NCBI GenBank assembly: GCA_963833575.1
Contig: CAWHXY010000006.1
Span: forward strand, 64,001 to 128,000
From: Candidatus Bathyarchaeota archaeon
GTDB taxonomy: Archaea; Thermoproteota; Bathyarchaeia; Bathyarchaeales; Bathycorpusculaceae
DNA length: 64,000 nucleotides
Reading direction: 5' to 3'
Shown: positions 1-64,000 of the stretch, piece after piece
Numbering within the stretch: the first letter of the stretch is position 1
How the letters are laid out: the number at the start of each line of letters is the position of its first letter
Made by a program: the position numbers and the translations under genes
Notes under the pieces: generated by a model
Database searches by the model: none
What the model saw: the letters and a program-made list of their open reading frames with translations, nothing else
Told to the model about the DNA's origin: nothing

Positions 1-2
1 AC

Positions 3-791
3 AGTTCTAACTCAGTTGTTGCCACTATACCTGTCGCGCGAGGTTGCACAGGCATAGCCTATGATTCAGGAAAAGGGGAAATATTCGTTTGTGATTCCTA
101 CACACAAACAGTCTCAGTTATTTCAGACACATCCAATACCATTGTCGCAAATATCACCATAAACTCTTACCCAGGTTCATTAGTCTATGATTCAGCGAAG
201 AAGGAAGTCTTTGTTTCTGTGACAATAGGCGTCGACGTTTCTATTATATCCGATAATTCCAACTCTGTTACCAAAACCATAAAGGTGTCTTCAAACCCCT
301 ATGAGTCCACAGGGAGCCTAGCCTATGATTCTGCCAAAGGCAGGATATACGTGACAAACAGCACAGATGTATCGGTTATTTCAGACAACAACAACGCGAT
401 TGCCGCAGTGGTCCACAACGTGTCTTCGGGCAACTTAGTTTATGATTCCAGTGACGGCGAAATAATAGGCAGCAGTGGCAAGGTCATCTCTGACAGCACT
501 AACACTGTTAAAGCTACCCTTAACGTTGGAACTGATCCAGCTGGCATAGCTTACGATTCAGGCACTGGCGCAATCTACGTAACTAACAATGACAACCCTG
601 GCACAGTAACTGTGAAGCCAGTTTCCTCAGGCACACCTTCAAGTCCAACCAGTTCCGCTTCATCTACTCCAACGCCAAACATTCCAGAGTTCAGCAGCGC
701 AGCCCTAATTTCAATTGCAGCAGCCGTGATCACATTGACTGTTTCCGCAGTCACATTAAAAGCAAGAAAAAGCAAAACCTTCACAAAGTGA
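3..791 (+). CDS. YVTN/YncE-type beta-propeller surface protein with PEF-CTERM-like sorting signal (5' truncated by window edge)
   Basis: The frame is open from base 3 (SNSVVATIPVARGCTGIAYDSGKGEIFV). It has repeated AYDS..G.IYV.N / VSVISD.SN blades, a Ser/Thr/Pro linker, then IPEF + TM helix + basic tail. Confidence 0.85.
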   Translation, partial: SSNSVVATIPVARGCTGIAYDSGKGEIFVCDSYTQTVSVISDTSNTIVANITINSYPGSLVYDSAKKEVFVSVTIGVDVSIISDNSNSVTKTIKVSSNPYESTGSLAYDSAKGRIYVTNSTDVSVISDNNNAIAAVVHNVSSGNLVYDSSDGEIIGSSGKVISDSTNTVKATLNVGTDPAGIAYDSGTGAIYVTNNDNPGTVTVKPVSSGTPSSPTSSASSTPTPNIPEFSSAALISIAAAVITLTVSAVTLKARKSKTFTK

Positions 792-941
792 CATAGAAGA
801 AACTGTTGTAGAATAAGAAAATTCCTTATTTCCCCTACTTTTTTGTTTTTCTTTTCAAAGCATTAACTCCTGGAAAACAGTCTGCCATTCATGCTCTAAA
901 TTCATGTGCACATAGTAAAAAGAAAAGCCACATACCCAGAA

Positions 942-1694
942 TTATTGCGTACTTTCTTGCATATTTCCTCGGGTCATTTGTTTTATCCAGTCATGAGCGA
1001 AAATTTCTGCTTCTCCGCTTTCTATGCCTTCAACAATTTTTTGCGCTGCGTAATCTGCTGTGTCAGGTGGAAATGGGCCGTGTGGCTCTAACTCGTCCTC
1101 AGGCACTGGGATATCTCGAATTGTGTTTCTTTCAAAATCGGTAAGGGTAATGTAAGGATAGACCACGCTTATTGTTATATTGTCTTTTTTCATTTCTTCT
1201 CTAGCAGTTAGGCTCATGAGGGCAAGGGCTCGTTTTACTGAAGCGTATGGTCCATTGTTAGGCAGAGTCATTAATGCCACTGCAGAGCTTACGTTAACTA
1301 TTGTACCGCCACCCTGCTTCCTCATAAGTGGAATAACCTGTTGCATAGCAACAACAGGACCAATCAAGTCAAGATCAAAAATGTAATGAAACGTGTCAAC
1401 ATCAATTTTTTCAACAAGAGCATCATAACCGACGCCAGCATTGTTAACCAGAAGATCAATCTTGTCAAAGCGGTCAGCGACTTCCTTGACCATTCTTTTT
1501 ACTTCAAAAACTTTAGACATATCAGCAGGAACTGCGATTGAGTTCGGAATTTCACCTAAGAGTTTTTCTAGCTTTTCTTTTGAACGGGAAACAAGAGCTA
1601 CTTTCGCACCTTTTTGAGAAAGAAGTTTTGCTGTTGAAAGACCTATTCCTGAGGAGGCCCCAGTTACAATCGCAATTTTACTTTTTATTTCCAT
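942..1694 (-). CDS. SDR family oxidoreductase
   Basis: TGASSGIG, NNAG and YASVK (YxxxK) motifs. Confidence 0.92.
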   Translation of the reverse strand: MEIKSKIAIVTGASSGIGLSTAKLLSQKGAKVALVSRSKEKLEKLLGEIPNSIAVPADMSKVFEVKRMVKEVADRFDKIDLLVNNAGVGYDALVEKIDVDTFHYIFDLDLIGPVVAMQQVIPLMRKQGGGTIVNVSSAVALMTLPNNGPYASVKRALALMSLTAREEMKKDNITISVVYPYITLTDFERNTIRDIPVPEDELEPHGPFPPDTADYAAQKIVEGIESGEAEIFAHDWIKQMTRGNMQESTQ

Positions 1695-1868
1695 AAAAAA
1701 ACCTTCAATTTAACGACAGAAACCAAGTTTCTACCAGACACAGAGATTGATGCAAGTATAAAAAAATTCTTCTATTCTTTACACCTCAACCTGTTCTGCA
1801 TTGAACCTTAAAAATCTGCATTTCCACAGTAAGTTCTATAGCTCTCGATGGAATGCACTAATTGATCG

Positions 1869-2867
1869 GTGTCAGCGTTGACTGGACTAATTGAGCCTTT
1901 GAAAGTGAAAGGTTACACTCTTCGAAACCGTATTGTGTTGCCGCCTATGCAGACGGGCAAAGCAACGTTTGAAGGCGCTGTAACTAACAAGTTGATCAAC
2001 TTTTATGTTCGCCGCTCATCAGCGTTAGGTTTACCTATTGTTGAGCATGCTTATGTTTCGCCTACTGGGAAAATAGGTCCAAAACAACTTGGGATTTACG
2101 ATGACAAATTAATTGGTGGTTTTGAGAAGCTTGCAGAGCGTATACATGAGGTTGGGGCTCCCGTAGTTGTACAGATTTCACATGCTGGCGGGGTTACAAA
2201 CAAAAAAGTGATCGGCACCGAACCTGCTGGACCTTCGGCAAGACCCAAAACACGCATGTTAGAAATAAACGAGATGGAAGCTATTGCCGACGATTTTGCC
2301 CGGGCGGCTGAACGCGCGGTCAAAGCTGGTTGCGACGGCGTTGAGCTTCATGGAGCCCACGGTTACTTGCTAAACCAGTTTTTCTCACCACTACTAAACA
2401 AACGCGACGACAAGTATGGTGGTTATTTAGAAAATCGCATGCGTTTTCCCCTTTTGGTTGTCGGAAAGGTACGTGAACGCCTGAAAGGTAAACTTTTGCT
2501 ATATAGATTAGGCTCAGACGATTTAGCGGCCCAAGGAACGCATATAGAAGATTCAGTTGTTTTTGCCAAGAAGCTTGAGGCGGCGGGAGTAGATATTATT
2601 GATGTTTCCGGAGGCATGTGTGGAAGCGAACCCAAGCAACTAAAGCATGTAAAAGGCTATTTCATCCCCCAAGCAAGCGAGATTAAGAAAGCCGTTAGCA
2701 TTTCAGTTATCGGGGTTGGGGGAATCACTGATGCTCAATTTGCCGACAAATTAGTACGTGAAGAAAAAGTAGATTTGGTCGCTATAGGTCGAGCGTTTTG
2801 GCGAGATAACAGATGGGCAGAAAAAGCCATCGAAACACTAAAACAAACAATTAGCTCTGCAAATTAG
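1869..2867 (+). CDS. NADH:flavin oxidoreductase (old yellow enzyme family)
   Basis: LRNRIVLPPM, DGVELHGAHGYLLNQFFSP and NKRDDKYGG motifs. Confidence 0.93.
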   Translation: MSALTGLIEPLKVKGYTLRNRIVLPPMQTGKATFEGAVTNKLINFYVRRSSALGLPIVEHAYVSPTGKIGPKQLGIYDDKLIGGFEKLAERIHEVGAPVVVQISHAGGVTNKKVIGTEPAGPSARPKTRMLEINEMEAIADDFARAAERAVKAGCDGVELHGAHGYLLNQFFSPLLNKRDDKYGGYLENRMRFPLLVVGKVRERLKGKLLLYRLGSDDLAAQGTHIEDSVVFAKKLEAAGVDIIDVSGGMCGSEPKQLKHVKGYFIPQASEIKKAVSISVIGVGGITDAQFADKLVREEKVDLVAIGRAFWRDNRWAEKAIETLKQTISSAN

Positions 2868-5455
2868 TTTCGCTTTTTAAGCGCAAAAGTTTGCTCCAGG
2901 CGATAAGAATACCGTTTGAGGAACCATTTCTTGACAACCTCAACCAGGAGCAAGTATCCAACTATTAGTCCAGCAAGAGCTAGATAGAATGTTGGAGGGG
3001 GCGGCGTGAAATTGAATATGGCGCCAAGCGGCGTGTAGGGCAGTGCCAATGCAACCGCAATTACAGTAAAGCAACTTATCACTAAGTATCTGCCTGGTTT
3101 GCTCTTCCAAAACGGTGTTTTTCTTGTTCGCAACACAAAAACCACAAGCGTTTGTGTAATAATTGACTCTATGAACCATGCGGTTTGAAAAACATGTTGC
3201 TGTTGAAGCCCAGTTACAGATGGCAGAAAGACAAACAACAACAAGAAGAATGTTAAGTAATCAAATATTGAGCTTACAGGCCCCATGGTCACCATGAATC
3301 TTCTTATGTAGGAAATGTCCAGTTTTTTGGGTTTTTGAATGTACTCGTCGTCTACGTTGTCTGTCGGTATGGTCGCTTCTGAAAGGTCGTATAAAAGGTT
3401 GTTTAGAAGAATTTGGATTGCTGTCATAGGCAGGAAGCTAAGGAACAGGGATGCTCCGGCTACGCTGAACATTGTGCCAAAGTTTGAGCTTACACCCATC
3501 ATTATGTATTTCATCGTGTTGCCAAAAGTTTTTCGACCTTCCAACACACCTTCATCAAGCACTGTCAAGTCAGGCTTCAACAAAATGAGGTCGGCTGATT
3601 CCTTAGCTACATCAACAGCATTCTCAACCGATATGCCTACATCCGCTGTTTTCAAAGACGGCGCATCATTAATGCCGTCACCCATGTATCCTACAACGTG
3701 ACCGTTAGCTCGCAAAGCAGTGATTACTCTGTCTTTTTGAGCCGGGTTAACACGGGCAAAAATATTGTTTTCTTCCACAACTCGAGCCAAGGCATCATCT
3801 TGGAGCTGCGCGATGTCATACCCAGTAATAATACCCTTGATACTGAAGCCCAATTGCGTGCAAACTGTTTTTGTAACTAGCTCGTTGTCGCCCGTAACTA
3901 TTTTTAGTTCCACCCCGTCTCTAGCCAATAAACTGATGGATTCTTTAGCACTTTCTTTAGGCGGGTCAAAAAAGGAAAGGAATCCAAGAAAAACCATTTG
4001 GGATTCTTCGTCTATTGAATAATGAATTTTGTTATCTTGAACTTTTTTGTAGGCTACTGCTAAAACCCTGTATCCTTGAGAGCTGAGCTCATTGTATTGC
4101 TTCAAAAATTTTCCTTGGTAAACACTTGTAAAATCGGTTAAGATTTCATTTGTTTCGCAGAAAGTACAGATTTTCAATATTTCTTCAGGAGCACCTTTTG
4201 AAATTACTAGCCTTTCCCCTTTGACTTCGATTACTACTGAAACACGTCTTCTTATGAAATCAAATGGAATTTCATCAACTTTGTTTATTCCCGCCACGTC
4301 AAACTGCTTATGCTGAAGGACTGCATCGTCGAGCGGACTTTTCAATCCTGTCTCAAAAACACAGTTGAAATAACCATACGTTAGTACTTTCTGATCTTCT
4401 TTTCCTTCTAAATCCTCATACTCGTTTAATGTAAGTTTGTTTTCGGTAAGGGTGCCTGTTTTGTCAGTGCATAAAATGTCCATATTGCCAAAGTTTTGGA
4501 TGGATGCCAACCGTTTAACAATAACGCCTTTTTTTGACATTGCAACGGCTCCTCGAGACAGGTTAATAGACATGATCATCGGCAAAAGCTCAGGCGTTAG
4601 ACCTACTGCAAGAGCAACAGAGAAAAGCAAAGAGTCCAAGATGCTTCTTGACCCCGAATAGAAAAATGCATTCACAAAAAAGACGAAAACGACGAGGAAA
4701 AGCGTAACTTCAGTCATTAACGCTCCAAATCGCCGTAACCCCTTCTCAAACTCAGTTTCAGGCGACTTAGATACAAGTGCCTTAGCGATTTTTCCATATT
4801 CCGTTAATTTCCCCGTATTTACAACGGCTACTGTTCCAGTTCCACTAACCACAGAAGTTCCTAAGAAAACGTAATTGTTCCAACCGGTCATCTCGGTTGT
4901 AACGGTTAAAAGTGCAGGAGAATTTTTTTCAACAGGAAATGCTTCGCCCGTCAATGCTGACTGGTTAACATTCAAATCCTTTGATGCGATCAATCTGCCG
5001 TCAGCGGGAACAAGGTCTCCTGCTATCAGATACACTATGTCGCCTGGAACAACTTCCGAGATTTTCACATCTTGTTTCACGCCGTCTCTCAGAACGGTTG
5101 CTTTTGTGGTTACTCTTTCTTTGAGTGCTTCAGCTGCATTTTGAGCCTTAGATTCTTGATAAACGTCAAGGCTGATGCTGAGGAGCACTATGAAGAAAAT
5201 AATAACTGCGTCTGTAGTGTCTCCAACAAACCCAGAAACTAAACCCGCAATCAAAAGGATAAGAACAAGCGGATTTCTTAAGTGATAAAGAATTTCGACG
5301 AATCCAGTTCGTTTTTGCTTGTCTGCTAATTCATTAGGGCCGTATGTCGCAATGCGGCGTTGGACTTCTTGTGTTGACAAACCAGTTTGGGATGTGTTGA
5401 GCTTTGTTAAGACTTCTTCAACGGGTTTAGTTAAAATTTCTGGGGTATCCGCCAT
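2864..5455 (-). CDS. mgtA: Magnesium-translocating P-type ATPase (P3B)
   Basis: DKTGT phosphorylation site, TGEA, GDGINDAP, and the P3B-typical AVGLTPELLP, NNLLYD and FQTAWFIES. Confidence 0.92.
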   Translation of the reverse strand: MADTPEILTKPVEEVLTKLNTSQTGLSTQEVQRRIATYGPNELADKQKRTGFVEILYHLRNPLVLILLIAGLVSGFVGDTTDAVIIFFIVLLSISLDVYQESKAQNAAEALKERVTTKATVLRDGVKQDVKISEVVPGDIVYLIAGDLVPADGRLIASKDLNVNQSALTGEAFPVEKNSPALLTVTTEMTGWNNYVFLGTSVVSGTGTVAVVNTGKLTEYGKIAKALVSKSPETEFEKGLRRFGALMTEVTLFLVVFVFFVNAFFYSGSRSILDSLLFSVALAVGLTPELLPMIMSINLSRGAVAMSKKGVIVKRLASIQNFGNMDILCTDKTGTLTENKLTLNEYEDLEGKEDQKVLTYGYFNCVFETGLKSPLDDAVLQHKQFDVAGINKVDEIPFDFIRRRVSVVIEVKGERLVISKGAPEEILKICTFCETNEILTDFTSVYQGKFLKQYNELSSQGYRVLAVAYKKVQDNKIHYSIDEESQMVFLGFLSFFDPPKESAKESISLLARDGVELKIVTGDNELVTKTVCTQLGFSIKGIITGYDIAQLQDDALARVVEENNIFARVNPAQKDRVITALRANGHVVGYMGDGINDAPSLKTADVGISVENAVDVAKESADLILLKPDLTVLDEGVLEGRKTFGNTMKYIMMGVSSNFGTMFSVAGASLFLSFLPMTAIQILLNNLLYDLSEATIPTDNVDDEYIQKPKKLDISYIRRFMVTMGPVSSIFDYLTFFLLLFVFLPSVTGLQQQHVFQTAWFIESIITQTLVVFVLRTRKTPFWKSKPGRYLVISCFTVIAVALALPYTPLGAIFNFTPPPPTFYLALAGLIVGYLLLVEVVKKWFLKRYSYRLEQTFALKKRN

Positions 5456-5657
5456 TAAATCAACAACGCTGGAAGGTATTCAAAATCATAGTTTACCGAG
5501 CAGCTATTAAATGTTAAGCGCTTGACACGAGCTGGCGCTAAAAACTAAAAGCAGTGTTCATTATGTTAGTGACTCGGGTTAGAACCAAACTAGATATTGT
5601 TGGTGTGTTTTCGCAATCACAAATCTAAAATTACCAGAAAAGTCTTTTCATAGACTT

Positions 5658-6242
5658 GTGAAATTCAAGTCGTTGCATGAAAAAGCTAAGCATATAGATG
5701 ATTTGTTAGATGACTATATAAAAACCAAAGAAACGAGCTTTGTTCCCATGGGAACCTTGCAGGAGATTGTTCCAACAGTTTTTTCTGATTGTGTTATGGT
5801 TAATTTTGGTTTGCATAAGCTTGTTTTCCATTTAATACATAAAAGCCATGAGTTAGCGTTAAAAATCGGGAAGCCCGAAGCAATTGAGGTTGATCACAAA
5901 TCTTACAAACAACTACCACATAACTTAAGGCATGTTTATTTTGCTAGAGTTTTTTGGCACACCAAGTATTGTCTTTTGCAAGAATATGGTGTTGAAGTAG
6001 AAGTTTCAAATGAAGAGCTGGAACAGCTTAGGACTATAGCCTCCGAGTACGGCTTGCTAGATATAACATGCGACAATGTTAGGAAAGTGAATGGAAACTT
6101 GAAGATCATAGATGCCAGTATTGCCCCTCCTGGATTTTTTAGCCTTTGGAAGACAGCTGACGTAATTAAACTTGGGTTGCCCCAGCCCATTAGGAAAGCA
6201 ATACGAAAAGCGCGGATGCTCCTCTCCTCTAAAGACCGATAA
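5658..6242 (+). CDS. Hypothetical protein with minimal protein-kinase-like motifs
   Basis: FGLHKLVF, LALKI, LLQEY, DITCDN and LKIIDA appear in kinase order; the family call is inference. Confidence 0.6.
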   Translation: MKFKSLHEKAKHIDDLLDDYIKTKETSFVPMGTLQEIVPTVFSDCVMVNFGLHKLVFHLIHKSHELALKIGKPEAIEVDHKSYKQLPHNLRHVYFARVFWHTKYCLLQEYGVEVEVSNEELEQLRTIASEYGLLDITCDNVRKVNGNLKIIDASIAPPGFFSLWKTADVIKLGLPQPIRKAIRKARMLLSSKDR

Positions 6243-6324
6243 TTTAATAGCAAAATATCGGGTTAATGCGTTAAATTTGTTGGAAAAACATATCAAGCCG
6301 TCTTAATCATCATGAAAGTATAAC

Positions 6325-7659
6325 ATGACTACCACAACTCCACTCCCAAGTATTCGGGCTTCAGATAATTGGTTAAAAGACATTTTAAAAAGCCACAGAT
6401 ATTTCGATGAAAGCCAAATTATTACTCGAAGTCGACAAGACAGCTTATGCGTAATATGTAAAGGGGCAAGGTTTCTCTGTGGCAAAACGCGCTGTCCAAT
6501 AATGCTCAAAGTCAACTATTTTCTCAAAAGTGTACCGTTAATGGGTGAAGACATCGCAGGCATGTCTCCGCCAAGCGTTTTCATCGGAAGAATCGGCTAC
6601 CCCAACGTTTACGCCGGACCCCTTGTGCCGCCTATTTATGAAGACACGGGAATTTACGATTTGCCTGAGCATTGGTTTGGGAAATCCATGGATGAAATTG
6701 TTGGTTTTCGCAGTTTGCTTGTGCGAGGTAAACATAGGGTTAATGTAACAAAGTTTATGGATGCAGGCAAAATCTTGGATCAGACGCGCGAATTAGCCCT
6801 CGCTGACAGCTGTGTAGACATTGAATTGAACCTTACAAAAAAGCCCCGAGGCTCAATTTTTCTCGACGATGATATTCAGCCGTTTGGTCCTTCAGCGCCC
6901 ATTCGGGACCTGCATGTTGGTAATGCACGTTATGACGATAAGATTGAGAAGGCGTATTATGACACGGATTTGAAAGCAACTAATGCAGTGTTGGACCTAT
7001 TCAATCGGGGTGTTATGGTTTCGAAGATTCAGAAAGCCTTCAGCGTTGGCGCTTTCGGTGTGGAAAAAAACAGACGCCTTGTTCCGACACGCTGGAGCAT
7101 TACCGCAGTAGATGACATTATCTCCAAAAACCTCAGGGAAAAAGTAAAAACCTTTCCTGAAATCAACGAATTTCGGGTTTACGAGTCAATTTATATGGAT
7201 AATGTTTTTGAAATCTTGATGATTCCTCAGCAGTACAGCTACGAGTCAATGGAAGCCTGGTACCCAGGTACCGTTTGGAACCCGACCGGAAAGAGCATAG
7301 CAATCTATTCTGATTGGGAAGGCAACAGTGGACGAACAACATACGCCCAGATTGGCGGCTGCTACTATTCTGCCCGACTTGCAACTTGTGAACAATTAGT
7401 TCGGGAACGTCGCCAGGCCACCGTCATCGTACTTAGAGAAGCAAGACCCGGCTACATCATGCCAATCGGCGTCTGGCAAGTAAGGGAAAACGTCAGAAAC
7501 GCAATGCATCAAAAACCTTTCCTTTTCAAAAGTCTCGCCGAATCGCTACAGTTCATCAGCGGCAGATTCGAAATTCCAATTCAACGTTGGACACTGCAGA
7601 GCGAATTGCTAAAGAAGGCGTTATTCCAAAAGAAAATATCGGATTTCTTCAATTCTTAA
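6325..7659 (+). CDS. nreA: Nre family DNA repair protein
   Basis: CxxCKG...CG..RCP Zn motif, SPPSVFIGRIGYP, RRLVPTRWSITAVD, GGCYYSARL, and C-terminal PIP box QKKISDFF. Confidence 0.93.
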   Translation: MTTTTPLPSIRASDNWLKDILKSHRYFDESQIITRSRQDSLCVICKGARFLCGKTRCPIMLKVNYFLKSVPLMGEDIAGMSPPSVFIGRIGYPNVYAGPLVPPIYEDTGIYDLPEHWFGKSMDEIVGFRSLLVRGKHRVNVTKFMDAGKILDQTRELALADSCVDIELNLTKKPRGSIFLDDDIQPFGPSAPIRDLHVGNARYDDKIEKAYYDTDLKATNAVLDLFNRGVMVSKIQKAFSVGAFGVEKNRRLVPTRWSITAVDDIISKNLREKVKTFPEINEFRVYESIYMDNVFEILMIPQQYSYESMEAWYPGTVWNPTGKSIAIYSDWEGNSGRTTYAQIGGCYYSARLATCEQLVRERRQATVIVLREARPGYIMPIGVWQVRENVRNAMHQKPFLFKSLAESLQFISGRFEIPIQRWTLQSELLKKALFQKKISDFFNS

Positions 7660-7718
7660 CTTTGTTTTGATAACAAATTTTAAGAAAGCCGTTCTTTATA
7701 CACTGATATCTGAAACCC

Positions 7719-9350
7719 ATGTTAAACTCTGCAACTAAACGTTTCATTTTACCTTTTTCGCCGCAAAAAAACAAAGAATCAAATTATGAATGTGAATTAG
7801 CCGCTATTTACGCAGTTGCAGAGCTTGAAAGAGCCAAAGGCGGCGGCTTAATCATAAAACAGCCTCGCGAAAAAATTTTATTCATGTCTAAAATTGGCTA
7901 TCCACTTTGGCTGTTTCCAAAAAACGAAAATATCTACATTTTTGACGGCTTAAACGATTCTAACTTCGCAATATCTTACAGTGAGTTACCTGTAGCTAAA
8001 ACATTCATGGAAAGCCTTGAGCGAAATTCCAAGACAAAAGAAGAATACCTAACTTTTCTTTCAGCTAACTCTAATTACTTTCAGCAAGTCGACAAAGAGA
8101 AAGAAATTCCCCTTAAAGGCTTAATTGCAAATGAAAATTTTACTAAAGAGCTTGGGATTTACCGCAAGGAAGCCATAGAAATAACAGAAAAGCCTCCAAA
8201 TTTAGCCTTGATTTCTCCAATGCTGGAAGCAATTACAGTTTTTTCGGCAATAGCTGAAATGGACAGCGCACAGTCACTCTTTAAGGAAAACACTGATAGA
8301 CTGCCAGAATGCCTAAAACAATTAAGCAAAATAACTAGCCAATACGTGACGGAGCTCGATTATGCAGCAGAAGCCGTAAAGGACGAGGCGAACGCTAAAA
8401 TCAAAGCTCAAGAAGAATTTGTAAACCCAAAAATTGCCAAATTAAACACCACTTACAAACAACAAATAGCAAATGTGACAAGAGGCTTCAATGAAGAGAT
8501 AGAAAGAGTTGAAAAACTCAAATCAAAAATTTTGAAATCTATAGAAAGTAATGAAGAAAAAATCAAGCTTTATGAAAGTGAAGCGAAAATCCAAGCCGAA
8601 CAGAATCATTCAATTTATGAGAAGAGATGGAAAGAAAAAAAGAATCAGACCAAAAAAGAAAATGATGGTCTCAAAAAAGAATTGAAACGTGTTGAAAACA
8701 GCATTAAGAATTTAAACAAACAAAAAACTGAAAAAACATGGAAGCTACAACAGGAGCTTGAAACTGAAATTAAATTGGCTCGCCAGCCCATGATTGACCT
8801 CGAAACTTCACGTGATGCGAAGGTTCTCGCTTTCAAATTGGAAGCTGAACAATTGTACAAAAGACAAAAACCTGTAATTGACGGTTTGAATGACGCAATT
8901 AAATTAGGAGAGGCGGTTAACGCTAGATTTGAAAGCTTAGGCATTAGAGAGCAACAGTTGAAAGTTCCCGCGTTGTTCTATGTGCCTCTCTATGTGACCT
9001 GCTATCAATCAGGATCGGCTACACGGTACATTTTTCTATCGCCATCAGTCACAAACACGGCTGGTCTAGCTGGCAAACTTAAAAGTGCATTGGGCATGTC
9101 CAAAATTAAAGAGCGCTTTACACCAAGGTTTCAGACAATCAACGCTTCAATCGACAAAATCCAAATCCTCATAAAGCAAGACTCTTTCTTGGAAAAACAA
9201 ATTTTAGATTTGGGTGAAAAAAATAATCTCTTGACCACAGACATGGCTCGCAAAAATATGGGAAAAGGCTTAGTTAACCTAAAATATGAAGGCTGGCTTT
9301 CAGACAAAGAATACCAAGAATTAAGTAACAGTTTAACATCGGTTTATTAG
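7719..9350 (+). CDS. Hypothetical coiled-coil protein
   Basis: 543-aa ORF with a long K/E-rich heptad region between two globular parts (YPLW..P and FYVPLYV). Confidence 0.8.
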   Translation: MLNSATKRFILPFSPQKNKESNYECELAAIYAVAELERAKGGGLIIKQPREKILFMSKIGYPLWLFPKNENIYIFDGLNDSNFAISYSELPVAKTFMESLERNSKTKEEYLTFLSANSNYFQQVDKEKEIPLKGLIANENFTKELGIYRKEAIEITEKPPNLALISPMLEAITVFSAIAEMDSAQSLFKENTDRLPECLKQLSKITSQYVTELDYAAEAVKDEANAKIKAQEEFVNPKIAKLNTTYKQQIANVTRGFNEEIERVEKLKSKILKSIESNEEKIKLYESEAKIQAEQNHSIYEKRWKEKKNQTKKENDGLKKELKRVENSIKNLNKQKTEKTWKLQQELETEIKLARQPMIDLETSRDAKVLAFKLEAEQLYKRQKPVIDGLNDAIKLGEAVNARFESLGIREQQLKVPALFYVPLYVTCYQSGSATRYIFLSPSVTNTAGLAGKLKSALGMSKIKERFTPRFQTINASIDKIQILIKQDSFLEKQILDLGEKNNLLTTDMARKNMGKGLVNLKYEGWLSDKEYQELSNSLTSVY

Positions 9351-9420
9351 GTTTTTAGCCTTCCAAAGAGCTATTATATTTTGCCACATTCTGTTTTTAA
9401 GAGTGAATTGAACAGTTTAG

Positions 9421-9846
9421 TTGGGGCGAAACATGAAGAAATACACCGGCAAAACTGCAACAGCAATAGTTCCCTTTCCAGAAAACAAGATTTTGCTCAT
9501 CAAAAGAAACACCATTCCCTTCAAAGGTTATTGGGGATTGCCCGGGGGCAGAATGGATCCCGGCGAGACAATAGAGCAAACAGTAGTGCGAGAGGTAAAA
9601 GAGGAAACAGGCCTCGATGTAGAGGTAGTTCGCAAAATTGGCGAATACATCGAGAAGGGAGTAAAAGATGATGTGGAATACGAGTACTACCCAACTTGCT
9701 TTCTTGTTACTATAGTTGGCGGAGAAATCAAGAGACAAGAGAGTGAAATTCAAGATATCAGGTTATATAGCCTAAAAGAATTGCCTGAGCCCTTGGGCTT
9801 TGAACATGACAAAATGATTAATGATTATATGGCTAACAAAAAATAG
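9421..9846 (+). CDS. NUDIX hydrolase
   Basis: Nudix box GGRMDPGETIEQTVVREVKEETGL. Confidence 0.93.
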   Translation: MGRNMKKYTGKTATAIVPFPENKILLIKRNTIPFKGYWGLPGGRMDPGETIEQTVVREVKEETGLDVEVVRKIGEYIEKGVKDDVEYEYYPTCFLVTIVGGEIKRQESEIQDIRLYSLKELPEPLGFEHDKMINDYMANKK

Positions 9847-9892
9847 CAAGAACAACTGCTCACCGCGGTCGTTAAATCGCAAGATTTTAGCA

Positions 9893-10066
9893 CTATTCGT
9901 CATAATCCAAACTTTCTAAATCTACTACAACAAGTTGTCCTTGCTGGTCCAGTTTCAGCTCTGTGTGACAAACTGGGCATTCAATTATTTCTCCAGCAGC
10001 AGAGTACTTTGCGAAATCGTCTTTATCAGAAAAATTATAACCACATGCAGGACATCGTGTTGTCAA
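9893..10066 (-). CDS. LysW-like zinc-ribbon microprotein (57 aa, not in ORF track)
   Basis: TTG start with GGTGA 9 nt upstream. Translation MTTRCPACGYNFSDKDDFAKYSAAGEIIECPVCHTELKLDQQGQLVVVDLESLDYDE has two CPxC motifs, GEIIECP and an acidic C-terminus ending in E. Confidence 0.75.
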   Translation of the reverse strand: MTTRCPACGYNFSDKDDFAKYSAAGEIIECPVCHTELKLDQQGQLVVVDLESLDYDE

Positions 10067-10248
10067 GTCTCTTACTCACCCAATTTATTTACAATAGCAA
10101 TCTCGCTAAAAATAAAGCTATTCAATTCATTACACGCAAAGGTAAACAAAAAGCGAATGGTCAATAGAGTACACATAATGGTCAAACTGCTAAACTAGTT
10201 TTTCCAACAAAGCAGCAAAATAAAGACAAACTACCTATTCGAATATGA

Positions 10249-10659
10249 TTACTGCTTTTCCAATATTTTCTTTATTTCGTCCATAATGTTTGAGAAATCT
10301 GTTTCTTTTTCGGGTTTCATGCCTTTCTTGGAGACTTTCGCGATTGTTTCATAGCCTTTTCCTGATAATCTTTTTTCCATATTTTTCATAGTTCGTTCGT
10401 TTCCGAAAGCGCGGTATGTACAGAATAAGATAACTTTTTTGCCTTGGGTTTGAGGCATATTCTCTATGAAAGCTATGGTTTCTTTTGCTGGGCTGGCGCC
10501 TTCCACGGGAGTGCCCAGGATTAGGAGGTCACAGTTTTCGATTGTTGGAGGCTGGGTTGAGGCTAAATCATAGATTGGAGTTTTTGTTGCGTCAGCTATC
10601 GCTTGGGCTAGTCGTTTGGTGTTTCCAGTTCTTGAAAAATAGATTATGCATGAATTCAT
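10249..10659 (-). CDS. Flavodoxin family protein
   Basis: IIYFSRTGNTKRLA and LILGTPV FMN-binding motifs. Confidence 0.9.
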   Translation of the reverse strand: MNSCIIYFSRTGNTKRLAQAIADATKTPIYDLASTQPPTIENCDLLILGTPVEGASPAKETIAFIENMPQTQGKKVILFCTYRAFGNERTMKNMEKRLSGKGYETIAKVSKKGMKPEKETDFSNIMDEIKKILEKQ

Positions 10660-10845
10660 ACTCTGAGATTGGTTTTGCCAAGATAAATAACCTTCTATAT
10701 AGTTGTTCTACTATGTTTTCCGTTTGTATTTGGTTTTGATCTGGAGAAAGTAAGCCAACGGTTGTTTCTCTGTTGCTTAATAGAAGAGTTTCGAAAGTCC
10801 ACTACAATTAGAAGCGAGATGCGCCAACTCTACTATTTACCTTTG

Positions 10846-10889
10846 AAAAAACGTGGAATGGTGATGTCTCCACTCGATGGAGGGTTCAA
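10846..10889. repeat. Degenerate intergenic repeat, copy A
   Basis: aaaaaacgtggaatggtgatgtctccactcgatggagggttcaa, similar to copies B-D. Confidence 0.6.
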
Positions 10890-10977
10890 CTGCACCAAAT
10901 GGCACATTAACTAAATTATTTGTAAGGTAAAAGTCGCAATACTTAAAAATCATTTTAGTTAAAAAGCCTCTACCCAG

Positions 10978-11325
10978 GTGAATACTATGGATTTCTGCCC
11001 AGAATGCGGATCGATACTTCAAACAACAAAAAAGGGCTCTTCCACACTTAGATGCCCAAAATGCAAATACGAAAAAACAATGGAACATAAAGAATCAAAC
11101 AAAAAAATAAGCCTACCACTTGGCAAAGCAGCTGAAATCGCCATAATAGACCAAAGCAAAGAAGCAATGCTTAGACAACTCCCAACAATCCATATGGTCT
11201 GCGAAAAATGCGGAAACACCGAAAGCGAAACTTGGAACGTCGAGGCTGCAGACGAAACTATCCATTCAACAATTACATTCTTCAGATGCACAAAATGCAA
11301 AACCACCAGAAGAGAATCTGGATAA
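10978..11325 (+). CDS. TFS/RpoM-family transcription factor paralogue
   Basis: N-terminal FCPECG..CPKC ribbon and C-terminal CEKCG...ADE...FFRCTKC ribbon. The start may be the ATG at 10987. Confidence 0.85.
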   Translation: MNTMDFCPECGSILQTTKKGSSTLRCPKCKYEKTMEHKESNKKISLPLGKAAEIAIIDQSKEAMLRQLPTIHMVCEKCGNTESETWNVEAADETIHSTITFFRCTKCKTTRRESG

Positions 11326-11363
11326 ACCAAATAACTCACTTATAAGATAGGGCTGATTTTAAG

Positions 11364-11447
11364 AAAAAAGCATGCGCGGGGATGTTTCCACTGGAGTGGG
11401 GGTCAATCCGATTCCCTGCTTAGATTGCTAGAGGATTTGAGTTCAAC
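11364..11447. repeat. Degenerate intergenic repeat, copy B
   Basis: gcggggatgtttccactggagtgggggtcaatccgattccctgcttagattgctagag; the extended part also resembles copy C. Confidence 0.6.
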
Positions 11448-11490
11448 CCAATCCAAAAATATTGAGTCAAGAAACGTGGACTAATTGCAG

Positions 11491-12732
11491 TCAAGAGATT
11501 CTTTTTAGAAGTAATAGTGTTGCTGTAACCGCTATCAGTAAGATGATTATTGTTATTGGAGCTATTTCAGGTATTGTTGGAGAAGGCAAAGGTGGGGAAG
11601 GTTGAGGAACTGTAATTGAACCAAACGCATAAACGTTGTTATAATCTGACCCAATATAGAGTACGCCGTTGGCGATGGAGGGAAAAGACTCCACAGGGCT
11701 GCCAGTTGTGTAGCTCCACATTTTGCTACCTTTTGCAGCATCCAAAGCATACACATTATTATCGCATGAGCCAACATAGACCACACCGTTTGCAACAGTG
11801 GGGCTTGAATCGATCTTATCGCCAGTCTTGTAGCTCCATACTTTGTCACCGGTTGCGGCATTAAAAGCGTAGAGGTAGCCATCATCAGACCCAATATACA
11901 CCAAACTGTTGGCGACCGCGGGAGAAGACTCTACGGTGCCACCTGTTAGGTAACTCCACATTTTATTGCCCGTTTTGGCGTCTAATGCATAAACCGAGTC
12001 GCCTGACCCAAAATAGACGATGCCGTTTGCAACAGCAGAAGAAGAGTACAGAGGACCAATCGTTGTAAAATTCCATAATTTGGTACCGGAGGCAGCGTCT
12101 ATGGCATAAGCGGTGTCATACGAGTTAACATAGAGCACGCCGTCAACAAATGCTGGATTAGTGTACACAAAGTTGCTAGTTTTAAAGCTCCATGTCATAG
12201 AGCCCGATGAAGCGTCCAAAGCATACACATAGTGGTCATTTGACCCAAAATAAACCACGTTATTGACGACAATAGGCGAAGAATACACCTCGCCTCCAGT
12301 TGTAAAATTCCATTTTAAGCTACCATTATCAGCGTTTAACGCGTACACATCATGATCACGTGAACCAAAATAAATCACTCCATTACTAATCGATGCAGAA
12401 GACTTTATCGGACCCGCAGCCGTGTAACTCCAAATTTTGGCGCCGGTTGCCGCATTCAAAGCGTAAAAATTGGAATCTTGAGAACCCACATATACTACTC
12501 CATCGACTACTGCGGGAGAACAGTATTCTATTGAATTGCCTGTCGGGAAAATCCACAGAGATTGGTTTGTGAGCGGCCCAGTTGATGTAGTATAGCCTGT
12601 GTGAGCTAAATCATGATGGAATGTGGGCGTCCAATCTACGGTAGATTGTTGAGCCATAATTTTTGGTGCAAAAGCTGAAAACATCAATAAACCTAAAGTT
12701 CCCAGAAGGATTATTGATTTTTTGTGGTAAAT
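11491..12732 (-). CDS. PQQ-like (BamB-type) beta-propeller secreted protein with PEF-CTERM-like anchor
   Basis: Repeated SSP.V.NGVVY.GS.D..VYALDA..G...WS blades, then IPEI + TM + KR. The signal peptide extends to an ATT at 12732; the first TTG/ATG codons are at 12687/12684. Confidence 0.88.
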   Translation of the reverse strand: MYHKKSIILLGTLGLLMFSAFAPKIMAQQSTVDWTPTFHHDLAHTGYTTSTGPLTNQSLWIFPTGNSIEYCSPAVVDGVVYVGSQDSNFYALNAATGAKIWSYTAAGPIKSSASISNGVIYFGSRDHDVYALNADNGSLKWNFTTGGEVYSSPIVVNNVVYFGSNDHYVYALDASSGSMTWSFKTSNFVYTNPAFVDGVLYVNSYDTAYAIDAASGTKLWNFTTIGPLYSSSAVANGIVYFGSGDSVYALDAKTGNKMWSYLTGGTVESSPAVANSLVYIGSDDGYLYAFNAATGDKVWSYKTGDKIDSSPTVANGVVYVGSCDNNVYALDAAKGSKMWSYTTGSPVESFPSIANGVLYIGSDYNNVYAFGSITVPQPSPPLPSPTIPEIAPITIIILLIAVTATLLLLKRIS

Positions 12733-12829
12733 TTTTTCCCTCTCCTTTAGCTGGTTGGATTATCCAACCATTAATATAAGTTTTCTCCAAAAACCCCCAC
12801 CTACTTTTACGATTCACACTTTGTGATTG

Positions 12830-12910
12830 AAGGGAGATGTGGACGTGTCTCCACTGATGTGTGTGTTAAATTCAATTTCCTGCCAAAATTACCAGAGAGC
12901 GGGAATCAAC
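12830..12910. repeat. Degenerate intergenic repeat, copy C
   Basis: agggagatgtggacgtgtctccactgatgtgtgtgttaaattcaatttcctgccaaaattaccagag. Confidence 0.55.
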
Positions 12911-12928
12911 ACTGAGCAGCAGATCCTT

Positions 12929-12965
12929 GTTCCATAATAGGAACAAAATGTTCCATGAGTAGAAC
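12929..12965 (+). promoter_or_regulatory. Tandem GTTC-N8-GAAC palindromes (putative TF operator)
   Basis: GTTCcataatagGAAC aaaat GTTCcatgagtaGAAC taaag, ending 48 nt before the ATG at 13013. Confidence 0.7.
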
Positions 12966-13012
12966 TAAAGAGTAGCCAATCATTTAGTTATTCATTAGAG
13001 AGAAACGATAAA

Positions 13013-13639
13013 ATGCGCAATTGGGGAAAAGCTATCACTTTACTGCTTGTTGCCTTCTTCTTAACATTTGCACTCTTAATTCCTTCAATGGCTAATGCAC
13101 AAACAACGAGCCAATACAGCGGACGTAGTTTTATGAGCAATAGTCCTGTGTCCTTCACTCTAACAATGAATAGCCCAACTGACCAAGATACTTATTCCAA
13201 TAAGATGATTCTTGACTTTACCATCAACTGGACAGCGGCTCCTGAGTTACTACCAATTGACAATTGGACTTTTGATGAAAAATGCGCCTACAGTATAGAT
13301 GAAAATTCAGCTATTGCTGTACCACCAAATAGTTCCTTTATTGCTATCCCCTTCCCGTGGAGTTATTGGTTTTCAACTTCTGTTGACATCTCTAACTTAA
13401 CAAATGGTTATCACAAAATATCAATCCTTGCTCTCATGTACTTTGGCCCAAACACTCTTTTCAATCAGTCCTCAATTCCAGTTGCATTCTTAGTCCAAAA
13501 CCCAACTCATAATTCAACTCCTACTCCTGCTGTTCCAGAGTTTCCAACATTAATTCTAATAATCATATTTCTTCTCACCACAACTTTACTGGCTACAATT
13601 ATGATTGAGAGAAAACAATCAATAGGATGGATAATTTGA
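13013..13639 (+). CDS. Secreted Ig-like protein with PEF-CTERM-like anchor
   Basis: Signal peptide, DISNLTNGYHKISI Ig-like motif, then VPEF + TM + RK. Confidence 0.85.
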   Translation: MRNWGKAITLLLVAFFLTFALLIPSMANAQTTSQYSGRSFMSNSPVSFTLTMNSPTDQDTYSNKMILDFTINWTAAPELLPIDNWTFDEKCAYSIDENSAIAVPPNSSFIAIPFPWSYWFSTSVDISNLTNGYHKISILALMYFGPNTLFNQSSIPVAFLVQNPTHNSTPTPAVPEFPTLILIIIFLLTTTLLATIMIERKQSIGWII

Positions 13640-14010
13640 ACAAAAAAGCACTTTTAGCACTTGTAATCATTACAATTGTAGTTGTGAGTGTGTTTGTTTA
13701 CGGTAACATTATCTTAAACAAGTTCCCCAATATCCTTTTTCACAATCACAGTCATCACCAAATCCAGCATCGTCGTTAAGCCCTACTCCAACACCTTTAG
13801 CATATATAGTTTTAAATCCAAACAATCAAATTGTTAATTTATCCCTGAATCAGCAAACAGATTTTAATGTTACAATTGCCGAGAAGGGATATTACAATTT
13901 ACAATTTCCATGCACTATAACAGTTATTTCCAACACTGGTAGTTCAACTGAGTTAGGTCCCTATTCAAGTTACGGAACATATACTATTAATTTTGAAGGA
14001 TATCTGTACA
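13636..14010 (+). pseudogene. Frameshifted and truncated membrane-anchored protein
   Basis: TTG start overlapping the previous stop gives MNKKALLALVIITIVVVSVFVYG. It stops at about 13779 while a shifted frame continues SPTPTPLAYIVLNPNNQIVNL and runs into the convergent regulator. Confidence 0.5.
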
Positions 14011-14020
14011 TTATTTTGTT

Positions 14021-14332
14021 TTACTCTTTGCTTTGCAATTTATCGTTGTTGAGAATTCTTAGTGCTTGTAGCAGCAGTTCTGTCTTTGAATTCTCTCTAT
14101 TTAGCCAAATAAGTCGCACGTTCCCGTAGCGTTTTTCTTGAATAATGTCTTCTTTTACTAAAACAAGCAAATTAGCATTAACCTGATTATAAGTACTGTT
14201 TACCTTGCGAACAAGCTCCATAACATTAGCTGAATGAACAGTCAAGAGAAATCTTATGATTTTGCGTCTGCACGAAGAAGAAATTAACTGTTCAAGCTCC
14301 AAATAGTTCCTCCCAAAGTTACTGACCGTCAT
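14021..14332 (-). CDS. ArsR-like winged-HTH regulator
   Basis: ISSSCRRKIIRFL...NVMELVRKVNSTYNQVNANLLVL...EKRYG wHTH pattern. Confidence 0.8.
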   Translation of the reverse strand: MTVSNFGRNYLELEQLISSSCRRKIIRFLLTVHSANVMELVRKVNSTYNQVNANLLVLVKEDIIQEKRYGNVRLIWLNRENSKTELLLQALRILNNDKLQSKE

Positions 14333-14618
14333 TGGCGTTTTTGCTTATAACTCTCAGCACGAAACAGCTGTATTTCATAGTAGAGGGATGAGTGTAAGTG
14401 ATCAACATTAAAATAAACCAATTTTGTTTGATCATAATCGTTTATTTTCCTAAACTGTAGTTTCACTTTAAGTCACCTCTCTGTTTCCGAAACTATTCGT
14501 CTTCCTTTAATGTCTAATCCGTGAATGTGCTGCATAACTAAAGCTACCTGCTTTAGAGGCGTGTCACCGCCTAGCCCTAAGGGAAGGGCAGAAAGAGAAC
14601 AAGAAAGGCAAAGGAAGC

Positions 14619-15347
14619 GTGGTTCAAAAATTGAATAAAATACAAATCACAATATTTGCGGTTGCACTTGGTGCATTAATGTTAGCAAGTCCAATGGCTT
14701 TACAGATCGTATCTGCAGGACAAGGTTATGCTGATCACAAATACGGGGTTAGCTACAGTTATGAAGATTGTTCACAGCCTAATAATGAACCAAGTTACAT
14801 GGAGTGCGTGCACACTGACCTCTATGCTCCTGATGACATGATGGTCGGAGTTTACGTGAATACCAACTACCAACTCTACAATAGCAACGATTATAATTAT
14901 GGAAACTTTTGGTTTAGTGCGCAAGCAGGCTACAACTCCGCCACAGTGAGTATCATGCCACCGATGGGAATGACATTTGATCTTGACTACAGCAAATCCA
15001 CTGCATATCGCCTCATTTATTATGATTATTCTTCCGGAACATGGACAAATGGCTACTTGTTCAATGGAAAATGGGCATATCTCAAAGATGATAACCAGAA
15101 TATTTACAGTGCTTATGTCGTCAGCGACCAGTATAACAGCGCGCAGAACAATTTGAATTTTGGTCTTCGCAATTCAGCCGCAGGCATGACTCAGGAAGCA
15201 TTCTACTATAACAACAATCATAACACAGTATACTATCACTATGCTCAGACTCAAGTTCCTTCGGGCAACAACCCCCCTCCAGCGGGAATTTTGGGTTATA
15301 ATTTCCTGACCGCCCATCCATATAGTCAAGGTGGCGATTGGAGTTGA
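14619..15347 (+). CDS. Secreted Tyr/Asn-rich hypothetical protein
   Basis: N-terminal signal peptide; 242 aa; its end overlaps the next gene. Confidence 0.8.
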   Translation: MVQKLNKIQITIFAVALGALMLASPMALQIVSAGQGYADHKYGVSYSYEDCSQPNNEPSYMECVHTDLYAPDDMMVGVYVNTNYQLYNSNDYNYGNFWFSAQAGYNSATVSIMPPMGMTFDLDYSKSTAYRLIYYDYSSGTWTNGYLFNGKWAYLKDDNQNIYSAYVVSDQYNSAQNNLNFGLRNSAAGMTQEAFYYNNNHNTVYYHYAQTQVPSGNNPPPAGILGYNFLTAHPYSQGGDWS

Positions 15348-16192
15348 CAAAACGAAAGAAACTCAGCGAATCTCTATTTTCCAATAATAAAGGAAAGATT
15401 GCGCTAAGCTTGATTATTGCACTCATGCTTACCATTCCAATCTCGCTCGCTTTAGCCACAACTTCTCCTCCATCTACTACCCAAACAGACATGCCCACTG
15501 CCACTCATGAAGTTGCATCCTCAAATACACAGTTCCAAATACACGTTGCATATGCGTATGTGGGGCCGGCTCCATCCAACGTAAGCTCGTATTTCGACCA
15601 AGCAAGGAACACTACAATGCGACTGATCAGCCAATATCCAACTTCAGTTCTATTGAATATCTCATGCTTACCGAGTGCTCAAATTGCTGGTTGCGATGCT
15701 GTAGTTGAAGTTTATGGAGTCAAAATTGGCACTGACACTGGGCATTCGGAATATGATGCTTATTTTATAGGAACCAACTATAATCCCTCGTTTTCAAATG
15801 CATCCTTATCATCCTTGATCCAATATGTACCCAGCTCGTATAACGCTAGTCTTTACACCACTATTGCAGGCAACTTTAAATTCAATTGGAATAGCAATGC
15901 ATCATTCTTAACCGACCCTATTGGTACCAGTACGTTGTATATGGCTTCTGACACCAGTTCATTAGGACTATTCGGTGCAGGAGAGCCAAATGCTGTCTCA
16001 GTTACTGTATACAGAATTGGTTACATAACGATAGCAAACGGATCAGTTACCGTCTTTGAAGACCCCTTAAACAAAACTCCCACAGACATGGTACTGCTTG
16101 GCAATTATAACAACGGTTTTCTCTATAACAATCTTATGCCCTCAGCTCAACTTCCACAAGAAAACTTATTCAAGGCCATTGCACATCCGTAG
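15338..16192 (+). CDS. Secreted or membrane-anchored hypothetical protein (likely paralogue of 42648..43961)
   Basis: N-terminal TM/signal. FQIHVAYAYV and NGFLYNNL resemble FSVNVVYANF and NGYVYNGI in the 42648 ORF. Confidence 0.8.
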   Translation: MELTKRKKLSESLFSNNKGKIALSLIIALMLTIPISLALATTSPPSTTQTDMPTATHEVASSNTQFQIHVAYAYVGPAPSNVSSYFDQARNTTMRLISQYPTSVLLNISCLPSAQIAGCDAVVEVYGVKIGTDTGHSEYDAYFIGTNYNPSFSNASLSSLIQYVPSSYNASLYTTIAGNFKFNWNSNASFLTDPIGTSTLYMASDTSSLGLFGAGEPNAVSVTVYRIGYITIANGSVTVFEDPLNKTPTDMVLLGNYNNGFLYNNLMPSAQLPQENLFKAIAHP

Positions 16193-16307
16193 GACGGAAT
16201 CCTATGGTTTCAAAATATCCCTTTTTTGTTTGTTAATCCTATTGACTGTTGAGATTTTCAATAAACTAAAAAGTACTAACAATATAATTATCGAGCAATT
16301 TGGATGT

Positions 16308-16354
16308 GTTCCAGCTTTTAAACAATCGTGGGTTCTCTGTTCCATGAATAGAAT
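16308..16354 (+). promoter_or_regulatory. Tandem GTTC-N8-GAAC-like palindromes
   Basis: GTTCcagcttttAAAC (16308) and GTTCcatgaataGAAT (16339), followed by taaata, ending 40 nt before the ATG at 16394. Confidence 0.62.
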
Positions 16355-16393
16355 TAAATACCTTGCTAAGATGCTAATAATCTAAGGATAGGT

Positions 16394-17095
16394 ATGGCTA
16401 GTGCGAATTTCTCCAAATTTTTCGTCTACGCCTTAATCGTTTCAATGGCGGGCCTGCTTTTGGTTGGGTCTGCAAATGCTGAAACTGTTGAAACTGCTCC
16501 GCCAGCAAGTAATATTCCTGTACCCTCTGTTCCACAGTTCATAGTTATGTTTTTTGAAATGGGTTTCTCACCGATGACAGGCGGCGACAAAGTGCCAGTG
16601 ATAAACTTTACCTTTAAAAGCCAACCTTTTACCTCTTACACTGACAAAAACGCAAATAAGATTAATCTATATTATCTCATAGATTGGAAACGCCCTTCTG
16701 ATAATTCATGGATAGAATACCCAATTTCTCTCTCTTCAAATACTTCAAACTATTTTCAACAATTAGAAGGCACAACATATATGATTACTACTTTTTCGAT
16801 TTATTGGAATGACCCGGTAATTCTGTCTCAAGGTGGTCCGGTAGAATTTAAAGTCGCAGCTCTTATAGGGTACCAAACACCAGGTACCCCCTCGATCATA
16901 GGCGAAACAAGCGGTTGGACTGGCACACAAACAATAATCGTCCCTGTAAGTTCAAGTTCGCCAACACCAATAGCCAACGGTAGTTTAGCCTTAACACTTG
17001 CAATTTCTATCATTGTTGCGATTATAGCACTTGTCATTACTCTGTTAATTTATAGAAGGCATCGAAAAACCGCTAATGTACCTAAAGTAATCTGA
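16394..17095 (+). CDS. Secreted hypothetical protein with C-terminal TM anchor (paralogue of 17209)
   Basis: Signal peptide; PSVPQF, KSQPFTSY, NLYY, VEFKVAALIGY and SGWTGTQT; then TM + RRHRK. Confidence 0.85.
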   Translation: MASANFSKFFVYALIVSMAGLLLVGSANAETVETAPPASNIPVPSVPQFIVMFFEMGFSPMTGGDKVPVINFTFKSQPFTSYTDKNANKINLYYLIDWKRPSDNSWIEYPISLSSNTSNYFQQLEGTTYMITTFSIYWNDPVILSQGGPVEFKVAALIGYQTPGTPSIIGETSGWTGTQTIIVPVSSSSPTPIANGSLALTLAISIIVAIIALVITLLIYRRHRKTANVPKVI

Positions 17096-17108
17096 TAGAT
17101 TCTTTGGT

Positions 17109-17155
17109 GTTCCAACTTGGAACAACCTATTAGCTACCTGTTCCATGAATAGAAC
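17109..17155 (+). promoter_or_regulatory. Tandem GTTC-N7/8-GAAC palindromes
   Basis: GTTCcaacttgGAAC (17109) and GTTCcatgaataGAAC (17140), followed by taaaa. Confidence 0.68.
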
Positions 17156-17208
17156 TAAAAGGTTAGTCACTTGTAGTTATTTGAGGGTAAACTGGAACGA
17201 AGAAGTCA

Positions 17209-17949
17209 GTGAGCTTAGTCCTAATCTTTCTATTGCTAACAGTTGCAAGTTCTTTTTCACTATTAGCAAATGCTCAAACAGCTACTTCCATACCGTCTAC
17301 ACCTACATTATCAGTTCCAGAATTCACCATTAACTTTGTTAATTTTTCCTATTTTACTCCACCAATTGCCTCCTTCAATCCTTATACAGGAAAAAATGTT
17401 GTACAATCAGGCTATTATGTCGAAAATGACAGTATAGAGTTGATAATTAAAAATCAGCCGTTTATTTCCTATATCTCAAATGGTCAAAATATTTCACTAT
17501 ACTATAATGTCCGCTTCAAAATGCTTAACTCTGAAAACTGGATAAACATATTTAATGGAGCACCATACCCACCCCAATCAAACGCAAACTTCACGGCACA
17601 TGACTTCTTTGGGTCAAATTACACTTACCAAATCGGCAAACAACAGATGAGTCTTTTCCCCAATGATTCAGTTGATTTTCAAGTTCAAGCCCAAGCAGGA
17701 TACTTCAAGTTAGAACCCTATATGGTCGCAGGAAACACCTCACCGATGGGATTCATCGATGCTTTTACTGCTGTAATATCAAGCGGTTGGAGCAACACAC
17801 AAACAGCAACCATACCTTCAAGTTTTGGTACTTCAAATCTCATAATTCCAGAATTATCATGGCTGATAATTTTGCCAATGTTTATCTTCATGCTCTCTGT
17901 TGCAATTGTACTAAGGTATCAAAAAACATTAAGTTCTAAAATCTTTTAA
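17209..17949 (+). CDS. Secreted hypothetical protein with PEF-CTERM-like anchor (paralogue of 16394)
   Basis: LSVPEF, KNQPFISY, SLYY, VDFQVQAQAGY and SGWSNTQT; then IPEL + TM. Confidence 0.85.
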   Translation: MSLVLIFLLLTVASSFSLLANAQTATSIPSTPTLSVPEFTINFVNFSYFTPPIASFNPYTGKNVVQSGYYVENDSIELIIKNQPFISYISNGQNISLYYNVRFKMLNSENWINIFNGAPYPPQSNANFTAHDFFGSNYTYQIGKQQMSLFPNDSVDFQVQAQAGYFKLEPYMVAGNTSPMGFIDAFTAVISSGWSNTQTATIPSSFGTSNLIIPELSWLIILPMFIFMLSVAIVLRYQKTLSSKIF

Positions 17950-17968
17950 GCGTTGTAGCTTATGAAAG

Positions 17969-18259
17969 GTGACCAGAATGACGATAATTATCAAGATTGG
18001 TAGACCCACTATACAGATTTTTTGGGCAATAATTGCTTTATTAGGTGTTGTTTTAATAAGTTCTGGATTTTTCAATGCCATTAATGGGTTAACTAATTTT
18101 GGCAGCATAACTTTAGCTAACACGGGGGCTCTTTCACATGTAAGCGGTGGCATTGTCATATTTATTCTTGGGTTGGTAGTCGTAGCGGCAGGTTATCTTG
18201 GAATTCGAGGAAGAATAATAATAACTACGAGCGAAGACACAAAACAGAACCCTTCTTAG
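17969..18259 (+). CDS. Small two-TM membrane protein
   Basis: Two hydrophobic helices in a 96-aa ORF. Confidence 0.6.
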   Translation: MTRMTIIIKIGRPTIQIFWAIIALLGVVLISSGFFNAINGLTNFGSITLANTGALSHVSGGIVIFILGLVVVAAGYLGIRGRIIITTSEDTKQNPS

Positions 18260-18263
18260 AACT

Positions 18264-18310
18264 AAAAAAAGGGAAATGCGGATGATGTTTCCACGGGAGA
18301 GAGGGTTCAA
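18264..18310. repeat. Degenerate intergenic repeat, copy D
   Basis: aaaaaaagggaaatgcggatgatgtttccacgggagagagggttcaa. Confidence 0.6.
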
Positions 18311-18641
18311 GTCTTACCTATGTAATGAGAAATAGTTGTTAAAAACTTCTCCATAAGGTACACAAGTACCTACAGAGCGATACCGAGGTACCTCAATAAT
18401 GGAAGTCACGAATAATCCATTACAAAAGCGCCAACAGGATTTCAAACTAATCTTGTAAATCCTTAAAAAATACGGCTAAACTAAAATCTAAACGAATACC
18501 TGAATAAACCCTAAATCAAAAATGCAATCTGAATCGCAAAGTAAGAATTGGCCAGAAATGCTATCAATAACAACTTCTGTCCAAGGCAACAAGATCTAAT
18601 TTTAATAGCTAGAAATTAGTATTTGTTTTGAGCGAAAAAAT

Positions 18642-20411
18642 ATGGATTACGATGTTATCGCTGAAGCTTACGAGAAAATTGAGGCAACAACGAAACGCTT
18701 AGAAATGACAGATTTACTTGTTGAGTTGCTGAAAAAAACGCCTAAAGACGTCATTGCAAAGGTTGTTTATTTAACTCAGGGCAAATTGTACCCAGATTTC
18801 ATGGGTGTGGAAATGGGCATAGCTGAAAAACTTGCGGTAAAAGCCCTAGCCCGAGCGTCTGGACAAAGCGAAAGCGTTATTCTAACTGAGCTGCAGAAAA
18901 GCGGGGACATCGGCGAAACATCAGAGAAACTTTTGATTAAACGCAAACAATCCACTTTCTTCACAAGAAAGCTCACGGTTGAGCATGTTTATGAGACTCT
19001 TGATAAGATGGCTAAAACCTCCGGTTCAGGCGCTGTAGACACGAAAATGGCGCTTCTCTGTAGCCTATTAACTGATGCGTCGCCTAAAGAGGCAAAATGG
19101 ATTATTCGCACCGTAACAGCCAACCTGCGGCTAGGCATCGCAGACATGACTGTCCTCGATGCATTAGCAATAGCGTATGCCGGTGGAAAAGAGGCTCGCG
19201 AACTCGTCGAACGTGCTTACAGCATTTCTTCTGATCTAGGCAGAGTTGCAGACGTAGTTGTCGAGAAAGGTTTGGAAGGAATTAAAAAGTTTCAAGTCAT
19301 AGTTTTTGAGCCTATAAGACCAATGCTTGCAGAACGGTTAGCTTCGCCAGAGGAGATTTTAGAGAAATTCGGCGGCAAATGCGTAGCTGAATACAAATAC
19401 GATGGCGAACGGGTGCAGGCCCACAAAAAAGACGGCAAAGTGATGCTGTTTTCGAGGCGTTTAGAGAACATTTCCAGCCAATATCCTGACGCAGTTGACT
19501 TAATTAAAGAAAAATTTTCTGCGAAAGAATTGATCTTAGAAGCTGAATGCGTGGCGATGGATTTAGAAACGGGTGATATGCGCCCCTTCCAAGAGTTAAT
19601 GCATCGAAGACGCAAATATGGCATTGAAGACGCCATAGGACAATATCCCATCTCACTATTTCCATTTGACTTACTATATGTTGACGGTAAAGATCTGACT
19701 CTTGAACCTCTGCCTCTACGACGCAAAGCGCTAGAAAAGATAGTGCAGAAAAGTGACCGCGTAACTCCTGCAGTTCAAAAACTGGTTAAGAGTCCAAAGG
19801 AACTTGAGGATTTCTTTGAGGAAGCCATTGCGGAAGGCTGTGAGGGCTTGATGTGCAAATCCGTCGCTAAGGATTCAGTTTACCAGGCGGGAAGTCGAGG
19901 TTGGCTTTGGATAAAATATAAGCGTGATTATAAAAGCGAAATGACTGATACCGTGGATCTTGTGGTTGTTGGAGCGTTCCATGGTAGAGGAAAACGTGTG
20001 GGAGCATATGGGGCTTTACTTTTAGCTACTTACAACGATGAAAAAGACACCTTTGAAACCGTAACTAAATGTGGCACAGGCTTCACAGATAAAGACCTTG
20101 CAACTCTGCACGAAACGCTTCAGAAACACATTATTCCCAAAAAGAACTCCCGTGTCGTATCAATGTTAGAAGCGGATGTTTGGTTTGAACCCAGCTTGGT
20201 GCTTGATATTTTAGGCGCCGAAATCACCCTAAGCCCTATTCACGCATGCGCCATGGATTCCATACGCAAAGGAGCCGGATTGGCGATCCGTTTTCCACGT
20301 TTCACAGGCAAATACCGAACCGACAAAAGCGCAGAAGACGCGACCACTTCAAAAGAAATCGTAGAAATGTACCAAGGACAACTCAAAAAAATTAGCACAG
20401 AATCAGCATGA
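18642..20411 (+). CDS. lig: ATP-dependent DNA ligase
   Basis: EYKYDGERVQAH adenylation motif, EGLMCK, WIKYKRDY and IRFPRF. Confidence 0.97.
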   Translation: MDYDVIAEAYEKIEATTKRLEMTDLLVELLKKTPKDVIAKVVYLTQGKLYPDFMGVEMGIAEKLAVKALARASGQSESVILTELQKSGDIGETSEKLLIKRKQSTFFTRKLTVEHVYETLDKMAKTSGSGAVDTKMALLCSLLTDASPKEAKWIIRTVTANLRLGIADMTVLDALAIAYAGGKEARELVERAYSISSDLGRVADVVVEKGLEGIKKFQVIVFEPIRPMLAERLASPEEILEKFGGKCVAEYKYDGERVQAHKKDGKVMLFSRRLENISSQYPDAVDLIKEKFSAKELILEAECVAMDLETGDMRPFQELMHRRRKYGIEDAIGQYPISLFPFDLLYVDGKDLTLEPLPLRRKALEKIVQKSDRVTPAVQKLVKSPKELEDFFEEAIAEGCEGLMCKSVAKDSVYQAGSRGWLWIKYKRDYKSEMTDTVDLVVVGAFHGRGKRVGAYGALLLATYNDEKDTFETVTKCGTGFTDKDLATLHETLQKHIIPKKNSRVVSMLEADVWFEPSLVLDILGAEITLSPIHACAMDSIRKGAGLAIRFPRFTGKYRTDKSAEDATTSKEIVEMYQGQLKKISTESA

Positions 20412-20476
20412 GATAAAAACATTGAAGACATCGTGACATCATTTAAGCCGAAGCACACGTATTCTCTTTTCTTTAA

Positions 20477-20512
20477 CTATGAGAAAATGTTTTCGTCAGC
20501 AAGAAACTTTAT
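20477..20512 (-). pseudogene. Remnant of DUF5615 PIN-like toxin
   Basis: ATA AAG TTT CTT GCT GAC GAA AAC ATT TTC TCA TAG = (I)KFLADENIFS*, overlapping the DUF433 stop; matches the MKFLADEN start typical of this family. Confidence 0.6.
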
Positions 20513-20742
20513 GGTAATGGATAGACCTTCTCTTCTTTGACCATCTCAGCAGCATGTTTCAGGACTGCCATTATGTCTTCATGCTGTAATTGAGGATAGT
20601 CCTCCAGAATACGTTCAGTAGTCCAACCATCAGCAAGAAGATCCAAAATAAACTCAACTGAAAGCCTAGTCCCTTTAATGACAGGTTTTCCAACTAAAAT
20701 TTTTGGGTCAGCAACAATTCTTTCTTGCCAATCATCCAGCAT
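20509..20742 (-). CDS. DUF433 domain antitoxin-like protein
   Basis: RIVADPKILVGKPVIKGTRLSV...ILEDYPQL..EDI signature. Confidence 0.9.
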   Translation of the reverse strand: MLDDWQERIVADPKILVGKPVIKGTRLSVEFILDLLADGWTTERILEDYPQLQHEDIMAVLKHAAEMVKEEKVYPLP

Positions 20743-20883
20743 AGTTTTTTCAACCCGCCTCAACTTAAAACATGCAAGAATATTAAAACTTGTGTTTATT
20801 CATGGCTAAACTACTAGAAAAATCCGTTTCCTGTTTGGAAAAGCTAAAACTGATAAGCATCAACCGCTAAAATAAAGGCAGGC

Positions 20884-21501
20884 GTGAATGCTTTGGCTCA
20901 AGATACAGAAAAAATGAAATCTCTCATCGCTTTCAAAAAGCGAATGGAAGATCAACTGGAAAAATTATGCGCGGAAACTAAAGAGGTGCAGGCTGCGTTA
21001 GACACGGTTAACGGTATTTTACTTGACAAAGGCTTCAAGCGTGGAGACATCAAAGAAGTTCCTGAAGTAATTGTGGTCAAAGATGTTGTTTTGCCAAAGC
21101 AAGAGCCAGAAGCACCAAAACATGTTACTCAACCTATGCCTGAACCAGAAAGCGTCATACCTCTCAAAACCATGGCGGATGAACCCTTAGCATTAATTTA
21201 TTTTGAGAAACAGGCTATCCATGTTTTACCTGATGAAAGCAAAAACTTTACCGTCAACACGCCACCTTTTACTAATTTTCTTGTTGAAAAGGTATTGAAC
21301 AAAATGCAGGAAAAAGATGCTGAACTTGTTAGAGCAAAACAGTTAGCAGCTGATAAAATGTTCGCATACAACGTTATACGCGAAGGTGACTTGATAAGAG
21401 AAATAATAATTAAAAATGTTGATGAAGAACGGCTTAAAGAACTGAAATCGAGCATCCGCTGGACTTTTGAGAAAATGTATGAAAAAATGAAAGGCGCATA
21501 G
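20884..21501 (+). CDS. Hypothetical protein with N-terminal coiled coil
   Basis: Intact 205-aa ORF; C-terminal RLKELKSSIRWTFEKM. Confidence 0.8.
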   Translation: MNALAQDTEKMKSLIAFKKRMEDQLEKLCAETKEVQAALDTVNGILLDKGFKRGDIKEVPEVIVVKDVVLPKQEPEAPKHVTQPMPEPESVIPLKTMADEPLALIYFEKQAIHVLPDESKNFTVNTPPFTNFLVEKVLNKMQEKDAELVRAKQLAADKMFAYNVIREGDLIREIIIKNVDEERLKELKSSIRWTFEKMYEKMKGA

Positions 21502-21828
21502 CTACATTAAATGTTTCTGTATGGTATCAGCGATTTTGTTTTTTGCGCATAATCCTACGAGTCTTTCTGCTTCAGAACCATCTTTGAAGACTATCATTGT
21601 TGGGATGCTGAAAACTTGGAAGCGTTCAGCCGTTTTTGGGTTTTCGTCAACGTCAAGTTTGCCAATTAAGACTTTGCCGCTGTACTCTTTCGCCAATTCA
21701 ACAATTGTTGGCGCTAAAGCCCTGCAGGGTCCACACCAATTTGCCCAAAAATCAACGAAAACCAACTTGTTTTTCTTAACCGTATCTTCAAAATTTGCGT
21801 CTGTTACATGAAAAGGTTCAGCACTCAT
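21502..21828 (-). CDS. trxA: Thioredoxin
   Basis: DFWANWCGPC active site and SIPT. Confidence 0.96.
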   Translation of the reverse strand: MSAEPFHVTDANFEDTVKKNKLVFVDFWANWCGPCRALAPTIVELAKEYSGKVLIGKLDVDENPKTAERFQVFSIPTMIVFKDGSEAERLVGLCAKNKIADTIQKHLM

Positions 21829-21981
21829 GAATAATTTCTCCAAATAAGTGATATTAAGTTAAAGATTTGTTTGATATAAAGTTTCTCAGGCAAAAAACGC
21901 CCGTAGGTAGCTTGTTTATGAAGTGGCTTGTTTGCTCCCTTCATGCAGCTGTTTTTTCTTTGCGCTTGCGGGTTTCAGAAA

Positions 21982-22413
21982 TTATCTGCAGGGTTTCATT
22001 TTTTCCAATAAAGCCTTGAAAATTGAATAGGCATCTTTGGGGTCAGATATGCCCTCAGCTGCCTTTTCAAACGGACACATATTGGTTTTAGTTAAATCTA
22101 AAACGTTATCCACTAGCTGCTTCCACTGGCAAGCTACATTATTTTCTTCGAAAAGGGCTTGGGCTTTCTTGCTTAGAACATCTGCGTATACCTCATTTAT
22201 CTCAGCGTAAACGCATAAGAGCGCCAAGGCTTTTCCAGCTACTCGATCCGCCACTGAAGCACCATTCAGTTGAGTGCCTAATGTGTCAATTGCATATATG
22301 AAACCAGAGATTCTGTGAGAATCGGTTTGAAATATTATTTGACCGTTTTTAGCTATGGCAAGAGTTAATTCTTTGTCATTTAGTTGTTTTTTTGCTATTT
22401 CAAGGTCCTGCAT
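21982..22413 (-). CDS. DUF1893 (TM1506-like) protein
   Basis: ADRVAGKALA and MCPFEK motifs. Confidence 0.85.
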   Translation of the reverse strand: MQDLEIAKKQLNDKELTLAIAKNGQIIFQTDSHRISGFIYAIDTLGTQLNGASVADRVAGKALALLCVYAEINEVYADVLSKKAQALFEENNVACQWKQLVDNVLDLTKTNMCPFEKAAEGISDPKDAYSIFKALLEKMKPCR

Positions 22414-22476
22414 GATTCTTCATTAAATTCAACGCTGGGACGCTAAAAACATTATTGGTTTAGCACCAAATATCCA

Positions 22477-22929
22477 CTATTCAATATTAATTGCGAAGAG
22501 TTTGTTCTCAGACAGCCCCGCTATCCCCCAAGCATGCGCCTCATCCAGCTGATTTTGTAAATGCCATTGTTTCAATTGTTCGCTGAATTGCTTTGTGAGT
22601 TTTATTTTGACTATCTTTGAGTCATTTTCTTTTGTGAAAGTTGCTTGAATGGATTTTGCGTTTTTGATGCTGAGTCTTTGGTTGCCGATGGTGCATGTTG
22701 TAGAAACTTGAATGCCGTCAAGCAAGCAGGAGAACGGAGGATAAAGTGGAACCGCTACCTCCGCTCTAAGGTGCGTTGATTCTATTTCAGAAATGTTCAG
22801 AGCTTTTTTAGCCGCAGCACCCATTTTTAAACCGATAACTAAGTACGGTCCTATGTGTCCGTGAAGTTTGCGAGCGAATTCTATTGTTGCTTTGAGGTCA
22901 TTTGATTCTGTCATTTTCTTCGGCTTCAA
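22477..22929 (-). CDS. FmdE family protein
   Basis: LHGHIGPYLVIGLKMG and SCLLDGIQVSTTCTIGN. Confidence 0.9.
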   Translation of the reverse strand: MKPKKMTESNDLKATIEFARKLHGHIGPYLVIGLKMGAAAKKALNISEIESTHLRAEVAVPLYPPFSCLLDGIQVSTTCTIGNQRLSIKNAKSIQATFTKENDSKIVKIKLTKQFSEQLKQWHLQNQLDEAHAWGIAGLSENKLFAINIE

Positions 22930-22930
22930 G

Positions 22931-24007
22931 TTAAGCGCTGGTGTCTATTTTAGGTTGTTGGTTTTGATTAAATGGGTCCAGTTTATTGTATTTTTTGTAA
23001 TTCCAGTATCCGAAAGAAGCCAGCCACGATATTATGAAAATGCCAATTATTCCGAAACCAATCATTTCAAAATTGAGAGCCTGTAGCCAACTCCAGAACA
23101 ACCCGGTAAGGTTCAGTTCGCTTGAAAGCACTTGCAACAGCTCTATAGTGCCGATTGCCCATGCAACAAGCACGGATATGACTGTGACGGTGAGGTTATA
23201 GTATATCTTTCGCACAGGGTTAAGGAAAGCCCAGCCGTAAGCTACTCGCATAGCAACCCCATCTGCAGTGTCAACAGTAACCATGCCACAAGTGAATAAT
23301 AAAGGAAGAACAAGAACATAATAAAGAGGAATGCTAGTGGAAACGCCAATACCTACACTAATAGCGATCAAGGCAATTTCGCTTGCAGTGTCAAATCCCA
23401 AACCAAAGAGCACACCAACCGGGTAGATATGCCAAGGTTTGTTTATGACTTTGAAGAGTGGGCGGAAGAAGTGGTTCATAAATCCACGATTTTCGAGAAG
23501 ATGATCTAGTTCACCTTGATTTAATTTGCCCTGCTTTAAAGTTTGGAAAATCTTGTACAAGCCAATAACTATCACGGCGTTTATGAACCCAATTATCCAA
23601 AGAAAGCTTCCTGAAACAAGAGTACCTACTACGGCACCGGCACTTTGCAGAGCAGGAATATTTGTCGCAACTGCGCGTGTTGCAAAGATTAAGCCGACAA
23701 TGAGGGCAACCACAACTGTGGAGTGCCCAAGAGAGAACCACAATCCAACGGTATAGGGACGCTTGCCTTCCTGCATTAGCTTTCTTGTCGTGTTATCGAT
23801 GGCTGCTATATGGTCAGCATCCACACCGTGGCGTAAACCAAAAACGTAAGCGACTATGCCCAAACCGCCTAATACAACGGCGATTTTTCCTATGATAAAG
23901 GCTGCGGAGAAACCGACTGCAGTGACGATTATGAGTGTTGTGAAGATGATGGCGATTTGTATTTTTTCGTTGCGTGAAAGACTGAAGGCACCAGGTTTTG
24001 CCGTCAT
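22931..24007 (-). CDS. HoxN/HupN/NixA (NiCoT) nickel/cobalt permease
   Basis: GLRHGVDADHIAAID, FSLGHS and LFGLGFDTA. The start is placed at the ATG at 24007, just downstream of the operator. Confidence 0.94.
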   Translation of the reverse strand: MTAKPGAFSLSRNEKIQIAIIFTTLIIVTAVGFSAAFIIGKIAVVLGGLGIVAYVFGLRHGVDADHIAAIDNTTRKLMQEGKRPYTVGLWFSLGHSTVVVALIVGLIFATRAVATNIPALQSAGAVVGTLVSGSFLWIIGFINAVIVIGLYKIFQTLKQGKLNQGELDHLLENRGFMNHFFRPLFKVINKPWHIYPVGVLFGLGFDTASEIALIAISVGIGVSTSIPLYYVLVLPLLFTCGMVTVDTADGVAMRVAYGWAFLNPVRKIYYNLTVTVISVLVAWAIGTIELLQVLSSELNLTGLFWSWLQALNFEMIGFGIIGIFIISWLASFGYWNYKKYNKLDPFNQNQQPKIDTSA

Positions 24008-24009
24008 GC

Positions 24010-24037
24010 GTAACACTCTTTTTGGTTTTAGTGTTAC
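24010..24037. promoter_or_regulatory. Putative NikR operator GTAACA-N16-TGTTAC
   Basis: Perfect 8-bp inverted repeat GTAACACT/AGTGTTAC between a minus-strand TATA (24043-24050) and the NiCoT start. It has the same 6-16-6 geometry as the E. coli NikR site. Confidence 0.8.
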
Positions 24038-24088
24038 TAAGGATATAAAAGCTTTTAGGCACAACACTCATTTTTTACTTGATCATAA

Positions 24089-24496
24089 ATGTCAAAAATC
24101 GTTCGAGTAGGCATAACGTTCCCACCTGAACTCCTCAAAGACTTTGACGAAATAACAGGCAAAATGGGCTACGAAAGCCGCAGCAAAGCCATACAAGACG
24201 CCGTGACACTTTTTGTTTCCGAGCGAAAATGGATCAAACAAGAAAACACCATCCAAACAGGCGTAATTCTAATGGTTTACGACCATGACGCAAAGGGACT
24301 GGAAAGCGAACTAACAGAAACTCAGCACGAACACTCCTCAATCATCACCTCAACCCTCCACATCCACATAAGCGAACGAGACTGCCTAGAAGCCATAGCT
24401 GTTAAGGGCAAAGCCTCAGAAATACATCATTTAAGCGACGAACTTACAACCAGAAAAGGAGTAAAAATCGTCAAAACCACAATCGTGACCGTTTAA
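24089..24496 (+). CDS. nikR: Nickel-responsive regulator NikR
   Basis: RHH N-terminus (RVGITFPPELLKDFD, SRSKAI) and Ni ligands QH...HIH...C. Confidence 0.95.
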   Translation: MSKIVRVGITFPPELLKDFDEITGKMGYESRSKAIQDAVTLFVSERKWIKQENTIQTGVILMVYDHDAKGLESELTETQHEHSSIITSTLHIHISERDCLEAIAVKGKASEIHHLSDELTTRKGVKIVKTTIVTV

Positions 24497-25398
24497 ACCT
24501 CAAACATTCGTTCTAATGAGGCGCGAGCCTTCTTCGCAACTGCTTCAGGAACTTTAACAACATTCTTTTCTTCTTTTAGCGCAGTATAGAGTCTATCAAG
24601 CGTCGTGAGCTTCATATTTGGGCATATTGCCCCTTCGTAAGCTAAGTAGAAGTTTTTATCTGGGTTCTCTTTGCGTAAGCGGTGTAGGATGCCTTCTTCA
24701 GTGCCAACTATGAAGTTTTTAGCGTCAGATTCTTTGGCAAAGCGGCACATTTTTGATGTGCTGCCCACGTAGTCAGCTACTTTTCGCATTTCGGTGCTGC
24801 ATTCAGGATGAACCATGACTGTAGCGTCAGGATGCTCCATTTTTAGGACCATTACGTCTTCGGGCTGGAAAAGCAGGTGTGTTGGGCAGAACCCGTTTTC
24901 AGGAATTGGAATTAGTGTTTTGCCTGTTTTTGCGCTAACATATTCTGCAAGGTTCTTGTCTGGACCAAACAGGATAGTTTCTGCATCAAGAGAATTGATT
25001 ACCTCTACAGCGTTTGCGCTTGTACAACAAACGTCACAGTGGGCTTTGCATGAAGCCAAGGTGTTAACGTACAAAACTACTGGAGCGCCTGGGTACTGGG
25101 CTTTAGCCCGTTTTATTTCGTCAACCGTGAGCATCTGAGCCATGGGGCATCTTGCGCCTAAGCATGGCAAAAGCACCTTTTTGTCTGGGTTGAGTATTGC
25201 GGCTGATTCAGCCATGAAATCTACCGCTGAAAACACGATTATCTCAGCGTCTTTTTCCTGTGCTGCTTTGCGGCTTAGCTCTATGCTATCGCCGACGTAG
25301 TCAGCTATGTCCTGGATTTCTGACCGCTGGTAATTATGAGCTAAGATTAAGGCTTTTTTTTCTTTTTTGAGTCTGAGAATTTTTTGGGCTAAATCCAT
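24493..25398 (-). CDS. nadA: Quinolinate synthase
   Basis: LAHNYQ, CPMA, YVNT, CTSAN, CPTH, HPEC and CPNMK motifs. Confidence 0.96.
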   Translation of the reverse strand: MDLAQKILRLKKEKKALILAHNYQRSEIQDIADYVGDSIELSRKAAQEKDAEIIVFSAVDFMAESAAILNPDKKVLLPCLGARCPMAQMLTVDEIKRAKAQYPGAPVVLYVNTLASCKAHCDVCCTSANAVEVINSLDAETILFGPDKNLAEYVSAKTGKTLIPIPENGFCPTHLLFQPEDVMVLKMEHPDATVMVHPECSTEMRKVADYVGSTSKMCRFAKESDAKNFIVGTEEGILHRLRKENPDKNFYLAYEGAICPNMKLTTLDRLYTALKEEKNVVKVPEAVAKKARASLERMFEV

Positions 25399-25532
25399 AT
25401 TTTCGCCAAGTACGCCTTAAGTTGAAAATTAAAGAGGACAAGTCAAGAGATATATGCTTTTACCCTAATACGTAAAGTTTCACCCTTAAGAATGGGAAAT
25501 ATAAAGGCGAGAAGCATATCTTTGGCGCTAAC

Positions 25533-27224
25533 TTAACCAGTGAAGTTTAAGATCAGGATTCTTCGCGGGTTGGTGCCAAATGTTGCTTGGTTTGAAATTC
25601 CTGAGAAGTTGCCTGAAGCGTATATTTGCTCGTAGATTTGTTGCAGGTTCAATGTTGTGTTGAAGTAAGTTGCGGTGCCTCCGTTTTCGTAGGTGAAAAC
25701 GAATTTTACGTTGTCTTGTTTGCATAAGTCAATGAATTCAGTTATGTTGAAGGTTGGCGTGTAGGTATCGACTGGCAGTTGGGGGTATTGGTAGGTGTGG
25801 ATTTGCGTTTGGTCGTTTGCTAAGAGGTAGAAGTTTACCATGTCTTGGCTGAAAAAGTTGAAGGGGCAAAGAACCATTATTGACTGGTTCGCGGTGTCGT
25901 GGGTGATTGCATAATTGGTTGCGTCTTGGATGTGAATTTGAATATTAAAGTTTGAAACGATAGTGTAGTTATCATTTATGCTGATAGCCATTGCAATTCC
26001 CAAAAATACTATAAACAGTCCCGCAGCAACTTTAGTGGCTCGCTTCTTGTTTAGGCTTGCGTGCCCCTTCCAAGTGCTTTGAGCCTTACCATAAACAAAT
26101 AAGATTAGGACTGAAGCTGAGATTGCCAACGTTGGAAACAATGTAAGGACATAACGCCATTCTCTATTCCCTATTAGAGTGAAGAAAATTAGAACGCTTG
26201 CAAACCAGACAAAAAGAAACTTATCTTCTTTTTTGCGTCTCCACGCAAACAAGCCCAAACCAATTAGACCAACAATGTAGAGCAGAAGCGAAATAGGATG
26301 AATATTATAGTATGGCCAAGTCATTTCAACTAAATAAAATATTGGAAACGGAAGACGGGTGCTGTAAAGTGATCGTCCAGGATTGCCCATCTGTATAGCG
26401 TAGAACCATTGAGTTAAAAAATGAGAAGCATAAACATCATAAACGATGACAACCCACGGAACAACAACAATTACGGCAGTAACTATCAAAAGCGTAAACC
26501 TAGAAAATAATCGTTTAAGCCGACCCCTCCCTAAAAAGACTAAGCTAACGATCATTACTGCTCCAGCGACAAGAACTTGATACTTTGTAAGAAAACCTAA
26601 GCCCAAGGCTAATCCGCTTAAAACCAGCATCTTGTTCTGATAACTATTAAGCCAACGGTAAAAGAAAAACAATGATAACGTAAAGAAGAAAACAAGCATA
26701 ACTTCAAGCAGTGCCATCCTTGATAACCAAAAATAACCTGGCATAACCGCCAAAAGCACAGCTGAAAGCAACGCTATTTTTCCGCCATACATACTGTAGG
26801 CGAGTTCAAACACTACCCAAAGTGTAAGAACAGAAAAAACCGCGGACACCAACCGTGCAGAAACTAAGCTTACGCCAAAAACATTAAAGAAACCAAAAGT
26901 GACGGAGTCGAAGAGCGGCGGATAAAATGAGTTGTTAACAAAATTTGTGTATAATCCATGTTTTAGAAACAAGGCACCGTTGAGATGTACGATTTCATCC
27001 CAGTTCATGGGCATGTTAGAAAGATTTAGCACAAGCAAAACTAGGTAAGATAAAGCCAAAATCAAAAAGGCTAAGCGCCACTTGTTTAAAGTTGCCTTTA
27101 ACTGCTCTAAATGAGATATCGAATTTGATTCATCAATCATAGTTGCCAGCGCGACAAAGCCAATTGTCCAAACTATGGAGAAGAGCAGATATAAAATCTT
27201 CCCATACAGCTCTTTTTCTTTCAA
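25533..27224 (-). CDS. ArnT/PMT-type (GT-C) membrane glycosyltransferase
   Basis: WDE, YPPLF, LTKY and RYV motifs with multiple TM helices. Confidence 0.87.
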   Translation of the reverse strand: MKEKELYGKILYLLFSIVWTIGFVALATMIDESNSISHLEQLKATLNKWRLAFLILALSYLVLLVLNLSNMPMNWDEIVHLNGALFLKHGLYTNFVNNSFYPPLFDSVTFGFFNVFGVSLVSARLVSAVFSVLTLWVVFELAYSMYGGKIALLSAVLLAVMPGYFWLSRMALLEVMLVFFFTLSLFFFYRWLNSYQNKMLVLSGLALGLGFLTKYQVLVAGAVMIVSLVFLGRGRLKRLFSRFTLLIVTAVIVVVPWVVIVYDVYASHFLTQWFYAIQMGNPGRSLYSTRLPFPIFYLVEMTWPYYNIHPISLLLYIVGLIGLGLFAWRRKKEDKFLFVWFASVLIFFTLIGNREWRYVLTLFPTLAISASVLILFVYGKAQSTWKGHASLNKKRATKVAAGLFIVFLGIAMAISINDNYTIVSNFNIQIHIQDATNYAITHDTANQSIMVLCPFNFFSQDMVNFYLLANDQTQIHTYQYPQLPVDTYTPTFNITEFIDLCKQDNVKFVFTYENGGTATYFNTTLNLQQIYEQIYASGNFSGISNQATFGTNPRRILILNFTG

Positions 27225-27256
27225 GATCTCTCAAGAGATTAAGAAAAAGGGGTTAT

Positions 27257-28126
27257 TTAGTCCATTCCATTTTTTCTTTCTTTTGTTTTTATCTTTTGGG
27301 CTTTTTGCCATAATAAGTCAAAATAGTTTTGTGATAGATCAACTATGCTTCTGTTGTTTGACCATAAGGTTGGGTATGGAAAAGGCGTATCAATCACAGA
27401 AGTACTAAGTAGCATTTCTTTCCGATCCCATACACTAAAACCTACTGTGGGAGACTGCTGAGTTAGTTTTAGGGCAAAATTTGGGTATTTCATTAGCATT
27501 TCAATTGGTTCTCCCAAATGTTCGTTCCCCTCTGGTTTTGGCATGATTATTCTAAAAGCTACTTTTCTGGCAAGTGCCTCTTCCAAAATAAGTGAGTAAT
27601 TTGAGACCCAAGCAATCAATCTCTTTCGTAATGCCAGAAAGCAAATTATTTTCTTGGCATTTATGACCATTTTTTCAGCTTTGACGTAAACAGCTTCTCT
27701 GTTTTTGATAAGCAAGAACTGAAATTCTTCAGAAAGCTCCTCGTTTTCACTGTTTCGTTGGAAGTTTTGAGTTAAAAAGTATGCTTTCTGTTGAAGTTCC
27801 GCGGTTTTCGCTATTCTTATTTGCATTAGATTGGAAACGCACTTTTCTATGGATATTGCATGGAACTGTTCGGGCTTTGATATTGTTTTCTCAACGAGTC
27901 CGGCCTCCTCTAACTGGATCAGCACTCTATAAACATCCGGTCTGGCAACTCCTGAAACTAAAGATATTTCCTGTGCTTTTAGATTGCGAGATTTTACTAG
28001 TGACAGGTAGACTTTTGCCTGTGAAGTAGTCAAACCAAGTTCTGATAATGTGGAAACATTATCGTCCAAACGTTTCACATTAGTTCCTCGGAATGCGACA
28101 ATTACATATAGGATTTTTTTATTCAT
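27257..28126 (-). CDS. TrmB family transcriptional regulator
   Basis: LGLTTSQAKVYLSL...VARPDVYRVL..LEEAGLV HTH plus a C-terminal effector domain (YFDLLW). The true start may be further downstream. Confidence 0.9.
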   Translation of the reverse strand: MNKKILYVIVAFRGTNVKRLDDNVSTLSELGLTTSQAKVYLSLVKSRNLKAQEISLVSGVARPDVYRVLIQLEEAGLVEKTISKPEQFHAISIEKCVSNLMQIRIAKTAELQQKAYFLTQNFQRNSENEELSEEFQFLLIKNREAVYVKAEKMVINAKKIICFLALRKRLIAWVSNYSLILEEALARKVAFRIIMPKPEGNEHLGEPIEMLMKYPNFALKLTQQSPTVGFSVWDRKEMLLSTSVIDTPFPYPTLWSNNRSIVDLSQNYFDLLWQKAQKIKTKERKNGMD

Positions 28127-28136
28127 AAATTTATTG

Positions 28137-28214
28137 TTGTAAGTGTCTGCTCAACTTACAAGCTGTTAAATTCAGAATAAATCATACACAGTTAAACGTG
28201 CACAGTAATGTGCA
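28137..28214. promoter_or_regulatory. Two palindromes in the divergent trmB / surface-protein promoter
   Basis: TTGTAAG-N11-CTTACAA (28137-28161) and TGCACA-N4-TGTGCA (28199-28214). Confidence 0.45.
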
Positions 28215-28236
28215 TTATTCTTAGGAGAAAAGAAAA

Positions 28237-30972
28237 ATGAAAATATCGCATAATAAAATTGCAGCTATGACGATTGTTATACTCTTCATACTTTCAATGA
28301 CAGCTTCAATGACGCTTGTACCAAATGCTAAGGCACATTCGCCACCATTGAATATTCCAACTTATGCTTACATTAACGCTTCACCAAATCCCGCAGGTCT
28401 CGGCCAAACAGTTACCCTTGGCTTCTTCATCAACGATCCGCCACCCACTGCAGCAGCGCAGTTTGGCGATAGATGGCAAAATTTTAAAGTGACAGTTACG
28501 AAACCTGACGGAACCACTGAAAATCTGGGACCGTTTACATCTGATGATACAGGAGGAACGTCTACTCTGTACACGCCCAGTCAACTTGGCAATTACACCT
28601 TTGTGTTTAGCTTTCCAGGACAAACATTAGCAGGAAATAATCTCGCTCCGGGAACAGCAACTAATCCGTTTGTTGGGGACTATTATGGACCTAGCACGGC
28701 AAAGACAACGCTTACAGTGCAACAGAACGCAGTACCAACTATTCCTGAAAATCCGCTTCCAACAAGTTATTGGACTCGTCCAATAAACTCAGTGAACGAC
28801 TTGTGGTCTACTATTAGTGGGAATTGGCTTGGGCTTGGTGTGTCGACATTTGCCAACACTGGACAGTACAATTCTAGTGGAAACTATAATCCCTATACAC
28901 TAGCTCCAACGACTGCCCACATTCTGTGGACACAACCCGCAGCGCCTGGAGGCCAAATAGGAGGAGAATTCGGTGGAGACTCTCTAACTCATTTCTATGC
29001 ACCCGCACAGTATGAACCCAAATTTGCACCAATAATATTAGATGGTGTCCTCTACTACGAAGTTTATCCCGGATCTTCAAGTGATCCTACGGGATGGGCT
29101 GCCGTAGACTTACACACTGGACAAACACTATGGGTGAAGAACACAACTGTCGGATCAACATTGGGACCAATTTTACGATGCGGTCAAACTCTAAATTACG
29201 TATCACCCAACCAATATGGTGCATTTGCTTACTTGTGGGCTACAGGAAACCCATTTGGAGTCCCAACATTAACTGGCAATATGCTTACTGTTCCTGCGGC
29301 GAAGCAGACCATCTTGAATCCTGGAGCTTACGCTCCGGTCACTACAACTCTCACTGGAACCACATACAGTATGTATGACGCGGTGAGCGGAGGCTACATA
29401 CTTAGCATTGTCAACTGCACTGCAATGACGCTTGTTGAAGATAATTCGGGAGACTTGATCGGGTACTACGTTAACGCTGCCAATCCAAATGCGCCGACGC
29501 TCAACATGTGGAACTCAACCCGAGCAATTCTTTTGAACCAACCAGCCCAATATTATGGTCAAACAAGCGCGAATGCTTGGTTCTGGAGACCTCCAAGCAA
29601 CGGTATCATTCCCTTCGCAGATGGGATACAATGGACCGCACCATTAGCTACCAACATTTCAGGTGTTGCTTTTCCTCAAACCTTTGCCAATAATCTTTAC
29701 CTAAATACAACTCTAGCAATCAGCGGCAACTGTATCGAGAATGGCGTAGTATTGATGACTGACTCAAGCGGCATCGCAGGAGGATTCCAGGCAGGCTTCA
29801 TAATTGAAGCAGGCTACAGCGCGGATACGGGGCAACAGCTATGGATAACTAATCGGACGGAAACACCCTACACAAGGACAACCACTATTCCGGCTACAGC
29901 TGGAGTCTATGCTGAAGTCAACTATAATACGGCTGTAATTACAGGCTACAGTATGACGACAGGCACGCAAGTATGGGGTCCAGTTTCACTTCCAAACCCT
30001 AATCCTTACGACAGCATTGGTGGCTATCAATATGTTTCTGCTAATGGCACATGTTACTTGTGGGGCTTCGGAGGAACCATATACGCTATTAACATGGCAA
30101 CAGGAGCTATCGTATGGGCGACAACTACCGAACAAATAAGCGGTCCCTCTGGCACTGACACTCCTTACGGCGTATGGCCACTATGGACCTTCTCAGTGGG
30201 GACTGTTGCTGACGGAATACTATTCGTTCCTGAAGGTCACCAGTACAGTCCGCCTATGTTCCGTGGATCTAGTTTTCTTGCCCTAAACACAACAAATGGA
30301 ACCCCAGTGTGGAGCATACTTGGATTCAACATTGAAAGCCCTCCAGCTATTTCAGACGGCGTTATGACAACGCTAAACTGCTATGACAACCAAATATACG
30401 CTTATGGCATGGGACCAAGCAAAGTAACTGTTACAGCACCTAGCATTGGGGTAACAACTTCTACACCAATAACGATCAGCGGCACCGTTACCGACATCTC
30501 TGCCGGTTCACAGCAAAATGCAGTAGCAGCAAACTTCCCCAATGGACTACCATGCATTTCTGACGCTAGCATGACACCGTTTATGGAATCAGTTTATGAA
30601 CAGCAAGTAATGCCACACAAAATCACCGGAGTTCCAGTTACAATATCCGTCACAGACTCTAACGGCAACTACAGAGATATCGGCACAACCACGAGCAATG
30701 CCTATGGCACCTACAGTCTAACTTGGACGCCAAATATTTCAGGTGACTACTCAGTTACAGCAACCTTCGCAGGCACTCAATCCTATTATCCATCGTCAGC
30801 AGCAACAGCCTTCTACGCTAGTTCCACACCAGCAACACCTGCTCCAACCACTGCACCAGCATCAAACTTTGCAACAACGACTGACTTCATGATAGGAGTA
30901 GCCGCAATCATAGTTGTGATAGTAATAATAGGCGCTATACTGGCAATGCTGATGCTTAGAAAACGGCCATAA
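28237..30972 (+). CDS. Large secreted PQQ-like beta-propeller protein with Ig-like domains and C-terminal TM anchor
   Basis: Signal peptide, Ig-like N- and C-terminal domains, AVDLHTGQTLW / AINMATGAIVW blades, then TM + RKRP. Confidence 0.88.
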   Translation: MKISHNKIAAMTIVILFILSMTASMTLVPNAKAHSPPLNIPTYAYINASPNPAGLGQTVTLGFFINDPPPTAAAQFGDRWQNFKVTVTKPDGTTENLGPFTSDDTGGTSTLYTPSQLGNYTFVFSFPGQTLAGNNLAPGTATNPFVGDYYGPSTAKTTLTVQQNAVPTIPENPLPTSYWTRPINSVNDLWSTISGNWLGLGVSTFANTGQYNSSGNYNPYTLAPTTAHILWTQPAAPGGQIGGEFGGDSLTHFYAPAQYEPKFAPIILDGVLYYEVYPGSSSDPTGWAAVDLHTGQTLWVKNTTVGSTLGPILRCGQTLNYVSPNQYGAFAYLWATGNPFGVPTLTGNMLTVPAAKQTILNPGAYAPVTTTLTGTTYSMYDAVSGGYILSIVNCTAMTLVEDNSGDLIGYYVNAANPNAPTLNMWNSTRAILLNQPAQYYGQTSANAWFWRPPSNGIIPFADGIQWTAPLATNISGVAFPQTFANNLYLNTTLAISGNCIENGVVLMTDSSGIAGGFQAGFIIEAGYSADTGQQLWITNRTETPYTRTTTIPATAGVYAEVNYNTAVITGYSMTTGTQVWGPVSLPNPNPYDSIGGYQYVSANGTCYLWGFGGTIYAINMATGAIVWATTTEQISGPSGTDTPYGVWPLWTFSVGTVADGILFVPEGHQYSPPMFRGSSFLALNTTNGTPVWSILGFNIESPPAISDGVMTTLNCYDNQIYAYGMGPSKVTVTAPSIGVTTSTPITISGTVTDISAGSQQNAVAANFPNGLPCISDASMTPFMESVYEQQVMPHKITGVPVTISVTDSNGNYRDIGTTTSNAYGTYSLTWTPNISGDYSVTATFAGTQSYYPSSAATAFYASSTPATPAPTTAPASNFATTTDFMIGVAAIIVVIVIIGAILAMLMLRKRP

Positions 30973-31234
30973 AAACCACAAAACCAAAATTCACTTTCCC
31001 CTTTTTTAGTTACCTAAAAAGCAATTGAGAAAAGATTAGGGCTGAGTAGGTTCTGGTTAAAATTCACGATACCTGCCATAGTTTCGTGATAGAGCATTTT
31101 TATTTGCTCGTTTTTCTCCTATTTTCTGTGCCAGAGCCTCAGCAAACCCTAAAAGAAAATAAACTATTGAAACAGATTTTAGCTTCGCACCTCTCTACGG
31201 TGTTGGACGCTTGCCCCACAACTTGGGTTAAAGG

Positions 31235-31485
31235 CTATTTCATATGCTGAAGTTTGCGTTCCAATCGTCGAATCTCTTTTGTTAACCTAGTAGAACATCA
31301 TAACCATAGGTTCAAAAACTACCGGATTGCAGTTATTTCCAGCCACAGCATTATTTTCGGTATAAATCAATTCATCATCAAACGCTTGCTTGTCCTCATC
31401 ACTCGTCAACGAATCCCTGAAGGATTTCCAGCGATACATTTCAGACTATGGAGTCTATACGATAAGAAGGAACAGTTTTAACCAT
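31235..31485 (-). pseudogene. Frameshifted small helical protein of the MGRTVPSYR family (arCOG07300-like, PolB2-associated)
   Basis: MVKTVPSYRI / SEMYRWKSFRDSL..EDKQAFD...CNPVVFEPMVM / KEIRRLERKL, split by two frame breaks. Confidence 0.6.
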
Positions 31486-32198
31486 TTCATTTTCACTTAG
31501 GAAGCCGCATTTATCAACCTCTATTCTTAATAGTGAAGTTTGGAATGACTCTCCCGTGTAGCAGAGTGCCCCAAGTTAAAGTGAAGCCTTATGTGCACCC
31601 AATAGAAATGTCTTTTGAAATTCTTTGTGCGTGGTAGAATGCTGAAATTTATTCCGTCACGAACGCCCTTACATTAAGCCTTCGCTGGTCGTATTTTCTG
31701 TTCTTGAGCACGTGCGTGCTCGCAGAAGACCTTATGCAGAGCAACCGACGCTTCGTCTATTTTGACAGTATTACTAACCGTCTCCTTTCCCCTATGAACT
31801 CAAAGCTTCGACTCGATTTAAAGCAAATTCCGCGTTCATTAATATGCAAAAAATAGAAATACTATGCTGAGCGTCATAACATCTACTGCTTCACACGAAT
31901 GGCGGAACAAATTTGTCAACATAAGTAACTTATCTTTGAATTCTCCTTTGTGCGATAAAAAACTGAAACAAAAATTAGAAATGCAGACTTTTATTAATTC
32001 CGACCCAAACAAAGTATTTGAATGGAAAAAGAGAAATTTAATGCGCTTTAGCAAAAAAGCGTTTATTTACCTGAGAAAGTATTACGGTTAGAAAGGTAAG
32101 CGTGCAAGAATGGCATTTAGTGTTAAAAGAAAAACCAATACTAAAAATATCGCCTACTGAAATGATGCTACGCCCTTTTTTGTCTGAGAGCTTAACAT

Positions 32199-33239
32199 AT
32201 GCCCTACAATGAATTAAGAAAAGATTACTTGCTTAACCGCTGGGTTGTAATCGCAACTGAGCGAAGCCGCAGACCCACCGATTTCGCGAAACAAAAGGCT
32301 GAAACTACCCAAACCACAGTTTGCCCGATGTGCGTAGGCAACGAACACTTAACGCCTCCAGCCACAATGCTTTATCTCAAAGAGAACGACGGAGTAAATG
32401 TGACTCAAGACCCGCTGACAGGTGAGCGCCCAAAAAACTGGCTCGTCCGCGTCATCCCAAACCTTTACCCTGCTTTCAGCGCGCCTAAACAACCTGAAGA
32501 TACAGCACAAATTTTGAAGAGTGAATGTTTTGGCGATGCGATTGGCGGTCATGAAGTTATTGTTGAATCTCCTAATCATGATGAGGACCCCGCTGATGCT
32601 GAACTGCACCAACTTGAACTGGTCATACATGCCTACATTGACAAGCTAAGAGAGTTAAGCGCAAAACCATACGTCAAATATGTCTCGATTTTTAGGAATT
32701 TTGGCAAAGAAGCAGGCGCCTCTCTTTCCCATGCCCACAGCCAAATAATCGCAACCCCCATCGTTCCATCACTCATCCAAGCAGAGACAGATGCAAGTAA
32801 AGCATACTACAGAATGCATAGGAAATGCGTTTTCTGCGACATAATCGAGCGAGAAGCGAAGGGTCCACGGCTTGTCTATGACAATGCTCATTTCGTGGTT
32901 TTTGCTCCTTATGCCAGCATTAACCCAATGGAATTTTGGATTGCACCCAAGAAACACGGTGCTAACATCCTTGGAATGACCGGTGCTGAAGTTGAGGCGT
33001 TCGCTAAAACGCTCAAATTAAGCCTCAAAGCCTTAAAAGACGTTGTCAATGACCCTCCGTATAATTATGGAATTCATTTAGCTATAAATGAAGAAGCAAA
33101 AGACTATTACCATTGGCACTTGGAAGTTTATCCTAAATTGTCAATTTGGGCGGGTTTTGAACTAAATACTGGAACCTACATTAACACAGTCACACCTGAA
33201 ACCGCCGCTGAAAGCTTAAGAAATGCAATAGCGTCCTAA
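32199..33239 (+). CDS. galT: Galactose-1-phosphate uridylyltransferase (GalT/HIT family)
   Basis: ELRKD..RWV, CPMC.GNE, VIPNLYP, GASLSHAHSQ and HWHLE. Confidence 0.93.
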   Translation: MPYNELRKDYLLNRWVVIATERSRRPTDFAKQKAETTQTTVCPMCVGNEHLTPPATMLYLKENDGVNVTQDPLTGERPKNWLVRVIPNLYPAFSAPKQPEDTAQILKSECFGDAIGGHEVIVESPNHDEDPADAELHQLELVIHAYIDKLRELSAKPYVKYVSIFRNFGKEAGASLSHAHSQIIATPIVPSLIQAETDASKAYYRMHRKCVFCDIIEREAKGPRLVYDNAHFVVFAPYASINPMEFWIAPKKHGANILGMTGAEVEAFAKTLKLSLKALKDVVNDPPYNYGIHLAINEEAKDYYHWHLEVYPKLSIWAGFELNTGTYINTVTPETAAESLRNAIAS

Positions 33240-33241
33240 AT

Positions 33242-35308
33242 TCAAAAAATTTCTTTCGTATTTTTTGGGTTAACCCTCAACACGTCTTCAATATAAGCTC
33301 GCAGTGGTTCAGCTACGCTCCACGCTTGGGAGATGCAGCCTCTTGGCTCATTTGGGGGATCGCAATCGTAGATTTCGTTTATTGTTCCTAAGCCGACCTG
33401 GTGAATTCCTATGGTGAACAGGGGCAGAATAAGGTTTTCGAGCATTTGCTCACGCGCCTTGGCAGAGTAATCGTTGACTTTCAGGTATGCCGTAACGTAG
33501 GGTCCAAGCAGCCATGGCCAAATCGTACCATTATGATAAGCCATATCCCTGCTTCTGCTGTCGCCCATACATTTGCCGACAAATTTGGGGTCACCTAAGG
33601 ACAAAGTCCTCAAGCCGTAAGGCGTTACGAGTTCGCGGTTCACGATATCGACAACTTTTTGGCTTTTTTCTAAGTCGAGCATAGTGTAGTCTAGTGAGAC
33701 AGCGAATATTTGGTTTGGACGAATAGAAGGATCCACCTTATCATCGATTACGTCGAAGAGGCAGCTGTTTTGTGGGTTCCAGAATTTCATGTTGAAGCTT
33801 TGACGGGTTTGGTTTGCTATAGCCCCGTATTTATTAGCTAAGTCTGGCTCCTCAAACTTGTTTGCGAGGATTTCCATTGTTCGCAGAGTGTTGTACCACA
33901 AGGCTTGGATTTCAACTGCTTTTCCAGTTCTGGGCGTAATTACGTCGTTGCCTACGCTGGCATCCATCCATGTGAGCCTGGGACCATGCATTAGCAAACC
34001 GTCGTTATCCATATGTATGCCAAATAAAGTACCCTTTTGATGGTTCTCAACTATCGATTGCAGTTTCGCCCATAACTCATCTTTGACAAACGCGAGGTCG
34101 CCGGTGTACTTAATGTACTGAAGCACAGCGTTCACGTACCATAAAGTGCCGTCAACTGTATAGTAAACTGGGATGCCGGATTTATCTGAAATAAAATTAG
34201 GAATCAACCCACTCTTGCAATACTGCATGAATGTTAGCAATATTTCTTTTGCGTCGTTGTACTTGCCGGTAACCAGCATGAGCCCCGGCAATGAGATGAA
34301 TGTGTCTCTGCCCCATGGCTCAAACCAATGGTAACCGGCGATGACTGCTTTTTTGCCATCGGAGTTTTCAACCATAAAGGAGTCGGCGGCGAGCAGAATC
34401 CAGTTCAACCAATCACTAACTGGCACCTCTGGATGGTCCAGGTAAAACGCGGCTATCAAATCGCTACGTTGATTCACTTCTTGGTTGAAGGATGTATTAA
34501 CGTCCTGGATTGTGGTGCAAACTGAATCTAAAACTTCTTGTGCCTGTCGGCTTTCATGGCTCACGGCAAATGTTACTGCAAAATCTTTCTCTCCATTAGC
34601 GGGCACCTGAACCGCAAAGTACCCGGGTTGGAAACAATCGTCAACGTCGGCTTCGCCCCGCTGCAATTCATCGCGGTAATGTATGTGGTTTAGCCAGTTT
34701 ATTTTTTCTTTGAATTCTCCCTCGGTAATGTGGCAAGCGATTGTGGCTTGTGGTCGCTGAAAAGTTGTCTGGAATTGTATGTATTCACTTTTGATGGTGA
34801 AATTCAATGGGACGCTCAATCGGTAAACGACGGTGTGAAAGTACCTGCAGGTTAAGAGAGGAAAAAGCCTCAAGTTAACATCTTGGCTATTTCTGTTTGT
34901 GACTTTGTAGGTTACGACCACAGCGTTTTTGGTTTTTGGCATAAAAACCGTTTTGCTAACCTCAACATTGCCCAAATCATAGATATAAGTGGGAAAAGGA
35001 TCGAGTGTAAACTTCGAAATCAACTTGTAGCCGTCAGGATAAATTACGTCGTGAAACTCGTTAGAGCCTAACCTGTAGATGTCATCGCCTACCAGCACGT
35101 CTTCATCGAGTTTTGAGACGCAGACGGTGCGGTTTCCAGGCGGATCCAAGGCAGCAACGAGCAACCCATGGTACTTGCGAGTGTTAATTCCGAGGACGGT
35201 TGAGGAAGCGTAACTGCCTAAACCGTTGGTTATCAGCCACTCTTTCTCTACAAGTTCGCCAAAACGTGAAAGGTCATCTTTCTGATAGGTTATGACAGGT
35301 AACTTCAT
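33242..35308 (-). CDS. Glycogen debranching enzyme (amylo-alpha-1,6-glucosidase, archaeal type)
   Basis: EWLITNGLGSYAS, RKYHGLL, AGYHWF..WGRDTFISLPGL, TWMDA, YHNGTIWPW and QAWSVAE. Confidence 0.93.
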   Translation of the reverse strand: MKLPVITYQKDDLSRFGELVEKEWLITNGLGSYASSTVLGINTRKYHGLLVAALDPPGNRTVCVSKLDEDVLVGDDIYRLGSNEFHDVIYPDGYKLISKFTLDPFPTYIYDLGNVEVSKTVFMPKTKNAVVVTYKVTNRNSQDVNLRLFPLLTCRYFHTVVYRLSVPLNFTIKSEYIQFQTTFQRPQATIACHITEGEFKEKINWLNHIHYRDELQRGEADVDDCFQPGYFAVQVPANGEKDFAVTFAVSHESRQAQEVLDSVCTTIQDVNTSFNQEVNQRSDLIAAFYLDHPEVPVSDWLNWILLAADSFMVENSDGKKAVIAGYHWFEPWGRDTFISLPGLMLVTGKYNDAKEILLTFMQYCKSGLIPNFISDKSGIPVYYTVDGTLWYVNAVLQYIKYTGDLAFVKDELWAKLQSIVENHQKGTLFGIHMDNDGLLMHGPRLTWMDASVGNDVITPRTGKAVEIQALWYNTLRTMEILANKFEEPDLANKYGAIANQTRQSFNMKFWNPQNSCLFDVIDDKVDPSIRPNQIFAVSLDYTMLDLEKSQKVVDIVNRELVTPYGLRTLSLGDPKFVGKCMGDSRSRDMAYHNGTIWPWLLGPYVTAYLKVNDYSAKAREQMLENLILPLFTIGIHQVGLGTINEIYDCDPPNEPRGCISQAWSVAEPLRAYIEDVLRVNPKNTKEIF

Positions 35309-36190
35309 CTACGGCATCAGCTTTGCGACGTTTTTGTCTCGTGGAACACTGAAATAATTCGCTACGGGGACGCATTTTGTGCGGAACATTAGCAAATGCG
35401 GTTTTGTCAGTTTGTATTCAGTAAGGGTTTCAGCGTACCCCATTCCTTTAGCAAAAACCAGTTCAGCTGCGTCATAAACTTTTAAGAACTCTGCTGAAAC
35501 TTCTTTTTTCTGTAAGCCAACTGCGTCGGTTCCTGTGGTTATTACTTCATCGGCTAATTTGTCCATGTTTGAAATCAACGCATCATCCATAGTTGCATCG
35601 TTAATTACTGGTCCGCCTTTCACAACATAAATTACTTTTAGACCCATATTTTTTAATTGTTCAACGAGCAATGTGTCAAAAACAATTTCTCCAGCATTAT
35701 CCGCCAAGAAAAGAACAGTATTTGCTTTTTTTGCTAACGCGTAAGCTTTGTCAATATCATCAATAACTAAATCTTTAGATGCTTCTCTAATACAACCAGC
35801 TAAATCACTCAAATTGAATTTGTGACCCGGAATATCAAACTCCATAATGTTGCCCACGATAGCGCAAAGGCAAGCTTTTTTGAATCGTTCCTGCTGATTA
35901 TTGCTTTCCAACACAAGTTTTTTTGCCTGGGGCAGCATTTTGAGGGCTTTCTCGTTAGCTAACCGCTTAGTCCGAATGTAAGGATCCGTGTTGCTAGTTA
36001 GTTGTTTAATTATGCGGTCTCTTTTTGTGCCTATTTCTGCGGCAACTGAATTGGACTTGAATTCTCTATTTAATAATTTTACTATTTCGGCGAGACATCT
36101 AAAACGTAGGGCAGGATTTGTTGTGGCTTGATATGTTGCTACTTGTCCTCTTGAAAGTAAACAGGATTCACATTCAGCTTCAACTTTCAA
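35309..36190 (-). CDS. DUF89/ARMT1-like damage-control phosphatase
   Basis: N-terminal ECxxC, DPY, GN..EF, DNAGEIVFD, NDAT and KGMG; TTG start at 36190. Confidence 0.9.
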   Translation of the reverse strand: MKVEAECESCLLSRGQVATYQATTNPALRFRCLAEIVKLLNREFKSNSVAAEIGTKRDRIIKQLTSNTDPYIRTKRLANEKALKMLPQAKKLVLESNNQQERFKKACLCAIVGNIMEFDIPGHKFNLSDLAGCIREASKDLVIDDIDKAYALAKKANTVLFLADNAGEIVFDTLLVEQLKNMGLKVIYVVKGGPVINDATMDDALISNMDKLADEVITTGTDAVGLQKKEVSAEFLKVYDAAELVFAKGMGYAETLTEYKLTKPHLLMFRTKCVPVANYFSVPRDKNVAKLMP

Positions 36191-36203
36191 AGCATTCACG
36201 CAA

Positions 36204-36914
<711 letters not shown>

Positions 36915-37012
36915 TTATTATTAACACTATCCCCCGAAAACAATATTGAATATACACGAAACAATTCAAAAGTTATTAATTGCTTAGAAGGTGTAACCTC
37001 TTGAGCAAGACG

Positions 37013-37603
37013 TTACGTCAGCTTCAGGGTCATTTCCAGTGTATCTCCATCTGTTGACTTTACTTTTAACCCAAACTTTTCCACGAGCCCAATCATCCTA
37101 TAGTTATCACTCGACAGCACACAGTAGAGCTCTCCAAGCTCATAATCTCTGGCAATTCTGATGAGTTCACCCAAAAGTTCTGTCCCCAACCCAATCCCCT
37201 GCCAAGCATCAGCTATTACAAGTGCAAATTCTCCTCGACTATCCTTGAGATTAATTATTAAACGTGCAACAGCAATGATTTTGCCTCCACCTCCAGGCAG
37301 GGCAACTATGGCTATCTCTTGGTTATAGTCTAAATTGCAGTATCTCTCGAAAGTTTCGTTGGGTAACTCTTTGATTATTTCTAAGAACCTAAAGTTCACG
37401 CTCGCGGGTGATAATGCCTTAAAGAATTCCTTCAACTTTGCCTGATCTGTACATTCAATCGGCCTTAAAGTAACGTTAAGTCCATTATCAAATGTTCGCT
37501 GGGTAGTGTATTTTTTTCTCACAGAATCAGCAAGTTTTTCATCCGCATGGTCGGTTAGCAAAATTCTATGCATCCCTTGCCGTGAATTATCCTCTTGATA
37601 CAT
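37013..37603 (-). CDS. GNAT acetyltransferase (Pat-like GNAT domain)
   Basis: LRPIE..D, LSPASVNFRF, EFALVIADAWQGIGLG and N..M motifs. Confidence 0.88.
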   Translation of the reverse strand: MYQEDNSRQGMHRILLTDHADEKLADSVRKKYTTQRTFDNGLNVTLRPIECTDQAKLKEFFKALSPASVNFRFLEIIKELPNETFERYCNLDYNQEIAIVALPGGGGKIIAVARLIINLKDSRGEFALVIADAWQGIGLGTELLGELIRIARDYELGELYCVLSSDNYRMIGLVEKFGLKVKSTDGDTLEMTLKLT

Positions 37604-38106
37604 ATGGAAATCAATTCATAAATCATTTTAGCTTTGAAACCATACTATCTCTCACAATAGCTCCTATTGCACTCCAACTCCAAGTTGAGGAGCACCAATT
37701 TTGGTTTTGGAATAAATTTTATTATCAAACCAAATGCGTTCTAACACAATTATCGAATAAAAAATCTAAACTGCAAAAATAGAAAACAATGAAGCACGTA
37801 CAAAGCAAAAACAGGTGTGCCCTTCTTTTCAAAAATCGATGTCGATGCAAACAGTGCAATCAGTCATATCAAAACTATCTGAAGATAAAAGTGGCTAACA
37901 TTGCAAAAACAAGGTGAAATTGACCCAAGAACGCAAAAACAGCTAGGAAATGAATATATTTCACGTGTATGAGACATAAATAAACGACAGCGTAAACAAG
38001 ATACCCAAAAACTGGTTTTGTGTCCTTACTGTTTTGAGCAATAAGCCACGCTGAACTTAAAATTTTTGGTTCATGTACCTGCCTAAAGTAAATTGGAGAT
38101 GAAAAT

Positions 38107-38229
38107 ATGATGAATAATGACAAATGCCGATGTGGTTGTGAAGAAACCGAACTTAGAATCAGCGATACCGGAGAATGCCTAAGTTGCTGTGTTCAATGTG
38201 GGTGTATCCGCACTAAAGTATGGGCTTAA
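38107..38229 (+). CDS. Cys-rich TFIIB-type zinc-ribbon microprotein (40 aa, not in ORF track)
   Basis: MMNNDKCRCGCEETELRISDTGECLSCCVQCGCIRTKVWA, with GGAG upstream. Confidence 0.55.
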   Translation: MMNNDKCRCGCEETELRISDTGECLSCCVQCGCIRTKVWA

Positions 38230-38528
38230 AATATCTCATGCTGGTAAACATTTCAGCTAACTAAAATGTTAGGTCAAAAATTGGAAACCCCAGAAGAATG
38301 AACTGAAGGGTGCAGCTGCTAACCGAAAAACTAAGAACTCTTTTTTTGTTTGAATGAAGTAGCAGGGATACTAGTGTACGTATGTACTTAGAGATTCGGA
38401 TTTAGATTTTTTTACTAAAATTTAATATGTAATACTCACAAGAAATCAGCCCTCTCAAATTGTCGCCATTATTTTTTCATGGAAACATTTAAAAGTAGTA
38501 GTTGTTGAAGGTACTACGTTGATGAAAG

Positions 38529-38759
38529 TTGGAAACAGAAGTTGTCGTAACAAAGAAAGGACAGACAACCATTCCCGTACGTCTTCGCAAAAAATTCAAA
38601 ATAGAAGAGGGCACAAGACTTGAAGTCATCGAAACTACTGAAGGGATACTTTTCAAGCGAAAAGAGTCTATATGGGACTTAATTGGCTCCGGCTCAGCAG
38701 TTGCAACTCCTGAAGAAATGAAAAAAGAGCTAGATAAACTCAGGGAACAAGATGCATAA
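38529..38759 (+). CDS. AbrB/MazE-family antitoxin
   Basis: VTKKGQTTIPVRLRKKFKIEEG swapped-hairpin motif; overlaps the toxin start. Confidence 0.9.
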   Translation: METEVVVTKKGQTTIPVRLRKKFKIEEGTRLEVIETTEGILFKRKESIWDLIGSGSAVATPEEMKKELDKLREQDA

Positions 38760-39135
38760 GGCAGCATACGATACCAGATTCTTCGTTGAGTTCTTCTATT
38801 CAAAAAACGAAACGCAACATAGAAAACTATTAGAAGAAAAAAACCGCAAAGAAAAATATGTCTCAGCAATAGTGATCCATGAATTGTACAAGCTATCTCT
38901 TGTTCGAGAAAGACAAGAAATAGCCAAACTCAGAGCAAATTTAGTTAAAAAAGATTTTCAAGTCGTGCCAGTTGACGATCAAATGGCTCGAATCTCAGCA
39001 GAACTAAGACAAAAGTATGACATATCGATGGGAGACAGCATGATTGCAGCTACAGCATCAATGTTAAAAGCCGTGTGCGTCTCAGATGACCCTCATTTTA
39101 AACAAATCAAAGAAATCGAAACAACCTGGATATAG
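38752..39135 (+). CDS. vapC: VapC PIN-domain toxin
   Basis: YDT, HE, GDSMIAATA and VSDD acidic PIN residues. Confidence 0.9.
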   Translation: MHKAAYDTRFFVEFFYSKNETQHRKLLEEKNRKEKYVSAIVIHELYKLSLVRERQEIAKLRANLVKKDFQVVPVDDQMARISAELRQKYDISMGDSMIAATASMLKAVCVSDDPHFKQIKEIETTWI

Positions 39136-39505
39136 CAAAATATGATCCAGAGTGAAAACAACCAACTTGTAAAGACCACGATTTTTGCTCTTCTTTCTGC
39201 GTTCATTTAATTGTTGAAACGGGCATAATTCAAATTGGATCGGTACATAATTCTCATTTTCTTCTGAGGAGTCAAAGTCGCCTCCAAAATATCTATCGTA
39301 AGAGTTCCCCACCCACGTTTCCACACGCTACAACATTTCAAACTCAAAATAACAGAGACTTTATGCTACAAACCATATCTCCTGAACACTAACATATCAA
39401 AAAGCAAAAAGAAGAATAGTGGCTCACCGAAAATCTCCAACTGTCATCTAACGTAACGCTTGGGATTAAGAGATTCGCACAAATAGGAAAGGAGAACTGA
39501 AAAAA

Positions 39506-41188
39506 TCATGTGGAAGGTGTTTTAACTTTCAGGGCCGCCTTTTTAGCTATGTCTTCGGTTAACATGCCTATAAGTTGTCCGTTTTTAACCATGGCAGCGC
39601 GTTTTATGCCTTTTTCTCCCATTAACTTCATCGCTGTAAGCATTGATTCGTCTCCCTGAAGAAGTATAAGTGGTGTGTAGTTGAGGTCCTTTGTTGGAGT
39701 TTTCTTTGGATCTTTGTGTTCCATCACAATGTCTCGTAAAATGTCTTTGTCGCTTATCACTCCAACTGGCTTTTGGTTATCAGTTATTAAAACTGAAGCA
39801 ACATTGTTTTGCAACATTTTGTCCACGACTTTGGCAACGGTGTCAGTTGTAGAGACGTCCACAGAGGGAAGTTTTGTGCCGGCTTGGTTGCTGATTTCTG
39901 AAATATCTATGCCTCTCTTCCAAATATCATCAAGCATTTCGCTTACTCTTTCAATTTGGCCAGGGTCACTGGAGTAGAAAGTATCGACAAATGGGAATGC
40001 GGATTCAGTTCCAACATCGCTAAGCGGAGGCGCCTTAAACATAAACAAGTGCTTTTTGTCAACAAGCATCATTGTTAAGTAACTTATTGGTACATGCTTG
40101 ATTTCGTAGAGAGCTGAAAGTTTCTGTGCGGGTTCAAGATTATCTAGGTCAATGGACGCCATAATTTGGGTTTTTATGCCTTTTTTAAAGTAATCTACTA
40201 TGGGATCATTTTCAGCGAGACGATTAATACTTTGAGATGTGGTAATTATGACAATTTCTTTTTTAGCTGACTCTAAGATCTTTGTTACTTTGGTCCAAGC
40301 TTCTTCGCCACTTTTAATTACTAGTGTTTCGCCTATTGGTATTCCGCTTTTTAACTCGTCTATTCTTCTTGAGGCGTCAATTCCGATTTGCCACATCTGG
40401 ACAAAAAAAGCTTTCAAAACTGAAATGAACATTTTGTCGTTAATCCACAAGCCTTCATCTTCTAGATTCAAAACAGATGCTTCGTTGCCAAAAGGAGCAT
40501 ACAGTATGGCTTCTTCACCATCTTTAATTAAAAATCTCGGGAAAAACTTTGAAGTCATGCCGACGTGACGTAGTTTCATGTTCAATTTTTCTTCAACAAT
40601 GCTTTTGTCAAGCCTTTCTGCGACTTTGAGGTTTTCAGGGGCAATATCAGTTATAATTTGGAATTGAACTTTACGATCTTCAGAAGAAACTTCGGCGGTG
40701 TCAAAAATTCCTGCGATATCTTCTTGAATTAAGCCTAAAGCGGTTGTTAGAATTGTAACCTCACTTTTTGATTCCTCAATCATCGATAACATTTTAGAAT
40801 GAATCTTCTTTTTGCCTGTAATGATTGAGAATTTTGCTACTGGGTATTCTGATTCGGGTGCGCTAACGGACTGCCAAGCTGTAAGGAGACTCAGCTTCTG
40901 ATCAGTTAAGTTGGTAACTTCGTTCTTTTTAGCGTTAATAAACTGGTCAACTAATGCTTCAAACGGGACAATAGTAAACCTTGTAGGGCGCTCCAAAGTC
41001 GCTTCGATGAACCCTTTTTCCTGAAGCTTCTTAAAGGTACGGTAAGCTTGCACCCGCTCCATTTTAAGCCTTTTAGCCACAAAACTTGTTGATTGGACAC
41101 CGCTCTTAGCAAGAAACATATAAACTTGAATTTCTCGTTTGGATAACCCGAGAATCTGTAAGAATTTGGTTACGTCTTTTTCACTCAA
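39506..41188 (-). CDS. TrmB-family regulator with two effector domains and a C-terminal CBS pair
   Basis: LGLSKREIQVY HTH, two repeated effector units ending FFVQMWQ and MLDDIWK, and CBS motifs VGVISDKDI and LIGMLTED. Confidence 0.88.
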   Translation of the reverse strand: MSEKDVTKFLQILGLSKREIQVYMFLAKSGVQSTSFVAKRLKMERVQAYRTFKKLQEKGFIEATLERPTRFTIVPFEALVDQFINAKKNEVTNLTDQKLSLLTAWQSVSAPESEYPVAKFSIITGKKKIHSKMLSMIEESKSEVTILTTALGLIQEDIAGIFDTAEVSSEDRKVQFQIITDIAPENLKVAERLDKSIVEEKLNMKLRHVGMTSKFFPRFLIKDGEEAILYAPFGNEASVLNLEDEGLWINDKMFISVLKAFFVQMWQIGIDASRRIDELKSGIPIGETLVIKSGEEAWTKVTKILESAKKEIVIITTSQSINRLAENDPIVDYFKKGIKTQIMASIDLDNLEPAQKLSALYEIKHVPISYLTMMLVDKKHLFMFKAPPLSDVGTESAFPFVDTFYSSDPGQIERVSEMLDDIWKRGIDISEISNQAGTKLPSVDVSTTDTVAKVVDKMLQNNVASVLITDNQKPVGVISDKDILRDIVMEHKDPKKTPTKDLNYTPLILLQGDESMLTAMKLMGEKGIKRAAMVKNGQLIGMLTEDIAKKAALKVKTPST

Positions 41189-41323
41189 TCAAGCAACCGC
41201 CATCAGAACCAGCTATTGTTAGGAACTAAAGATGCAATTCGACATTTATATAACTAATGTTTTCTTGTATCCTTTATGTCAAGCAATTTGCCTACAAGTT
41301 CACGTTTCATGATTAAAAAATTG

Positions 41324-41986
41324 TTAGGCAAGCTTTTGCTGCAAAAAACCATTCTCGCTTTTTACTCTCTTTGCCGGCTTCCAAGACTTTCTAACAAAGT
41401 CTGGATAATCACCATGTCTTTCAAGCAATTGCTTAAGAAAAATCATGGTTTTTTCATCCGTCAGGTAACCGCTACCGAAATTGCCATACTCAACTCTCAA
41501 GCTCGCAATTTCTCTATCACGCTCTACCTTAGCGATGATGGATGCTGCGGAAACTATTGGGTAAATTCTATCTGCTTTATGTCTGGAAATGATTCTGGTT
41601 TTTATTTTTAGGCGTTCTCTTATGTGGTTTCCAAAGCGGTGTTCAACTGTATCTGCCGCGTCGACGAAAGCTTGGTCGGGTTCTAATTCTTCAATGATTT
41701 GTGCCATTGTTTGAGCTTCAAGTCTGTTTAGTTTGTGGAGTCTTCTGGCGCTTTCAACGACTATGTCAATTTGAGAGGGCATGATTTTTATGATATGGTA
41801 TTTTTCGGCTAGCTGAATGATTACTGGATAAAGTAGCTCACGCTTTTCTGGGGTCAAAAGTTTAGAGTCTTTAACGCCCAGTTCGTTTAAGATTGACATG
41901 TTTTCATTTTTTATCATGACTCCAGCGACGACTAGGGGACCGATGACGCATCCGCGTCCTGCTTCATCAACGCCAGCAATCAACAT
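41324..41986 (-). CDS. rnhB: Ribonuclease HII
   Basis: GVDEAGRG, DSK, VSAASIIAKV, GSGY and a C-terminal QQKL PIP-like end. Confidence 0.96.
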   Translation of the reverse strand: MLIAGVDEAGRGCVIGPLVVAGVMIKNENMSILNELGVKDSKLLTPEKRELLYPVIIQLAEKYHIIKIMPSQIDIVVESARRLHKLNRLEAQTMAQIIEELEPDQAFVDAADTVEHRFGNHIRERLKIKTRIISRHKADRIYPIVSAASIIAKVERDREIASLRVEYGNFGSGYLTDEKTMIFLKQLLERHGDYPDFVRKSWKPAKRVKSENGFLQQKLA

Positions 41987-42082
41987 TATGTTTTCAGCCT
42001 AAACTATCAATGGCGTAATTAAACTAAGCTATATTGCTTTTCCAAAAGTTGCGTCGACAAAGAAAATCAAACATTGCGCAGG

Positions 42083-42445
42083 CTACGTCATTATCTCCTT
42101 GGGTAATTCAAAAAAGCCTTTTTCGTTTGTGGGAAAATCGACTACTTTTATCACGGCAGAGAGATTAATTGGGCCATAAATGTGGGGGAATAGGTTGCCA
42201 ACATTTGGATCATAATGGCCACCGCCAGTCGGATACTCATATTTACATTTGAACTGTAATTTGTTTTCGTCAATGCACAGGAGTGCTAACCCATTTTGTC
42301 CTCTGAAGAAAATATTTGCTGTATCTGCTGTCTGTTTCAGGGTTGAACAGTGAATAAATCCCTCAGTCTCAAGAGAGGGTGCTGTATATTTACCATGAAG
42401 CTGAGCTGTTTCCCATTCTTTGTGCGTAGTAATGTGCAAAATCAT
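42083..42445 (-). CDS. DUF952 protein
   Basis: MILHIT..W, SLETEGFIHCS and FPHIYGPIN; start placed at the ATG at 42445. Confidence 0.9.
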   Translation of the reverse strand: MILHITTHKEWETAQLHGKYTAPSLETEGFIHCSTLKQTADTANIFFRGQNGLALLCIDENKLQFKCKYEYPTGGGHYDPNVGNLFPHIYGPINLSAVIKVVDFPTNEKGFFELPKEIMT

Positions 42446-42570
42446 ATGGATTCTCCTAGTTACTTGAGATCTATTCATTATTTTCAAATAAAAGACTTTT
42501 GAGAATAAATATACAGAGGAAGACCTGCAGAAAGGGACGAGTAGTTCATTTTGTTGCTTGTCAGTTGGCT

Positions 42571-42607
42571 GTTCTAGCATTAGAACAAAACGTTCTGTAA
42601 CCAGAGC
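42571..42607 (+). promoter_or_regulatory. Tandem GTTC-N8-GAAC palindromes
   Basis: GTTCtagcattaGAAC aaaac GTTCtgtaaccaGAGC taata, ending 41 nt before the ATG at 42648; same layout as the 12929 site. Confidence 0.68.
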
Positions 42608-42647
42608 TAATAGGTGCACTTAGCATATCGCTTCATGGTGAAATCAG

Positions 42648-43961
42648 ATGGAGTTCAAATTTAAACTCATTGCAGTTGCTGCTCTGGCCTTGATGGTTGG
42701 AACGGTTTTTGCTGCGCCGCTTTTAATGGCGCCTACCAATGTTCAGCCATTTCCGCCAGTGTCGGAAGGGCCTAAAGCCGATTTCAGCGTCAACGTCGTC
42801 TACGCCAACTTCAACCCAATCAACTGGCAATACACCAGAACAAATTACGATTTCTCAGGCAACCCTTCAGTTGCCACGTATCAAGCAATCAACATTACAT
42901 ACAACGTTGTCCTCAACGTCACAAACCTTTCAAACCAACCCGCCACAGTCTACGAATTTTCCTTCGGAGCCGCTCAGGACATTAATGTTCAGCAGTCTTC
43001 AATTCTAGGCGGCACAATCTATACTTACGGAGCCAACAGTACATCCAGCGCCTTCCCATACTGGTTCTTCGGAGGCATGGTTTCAGGAGTTTACCTCAAC
43101 AACAAATGGGTAAACGCCACTTGGATGCCAAACACTTACACAAACAATAACGGCACATCGACTCTCGTACCTTACCCTGAATGCTTGTACTTATTTACTG
43201 AAGCTAATTATGATGGAGGCATTATGAGCGGTCCCCTCACCCCAGACAACATCCGCGCCTACAGTGCAGACCACACAATCAACGGCACAGTTCCAACTCT
43301 GCCAGAAAATGCAAGCGACACAGGAATCTCGTTTGAAGGCATACCCATAACAGAATACTACGACCAAAACGGAAACCCCTTGATAACCGAGATGTACATT
43401 AACGGGGCATGGGTTGACGTGACGGGCAAAGTAAAAGTCGACAACACACAGCCAATGACAACTATTTCAAACCCGCTGGTAAACGATGTTTTAACAGTGG
43501 GAGCACAACCGTACGAAAACATGAATTCAAGCCTAGGCGCTATAACGGCATTGCCGACATGGGGCGATTGGAATGTTGGACGAGGATATAACTGGCTTCC
43601 GTGGGATTGGAGCCAAAAGGGATTCAACAACACTTGGGCACCACACGAGTCAAGGCTAATCATGTTCAACAACACGGTAATGTTCATCATAGATCCTGAG
43701 GGATCAGCACCAACCGCGGGTCTAGCAGCGCTCGAATCAGGACACATTACACTCTATTCTTCCGTCTCAAACTACATCAACAACGAACCAGTTAACGGAA
43801 CCTACTATAATACTGTCTCAACTGCCACCCAAGTAACTCAACTACAACTGATTGAAACTCAAAACGGATATGTATACAATGGTATCTTAAGTGATAATCA
43901 AACGTTCCAACCAGGCAATTCAAGCATAGAAGTAACTGTTGCGCCGAGGACAACACCGTGA
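42648..43961 (+). CDS. Secreted or membrane-anchored hypothetical protein
   Basis: Signal peptide, N/T/P-rich with many N-x-S/T sequons; GGTGA RBS. Confidence 0.85.
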   Translation: MEFKFKLIAVAALALMVGTVFAAPLLMAPTNVQPFPPVSEGPKADFSVNVVYANFNPINWQYTRTNYDFSGNPSVATYQAINITYNVVLNVTNLSNQPATVYEFSFGAAQDINVQQSSILGGTIYTYGANSTSSAFPYWFFGGMVSGVYLNNKWVNATWMPNTYTNNNGTSTLVPYPECLYLFTEANYDGGIMSGPLTPDNIRAYSADHTINGTVPTLPENASDTGISFEGIPITEYYDQNGNPLITEMYINGAWVDVTGKVKVDNTQPMTTISNPLVNDVLTVGAQPYENMNSSLGAITALPTWGDWNVGRGYNWLPWDWSQKGFNNTWAPHESRLIMFNNTVMFIIDPEGSAPTAGLAALESGHITLYSSVSNYINNEPVNGTYYNTVSTATQVTQLQLIETQNGYVYNGILSDNQTFQPGNSSIEVTVAPRTTP

Positions 43962-44097
43962 CCAACATAAACCCAACGAAATACAGTGGAACTACAAAGA
44001 GCCGAATAGTTGCGTGTAAGTCAATAAAAATGGTTAACCTCTATACCCCATTTTTTGGGATTAACTCTTTTAGGAAACTGATAGGAAGGGCATTAAT

Positions 44098-44616
44098 GTG
44101 ACAAACCTTGACACAGAAGAACTTGAAGGCACAACCCTAAACGTCTACGCCTGCATGGTGAAAGAAGGCAAACCTTTGGGTCCCAGAGAGACCATGCGAC
44201 TAGCCAACCTTAGCAGTCCAAGCGTGGCTTACTGGCATCTACAAAAACTCGAATCATTTGGCTTAATAACAAAAAACGAATACGGCGAATACTTTATCAA
44301 AGAAAAAGTAAACATCAGCGGCCATTTCTGGATTGGAAAGACCCTTGTGCCCCGCCTAATTTTTTACTCATTTTTCTTTTTCGGCATTTTATGCGTAGAA
44401 GCCATAACAACTGCCATCCTCTTTTTCCAAAGAGGCCAGATACCCAGTCTTTATACGTTTTACTTGATGGCCCCAACCGCCATTGCCATGGTGCTGTTAC
44501 TAAGTGAAGGCATCTGGCTTCGAAGAAAAACACAAAGTGAAAACAATAGAAAAAAACGTAACCCCACAAAAACACAGGCAAGTGCGCCAAATGTTGCTGG
44601 TGAAGTACATGAATAA
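44098..44616 (+). CDS. wHTH regulator with two C-terminal TM helices
   Basis: TLNVY...GPRETMRLANLSSPSVAYWHLQKLESFGLI HTH followed by two hydrophobic helices. Confidence 0.82.
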   Translation: MTNLDTEELEGTTLNVYACMVKEGKPLGPRETMRLANLSSPSVAYWHLQKLESFGLITKNEYGEYFIKEKVNISGHFWIGKTLVPRLIFYSFFFFGILCVEAITTAILFFQRGQIPSLYTFYLMAPTAIAMVLLLSEGIWLRRKTQSENNRKKRNPTKTQASAPNVAGEVHE

Positions 44617-44773
44617 GTTCATCAAGAAAGATTTGGAGAACCTAGAGTTCGCAGACCACAAACGCTTCTGCGAAAACTGCGGCAGGGAAACGTTCAGGTG
44701 GACTTGCTGTGGGAAGCGAACCTCGCGGGTGAAAATGCAGCCTATTCTTAAGGATAAACTACAGGTCAAATAA
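44609..44773 (+). CDS. Small zinc-ribbon protein (54 aa)
   Basis: ATG overlapping the end of the previous gene, GGTGA RBS, CENCG...CCG. Confidence 0.6.
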   Translation: MNKFIKKDLENLEFADHKRFCENCGRETFRWTCCGKRTSRVKMQPILKDKLQVK

Positions 44774-45053
44774 GAAAAAGGAAAAACCTCTCTATTGACC
44801 CTTTCTCATCTTTTCCACTCTTAACTTTCTAAAAAGAAAAGTCGTTTAGTAGACTAGCGAATCCAATGGCGGGCCGGCTGGAATACGCTAGTCTGGAATA
44901 GAATTTAACTTGTTTTTTCCTTTTTTTCTCTTCTCAAGGTGGGTCTTGAATTCATATGCGGAATTCAGGGTTAGTAACCGAATTTTCGGAAAAACAAGGC
45001 AGCCTTCTCATTCGGTTAAAGAGGGAATTTTGCGAGTGGAGGGGATTTGCTCC

Positions 45054-45458
45054 TCAATCACCGAGGCGATAATATGTTCGTTGTCCGTACAGCATGTACC
45101 CGATCCCTATTAAGATGAGAATGTACTCACTGGCGGTAACGGCTGGCGGAGGGGAGACTGTAAAGAAAAACTTTGCTTGATCGGCGGGCGCTGTGAAGAA
45201 AAGGAGCGCAGCGTCGATTATCGCCAAAACGCCGGCGAGTTTTCGTCTTCGGAACAGCGTAACCAGTCCTGCAATCGGAAGCAGCAACCCTACGGCAACA
45301 AAAAACACAGCGAATGCCAGAGTCCGTATTTCCTTCATACGGGTCTCAAAGCCCAACGGTGTCAACAGAAAACCCAGAATGATTCCCACCACAAACAAAA
45401 CTGCCAATATCCGCTCTGTATTCCCAAAAGACCTCTTTGAATTAGATAATGAAAACAT
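45054..45458 (-). CDS. Four-TM membrane hypothetical protein
   Basis: Four hydrophobic segments; TPLGFETR and ADQ motifs. Confidence 0.75.
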   Translation of the reverse strand: MFSLSNSKRSFGNTERILAVLFVVGIILGFLLTPLGFETRMKEIRTLAFAVFFVAVGLLLPIAGLVTLFRRRKLAGVLAIIDAALLFFTAPADQAKFFFTVSPPPAVTASEYILILIGIGYMLYGQRTYYRLGD

Positions 45459-45570
45459 TTCCTATGCTCCCCATTAAGGCACAAAAACTTCTAATAAAAT
45501 TAATTTACAAAGCAAAATATAAGTCTAATTTTACCCGAAGTAGAGCATCTCCGACCGTCTTGTAATCTCC

Positions 45571-45640
45571 ATGTCAAATTATGTCAAACAATGTCAATTT
45601 GTGTCAATTTGTGTCAAATTATGTCAAATTATGTCAAAAA
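45571..45640. repeat. Tandem array of 7 x 10-bp RTGTCAAWNW units
   Basis: atgtcaaatt atgtcaaaca atgtcaattt gtgtcaattt gtgtcaaatt atgtcaaatt atgtcaaaaa. Confidence 0.9.
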
Positions 45641-45743
45641 ATGTATCAACCTGCAAACAATTCAAACCCTAAATCAAAAAAGCAATCTAAAACATAAAGA
45701 AAGAAATTGGACCGAATTTTTTACAAAGACACCGAAAGGTAAC

Positions 45744-46442
45744 TCAGAGACGTTGTGCAACTATCATTGCGTGTGCTTTGTCGAAGGGCTCTAAATTTAC
45801 AACTTCTTTTACGTCAAAGCCTCTTTTCCGCAAAACATTGGCTTCCTGGCGATAAACCGCATCTGGCTCCATGGTCACGTCAATGCTTTGCGATTTCACC
45901 GCTAACATAACCCAGCCACCGGGTTTTAGGAATACGTCGGCGTTGTCTGCTAAGAGTTTTGCTTGTTCTGGTTGTGCTACGTCGCAGTAGATGGTGTCTA
46001 CTTTGCCTGATATGAACATGGCATATCTTTCGGGCATTCGTGCGTCTTCGAGAAGGGGCGATATGTTTGAGCGGTAAGCGGCAACGTTGTTTACTAAGTC
46101 TCTGATTGATCGTTGAGCAAACTCTACGCAGTAAACATATCCAGTTTCGCCAACGATGTCGGAGACATGGCTGGGCGTGGTTCCTGAAGCAGCTCCTAAG
46201 TAAAGCACTTTAAAACCAGGTTCTATAGGCACGTTTTGGACGCCTTTAAGGATGGCTGCTGCAAGCTTACTTCGGAAGGCATCCCAAATGCGGTATTCAA
46301 CGCCCTTGACTTTAGCAAGTCGTTCACCATAAACATTTAAGCCAGGCGTTAAGTTGACAGTGGCTAACCGTTGGGAACCGTCTTCAAGAGAAGCTTGATA
46401 GATTTCTTTGAATTTAAGATGCGGTTTAACCCAGACGGTCAA
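45744..46442 (-). CDS. flpA: Fibrillarin-like rRNA/tRNA 2'-O-methyltransferase
   Basis: VYGE, RSKLAAAI, VLYLGAASGTT.SHVSDI and DVAQPEQ. Confidence 0.97.
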   Translation of the reverse strand: MTVWVKPHLKFKEIYQASLEDGSQRLATVNLTPGLNVYGERLAKVKGVEYRIWDAFRSKLAAAILKGVQNVPIEPGFKVLYLGAASGTTPSHVSDIVGETGYVYCVEFAQRSIRDLVNNVAAYRSNISPLLEDARMPERYAMFISGKVDTIYCDVAQPEQAKLLADNADVFLKPGGWVMLAVKSQSIDVTMEPDAVYRQEANVLRKRGFDVKEVVNLEPFDKAHAMIVAQRL

Positions 46443-47737
46443 CGCCGTTCTCTTCTCCGATTCCTATCCCTACGCGGCCCACCATGATCTCTAAATGGAC
46501 GACCCCCACCTTCACGCGGCCTAAACGGTCGCTCTCCACCTTCTCTACGTTCAAATGATGGCCTCGGTTTAGGTTCCTTAGGTGGCGGCGGCTCCTTATA
46601 CTTCTCATGAATTTCTTCTAAACGTTTGTTAATATCAGCTTTTAATCTATCTCCGATATAGTGTCCTCCGAAAGCGTCAGCTCTCGCAGCGATAGCTAGT
46701 TTCCCAGCGATTACCCGCGCAATTTTTCCTCTCTGCCACCGCTTAGCATCATGCAAAAGGGTATGCTGGAAAATCAAGCCATGTTTTGGCGGACGAGCAC
46801 CTGTCTTTAATGAACGAAAAAGAGCTTTTTCTGCACCTAAAACCTGTATGGTGCTTGCTGGTCTCATAGCTAGATTCTGCAAGCTACCTGCAATAGCGAT
46901 TAATCTTGCACCCAGAAGTGAACCTGCAACTGCACGTACGTTAGGCGCCATTTCCTCCATGGTCGTGTCAACATAGCTATCCATGTTCTTGCGTAACTCA
47001 TAAAATGAAAGAACGTTGCGAGCTAATTCTTGTATCTGCTCCAAATCACGTTCTGCAATATCTGCTCCCATAGATGATTCAGCGGCTTTCACTACCAATT
47101 GGGATCTTTCTTTAGGAATATTTTCTTTCTCCAAAGCCTCGGCACTGTAGCTTTCTCTATCACCCAAGTTCATAACAAGTCTAGAGTAAGTTTCGTGTTT
47201 TTCGACTAAACGATCAAGCTCAGGAAAATACACACCATACCACTCTCTGAGTCTACCCATAAACAAGTTAACAGTACGATCTAAATCATCCAGCGTTTGT
47301 ATGCCTTGAGCTATAATCAGGTCTCTCTTTTCTGATGCACCTTTGATTCTTAATTTGGCAAGTTCCATGCTGACATTGCGGTTCCAAAGACTAAGTTCCT
47401 GCTCATCTTTAACAAAACCTGATTCAACTGCAACCTCATTCATTCGAGAACGTAAAACTTCAGCTTCTGCAGGTTTTGCAACCTCAACATTAACATTCAT
47501 TTTCCGCTGAACTTCTTCAGCCAAATTAGCTTTTTCAAAAACGAAAACGTCATAATCTGCATTTTTTAGTAGTGAAATTAAGAAGAAAACCTCATCAGGC
47601 ATTTTGCCAGCTTCCGTTTTTAGCAAGCTTCTTGCTGCTGCTTGAGGTTTCTTCGTAAATAGAACATTTTCAACTACACTATTTTTATCGTCGAAAGCCG
47701 CGACGCCGAACGGGAATTGGATTAGGAATGCTTTCAT
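46439..47737 (-). CDS. nop5: C/D box sRNP subunit Nop5 (Nop56/58)
   Basis: LREWYG..FPEL, PASTIQVLGAEKALFR, PKHGLIF and an Arg/Gly/Pro-rich tail; in an operon with flpA. Confidence 0.96.
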   Translation of the reverse strand: MKAFLIQFPFGVAAFDDKNSVVENVLFTKKPQAAARSLLKTEAGKMPDEVFFLISLLKNADYDVFVFEKANLAEEVQRKMNVNVEVAKPAEAEVLRSRMNEVAVESGFVKDEQELSLWNRNVSMELAKLRIKGASEKRDLIIAQGIQTLDDLDRTVNLFMGRLREWYGVYFPELDRLVEKHETYSRLVMNLGDRESYSAEALEKENIPKERSQLVVKAAESSMGADIAERDLEQIQELARNVLSFYELRKNMDSYVDTTMEEMAPNVRAVAGSLLGARLIAIAGSLQNLAMRPASTIQVLGAEKALFRSLKTGARPPKHGLIFQHTLLHDAKRWQRGKIARVIAGKLAIAARADAFGGHYIGDRLKADINKRLEEIHEKYKEPPPPKEPKPRPSFERREGGERPFRPREGGGRPFRDHGGPRRDRNRRRERR

Positions 47738-47874
47738 ATTTTCTAAGCCCCAATAAACTATGTATTGTCACTGGTTTAACTTAATAAATAGTTTTGTTGC
47801 CTAAATTGAAAGAGCCATATTTCTCTATGAAAGGAACTCGTTTCTTCTACGGAGCCTAAAAGGTCATAGAACAA

Positions 47875-47993
47875 AAGAAAAGAAAAAGATTAACTTAGAT
47901 GCCGACAAAAAATTCGGAAGAGAGAGGGGAATCATTTGCCCGCATCTAAGCTAACATTATCTCACGCTTTGGGATCGTCCTTTTGCGCGATAC
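47875..47993 (-). ncRNA. Candidate structured small RNA (two hairpins, pyrimidine-rich loop)
   Basis: Upstream TTATATAT, two stems whose imperfect pairs are mostly G-U on the minus strand, and a 3' U-rich tract. Confidence 0.45.
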
Positions 47994-48163
47994 TATCAAT
48001 GCGCTTTGAATGATATATAACGATGTGACTGTACAATTACAGCAACAATTTTAAAAAAATGAATTTTTCCTTTACAGAACATTACGGAAGCAGTGAAGGT
48101 TCGATTTTAATCTGTAGAAACGATAGTTGCAGTTAAGTTTAAAGTCTGCAGTTAAATTATAGG

Positions 48164-50419
48164 TTGAGCACCGATCTTGGAGCTCAGAGGAAAAGGGTTA
48201 TGGTAAATCAGCCACCACAACGTGCACGCGGCGTAAAAGTTCTAAAAGCAGTCTCTTCACCGCTCAGGCTGCAAATCCTGAACCTACTTTTCGACAAAAG
48301 CGCACTCTCATATACTGAATTAATGAATCAACTAAAAATGAATCCCAGCCGAGATGCAGGCAGATTCGCTTATCACTTAAAATTCATGTTAAAAGCAGAT
48401 TTGGTTGAAGCAGATGTTGAAGCAAAAAAATACTTTTTGACTGACCTTGGCAAAATGGTTCTCGATGTAGCTGACCGCGTGGAGAGGAAAGCGTTTAAGC
48501 CGAGAGGCATGCTTGTTCGTACTTCACATTTAACTCTAGAAGAATTTGACGCAAACAAAATAGCCAATTCACTCATAAGAGAAGCTAAGGTGCCACCTGA
48601 ACTTGCTCAGAAAACAGCTAAAGAAACTGAAAAACGTCTAATCAAATCAAAAACAAAGTATCTTACTGCTTCCCTAATCAGGGAAGTAGTAAATGGCATT
48701 CTAATTGAGAAAGGGTACGAAGAGTACCGCAATAAACTCACAAGAGTCGGAATGCCCGTACATGAAGTAACAACTTCAATAGAGGCGAAAGACCAAGCCA
48801 TAGACTCAACAACGTTACTTGCAAGGGCAGGTCAAACAGTTCTTGGCGAATACACGCTGCTCAACATTTTTCCAAGAGACATAGCTGATGCTCACCTTTC
48901 AGGTACCATCCACGTTGATAGTTTAGGTACATGGATTCTTAAGACCAACGAAGTCAGCCACGATCTACGGTTTTTCTTTCAAAACGGTGTAAAGTTGGAC
49001 AATCCGCTTCAAACTTCAATGGATCCGCCGAGCGATTTCGAATCTGCCTTTGCAATTGCTTTCAATGTGCTTTTGCATGCGAACAAAGAAACAAATCGTA
49101 CTCAAATATACAATTACTTTAACGTTTTTCTTGCGCCCTTCATCAAGGGCACAGAAATACAAAGAATAAAAGAAAATCTACGTTTACTAATTTTGAATCT
49201 AAATCAGCATGTTGAAGCCACTTTGGTCCTTGATCTCATAATTCCAAAATTAACTGCGGAAAAAGAAGCAATTGGCCCAATGGGAAAAATAGTTGGAAAA
49301 TACAGTGACTTTGTCCAAGAAAGCCAACTATTGGCATCTCTTATCCTTGAAGTTTTTTTGGAAGAGAACGCTAAGAGACCGCTTCTCAATCCCAAGCTAA
49401 TCATTAAAATAAATAAGGAGTCCTTAGAAGACGAAAAATTGAGAGAAGTTCTTCTGAAGGCGCATCGTTTGGCAGCAGAAAGAGGAACGCCTTACTTCGC
49501 TAACACTACAAAGAAAGAAACAGAAAACACTGTTTTTTCGCCTTCAGGAGTCAAACTGGCGGCTGATCTAACCGGAGATTGGGAAACTGACACTCTGCGC
49601 ACGGGCTGTCTTGGATGCGTAACAATAAATTTACCAAGAATTACTCAAGAAAGTGAAAAAGACCAAAACAAGTTTTTCGAGCTTATACGAGAACGTTTTG
49701 AACTTGCCGCCCGAGCTATAGGAATAAAAAACAATGCGTTAAAACAGTTCGGAAAAAACTCAATGCCTTTCCTATTAAAAAGCTCAAGCGGAGATACATA
49801 TTTCAGGCTCGAAAACTGTTCCAGAATCATTAATTTGGCTGGGTTCCGAGAAGCCGTAGAAGCTTTCACTGAAAAAAGTATAAATTCGGAAGAGAGCCGC
49901 AGGTTCACAGAAGAAATTATTCAAAACCTCTTGGCCTTTAAACAGAAAATTGGCAGAAAACATGGAAGACGTCTTTACCCGGCTATACTCGGCGACGTTG
50001 AGGCTTCAGAACGTCTCGCACAATTAGATATAGAAAAGTACGGTATTGCCAAAGTTAAGTTTTCGGGAACCCGTGAGAAACCCTATTACTCAACCCTTAA
50101 AAGATTCCAAGTTAGACCTGCAGGTGAGCTCCTTAGTCTTCAAACTGATGCGATTGATACGGCACAAAAATTCAAAGGGCTAAACACTGGCGGAAGCCTA
50201 AGCATATTAGAGTTGGAATCCAGTGAAGTTAAACCTGAAGCGTTAATGGATTTGACAAGACGCTTAATTGAGAACCAAACCTTGGAATTTTTCACTTACA
50301 ACCGCATAATTAGTTACTGTGATAACTGCAAGAAAAGTTGGTTTGGAACCCTGCACAAATGCGCATGCTGCGGCTCCATGAGTGCACTGACCACTTTCGA
50401 CCGCTTTACTTCAACCTAA
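48164..50419 (+). CDS. ArsR-type wHTH + ATP cone + degenerate class III ribonucleotide reductase (NrdD-like) fusion
   Basis: wHTH (SSPLRLQIL, SYTELM, FAYHLKFM..ADLV), ATP cone (VRTS..EFDANKI...LIREVV), and NrdD core (IADAHLSGTIHV, HDLR, TGDWETDTLRTG, VTINLPR, GG, CxxC..CxxCG). The catalytic motifs are absent. Confidence 0.88.
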   Translation: MSTDLGAQRKRVMVNQPPQRARGVKVLKAVSSPLRLQILNLLFDKSALSYTELMNQLKMNPSRDAGRFAYHLKFMLKADLVEADVEAKKYFLTDLGKMVLDVADRVERKAFKPRGMLVRTSHLTLEEFDANKIANSLIREAKVPPELAQKTAKETEKRLIKSKTKYLTASLIREVVNGILIEKGYEEYRNKLTRVGMPVHEVTTSIEAKDQAIDSTTLLARAGQTVLGEYTLLNIFPRDIADAHLSGTIHVDSLGTWILKTNEVSHDLRFFFQNGVKLDNPLQTSMDPPSDFESAFAIAFNVLLHANKETNRTQIYNYFNVFLAPFIKGTEIQRIKENLRLLILNLNQHVEATLVLDLIIPKLTAEKEAIGPMGKIVGKYSDFVQESQLLASLILEVFLEENAKRPLLNPKLIIKINKESLEDEKLREVLLKAHRLAAERGTPYFANTTKKETENTVFSPSGVKLAADLTGDWETDTLRTGCLGCVTINLPRITQESEKDQNKFFELIRERFELAARAIGIKNNALKQFGKNSMPFLLKSSSGDTYFRLENCSRIINLAGFREAVEAFTEKSINSEESRRFTEEIIQNLLAFKQKIGRKHGRRLYPAILGDVEASERLAQLDIEKYGIAKVKFSGTREKPYYSTLKRFQVRPAGELLSLQTDAIDTAQKFKGLNTGGSLSILELESSEVKPEALMDLTRRLIENQTLEFFTYNRIISYCDNCKKSWFGTLHKCACCGSMSALTTFDRFTST

Positions 50420-50421
50420 AC

Positions 50422-51420
<999 letters not shown>

Positions 51421-51532
51421 TCAAGTTAGTGCTTATATGCTTTTGTTGTTGTTTCTCGTTTGCAACACACTTTTAATAGCAACCGTTAGGCAATATTATT
51501 TTAAATTAGAAATTTTGAAGGTGTTTTTGAAA

Positions 51533-51730
51533 ATGGAAACAATCATGGATAAAATTTCTAAACGAGAAAAAACCAAAGAATCTTTTAATTCTCTAGGATA
51601 CATGCCTAGAGTATTTGACGTTAGAGCACCTTGCCAATGGCTCGAACATTGCTATGACGGAAAATGCCCAGCATTTACAAAACTTAACGGAAACTTTTAC
51701 TGCGCACGACCTAACCAAAATCATAGCTAA
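51533..51730 (+). CDS. Small Cys-containing hypothetical protein (65 aa)
   Basis: Four Cys (CQW..HC..GKCPAF...YC). The start is placed at the ATG at 51533. Confidence 0.5.
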   Translation: METIMDKISKREKTKESFNSLGYMPRVFDVRAPCQWLEHCYDGKCPAFTKLNGNFYCARPNQNHS

Positions 51731-51805
51731 CTCATAAACTAAAGACCTGACTATCAGCAGCTCAATTCTAGCTATTTAACGAGCAACTGCAAGAATTATT
51801 TTACA

Positions 51806-52717
51806 TTAGCTCTTCAACATTGCAATCATTTCTTTTACAATGCCAACTGACTTCTCAAAACGTTCTCTTGTCTGAGCCGACAAGTCTAACTCAATTATTT
51901 TTTCAACTCCCTGTTTTCCAACAACCACTGGCACCCCGATTGAAACATCCGAGAAGCCATATTCTCCACTTAGACATGTTGATACGCTCATGACTCGGTT
52001 TCTTCCTGTCAAAATTGCGTCAGCAGTTATTGCTATGACAGTTCCGGGCGCATAGATTGTTGAGCCCTTAAGTTTGATTACATCCCCACCTGAACTGACT
52101 GTTAAATGCACTATTTTGTCAATTTGCTCAGATGTTAATAGGTTTGCAATTGGAATTCCCGATACAGAAGCGCATTCAATTAGTGGAACCATTGAATCGC
52201 CGTGCTCACCGATAACTAATGCACGTGTATCTTCTCTTGAAACGTTTAGTTCATTAGCGATGTATGTTCTAAACCGAAGTGTGTCCAAAATATTACCCAT
52301 ACCAAACAAGCAGCAACGAGGAAAACCAGATTCTTGAGCAGCAACATAAGTCATTACGTCAACTGGGTTAGTAACAATCATAAGTTTGCTGCCAGGTGCA
52401 TATTTAACTATTTCTTTAACGATCGATCGGATAATTTGTGCATTAGTATTCATAAGGTCAAAGCGACTCATATCAGGTCTTCTTCCAAAACCAGCAGTGA
52501 CAATTACAAGTTCCGACCCCTGCATTTCTTTGTAGTTGCTTGTTCCACGGATTGTGCCGTCAAATTCGATTGCGGGTGCCGCCTGCATCATATCAAGGGC
52601 TTCCCCCCGGGCTTGGTTTTCGTTTGCATCAATCAAAACGACATCGCTTATTTTGTAGCGAAGGATATCGAATGCAGCAGCACTTCCAACTTTGCCAGCT
52701 CCAATGACAGTTATCAT
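51806..52717 (-). CDS. mdh: Malate dehydrogenase (LDH-like)
   Basis: GAGKVG, TAG..RRPDMSR.DL (Arg specificity loop), NPVD, LDT.R and GEHGD. Confidence 0.93.
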   Translation of the reverse strand: MITVIGAGKVGSAAAFDILRYKISDVVLIDANENQARGEALDMMQAAPAIEFDGTIRGTSNYKEMQGSELVIVTAGFGRRPDMSRFDLMNTNAQIIRSIVKEIVKYAPGSKLMIVTNPVDVMTYVAAQESGFPRCCLFGMGNILDTLRFRTYIANELNVSREDTRALVIGEHGDSMVPLIECASVSGIPIANLLTSEQIDKIVHLTVSSGGDVIKLKGSTIYAPGTVIAITADAILTGRNRVMSVSTCLSGEYGFSDVSIGVPVVVGKQGVEKIIELDLSAQTRERFEKSVGIVKEMIAMLKS

Positions 52718-52926
52718 AACAAAGTAAGATTTGGAAGTTAGATATAACCCGCACGGATGCTCTACGTAAAGTAATGTTTAGGTAATCATCTTTTCTTTTC
52801 TGCTCTGGCAACTCAACCTAATTGTTTCTTAGCTATTTTTTTAAACAATATAAAGGTAAAGTGCTAATTAATACCTAAAGAGGGAATGTTGGGGGTTCAT
52901 CAATCAATAAGCATATACAGATTCTA

Positions 52927-54528
52927 ATGGTCATGCTTATTATTCCAATAATAGTTTTATCAGCATTCAATTTCCCCAGCACCAAAGCGACTGACGAAAA
53001 TTCCTCATGGACAACTATGACGCCCATGCCAACCGCTAGAGGTGGACTCGGTGTTGCCGCTGTAAATGGAAAAATCTATGCTGTCGGCGGCTTGAATGGT
53101 AATTCACCTGTTAACAATAATGAACAGTTTGACCCCATTTCAAATCAGTGGACCGTCGAAATGCCTATGCCTACTGCTAGAAGCGGTTTTGCAATTGCTG
53201 TTTATGATAACAAAATTTATTGTATAGGTGGAACAGTCGGCAATGGGTATGTTGCAAACAACGAAGTCTATGATCCCTCAACGAATACGTGGGAAACAAA
53301 GGCATCCATGCCTACTCCTAGATCTGACCTAACTGCAAGCGTAGTGAACGATAAGATTTACCTAATAGGTGGAAAAAAATATTCAAACGCTGACCCTTAT
53401 TTCATTGAAACTAACGTAAACGAGGTTTACGATCCAGCAAACAACACGTGGACTACTAAAGCATCTATCCCAACAGCTGTTTATGGATACGCCTCAGCGA
53501 CAATAAACGGAAAAGTCTACATTATCGGGGGATCAAATAATCCTACATCATCACAAAATGGCGCTTTAATTAACGCTAATCAAGTCTATGACCCCCAAAC
53601 CGATAACTGGAGTTTAGCGGCGAACTTACCTACCTTAGCAACATATGGCGCTGCAGCAGCAACTGAAGACTATATGGTACCTTCACGATTATATTTGGTA
53701 GGAGGATATCTTTGGGATACTTTTAGCAGCAAAACCCAAATCTATAATCCCTCTAACAATTCCTGGACCGAAGGCCCATCGCTACCTTCGCCCGAAGCGC
53801 ATTTGGGTCTTGCAGTTGTAAACGACATTTTATATGCAATCGGCGGATTTGATGGGCAAAATTGGTTAGATACAAATTCCCAATATAAACCTGCTGACTA
53901 TGGAACGGTGCCCCCGAAACTTGAAATTACGTCTCCTGAAAACAAGACTTATTCGCATGTAAATTTGACGTATAGTATCAACAGGGATGCTGATTGGACG
54001 GGTTATAGTGTAGATAATCAAGCGAATGTAACAATTACTGGAGGAACTAACATATTGGGCTTATCTCAAGGAGGACACAGTATAATATTGTACGCAAATG
54101 ATAGCCAAGGTAATATGGGTTCTTCTGGCACAGTTTACTTTTCAGTAGACTCGCTTCCTCCAACCATTGTTATAATGATTCCTCAAAACCAAACTTATGG
54201 TTCCACTGACATGCAATTGACTTTCACAATCAATAAGGCTGTCTCAAAGCTATCATACGATCTAGATGGTGAAGGAAACATAACAATAATTGGAAACGTA
54301 ACTTTGCCAGCGTTGTCTGATGGTTCACACCGTGTAACCGTTTACGCAACCGACTTACTGGGTAACTCTGGCTCAGCTGTCGTTTACTTTAACATAACGT
54401 CTTTTCCATTTATAGCGGTTGCAGCAACCGCAGCAATAGTAATTATAGCTTTAGCCGCTGGATTTCTGTTTTATAAACGCAGAAAACCAAGCAGCAACCA
54501 AGAACAAAAAAGTGTAATTGCCCAGTAA
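52927..54528 (+). CDS. Secreted Kelch-repeat protein with Ig-like domains and TM anchor
   Basis: Six Kelch repeats (IY.IGG...YDP..N.W...MPT.R), two Ig-like units, then TM + KRRK. Confidence 0.9.
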   Translation: MVMLIIPIIVLSAFNFPSTKATDENSSWTTMTPMPTARGGLGVAAVNGKIYAVGGLNGNSPVNNNEQFDPISNQWTVEMPMPTARSGFAIAVYDNKIYCIGGTVGNGYVANNEVYDPSTNTWETKASMPTPRSDLTASVVNDKIYLIGGKKYSNADPYFIETNVNEVYDPANNTWTTKASIPTAVYGYASATINGKVYIIGGSNNPTSSQNGALINANQVYDPQTDNWSLAANLPTLATYGAAAATEDYMVPSRLYLVGGYLWDTFSSKTQIYNPSNNSWTEGPSLPSPEAHLGLAVVNDILYAIGGFDGQNWLDTNSQYKPADYGTVPPKLEITSPENKTYSHVNLTYSINRDADWTGYSVDNQANVTITGGTNILGLSQGGHSIILYANDSQGNMGSSGTVYFSVDSLPPTIVIMIPQNQTYGSTDMQLTFTINKAVSKLSYDLDGEGNITIIGNVTLPALSDGSHRVTVYATDLLGNSGSAVVYFNITSFPFIAVAATAAIVIIALAAGFLFYKRRKPSSNQEQKSVIAQ

Positions 54529-54610
54529 TAACAACTTATCGCGTTTTGGCGGCATTTTTTTTCTTTGTGTTTTAAGTTGCTTTTTTGTTTTAGGCTTTGA
54601 TTTGTCTGCA

Positions 54611-54710
54611 GGTTGCGTACAGATTCGGCTAGATTCGTACAGTTTCGTACAGAAAAGTAGAGAGAAGTAGGAAAAAGGTTAGAAAAGTAGGAAAAAGTCT
54701 AAAATAAGCT
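54611..54710. repeat. Degenerate tandem array of about ten 10-bp units
   Basis: ggttgcgtac agattcggct agattcgtac agtttcgtac agaaaagtag agagaagtag gaaaaaggtt agaaaagtag gaaaaagtct aaaataagct. Confidence 0.7.
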
Positions 54711-54924
54711 TAGAAAAATAGGTTGTGAAGATCTGTGTTTAACTTTTTTGGGAACGGGAATTGTCGATTAAATAACAGGGAACTATTTTATGAGATTGGT
54801 TCTAAATAATCAGATTCTTTAAGATTTTAATAATCCTTGCCAACATAATACATGTCTCAAAACTCGCTTTGTTAAGAAAAAAATTTAAGTAAACAAAAGC
54901 CAAGGTTCTTGAGGGGGGCATGCA

Positions 54925-55176
54925 TTGGGCTACGAAATTGATTACGCTGGTGGAGAACGAATGGGCTGTTCCTCTAAACTGGTAATAGCTGATAGAATTT
55001 TCTATGTCAAGCTATTTGGAAGTGGGCGATCAAGTTTTTTCTCGGGCGATCAGCAAGGAGTTATTCAGAAAGAAATTTCGCAATCTGAGTTTGACCTTTG
55101 GGTTAATATTTTAGCTGATAATGAGGCTGAAGCTCATGAAGCTCAAAAGAAGCTCAGTTTAGGAAAAAAATACTAA
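54925..55176 (+). CDS. Hypothetical protein
   Basis: 83-aa ORF with TTG start, GAGGGG upstream and a T-rich tract after the stop. Confidence 0.7.
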   Translation: MGYEIDYAGGERMGCSSKLVIADRIFYVKLFGSGRSSFFSGDQQGVIQKEISQSEFDLWVNILADNEAEAHEAQKKLSLGKKY

Positions 55177-55235
55177 TTCTAAACTTTTTTTTCACTTGTT
55201 TTGTAAATACTAAAGTATCCTACCGATTTGAGCGG

Positions 55236-55979
55236 CTAAATATCTTTCCATCTATTCTTCTTTACTGCTATGAATAGGATTATGCCGCATACTGCTGAGA
55301 GAACTAGCCAATCAAATATCAGCATATCCGTGGAGATTTTGAGATAGCCCGTGGCTGATTGCATAATTTCCGCTACATATGTAGTCGGCGAAAGGTAAGC
55401 GATGTATCTGTATGTCTCAGGAACGTAGGTTATCGGATAATATACTGGTGGCAATGTTGTAAACAATAGGGATAGAAGCCTAGAAAATGCATAGCTTTGA
55501 ACTACATCATTTGAGAAAGTGGAGAGCATGAACCCTATTGCTACTGAGATAGTGAACATCAGTAATAATGTAATGATTAAAATTACTATTTGAAGAAGCG
55601 AGGGATGCAGATAAATTCCCGCGAGCGCGATAAGAATGGCTAAAGAAGGAACTGAGTAAACTATTTCCGCAAGAGTCATTCCCAACATGTATAAAGTTGA
55701 AGTTGTCGGTGAGCTTACAATCATATCTTGAAGCTTGAAGTCATTTTTTAAATGAGAAAGATCTGATTGCAGTGAAATTCCACTTGAAAAGAAAGCCATA
55801 ATCAATCCGCCTTCAATTGCGGTTCCAAAAAGACTGCCATGGGACACGAAGGTAATTACAATGAGAATAGAAAACGGCGCAATAACAGCACTTACCAAAA
55901 CAATAGGGTAGTTTATCATCTCGTAAACGGCATTTACCAGAACACCTGCTAGAATTTGGCTGAGTCTACTGCGCTTCAA
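55236..55979 (-). CDS. ABC-2 type transporter permease
   Basis: Six TM helices with the PVYYP...P...IAYLSPTTY ABC-2 signature. Confidence 0.88.
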   Translation of the reverse strand: MKRSRLSQILAGVLVNAVYEMINYPIVLVSAVIAPFSILIVITFVSHGSLFGTAIEGGLIMAFFSSGISLQSDLSHLKNDFKLQDMIVSSPTTSTLYMLGMTLAEIVYSVPSLAILIALAGIYLHPSLLQIVILIITLLLMFTISVAIGFMLSTFSNDVVQSYAFSRLLSLLFTTLPPVYYPITYVPETYRYIAYLSPTTYVAEIMQSATGYLKISTDMLIFDWLVLSAVCGIILFIAVKKNRWKDI

Positions 55980-56884
55980 TTATTCGTCCCTCGCTTTTTG
56001 TCCGACAAGGTAGAAGAAAATATCATCGAGGGTAACAGGAGCAATTGAGAACTTTTCACCTTGCTCAGCGAACACCTTGGCTAATCTAAAAGCTTCTTCT
56101 TCATTGGTCATTATCTGGGTGATCCCACTTTTGCCTGTGGTTACTTCACCATCTTTCAACAGAGTAACCTTAGTTTTCAGGGGCACTTTAATGCTATATT
56201 GGTATCTAACTGTTTTTCTCAGATCAGAAAGAGTGCCAAATGAAACTAGTTTTCCATCTTTAAGAATGCCAATTTTGTCTGCAAGTTCCTCTGCTTCTTC
56301 AAGATAATGAGTTGTAAGAAAAATAAAACGTTCTCTGCCAAGTTCTCTAAGAATTTCCCACAATTCCCGCCTTGAAATTGGATCTAATCCCGTTGTGGGG
56401 TCATCAAGAAAAATAACATCTGCTTCTGAGGCGGCGGTTACAGTGGCAAGGAGAACCTTTCTTTGTGTACCACCTGAGAGGCGGCGAGTCATTACATTGG
56501 CGTATTTTTCTAAGCCAAGCTTTGCAAGTGATTCACCGGCAAGTCTTTTTGCGTCACTGTAGCGGAAGCCTCTCCAAAGAAGATAAGAGAAAACAGTTTG
56601 TTTGGCTGTCATCCACCTTATCGTCCTAGCTTCCTGCGGGACAATCGCAATTTTCTCTCTTAACTTGCCTTCATGCGTTAGTATGTCCAAACCATTGATG
56701 CTTGCGCTTCACTAGTGGACTGAAGCTCAGTGGCTAGGATTCTGATAAGCGTTGTTTTTCCAGCGCCATTTCTGCCGATTAAAGCAAAAATACCGTTGGT
56801 TTCAACTGAAAGGGTTACGTTTTCAAGAGCTTTTCTATGATCTTCGTAAACCTTTGTCAACCCGTTACATTCAAGCCTGCCCAT
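55980..56884 (-). pseudogene. ABC ATPase split by a single-base frameshift at about 56710
   Basis: Walker A GRNGAGKTT lies in the 56678..56884 ORF; LSGG and FLDDPTTGLD lie in the 55980..56690 ORF. Adding one base restores TSGSASINGLDI. Confidence 0.8.
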
Positions 56885-57017
56885 GAAACCTTGCAACCTA
56901 AAAACATGACAATATTTACTAATATTTTAATTAAGTTCTGCAATTTAAAAGGCGTGATTTCGATATACTACATTTATATTAGAAGCCCTAAATATGGAAA
57001 GTTGAAGATGAAGAGGT

Positions 57018-58046
57018 ATGACAGTTTATTTACTTCCGTGGGACACCAAGCGTAACTTAATGGATGAGGCAAATAATCTCTATGATGAAGCAGGAACTTT
57101 TGATTGCATACAAGAAGGCGACTTAGTAGCAATAAAATTGCATGTCGGCGAACTTGGTAACCCGCATTATGTACAGCCGTTTTTTGTTCATGACATTGCT
57201 CGCAGAGTAATGGAGGCAGGCGGCAAACCTTTCCTCACAGACTCTAACACAGCTTATAATGCGATGCGAAGTAATGCCTATGATCACATGACTACAGCGT
57301 TGATGAACGGCTTTAGTATGGCCCCTTTTATCGTGGCAGATGGACTTAAAAGCGAAAACTACCGAACCGTACCTACAAAAGGCATTTTAAAAGAAATCGA
57401 AGTTTCAGGTGCTATAGCTGAGGCTGACGCCATGATAGTTGTCACACACTGCAAAGGTCATGAATTAAGCGGTTTCGGTGGTGCCATAAAAAACTTAGGC
57501 ATGGGGTGCACTCCAAAAAGCGGTAAATTTAGGCAGCACAGAACTGTAGGCATAGAAATAGACACAAACAAATGCAGTGGATGTGGCACATGCAAAGAAG
57601 TTTGTCCAATAAATCTGCCCGAAATTATTGAAGGCAAAGCAAGAAACACCTCGCCACTATGCATGCGTTGTCCAGTCTGCAAACAGAACTGCCCCATGGA
57701 AGCCATAAGCTTTGTCCACCAAGAAAACCTTTGTAGAGCACTCGCTTCGGCAGCCTATGGCGTACTTTCAACATTTAAACCAAAAAAAGTTTCATATGTG
57801 AGCTTTGCCAGAAACATCACTCCTAACTGCGATTGCTTACCTAACCCTGGTGAAGTTATTATGAAGGATGTAGGCATTTTTGCTTCTGACTCACCAGTGT
57901 CGATTGATGCGGCGTTTTTGCAATCGATTGATTATGAGGTGTTCAATGAAACATCCCATGTTGAATGCATGGCGCAGGTTCAAGAGACAAAGGCACTGGG
58001 CATCAAAGGTGAACTTAAGCCAAAGATAACAACATTGGCTGAGTAA
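57018..58046 (+). CDS. DUF362 iron-sulfur protein with ferredoxin domain
   Basis: VAIKLHVGE, HCKGH..GFGGAIKNLGMG, two CxxCxxCxxxCP motifs and CDC. Confidence 0.9.
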   Translation: MTVYLLPWDTKRNLMDEANNLYDEAGTFDCIQEGDLVAIKLHVGELGNPHYVQPFFVHDIARRVMEAGGKPFLTDSNTAYNAMRSNAYDHMTTALMNGFSMAPFIVADGLKSENYRTVPTKGILKEIEVSGAIAEADAMIVVTHCKGHELSGFGGAIKNLGMGCTPKSGKFRQHRTVGIEIDTNKCSGCGTCKEVCPINLPEIIEGKARNTSPLCMRCPVCKQNCPMEAISFVHQENLCRALASAAYGVLSTFKPKKVSYVSFARNITPNCDCLPNPGEVIMKDVGIFASDSPVSIDAAFLQSIDYEVFNETSHVECMAQVQETKALGIKGELKPKITTLAE

Positions 58047-58059
58047 AGCTAAATCCTTT

Positions 58060-58842
58060 TTACCCAGTCATTTTTATAGCTTTATCTTTCATTCGTTTTC
58101 TTCTAACTAAGTAAACAGCAACCACGACCAAGACTGCTGATACGCTTCCTAAAATTAAATAACGAGAAACGCCTGCAACCTCCGGCCAATTCTTGCCCAA
58201 GTACCAGCCTAAGTAAATCAAAATTGCATTCCATACTAAACAACCTGCAGTTGTAAAGGCGATGAATTTTTTCAATGGCATTCTTGTAGCCCCTGCAGGA
58301 AATGAAAAGGTAGTTCTGAATCCTGGGATGAGACGACTTATGAAAATCATGGAGCTACCGTTTTTGAGGAACCATTTTTCTGCAACTTCAAGCTGATTAG
58401 TTGATAAGATGACCTTTCCTAAAACTTTGTTCTTAGTAAGGGACTCAACACCTTTCAATCCAATGTAGTAATCAACTATCGAGCCCGCAATGCCTGCAAT
58501 CGTCGAAAGCGTTAATGTTATCCAAAAGCTAAGTTGACCCGTTGAAACCAAATAGCCTGCAAATGGAAGGATTACTTCGCTTGGAATTGGCAAAGAACTT
58601 GACTCAAGCAGCATCAAGACAAAGATTCCTGAATACCCAAAAGACTGCACCGTCGAGGTGACACCATGCGTTATAGAGAGAATTATACTTATAATTGGCT
58701 CGCTTGCGAGTGGAGCACCACCAATAACTACATCCTCGAAGAAATCGAAGAGAATGTAAACAATAGCAATGATCGCGATGGCTACAACAATCAATTGGGG
58801 CGCTTTTCTTTTCAGTTGAACAAGATTGTGATTGGTAACCAA
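58060..58842 (-). CDS. DedA family membrane protein
   Basis: LESSSLPIPSEVILPFAG and SRLIPGFR..SFPAG. Confidence 0.92.
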   Translation of the reverse strand: MVTNHNLVQLKRKAPQLIVVAIAIIAIVYILFDFFEDVVIGGAPLASEPIISIILSITHGVTSTVQSFGYSGIFVLMLLESSSLPIPSEVILPFAGYLVSTGQLSFWITLTLSTIAGIAGSIVDYYIGLKGVESLTKNKVLGKVILSTNQLEVAEKWFLKNGSSMIFISRLIPGFRTTFSFPAGATRMPLKKFIAFTTAGCLVWNAILIYLGWYLGKNWPEVAGVSRYLILGSVSAVLVVVAVYLVRRKRMKDKAIKMTG

Positions 58843-58996
58843 TATGCACCGCTTTTTTAACTTAATGCTAAGCTTGAATTTATTTTGGTCTATATGAATA
58901 TGTAGCTTTTGCTTTATCGCAACATGAATTTTGTTTGCCTACAAAAAAAGAAAAAAATTGTTGGATTACAACAATATCGTTGGGAAATCTTGTTTG

Positions 58997-59863
58997 CTAG
59001 TTGAATTCTTTTCTTTCGAAGAATATTAATCCTATGATCGCTGTCACGACGAAGTATATTGCCATGATTGCGAGGCCTTCGGGAATGGTAGCGTAGAATG
59101 TGGTGGTTGTGGTGGGTTGTCCCCTGAAGCCTATGCCCGTAGTTGTAGTTGAATGCGGTGGGTAAGGCGACATTAGAACATTGCCGATTATGTTTGCGCC
59201 GTAGTTGATGAGGAACCATGGTTCTATGTGAACAAGGGCGACGATTAGTTCGTTTAGCAGTGTAAAGACAAACAGGAATAGGATTGCTGTTACGAGAATA
59301 GACATGGAGCTGCTTTTAAACAGTGAGCTGAAGAAGAACGTGAACCCCAAAACTGCAATCATATAGAATAGGGCAAATAACAAGGATTCAGCGAATTGAT
59401 AAGGTACACCTGAAAAGTAGTATAGACCATTTCCTACTGTTACCGCTGTAAAGATACCAAGCATAACAGCAGATGCGATGAAAGCTGCTAACCATTTTCC
59501 TACGTAGATAGATGAGCGCCTGATTGGGTTTGGAACGCCGAAGTACCCTGTTTTATTTTGGAATTCTCCTGATATTGCGTCTCCTCCGAAGAAAATTGCT
59601 GACAGCACAACTACGAAGGTAACAGTATTTCCCCACCAGCCATTATAGAAGCCTAGTTCAGACGCAAGAAAAGCATCTGGGCGGTAGTATCCCACAAGGA
59701 CTGTTAGAAGCACGCTTATCAGTGCCGTTATGATCAGCATTATGAAGAATCTGCGGGACCGCAGGTAGTCTAACAGTGTATACTTCATTACTGTGCCCAC
59801 TTGGGCCATACTACTTGGCACTATGTTCTTAGATTCAAAATTTGTTTGGGTCATGTTTATCAC
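58997..59863 (-). CDS. ABC-2 transporter permease
   Basis: DAISGEFQNKT and PIRRSSIYVGK motifs with six TM helices. Confidence 0.88.
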   Translation of the reverse strand: MINMTQTNFESKNIVPSSMAQVGTVMKYTLLDYLRSRRFFIMLIITALISVLLTVLVGYYRPDAFLASELGFYNGWWGNTVTFVVVLSAIFFGGDAISGEFQNKTGYFGVPNPIRRSSIYVGKWLAAFIASAVMLGIFTAVTVGNGLYYFSGVPYQFAESLLFALFYMIAVLGFTFFFSSLFKSSSMSILVTAILFLFVFTLLNELIVALVHIEPWFLINYGANIIGNVLMSPYPPHSTTTTGIGFRGQPTTTTTFYATIPEGLAIMAIYFVVTAIIGLIFFERKEFN

Positions 59864-60801
59864 AACGTCGCCGTTATTAGTTTCAGATATACTTCTTCAA
59901 GTTCAGATGAAGCAGCTTTGTAGCTGATTACGCCAATATTCAGTTTGATTAGGTCATTTAGCAAGCGTTCTTGCACATCTAAGCCGCCGTCGAAGATTAT
60001 TTTTAGGTTTTTGTCATCGGTTTTTTCTGCTTTAACAACAGATGGCAAAGCTGCAATAGTTTGAGTTACTATTTTGTTATCTAGTGGACGGGCTAATCCG
60101 ACTTCTACCACGTTGTTTCCGCCTGAAAACTTGGCGGTCACGTTTGAAAGAGTGTCGTAAACGATTAGTTTGCCGTGGTCTATCATGGCTACTTCATCGC
60201 AGACATCGGAGACCTCGCTTAGAATGTGTGAACTCATGAAGATGAGTCTGTTTTTGCCTTTGAGTGATTTGATTATGTCTCGAACTTCGCTCATGCCCCG
60301 GGGGTCAAGTCCCGTCGTGGGCTCATCTAATAGGATAATCGATGGGTTACCAAGCAACGCAGAAGCAATGCATATTCTTTGTTTCATCCCCTTGGAAAAT
60401 CTGCCAACTCTTTTGTCAATCCATTCTTCCATATGCACTTCAGCAACAACTTCTTCCACCTGTTTCTTTCTCTCCTCAACAGATACCCCGCGAATTTCAG
60501 CAATCATGCTTAACGCTTCTCTAGGAGTGAGTGAGGCGTAAATTTCGGGGGTTTCAATAAGTGTGCCGACGGTAGCTAAGGCTTTTTTCTTTTCAGTATG
60601 CACATTAACTCCGTTAATCAAGGCTTCACCTTTGGTCGGCCTGATTAGGTCAGTGAACATTTTTAGTGTGGTTGTTTTTCCTGAGCCGTTAGGACCTAGG
60701 AAACCGACGCATTTTGCTCCCTCAATCTTTAGATTTAGAGATGAGAGTGCGGTGAAAGCGCCGTATTGTTTTGTTAAATTAACAGCTTCTATTGATGGCA
60801 T
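59860..60801 (-). CDS. ABC transporter ATP-binding protein
   Basis: GPNGSGKTT, FSKGMKQR, LLDEPTTGLDP and SSH; start probably at the ATG at 60801. Confidence 0.93.
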   Translation of the reverse strand: MPSIEAVNLTKQYGAFTALSSLNLKIEGAKCVGFLGPNGSGKTTTLKMFTDLIRPTKGEALINGVNVHTEKKKALATVGTLIETPEIYASLTPREALSMIAEIRGVSVEERKKQVEEVVAEVHMEEWIDKRVGRFSKGMKQRICIASALLGNPSIILLDEPTTGLDPRGMSEVRDIIKSLKGKNRLIFMSSHILSEVSDVCDEVAMIDHGKLIVYDTLSNVTAKFSGGNNVVEVGLARPLDNKIVTQTIAALPSVVKAEKTDDKNLKIIFDGGLDVQERLLNDLIKLNIGVISYKAASSELEEVYLKLITATL

Positions 60802-60871
60802 TGCTATCTCTTCTTGGCAACCGTAACGAAGCTCCTGCTTAAAAGGAGTACTCACTCCGAGGGAGTTCTGA

Positions 60872-61168
60872 TCATGTTCGTAAACGCAATCTAGGAAATT
60901 TTAATTGGCCCACGTACTTCATTATCCACTGCACTAAATCGTCGTACGCCTCTGCTCCTGCCTTAGTTAAAACAACTGCTCCGTTGTTATCATTCTCAAT
61001 AAACCCTTTCTCGGACATCCACGCCAAATATTTAACCAACTTATCATATGCAAGCCCCGTAGATGTGGCAAGTGCGGTTTTGTTCATTTTATTTTTCTCT
61101 TTCAACGCCTTGATTATTCGGGCGATGACGTAGAGGTCAGGTTTGGAACTCTGCTCTCCTAAGTTCAA
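60872..61168 (-). CDS. Small winged-HTH regulator
   Basis: KTALATSTGLAYDKLVKYLAWM..KGFI...LTKAG. Confidence 0.85.
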   Translation of the reverse strand: MNLGEQSSKPDLYVIARIIKALKEKNKMNKTALATSTGLAYDKLVKYLAWMSEKGFIENDNNGAVVLTKAGAEAYDDLVQWIMKYVGQLKFPRLRLRT

Positions 61169-61880
61169 GGCTAAACCACCGCAGCTCCCAAAGGAGCTTA
61201 TCTAATGCTCGAATTTCGCTGTAACGTCTTGAAAGATCATTTCTCAAAATCAAATAAACTATTAAAATCGAAAGCAGAGCCCAAATGAAGCCTCCGAATA
61301 AACCTGCTTTTCCAAGAATAATAAAAGTTAAAAGATTACCGATAAGCCCTAATGCAAAAACCATGATAATCCAGTAAGCGGCTGTTTTGAGCAATCCATA
61401 TAAAGCATAACCGACTCGTCCGGATGAAATTTCATCAAACGTTTCATCCCAATCCATATCCAACAAAATTTTTAACGCAGAAGGAAAGCCATGCGAAAGC
61501 TCTTCTTTCCATAAACCTTCTTTGATAGAATTTGTTTGTCTTCTAATGAATAGAACACCAGCTACAATTCCTGCGATTGGAACTATAAGCAAAAGAATTG
61601 ATGTCAAAAAGATTTGAGGTCGATCAAGCGTAACCACCAGGTTTAAGAAACCCAGCGATGCCCCAAGAGCAAGAAAAACAGCTATGGAACTAAGAACGAT
61701 TAAGGCAAATTTCTTAAAAGACCTAGCTAAGGCGTTATATTTTTTTACGTGATCAAGAGTTTCCATTAGCTCCGCAACTTTTGCGACGACACTTTCCTCT
61801 GTAAGTACCAAGTTTGCGACATTTTTGTCAGACATAAACGTCATCTGAAGTTTTATAGGAATCTTAAGGTGCCAAAACAA
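61137..61880 (-). CDS. Four-TM membrane hypothetical protein
   Basis: Four hydrophobic helices; first gene of the membrane protein-wHTH-ABC operon; start uncertain. Confidence 0.8.
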   Translation of the reverse strand: MFWHLKIPIKLQMTFMSDKNVANLVLTEESVVAKVAELMETLDHVKKYNALARSFKKFALIVLSSIAVFLALGASLGFLNLVVTLDRPQIFLTSILLLIVPIAGIVAGVLFIRRQTNSIKEGLWKEELSHGFPSALKILLDMDWDETFDEISSGRVGYALYGLLKTAAYWIIMVFALGLIGNLLTFIILGKAGLFGGFIWALLSILIVYLILRNDLSRRYSEIRALDKLLWELRWFSLELRRAEFQT

Positions 61881-61985
61881 TAAAGTTCCCTATAAAGGCA
61901 AATATAAACTGAACTCCCTCCGAATGAGCAAGAAATACCTACTGGTGTCCCGCTAAATAAATTGAGACAAAAGGAAGGATAGTTT

Positions 61986-62318
61986 TTGGATTCAGGCTAC
62001 CTGAAAATTGCTGAAAAATCAGAAATCCCAATTGGAAAAATGAAAAAGTTTGTAACTCAAGGAAAAGAGATTTTGATAGCAAACGTTGACGGAAACTTCT
62101 ATGCAATGGGCAACATTTGCACTCATGAACGGGGAGATCTCTCACAAGGTACATTGGAAGACAATATAGTAACTTGTCCAAAGCACAAATCAAAATTCGA
62201 TGTTAAGTCAGGAAAAGTTGTTTCTGGCCCAAAAATGTTGTTATTTCATCCAAAAATAGCAGACGAACCATCTTTCAGTGTGAAAATGGAAAATGACGCC
62301 ATTTTAGTCAAATTTTGA
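61986..62318 (+). CDS. Rieske [2Fe-2S] ferredoxin
   Basis: CTH and CPKH..KFD Rieske motifs. Confidence 0.92.
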   Translation: MDSGYLKIAEKSEIPIGKMKKFVTQGKEILIANVDGNFYAMGNICTHERGDLSQGTLEDNIVTCPKHKSKFDVKSGKVVSGPKMLLFHPKIADEPSFSVKMENDAILVKF

Positions 62319-62468
62319 TTCTTTTACATACAACGTCTTCATTTTTCTATTTGCACTTGGCGAAAGTATTTTAACTCAACGTCTTTGTATTTGGAAACAT
62401 TGGATGGTGCACAAAGTTGATGAGTATAAAGATTGAGTGCTTCTTAGAGTTTAGGTAGGTTTTTTGTC

Positions 62469-63011
62469 GTGCCCATTCAGAGTGCAACAGAGTATGTTGT
62501 AATGCGGATTTTCCGCTTGTTTACCAAGCTGCCTTTAAGGGGAATTATCCATTTGGTTTCGCAGCAAGGGAATTTTATGGATTATTTTAAGGGCTTCGAG
62601 AAAAACCGTGCTGTTCGAGGAATATTCGGTGAAGAAACTGAAAAAGTTCTTATGAACTTGAAGGTGGATTTCATCTGGTTTGGCTATATGGGCGTCAACG
62701 ATGATGACGGCCACTTGATGGTGAACAAGCGTTACTTAAGTACTGGACGCAAAGAAGATGTCTACCTTGACGTCATTCATGAACTTTGCCACGTGAAACA
62801 GCACATGGAAGGCAAAGAGCTCTTTGACCCACGCTTCGACTACGTGGATAGACCAACAGAAATCGAAGCCTACCGTTACGCGGTGCAGGAAGCCAAACGC
62901 ATCGGGTTAAGCGCTGCAGAAATTCGTGTGTACCTTAAAACTGAAATGATGAGCACTCAAGCTTTAGAAAAGCTGATTAAGAACATGCGCATAAACGTTG
63001 AAGAACCCTAA
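62469..63011 (+). CDS. Hypothetical protein with HExxH zincin-like motif
   Basis: IHELCHVKQ and P.EIEAY; start uncertain. Confidence 0.75.
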   Translation: MPIQSATEYVVMRIFRLFTKLPLRGIIHLVSQQGNFMDYFKGFEKNRAVRGIFGEETEKVLMNLKVDFIWFGYMGVNDDDGHLMVNKRYLSTGRKEDVYLDVIHELCHVKQHMEGKELFDPRFDYVDRPTEIEAYRYAVQEAKRIGLSAAEIRVYLKTEMMSTQALEKLIKNMRINVEEP

Positions 63012-63088
63012 TTTTCTCTTTGAAAATCACATTAGATTCAACATATGCTTATCATTTCAAGTATTTTACATATTTTAAAAAAGAGCTG

Positions 63089-63259
63089 TGGTGGGGCCGG
63101 CCGGATTTGAACCGACGACCTTTACCCAAGAACCGCGCAAAGCAGTTCTTTACGGGTTTCTCTAGACACGCTCCAGAATTTCGTCATTCCCATGGAGGGT
63201 CAGCAAACCCGTTGCTTGCTTCTGGAGCCCGTCGTCATACCTGTCTAGACTACGACCCC
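63089..63259 (-). tRNA. tRNA-Trp(CCA) with two introns (37/38: 63158-63221; 43/44: 63122-63151) and encoded CCA
   Basis: Acceptor GGGGTCG/CGGCCCC, anticodon stem ACGGG/CCCGT, loop CT-CCA-GA, variable AGGTC, T arm GTCGG-TTCAAAT-CCGGC, 3' ACCA. Confidence 0.92.
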
Positions 63260-63365
63260 ACCTAGGCACGGCAATTAAGTGAAACTGCAACAATAAAAAT
63301 ATAACCGTTCCTGAATCAAGATGAGGCATAAATAAATAAGTCTAAATCACTGAAAGAACGGTTCT

Positions 63366-64000
63366 ATGACAGCCGAGATTGATTTTGACGCATTATTGCA
63401 GGAAAAATGTAAGTTTCGAGTTGTCTCAATAAGCCACCTTGCAGATTTGCAGCGTAAAATCGAAAGCCTCATAGAGCAGGGACAACTCGACATCGAATTC
63501 GCCCAGCAATACATGTTTCGATTCAAGTTTACTCCTCCTGAAGAGTTAAAAAATGCGAAATCCGTTATCGTTGTTGCCATGCCCAGACCGCCCACAAAAG
63601 CGATTTTTAATTGGAATGGAAAGAAAGAAGCCTTCATTCTGCCTCCGACTTACACTGCTTATGATGAAAAACGTCTTTTTGTTGAACGTCTAGTTGCGGA
63701 GGCGGTTGGTATTGAAGGTTACAGGATTGCTACGCCTAACTTACCTCTTAAGTTGCTTTCGGTACAGAGTGGCTTAGCTAAGTACGGTCGGAATAATATT
63801 GCTTATGTTTTGGATATGGGAAGTTTCATGCGTTTAACTGCTGTTTACTCGGATATGCCTTGTGAAAGCGACCAGTGGCATGAACCTGAAATGATGAAGG
63901 AGAGCATTAACTGCAACTTGTGCCAAAACTCTTGCCCAACCGGAGCCATTTCTAAAAATCGTTTTTTGCTCAATGCAGAAAAGTGCCTCACTTACCACAA
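63366..64000 (+). CDS. QueG-like 4Fe-4S double-cluster protein (3' truncated by window edge)
   Basis: Open frame from the ATG at 63366: AKSVIVVAMP, LPLKLL..SGLAKYGRNNIAY..GSF and CNLCQNSCPTGAI...AEKCLTYH. Confidence 0.85.
   Translation, partial: MTAEIDFDALLQEKCKFRVVSISHLADLQRKIESLIEQGQLDIEFAQQYMFRFKFTPPEELKNAKSVIVVAMPRPPTKAIFNWNGKKEAFILPPTYTAYDEKRLFVERLVAEAVGIEGYRIATPNLPLKLLSVQSGLAKYGRNNIAYVLDMGSFMRLTAVYSDMPCESDQWHEPEMMKESINCNLCQNSCPTGAISKNRFLLNAEKCLTYH

What the first reader, a model, noticed from the sequence alone, without database searches (positions are those of the whole stretch)
48164..50419. A catalytically dead class III ribonucleotide reductase fused to an ArsR-type HTH: candidate nucleotide-sensing transcription factor
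Seen in the sequence: one intact 751-aa ORF with an N-terminal wHTH, an ATP cone, a full-length NrdD-like barrel and the C-terminal CxxC..CxxC Zn site. Established knowledge: class III RNRs need a glycyl-radical Gly in the C-terminal R-x-x-G-Y motif and a thiyl Cys in the finger loop (MGCR-type), and usually also have a Cys in the ..NC.. motif after HIHD. By eye, these positions read DRFTST-stop (no Gly), FSPSGVKL before TGDWETDTLRTG (no Cys), and IHVDSL...KTNEVSHDLR (Glu in place of Cys). No nrdG activase is adjacent. Inference: losing all radical chemistry while keeping an uninterrupted frame, the ATP cone and a DNA-binding domain suggests a pseudoenzyme. It would reuse RNR allosteric or substrate sites to sense NTP/dNTP pools, acting as a functional analogue of NrdR. 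It might instead regulate by heterodimerising with a true NrdD.
Basis: partly seen in the sequence, partly recalled or inferred. Interest (0 to 1): 0.9.

Follow-up and report, generated by a model that had tools for sequence, protein, structure and literature searches.

The report
Dead ribonucleotide reductase turned DNA-binding regulator
This archaeal gene encodes a full-length anaerobic ribonucleotide reductase that has lost its radical-chemistry residues and gained a DNA-binding domain; it belongs to a large, apparently undescribed archaeal family that often sits just upstream of the real reductase gene, so it is probably a regulator of DNA-precursor supply.

Summary
Window 48164-50419(+) is one open frame. 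The probable start is ATG 48200, giving 739 aa. It reads wHTH, ATP-cone, NrdD barrel, Cys4 zinc site. The beta-A Cys, the finger-loop Cys and the Gly-Tyr tail are all missing.

It is not a decaying copy. dN/dS is 0.09 overall and 0.03 in the HTH. The AlphaFold model is confident and matches class III RNR structures. The HTH+cone module occurs once per genome in 236 of 401 sampled genomes of the phylum. Labelled relatives include ammonia oxidisers and Asgard archaea. No HTH-bearing member examined keeps the full catalytic set.

In 16 of 48 sampled loci the gene lies directly upstream, same strand, of an RNR gene: class III nrdD or class II nrdJ. In another 16, as here, pyrB/pyrI converges on it.

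Best reading (about 0.6): a nucleotide-sensing transcription factor for dNTP supply, analogous to NrdR. DNA binding, ligand and targets are untested. This genome also has nrdR-nrdD-nrdG. My seven literature searches found no description.

The parts
48200..50419 (+). Coding sequence of the HTH-ATP-cone-dead-NrdD protein (739 aa from ATG 48200; stop TAA 50417-50419). The mechanical ORF begins at TTG 48164.
48239..48463 (+). Winged helix-turn-helix (ArsR/HTH_5, DUF7347). The putative recognition helix FAYHLKFML is at 48365-48391.
   Evidence: Pfam; helix-helix-helix-helix-strand-strand-helix in the model; invariant L30, H59, Y78, G84; dN/dS 0.034
48512..48727 (+). ATP-cone, a divergent type with VRTS (48515-48526) where canonical cones have K-R-D-G. 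The conserved linker TRVGMP follows at 48740-48757.
48821..50404 (+). NrdD-like ten-stranded barrel with the radical-chemistry residues missing.
   Evidence: NRDD 2e-66; model pLDDT 90.6; best Foldseek hits are class III RNRs
48941..48967 (+). KTNEVSHDL. Glu stands at the column of the beta-A cysteine (T4 TNCC; own NrdD PYCVGW).
   Evidence: 0 of 69 family rows have Cys here
49535..49558 (+). FSPSGVKL, the finger-loop segment without any cysteine (T4 SPMGCRS; own NrdD SMCCRL).
49604..49639 (+). GCLGCV followed by INLPR. The two Cys are not conserved in the family. Asn of INLPR is invariant.
50318..50371 (+). Cys4 zinc site (C707, C710, C721, C724 of the 739-aa protein), invariant in 65 of 65 family members.
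50396..50416 (+). C-terminus FDRFTST. The protein ends where active enzymes carry the R-x-x-G-Y glycyl-radical loop.
48132..48172 (+). Promoter-like TATA element (GTTAAGTTTAAAG, 48132-48144) and a downstream block (48159-48172), both conserved in the genus.
   Evidence: alignment of 27 upstream regions; 12 printed
50422..51342 (-). pyrB (aspartate carbamoyltransferase catalytic chain), convergent, starting 2 bases after the stop codon. This is a conserved neighbour.
   Evidence: Pfam; 77 of 78 informative Bathyarchaeia loci

Best explanation
The gene encodes a pseudo-enzyme transcription factor.

Origin. An ancient duplicate of an archaeal class III ribonucleotide reductase kept its fold, its zinc site and its ATP-cone. 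It lost the thiyl cysteine, the beta-A cysteine and the glycyl-radical loop. It gained an N-terminal ArsR-type winged helix.

Proposed mechanism (inferred, not shown). The protein dimerises through the NrdD-like body, so that two winged helices can bind an operator. Nucleotide binding, most likely at the ATP-cone, changes DNA binding. This sets transcription of the cell's ribonucleotide reductase gene (nrdD or nrdJ, whichever the lineage owns), probably of the regulator's own gene, and possibly of pyrimidine synthesis genes.

In this genus. The neighbouring nrdD has gone and only pyrB remains beside the gene. The working RNR sits in a separate nrdR-nrdD-nrdG operon. The local targets are therefore unknown.

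Shown: architecture, loss of catalytic residues, purifying selection, wide distribution, gene order. Inferred: DNA binding, ligand, dimer, regulon.
For: Architecture and lost residues.

The catalytic set and the HTH are mutually exclusive. Of 113 aligned rows, 16 keep the beta-A Cys, the finger-loop Cys and Gly-Tyr, and none of these has an HTH. Three of the 16 with about 95 extra N-terminal residues carry ATP-cone matches and no HTH family (P0188 and P0190 show two cone stretches, P0209 one).

Selection. Median dN/dS over 45 pairs is 0.092 overall, 0.034 in the HTH, 0.040 in the cone and 0.114 in the barrel. Invariant columns among 65 members cluster in the HTH, cone and linker, plus Asn of INLPR and the four zinc cysteines.

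Fold. Model pLDDT is 90.6 and pTM 0.81. The best PDB matches are class III RNRs, with TM 0.6-0.77 normalised to the target.

Distribution. The N-terminal 200-aa module is found in 236 of 401 genomes and 93 of 163 genera, with one match per genome in nearly all listed rows.

Gene order. Of 48 loci sampled across the phylum, 16 have an RNR gene 146-480 bp downstream on the same strand: 12 class II nrdJ and 4 nrdD-type (Pfam check of one nrdJ). Eight of the 16 other genomes of the window's order have an adjacent nrdD. The association holds across two RNR classes.

Origin by duplication. The cone variant VRTS is shared with the neighbouring active archaeal NrdD. In the tree the family is close to one clade, next to those NrdDs.

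Possible shared cis-elements in ammonia oxidisers. GATC clusters reach 12.8 and 15.5 per kb upstream of the gene and of nrdJ. The rest of the loci have 3.7 per kb and other ORF-free gaps 1.7 per kb.
Against: No experiment or computation here shows DNA binding, nucleotide binding or a regulon.

In this genome the true nrdD sits elsewhere with its own NrdR, so an RNR-specific role is not obviously needed here.

In 16 of 48 sampled loci neither an RNR nor a pyr gene is adjacent.

The pyrB/pyrI neighbour is convergent, which is not how regulators usually sit beside their targets.

The ATP-cone scores low (31.8 bits, against 91 for the own NrdD). It lacks the canonical Lys-Arg pair, so the ligand is uncertain.

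A conserved promoter block of the gene has no enriched copies elsewhere in the genome: 26 matches against 18 for the reversed control, none near nrd or pyr genes.

One of the four adjacent nrdD-type genes is itself a Gly-to-Ala variant without an alignable finger loop (L139). Another has its C-terminal tail out of frame (L132).

The GATC counts come from 9 related genomes, and part of one region overlaps a small ORF.
Confidence: 0.6

Rival explanations
1. It is a transcription factor, but its main regulon is not ribonucleotide reduction. It would control a broader nucleotide-metabolism or replication set (for example pyrBI), and the nrd adjacency in some lineages would be inherited gene order left by the duplication that created it.
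For: pyrB or pyrI lies convergent and directly downstream in 77 of 78 informative Bathyarchaeia loci and in 16 of 48 phylum loci. The gene persists under strong selection in a genus where nrdDG has its own NrdR. Tandem position next to nrdD is what a tandem duplication would leave behind.
Against: Adjacency to class II nrdJ (12 loci in families f21 and f13) cannot be a remnant of an nrdD duplication. Convergent genes share no promoter.
Confidence: 0.2
2. It acts mainly through protein contacts, not DNA. It would be a decoy or regulatory partner of the active RNR or its activase, or a nucleotide buffer, with the winged helix serving another purpose.
For: It keeps the whole NrdD body and zinc site under selection (barrel dN/dS 0.114). 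It is adjacent to nrdD in several families.
Against: The HTH is the most constrained part, with dN/dS 0.034 and invariant residues in the putative recognition helix. Five of 5 complete ammonia-oxidiser-type genomes have the protein but no other NRDD match apart from one 17.8-bit hit. There it sits beside a class II enzyme of a different architecture.
Confidence: 0.1
3. It is still an enzyme, either a reductase that receives its radical in trans or a catalyst of different chemistry on the RNR scaffold.
For: The frame is intact and the fold is predicted with confidence. NLPR, G-x-x-E, R-x-x-x-x-D and the zinc site are retained.
Against: The only cysteine columns conserved among 65 members are the four zinc ligands. 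Thirty-two of 85 NrdD-conserved columns are lost, including many polar ones. No Gly_radical-family protein was found in this genome, which is 94% complete. The family also occurs in relatives labelled as ammonia oxidisers; that these are aerobes, in which a glycyl radical would not survive, is recalled, not tested.
Confidence: 0.04

Closest known systems
NrdR (bacterial RNR repressor: zinc ribbon + ATP-cone)
   Same: Both combine a DNA-binding module with an ATP-cone. The gene often sits directly upstream of an RNR gene. The proposed role is the same: setting RNR transcription from the nucleotide state.
   Different: The DNA-binding domain here is an ArsR-type winged helix, not a zinc ribbon. 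A whole dead RNR body of about 540 aa is attached. The cone lacks the canonical K-R pair. A true NrdR coexists in this genome. No operator is known.
Class III ribonucleotide reductase NrdD, archaeal clade found next to the gene in other families
   Same: Same fold, same Cys4 zinc site, same VRTS-type ATP-cone and linker. Identity is about 30% over residues 105-734.
   Different: It lacks the beta-A Cys, the finger-loop Cys and the Gly-Tyr loop. It scores below the NCBIfam NrdD cut-off (239 against 326 bits). It has an extra N-terminal HTH. It is also found in genomes without any active NrdD.
Enzyme-derived one-component regulators such as MocR/GabR (aminotransferase fold + wHTH) and ROK repressors (sugar-kinase fold + wHTH); named from recall, not from any call
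   Same: The design is the same: an N-terminal winged helix joined to a large domain descended from an enzyme that serves as the ligand sensor and dimerisation body.
   Different: The fold differs, and no RNR-derived example was found in print by my searches. Here the catalytic residues are wholly gone, and a second sensor domain (the ATP-cone) is present.

Membership tests
Class III ribonucleotide reductase (NrdD), as an enzyme | NrdD barrel fold and Pfam NRDD match | tested here: met
   Pfam NRDD E 2e-66. The best Foldseek hits are class III RNR structures.
Class III ribonucleotide reductase (NrdD), as an enzyme | Finger-loop cysteine (MGCR or MCCR motif, as defined in PMC9669993; passages read) | tested here: not met
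   The segment reads FSPSGVKL with no Cys. The aligned column is Cys in 2 of 69 family rows.
Class III ribonucleotide reductase (NrdD), as an enzyme | Beta-A cysteine (92.6% conserved in class III according to PMC9669993) | tested here: not met
   Glu in this protein. Cys in 0 of 69 family rows.
Class III ribonucleotide reductase (NrdD), as an enzyme | C-terminal glycyl-radical loop R-x-x-G-Y | tested here: not met
   The protein ends FDRFTST. Tyr is kept in 1% and Gly in 17% of family rows. Only 1 of 65 members has an R-x-x-G-Y-like tail.
Class III ribonucleotide reductase (NrdD), as an enzyme | Cys4 zinc site before the glycyl loop | tested here: met
   Four cysteines invariant in 65 of 65 members.
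Class III ribonucleotide reductase (NrdD), as an enzyme | Score above the curated NCBIfam equivalog cut-off | tested here: not met
   TIGR02487 scores 239.1 bits against a cut-off of 326.35. All other NrdD models fall far below their cut-offs.
ArsR/SmtB-type winged-helix transcription factors | HTH_5 match above cut-off, and a winged-helix order of helices and strands | tested here: met
   HTH_5 27.2 bits (cut-off 22) and DUF7347 30.5 bits (cut-off 27.6). The model shows four helices, two strands and one helix over residues 6-98.
ArsR/SmtB-type winged-helix transcription factors | Sequence-specific DNA binding as a dimer | not testable with these tools
   No operator was identified. The homodimer job gave no verdict.
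NrdR | N-terminal NrdR zinc ribbon | tested here: not met
   No Zn_ribbon_NrdR match. The genome's real NrdR has one.
NrdR | ATP-cone that senses ATP/dATP | tested here: inconclusive
   The ATP-cone match is above cut-off (31.8 bits). The canonical K-R-D-G is replaced by R-T-S. Binding was not tested.
NrdR | Binding sites upstream of RNR operons | tested here: inconclusive
   Gene order links it to nrdD or nrdJ in 10 families. GATC clusters occur in ammonia-oxidiser loci. No shared motif was found in this genome.

The most novel reading that the evidence does not exclude
This family is the archaeal counterpart of NrdR that has been missing. It would be a master regulator of dNTP supply across Bathyarchaeia, ammonia-oxidising Nitrososphaeria and Asgard archaea. 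A complete but chemically dead ribonucleotide reductase would serve as an allosteric model of the enzyme. It would read the adenine-nucleotide state, and possibly dNTP balance, and convert that into transcription of whichever RNR class the cell owns, perhaps coupled to pyrimidine synthesis.
Probability: 0.35. Interest if true: 0.9.

Novelty: new variant of a known kind. Interest (0 to 1): 0.78.

Why it matters
Transcriptional control of ribonucleotide reduction is well described in bacteria through NrdR. According to the NrdR paper I read passages of (PMC9110341), NrdR is rare in archaea.

This work points to a single-copy, strongly conserved candidate regulator. It was found in 236 of 401 sampled genomes of the phylum. 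It has labelled relatives in ammonia oxidisers such as Candidatus Nitrosotenuis and in Asgard archaea. That makes the question directly testable with recombinant protein and genomic DNA.

It would also be a clear case of an entire radical enzyme being recycled as a sensor domain.

A practical point: public records mostly name these proteins 'anaerobic ribonucleoside-triphosphate reductase'. That label is a likely source of error in metabolic reconstructions. For example, it would credit ammonia oxidisers with a class III RNR, although I found no other NrdD-type gene in 5 of 5 complete genomes of that type.

Tried and rejected

Homodimer of the barrel (residues 196-690, two copies): no verdict. 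Median score 0.41 against a mark of 0.42. This is evidence neither way.

Expression: one RNA run held 0.05 of the sampled words. Its contigs are 88-95% alike, so they come from a relative. They cover 48123-48432 and 49459-50533 and parts of pyrB. They cannot show transcription of this gene.

Operator hunt in this genome: the conserved promoter block, searched with up to 2 mismatches, gave 26 matches against 18 for the reversed control. None lay near nrd or pyr genes.

Upstream alignment in the genus: only a TATA-like element and the leader region are conserved. I saw no clear palindrome.

FAM-nrdD spacers of seven loci: they share a T-rich block just after the stop and a TATA-like block. These could simply be a terminator and a promoter, so I do not count them as an operator.

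Trans glycyl carrier: rejected. No Gly_radical match was found in the genome, and there is no conserved cysteine to receive a radical.

Tree: one row, NrdDadj_L132, was an opposite-strand ORF that I picked by mistake (seen). It sits on a branch of 4.06 changes per column and should be ignored. The real L132 nrdD keeps its cysteines, but its tail is out of frame.

dS values are high (0.37-1.2), so the ratios are approximate.

Literature: seven full-text searches and term look-ups in six papers found no description of an HTH-fused or catalytically dead NrdD. I read only the passages returned by those look-ups. Supplements were not seen, and subscription journals are not covered.
Full report
OBSERVATION

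Window 48164-50419(+) is a single open frame of 751 codons from TTG. The database copy and nearly all relatives start 12 codons later, at ATG 48200, giving 739 aa. Upstream of that ATG the genus alignment has indels that are not multiples of three, so that stretch is not coding. The same alignment shows a conserved TATA-like element at 48132-48144.

Pfam finds four domains:
- a winged helix (DUF7347 at 26-100, HTH_5 at 32-82);
- an ATP-cone (117-188, 31.8 bits);
- NRDD (220-747, E 2e-66).

The NCBIfam NrdD equivalog scores 239 bits, below its cut-off of 326.

Against T4 NrdD, the TNCC motif aligns to TNEV and SPMGCRS aligns to SPSGVKL, and the protein stops before the glycyl loop. Alignment to the genome's own NrdD gives the same picture (23% identity). 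The protein has eight cysteines. Four of them form the CxxC...CxxC zinc site.

THE GENOME HAS A REAL ENZYME ELSEWHERE

The assembly is 2.75 Mb and 94% complete. It holds a second NRDD match of 662 bits on contig C7. That match lies in an nrdR-nrdD-nrdG operon. Its NrdD carries MCCR and RVVGY.

No class I/II barrel was found. No Gly_radical-family protein was found. No activase lies in the window.

IT IS A FAMILY, NOT A DECAYING COPY

The 120 best relatives at 90% clustering are 74-100% identical. Of these, 118 carry an HTH-type family together with ATP-cone and NRDD.

Within the genus, 23 of 24 genomes have the gene. The one without it is 65% complete. In one genome (G023) the only copy is in pieces with stops. 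Another genome (G004) has a second, broken copy. All 16 other genomes of the order, from 11 families, have it.

Among representatives at 50% identity, 1687 proteins match at E up to 0.001.

I aligned 113 rows: the window protein, the own NrdD, 16 proteins from loci, and the 95 of the 150 listed representatives that are 560-820 aa long.
- Sixteen rows keep the beta-A Cys, the finger-loop Cys and Gly-Tyr. None of them has the HTH.
- Three of those 16 have about 95 extra N-terminal residues. Pfam finds ATP-cone matches there and no HTH family (two cone stretches in P0188 and P0190, one in P0209).
- No HTH-bearing row keeps the full set. Two rows (P0151, P0161) have a Cys at the aligned finger-loop column but lack the other positions.

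In 65 HTH-bearing members, the only columns with Cys in 30% or more of rows are the four zinc ligands. The two cysteines of GCLGCV are Cys in 11 and 6 of 65. Only one member has an R-x-x-G-Y-like tail.

More basal members keep a remnant of the glycyl domain (S-R-x-x-x-[KTN]-Y...W) with the glycine replaced. The window's clade has lost that tail altogether.

SELECTION AND FOLD

Over 45 pairs with dS between 0.05 and 1.2, median dN/dS is:

| Region | dN/dS |
|---|---|
| whole protein | 0.092 |
| HTH | 0.034 |
| cone and linker | 0.040 |
| barrel | 0.114 |

The dS values are high, so these ratios are approximate.

Invariant columns cluster in the HTH, cone and linker.

Eighty-five columns are conserved in at least 90% of 16 active archaeal-type NrdDs.
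- Twenty-three are kept in at least 80% of 69 family rows. These include A-H-x-x-G-x-x-H, NLPR, G-x-x-E, R-x-x-x-x-D and the zinc site.
- Thirty-two are kept in under 20%. These include the catalytic positions and many polar residues.

So the body is preserved as a fold, but much of the active-site lining is gone.

AlphaFold2 with the family alignment gives pLDDT 90.6 and pTM 0.81, with a winged-helix order of elements at the N-terminus. Foldseek ranks class III RNRs first, among them 9d3x, 8p2s, 4coj and 1hk8.

DISTRIBUTION

A scan of one genome per species found at least 598 relatives. Of the best 80, 73 are labelled Bathyarchaeota, Bathyarchaeia, Bathycorpusculum or MCG-6.

The first 200 residues (HTH plus cone) match 236 of 401 genomes of the phylum, in 93 of 163 genera, at E up to 1e-20. 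Nearly all listed rows have one match per genome. Some families have none, for example 0 of 24, 0 of 20 and 0 of 19. One of the 69 f21 genomes is flagged unpublished.

Labelled members come from Nitrososphaeraceae, Promethearchaeota and Bathyarchaeia. Family f21's protein is 94% identical to that of Candidatus Nitrosotenuis aquarius. ESM Atlas clusters with the same domain set are led by Bathyarchaeota, Nitrososphaerota, Promethearchaeota, Thermoproteota and Nanobdellota. These Atlas results are leads only.

Sources name the proteins 'anaerobic ribonucleoside-triphosphate reductase', 'ArsR family transcriptional regulator' or 'helix-turn-helix domain-containing protein'.

In 5 of 5 complete f21 genomes, the NRDD matches lie inside this gene, apart from one 17.8-bit hit elsewhere.

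GENE ORDER

In 8 of the 16 other genomes of the window's order, a second NrdD-type gene lies 250-605 bp downstream on the same strand. It keeps the cysteines and SRITGYYQ, and pyrB converges behind it. I picked those eight loci because one search had already shown the neighbour.

I then took 48 loci from the coordinates printed, without looking at neighbours. There were one to three loci per family, except ten from f21. The outcome:

| Downstream of the gene | Loci (of 48) |
|---|---|
| RNR gene, same strand, 146-480 bp away (12 class II nrdJ in f21 and f13; 4 nrdD-type in f6, f15, f23, f47) | 16 |
| pyrB or pyrI convergent, no RNR gene between | 16 |
| neither | 16 |

One nrdJ was checked by Pfam and carries ATP-cone, Ribonuc_red_lgN and Ribonuc_red_lgC.

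Two of the four nrdD-type neighbours are imperfect. The L139 gene has Ala for the radical Gly and no alignable finger loop. The L132 gene has its tail out of frame.

Among the 80 Bathyarchaeia loci, 77 of the 78 with enough sequence downstream have pyrB convergent within 312 bp, as in the window.

Two conclusions follow. The window's genus looks like the ancestral arrangement (regulator, nrdD, convergent pyrB) with the nrdD removed. And the link to RNR genes of two different classes argues for a functional tie rather than a mere duplication remnant.

ORIGIN

The cone has V-R-T-S where canonical cones have K-R-D-G. The canonical form is seen in the own NrdD, the own NrdR and the nrdJ product. 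The same VRTS variant and the same linker occur in one type of the adjacent active NrdD.

A quick maximum-likelihood tree of 72 barrel sequences places the 53 family rows together. Two long 'adjacent' rows sit at the base of that group. One is the L139 variant and one is an ORF I picked in error. The group lies next to the clade of adjacent archaeal NrdDs. The starred branches allow a single origin.

MECHANISM: WHAT IS INFERRED

No tool here tests DNA or nucleotide binding. The proposal of a dimeric, nucleotide-sensing winged-helix regulator of RNR genes rests on domain logic, selection and gene order.

In nine f21 loci, GATC words reach 12.8 per kb upstream of the gene and 15.5 per kb in the spacer before nrdJ. 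The rest of the loci have 3.7 per kb, and 25 other ORF-free gaps have 1.7 per kb. This is a candidate operator signal. However, the nine genomes are related, and one of the regions overlaps a small ORF.

In this genome I found no shared motif.

The homodimer job gave no verdict. The RNA contigs found belong to a relative and do not show transcription.

COMPARISON AND NOVELTY

The protein is not a member of the NrdD enzyme family in the functional sense, because three defining residues were tested and not met. It is not an NrdR, because it has no zinc ribbon. It most resembles NrdR in its proposed role.

In design it resembles enzyme-derived winged-helix regulators such as MocR/GabR or ROK repressors. 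These names are recalled, not from any call.

Seven full-text searches and look-ups in six RNR, NrdR and glycyl-radical-enzyme papers found no description of it. I read passages only. Supplements and subscription journals were not covered.

I rate it a new variant of a known kind. Interest is high because the family is widespread, is usually named as an enzyme in public records, and can be tested.

Noticed in passing
L001:766-4028 (own genome, contig C7): This archaeal genome carries a bacterial-style nrdR-nrdD-nrdG operon (Zn_ribbon_NrdR + ATP-cone, 148 aa). The 100 bases upstream of nrdR contain AT-rich near-palindromes that resemble NrdR boxes as I recall them. This was not tested.
   Followed up: partly
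L027:4733-5059(-); similar ORFs in L028, L029 and L030: A glutaredoxin-like ORF of 108 aa (Pfam Glutaredoxin, 31.6 bits) lies between the dead-RNR regulator gene and the active nrdD in two families. This would fit a thiol-dependent class III enzyme.
   Followed up: partly
L139:4188-6056(-); also proteins P0236, P0184, P0198: There are further apparently dead NrdD paralogues without an HTH. One has Ala in place of the radical Gly and no alignable finger loop. Another has two ATP-cones and ends at the zinc site.
   Followed up: partly
L067:4628-10733: One Bathyarchaeota contig holds two copies of the gene in inverted orientation, each with its own convergent pyrB.
   Followed up: no
G004:C4:3071-5286 and G023:C15:47582-49779: G004 has a second copy with four TAA stops beside the intact gene. 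In G023 the only copy is in pieces with stops. These may be occasional loss or assembly error.
   Followed up: no
L112, L113, L150-L156 (ammonia-oxidiser-type loci): GATC words, often as TGATC followed by A-runs, cluster upstream of the regulator gene and in the spacer before nrdJ. Their density is about 8 times that of other ORF-free gaps.
   Followed up: partly
L024-L030, first 60 bases after the regulator's stop codon: The seven regulator-nrdD spacers printed (L024-L030) share a TACA..ATTTTATAC-like block followed by TCTAAAAATT(T/A)AA. This could be a terminator plus promoter, or an operator.
   Followed up: partly
Proteins of 1000-1700 aa (for example P0191, P0214, P0230, P0232): Active-type NrdD relatives match in two to four separate stretches. 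This suggests inteins or other large insertions.
   Followed up: no
window 39506-41188(-) and 52927-54528(+): The first is a 560-aa TrmB-type regulator fused to a CBS domain. The second is a 533-aa Kelch-repeat protein with an Ig-like domain and a C-terminal hydrophobic stretch.
   Followed up: no
window 45744-47737(-): Fibrillarin and Nop5 genes lie divergent from the regulator gene across a 462-bp spacer.
   Followed up: no
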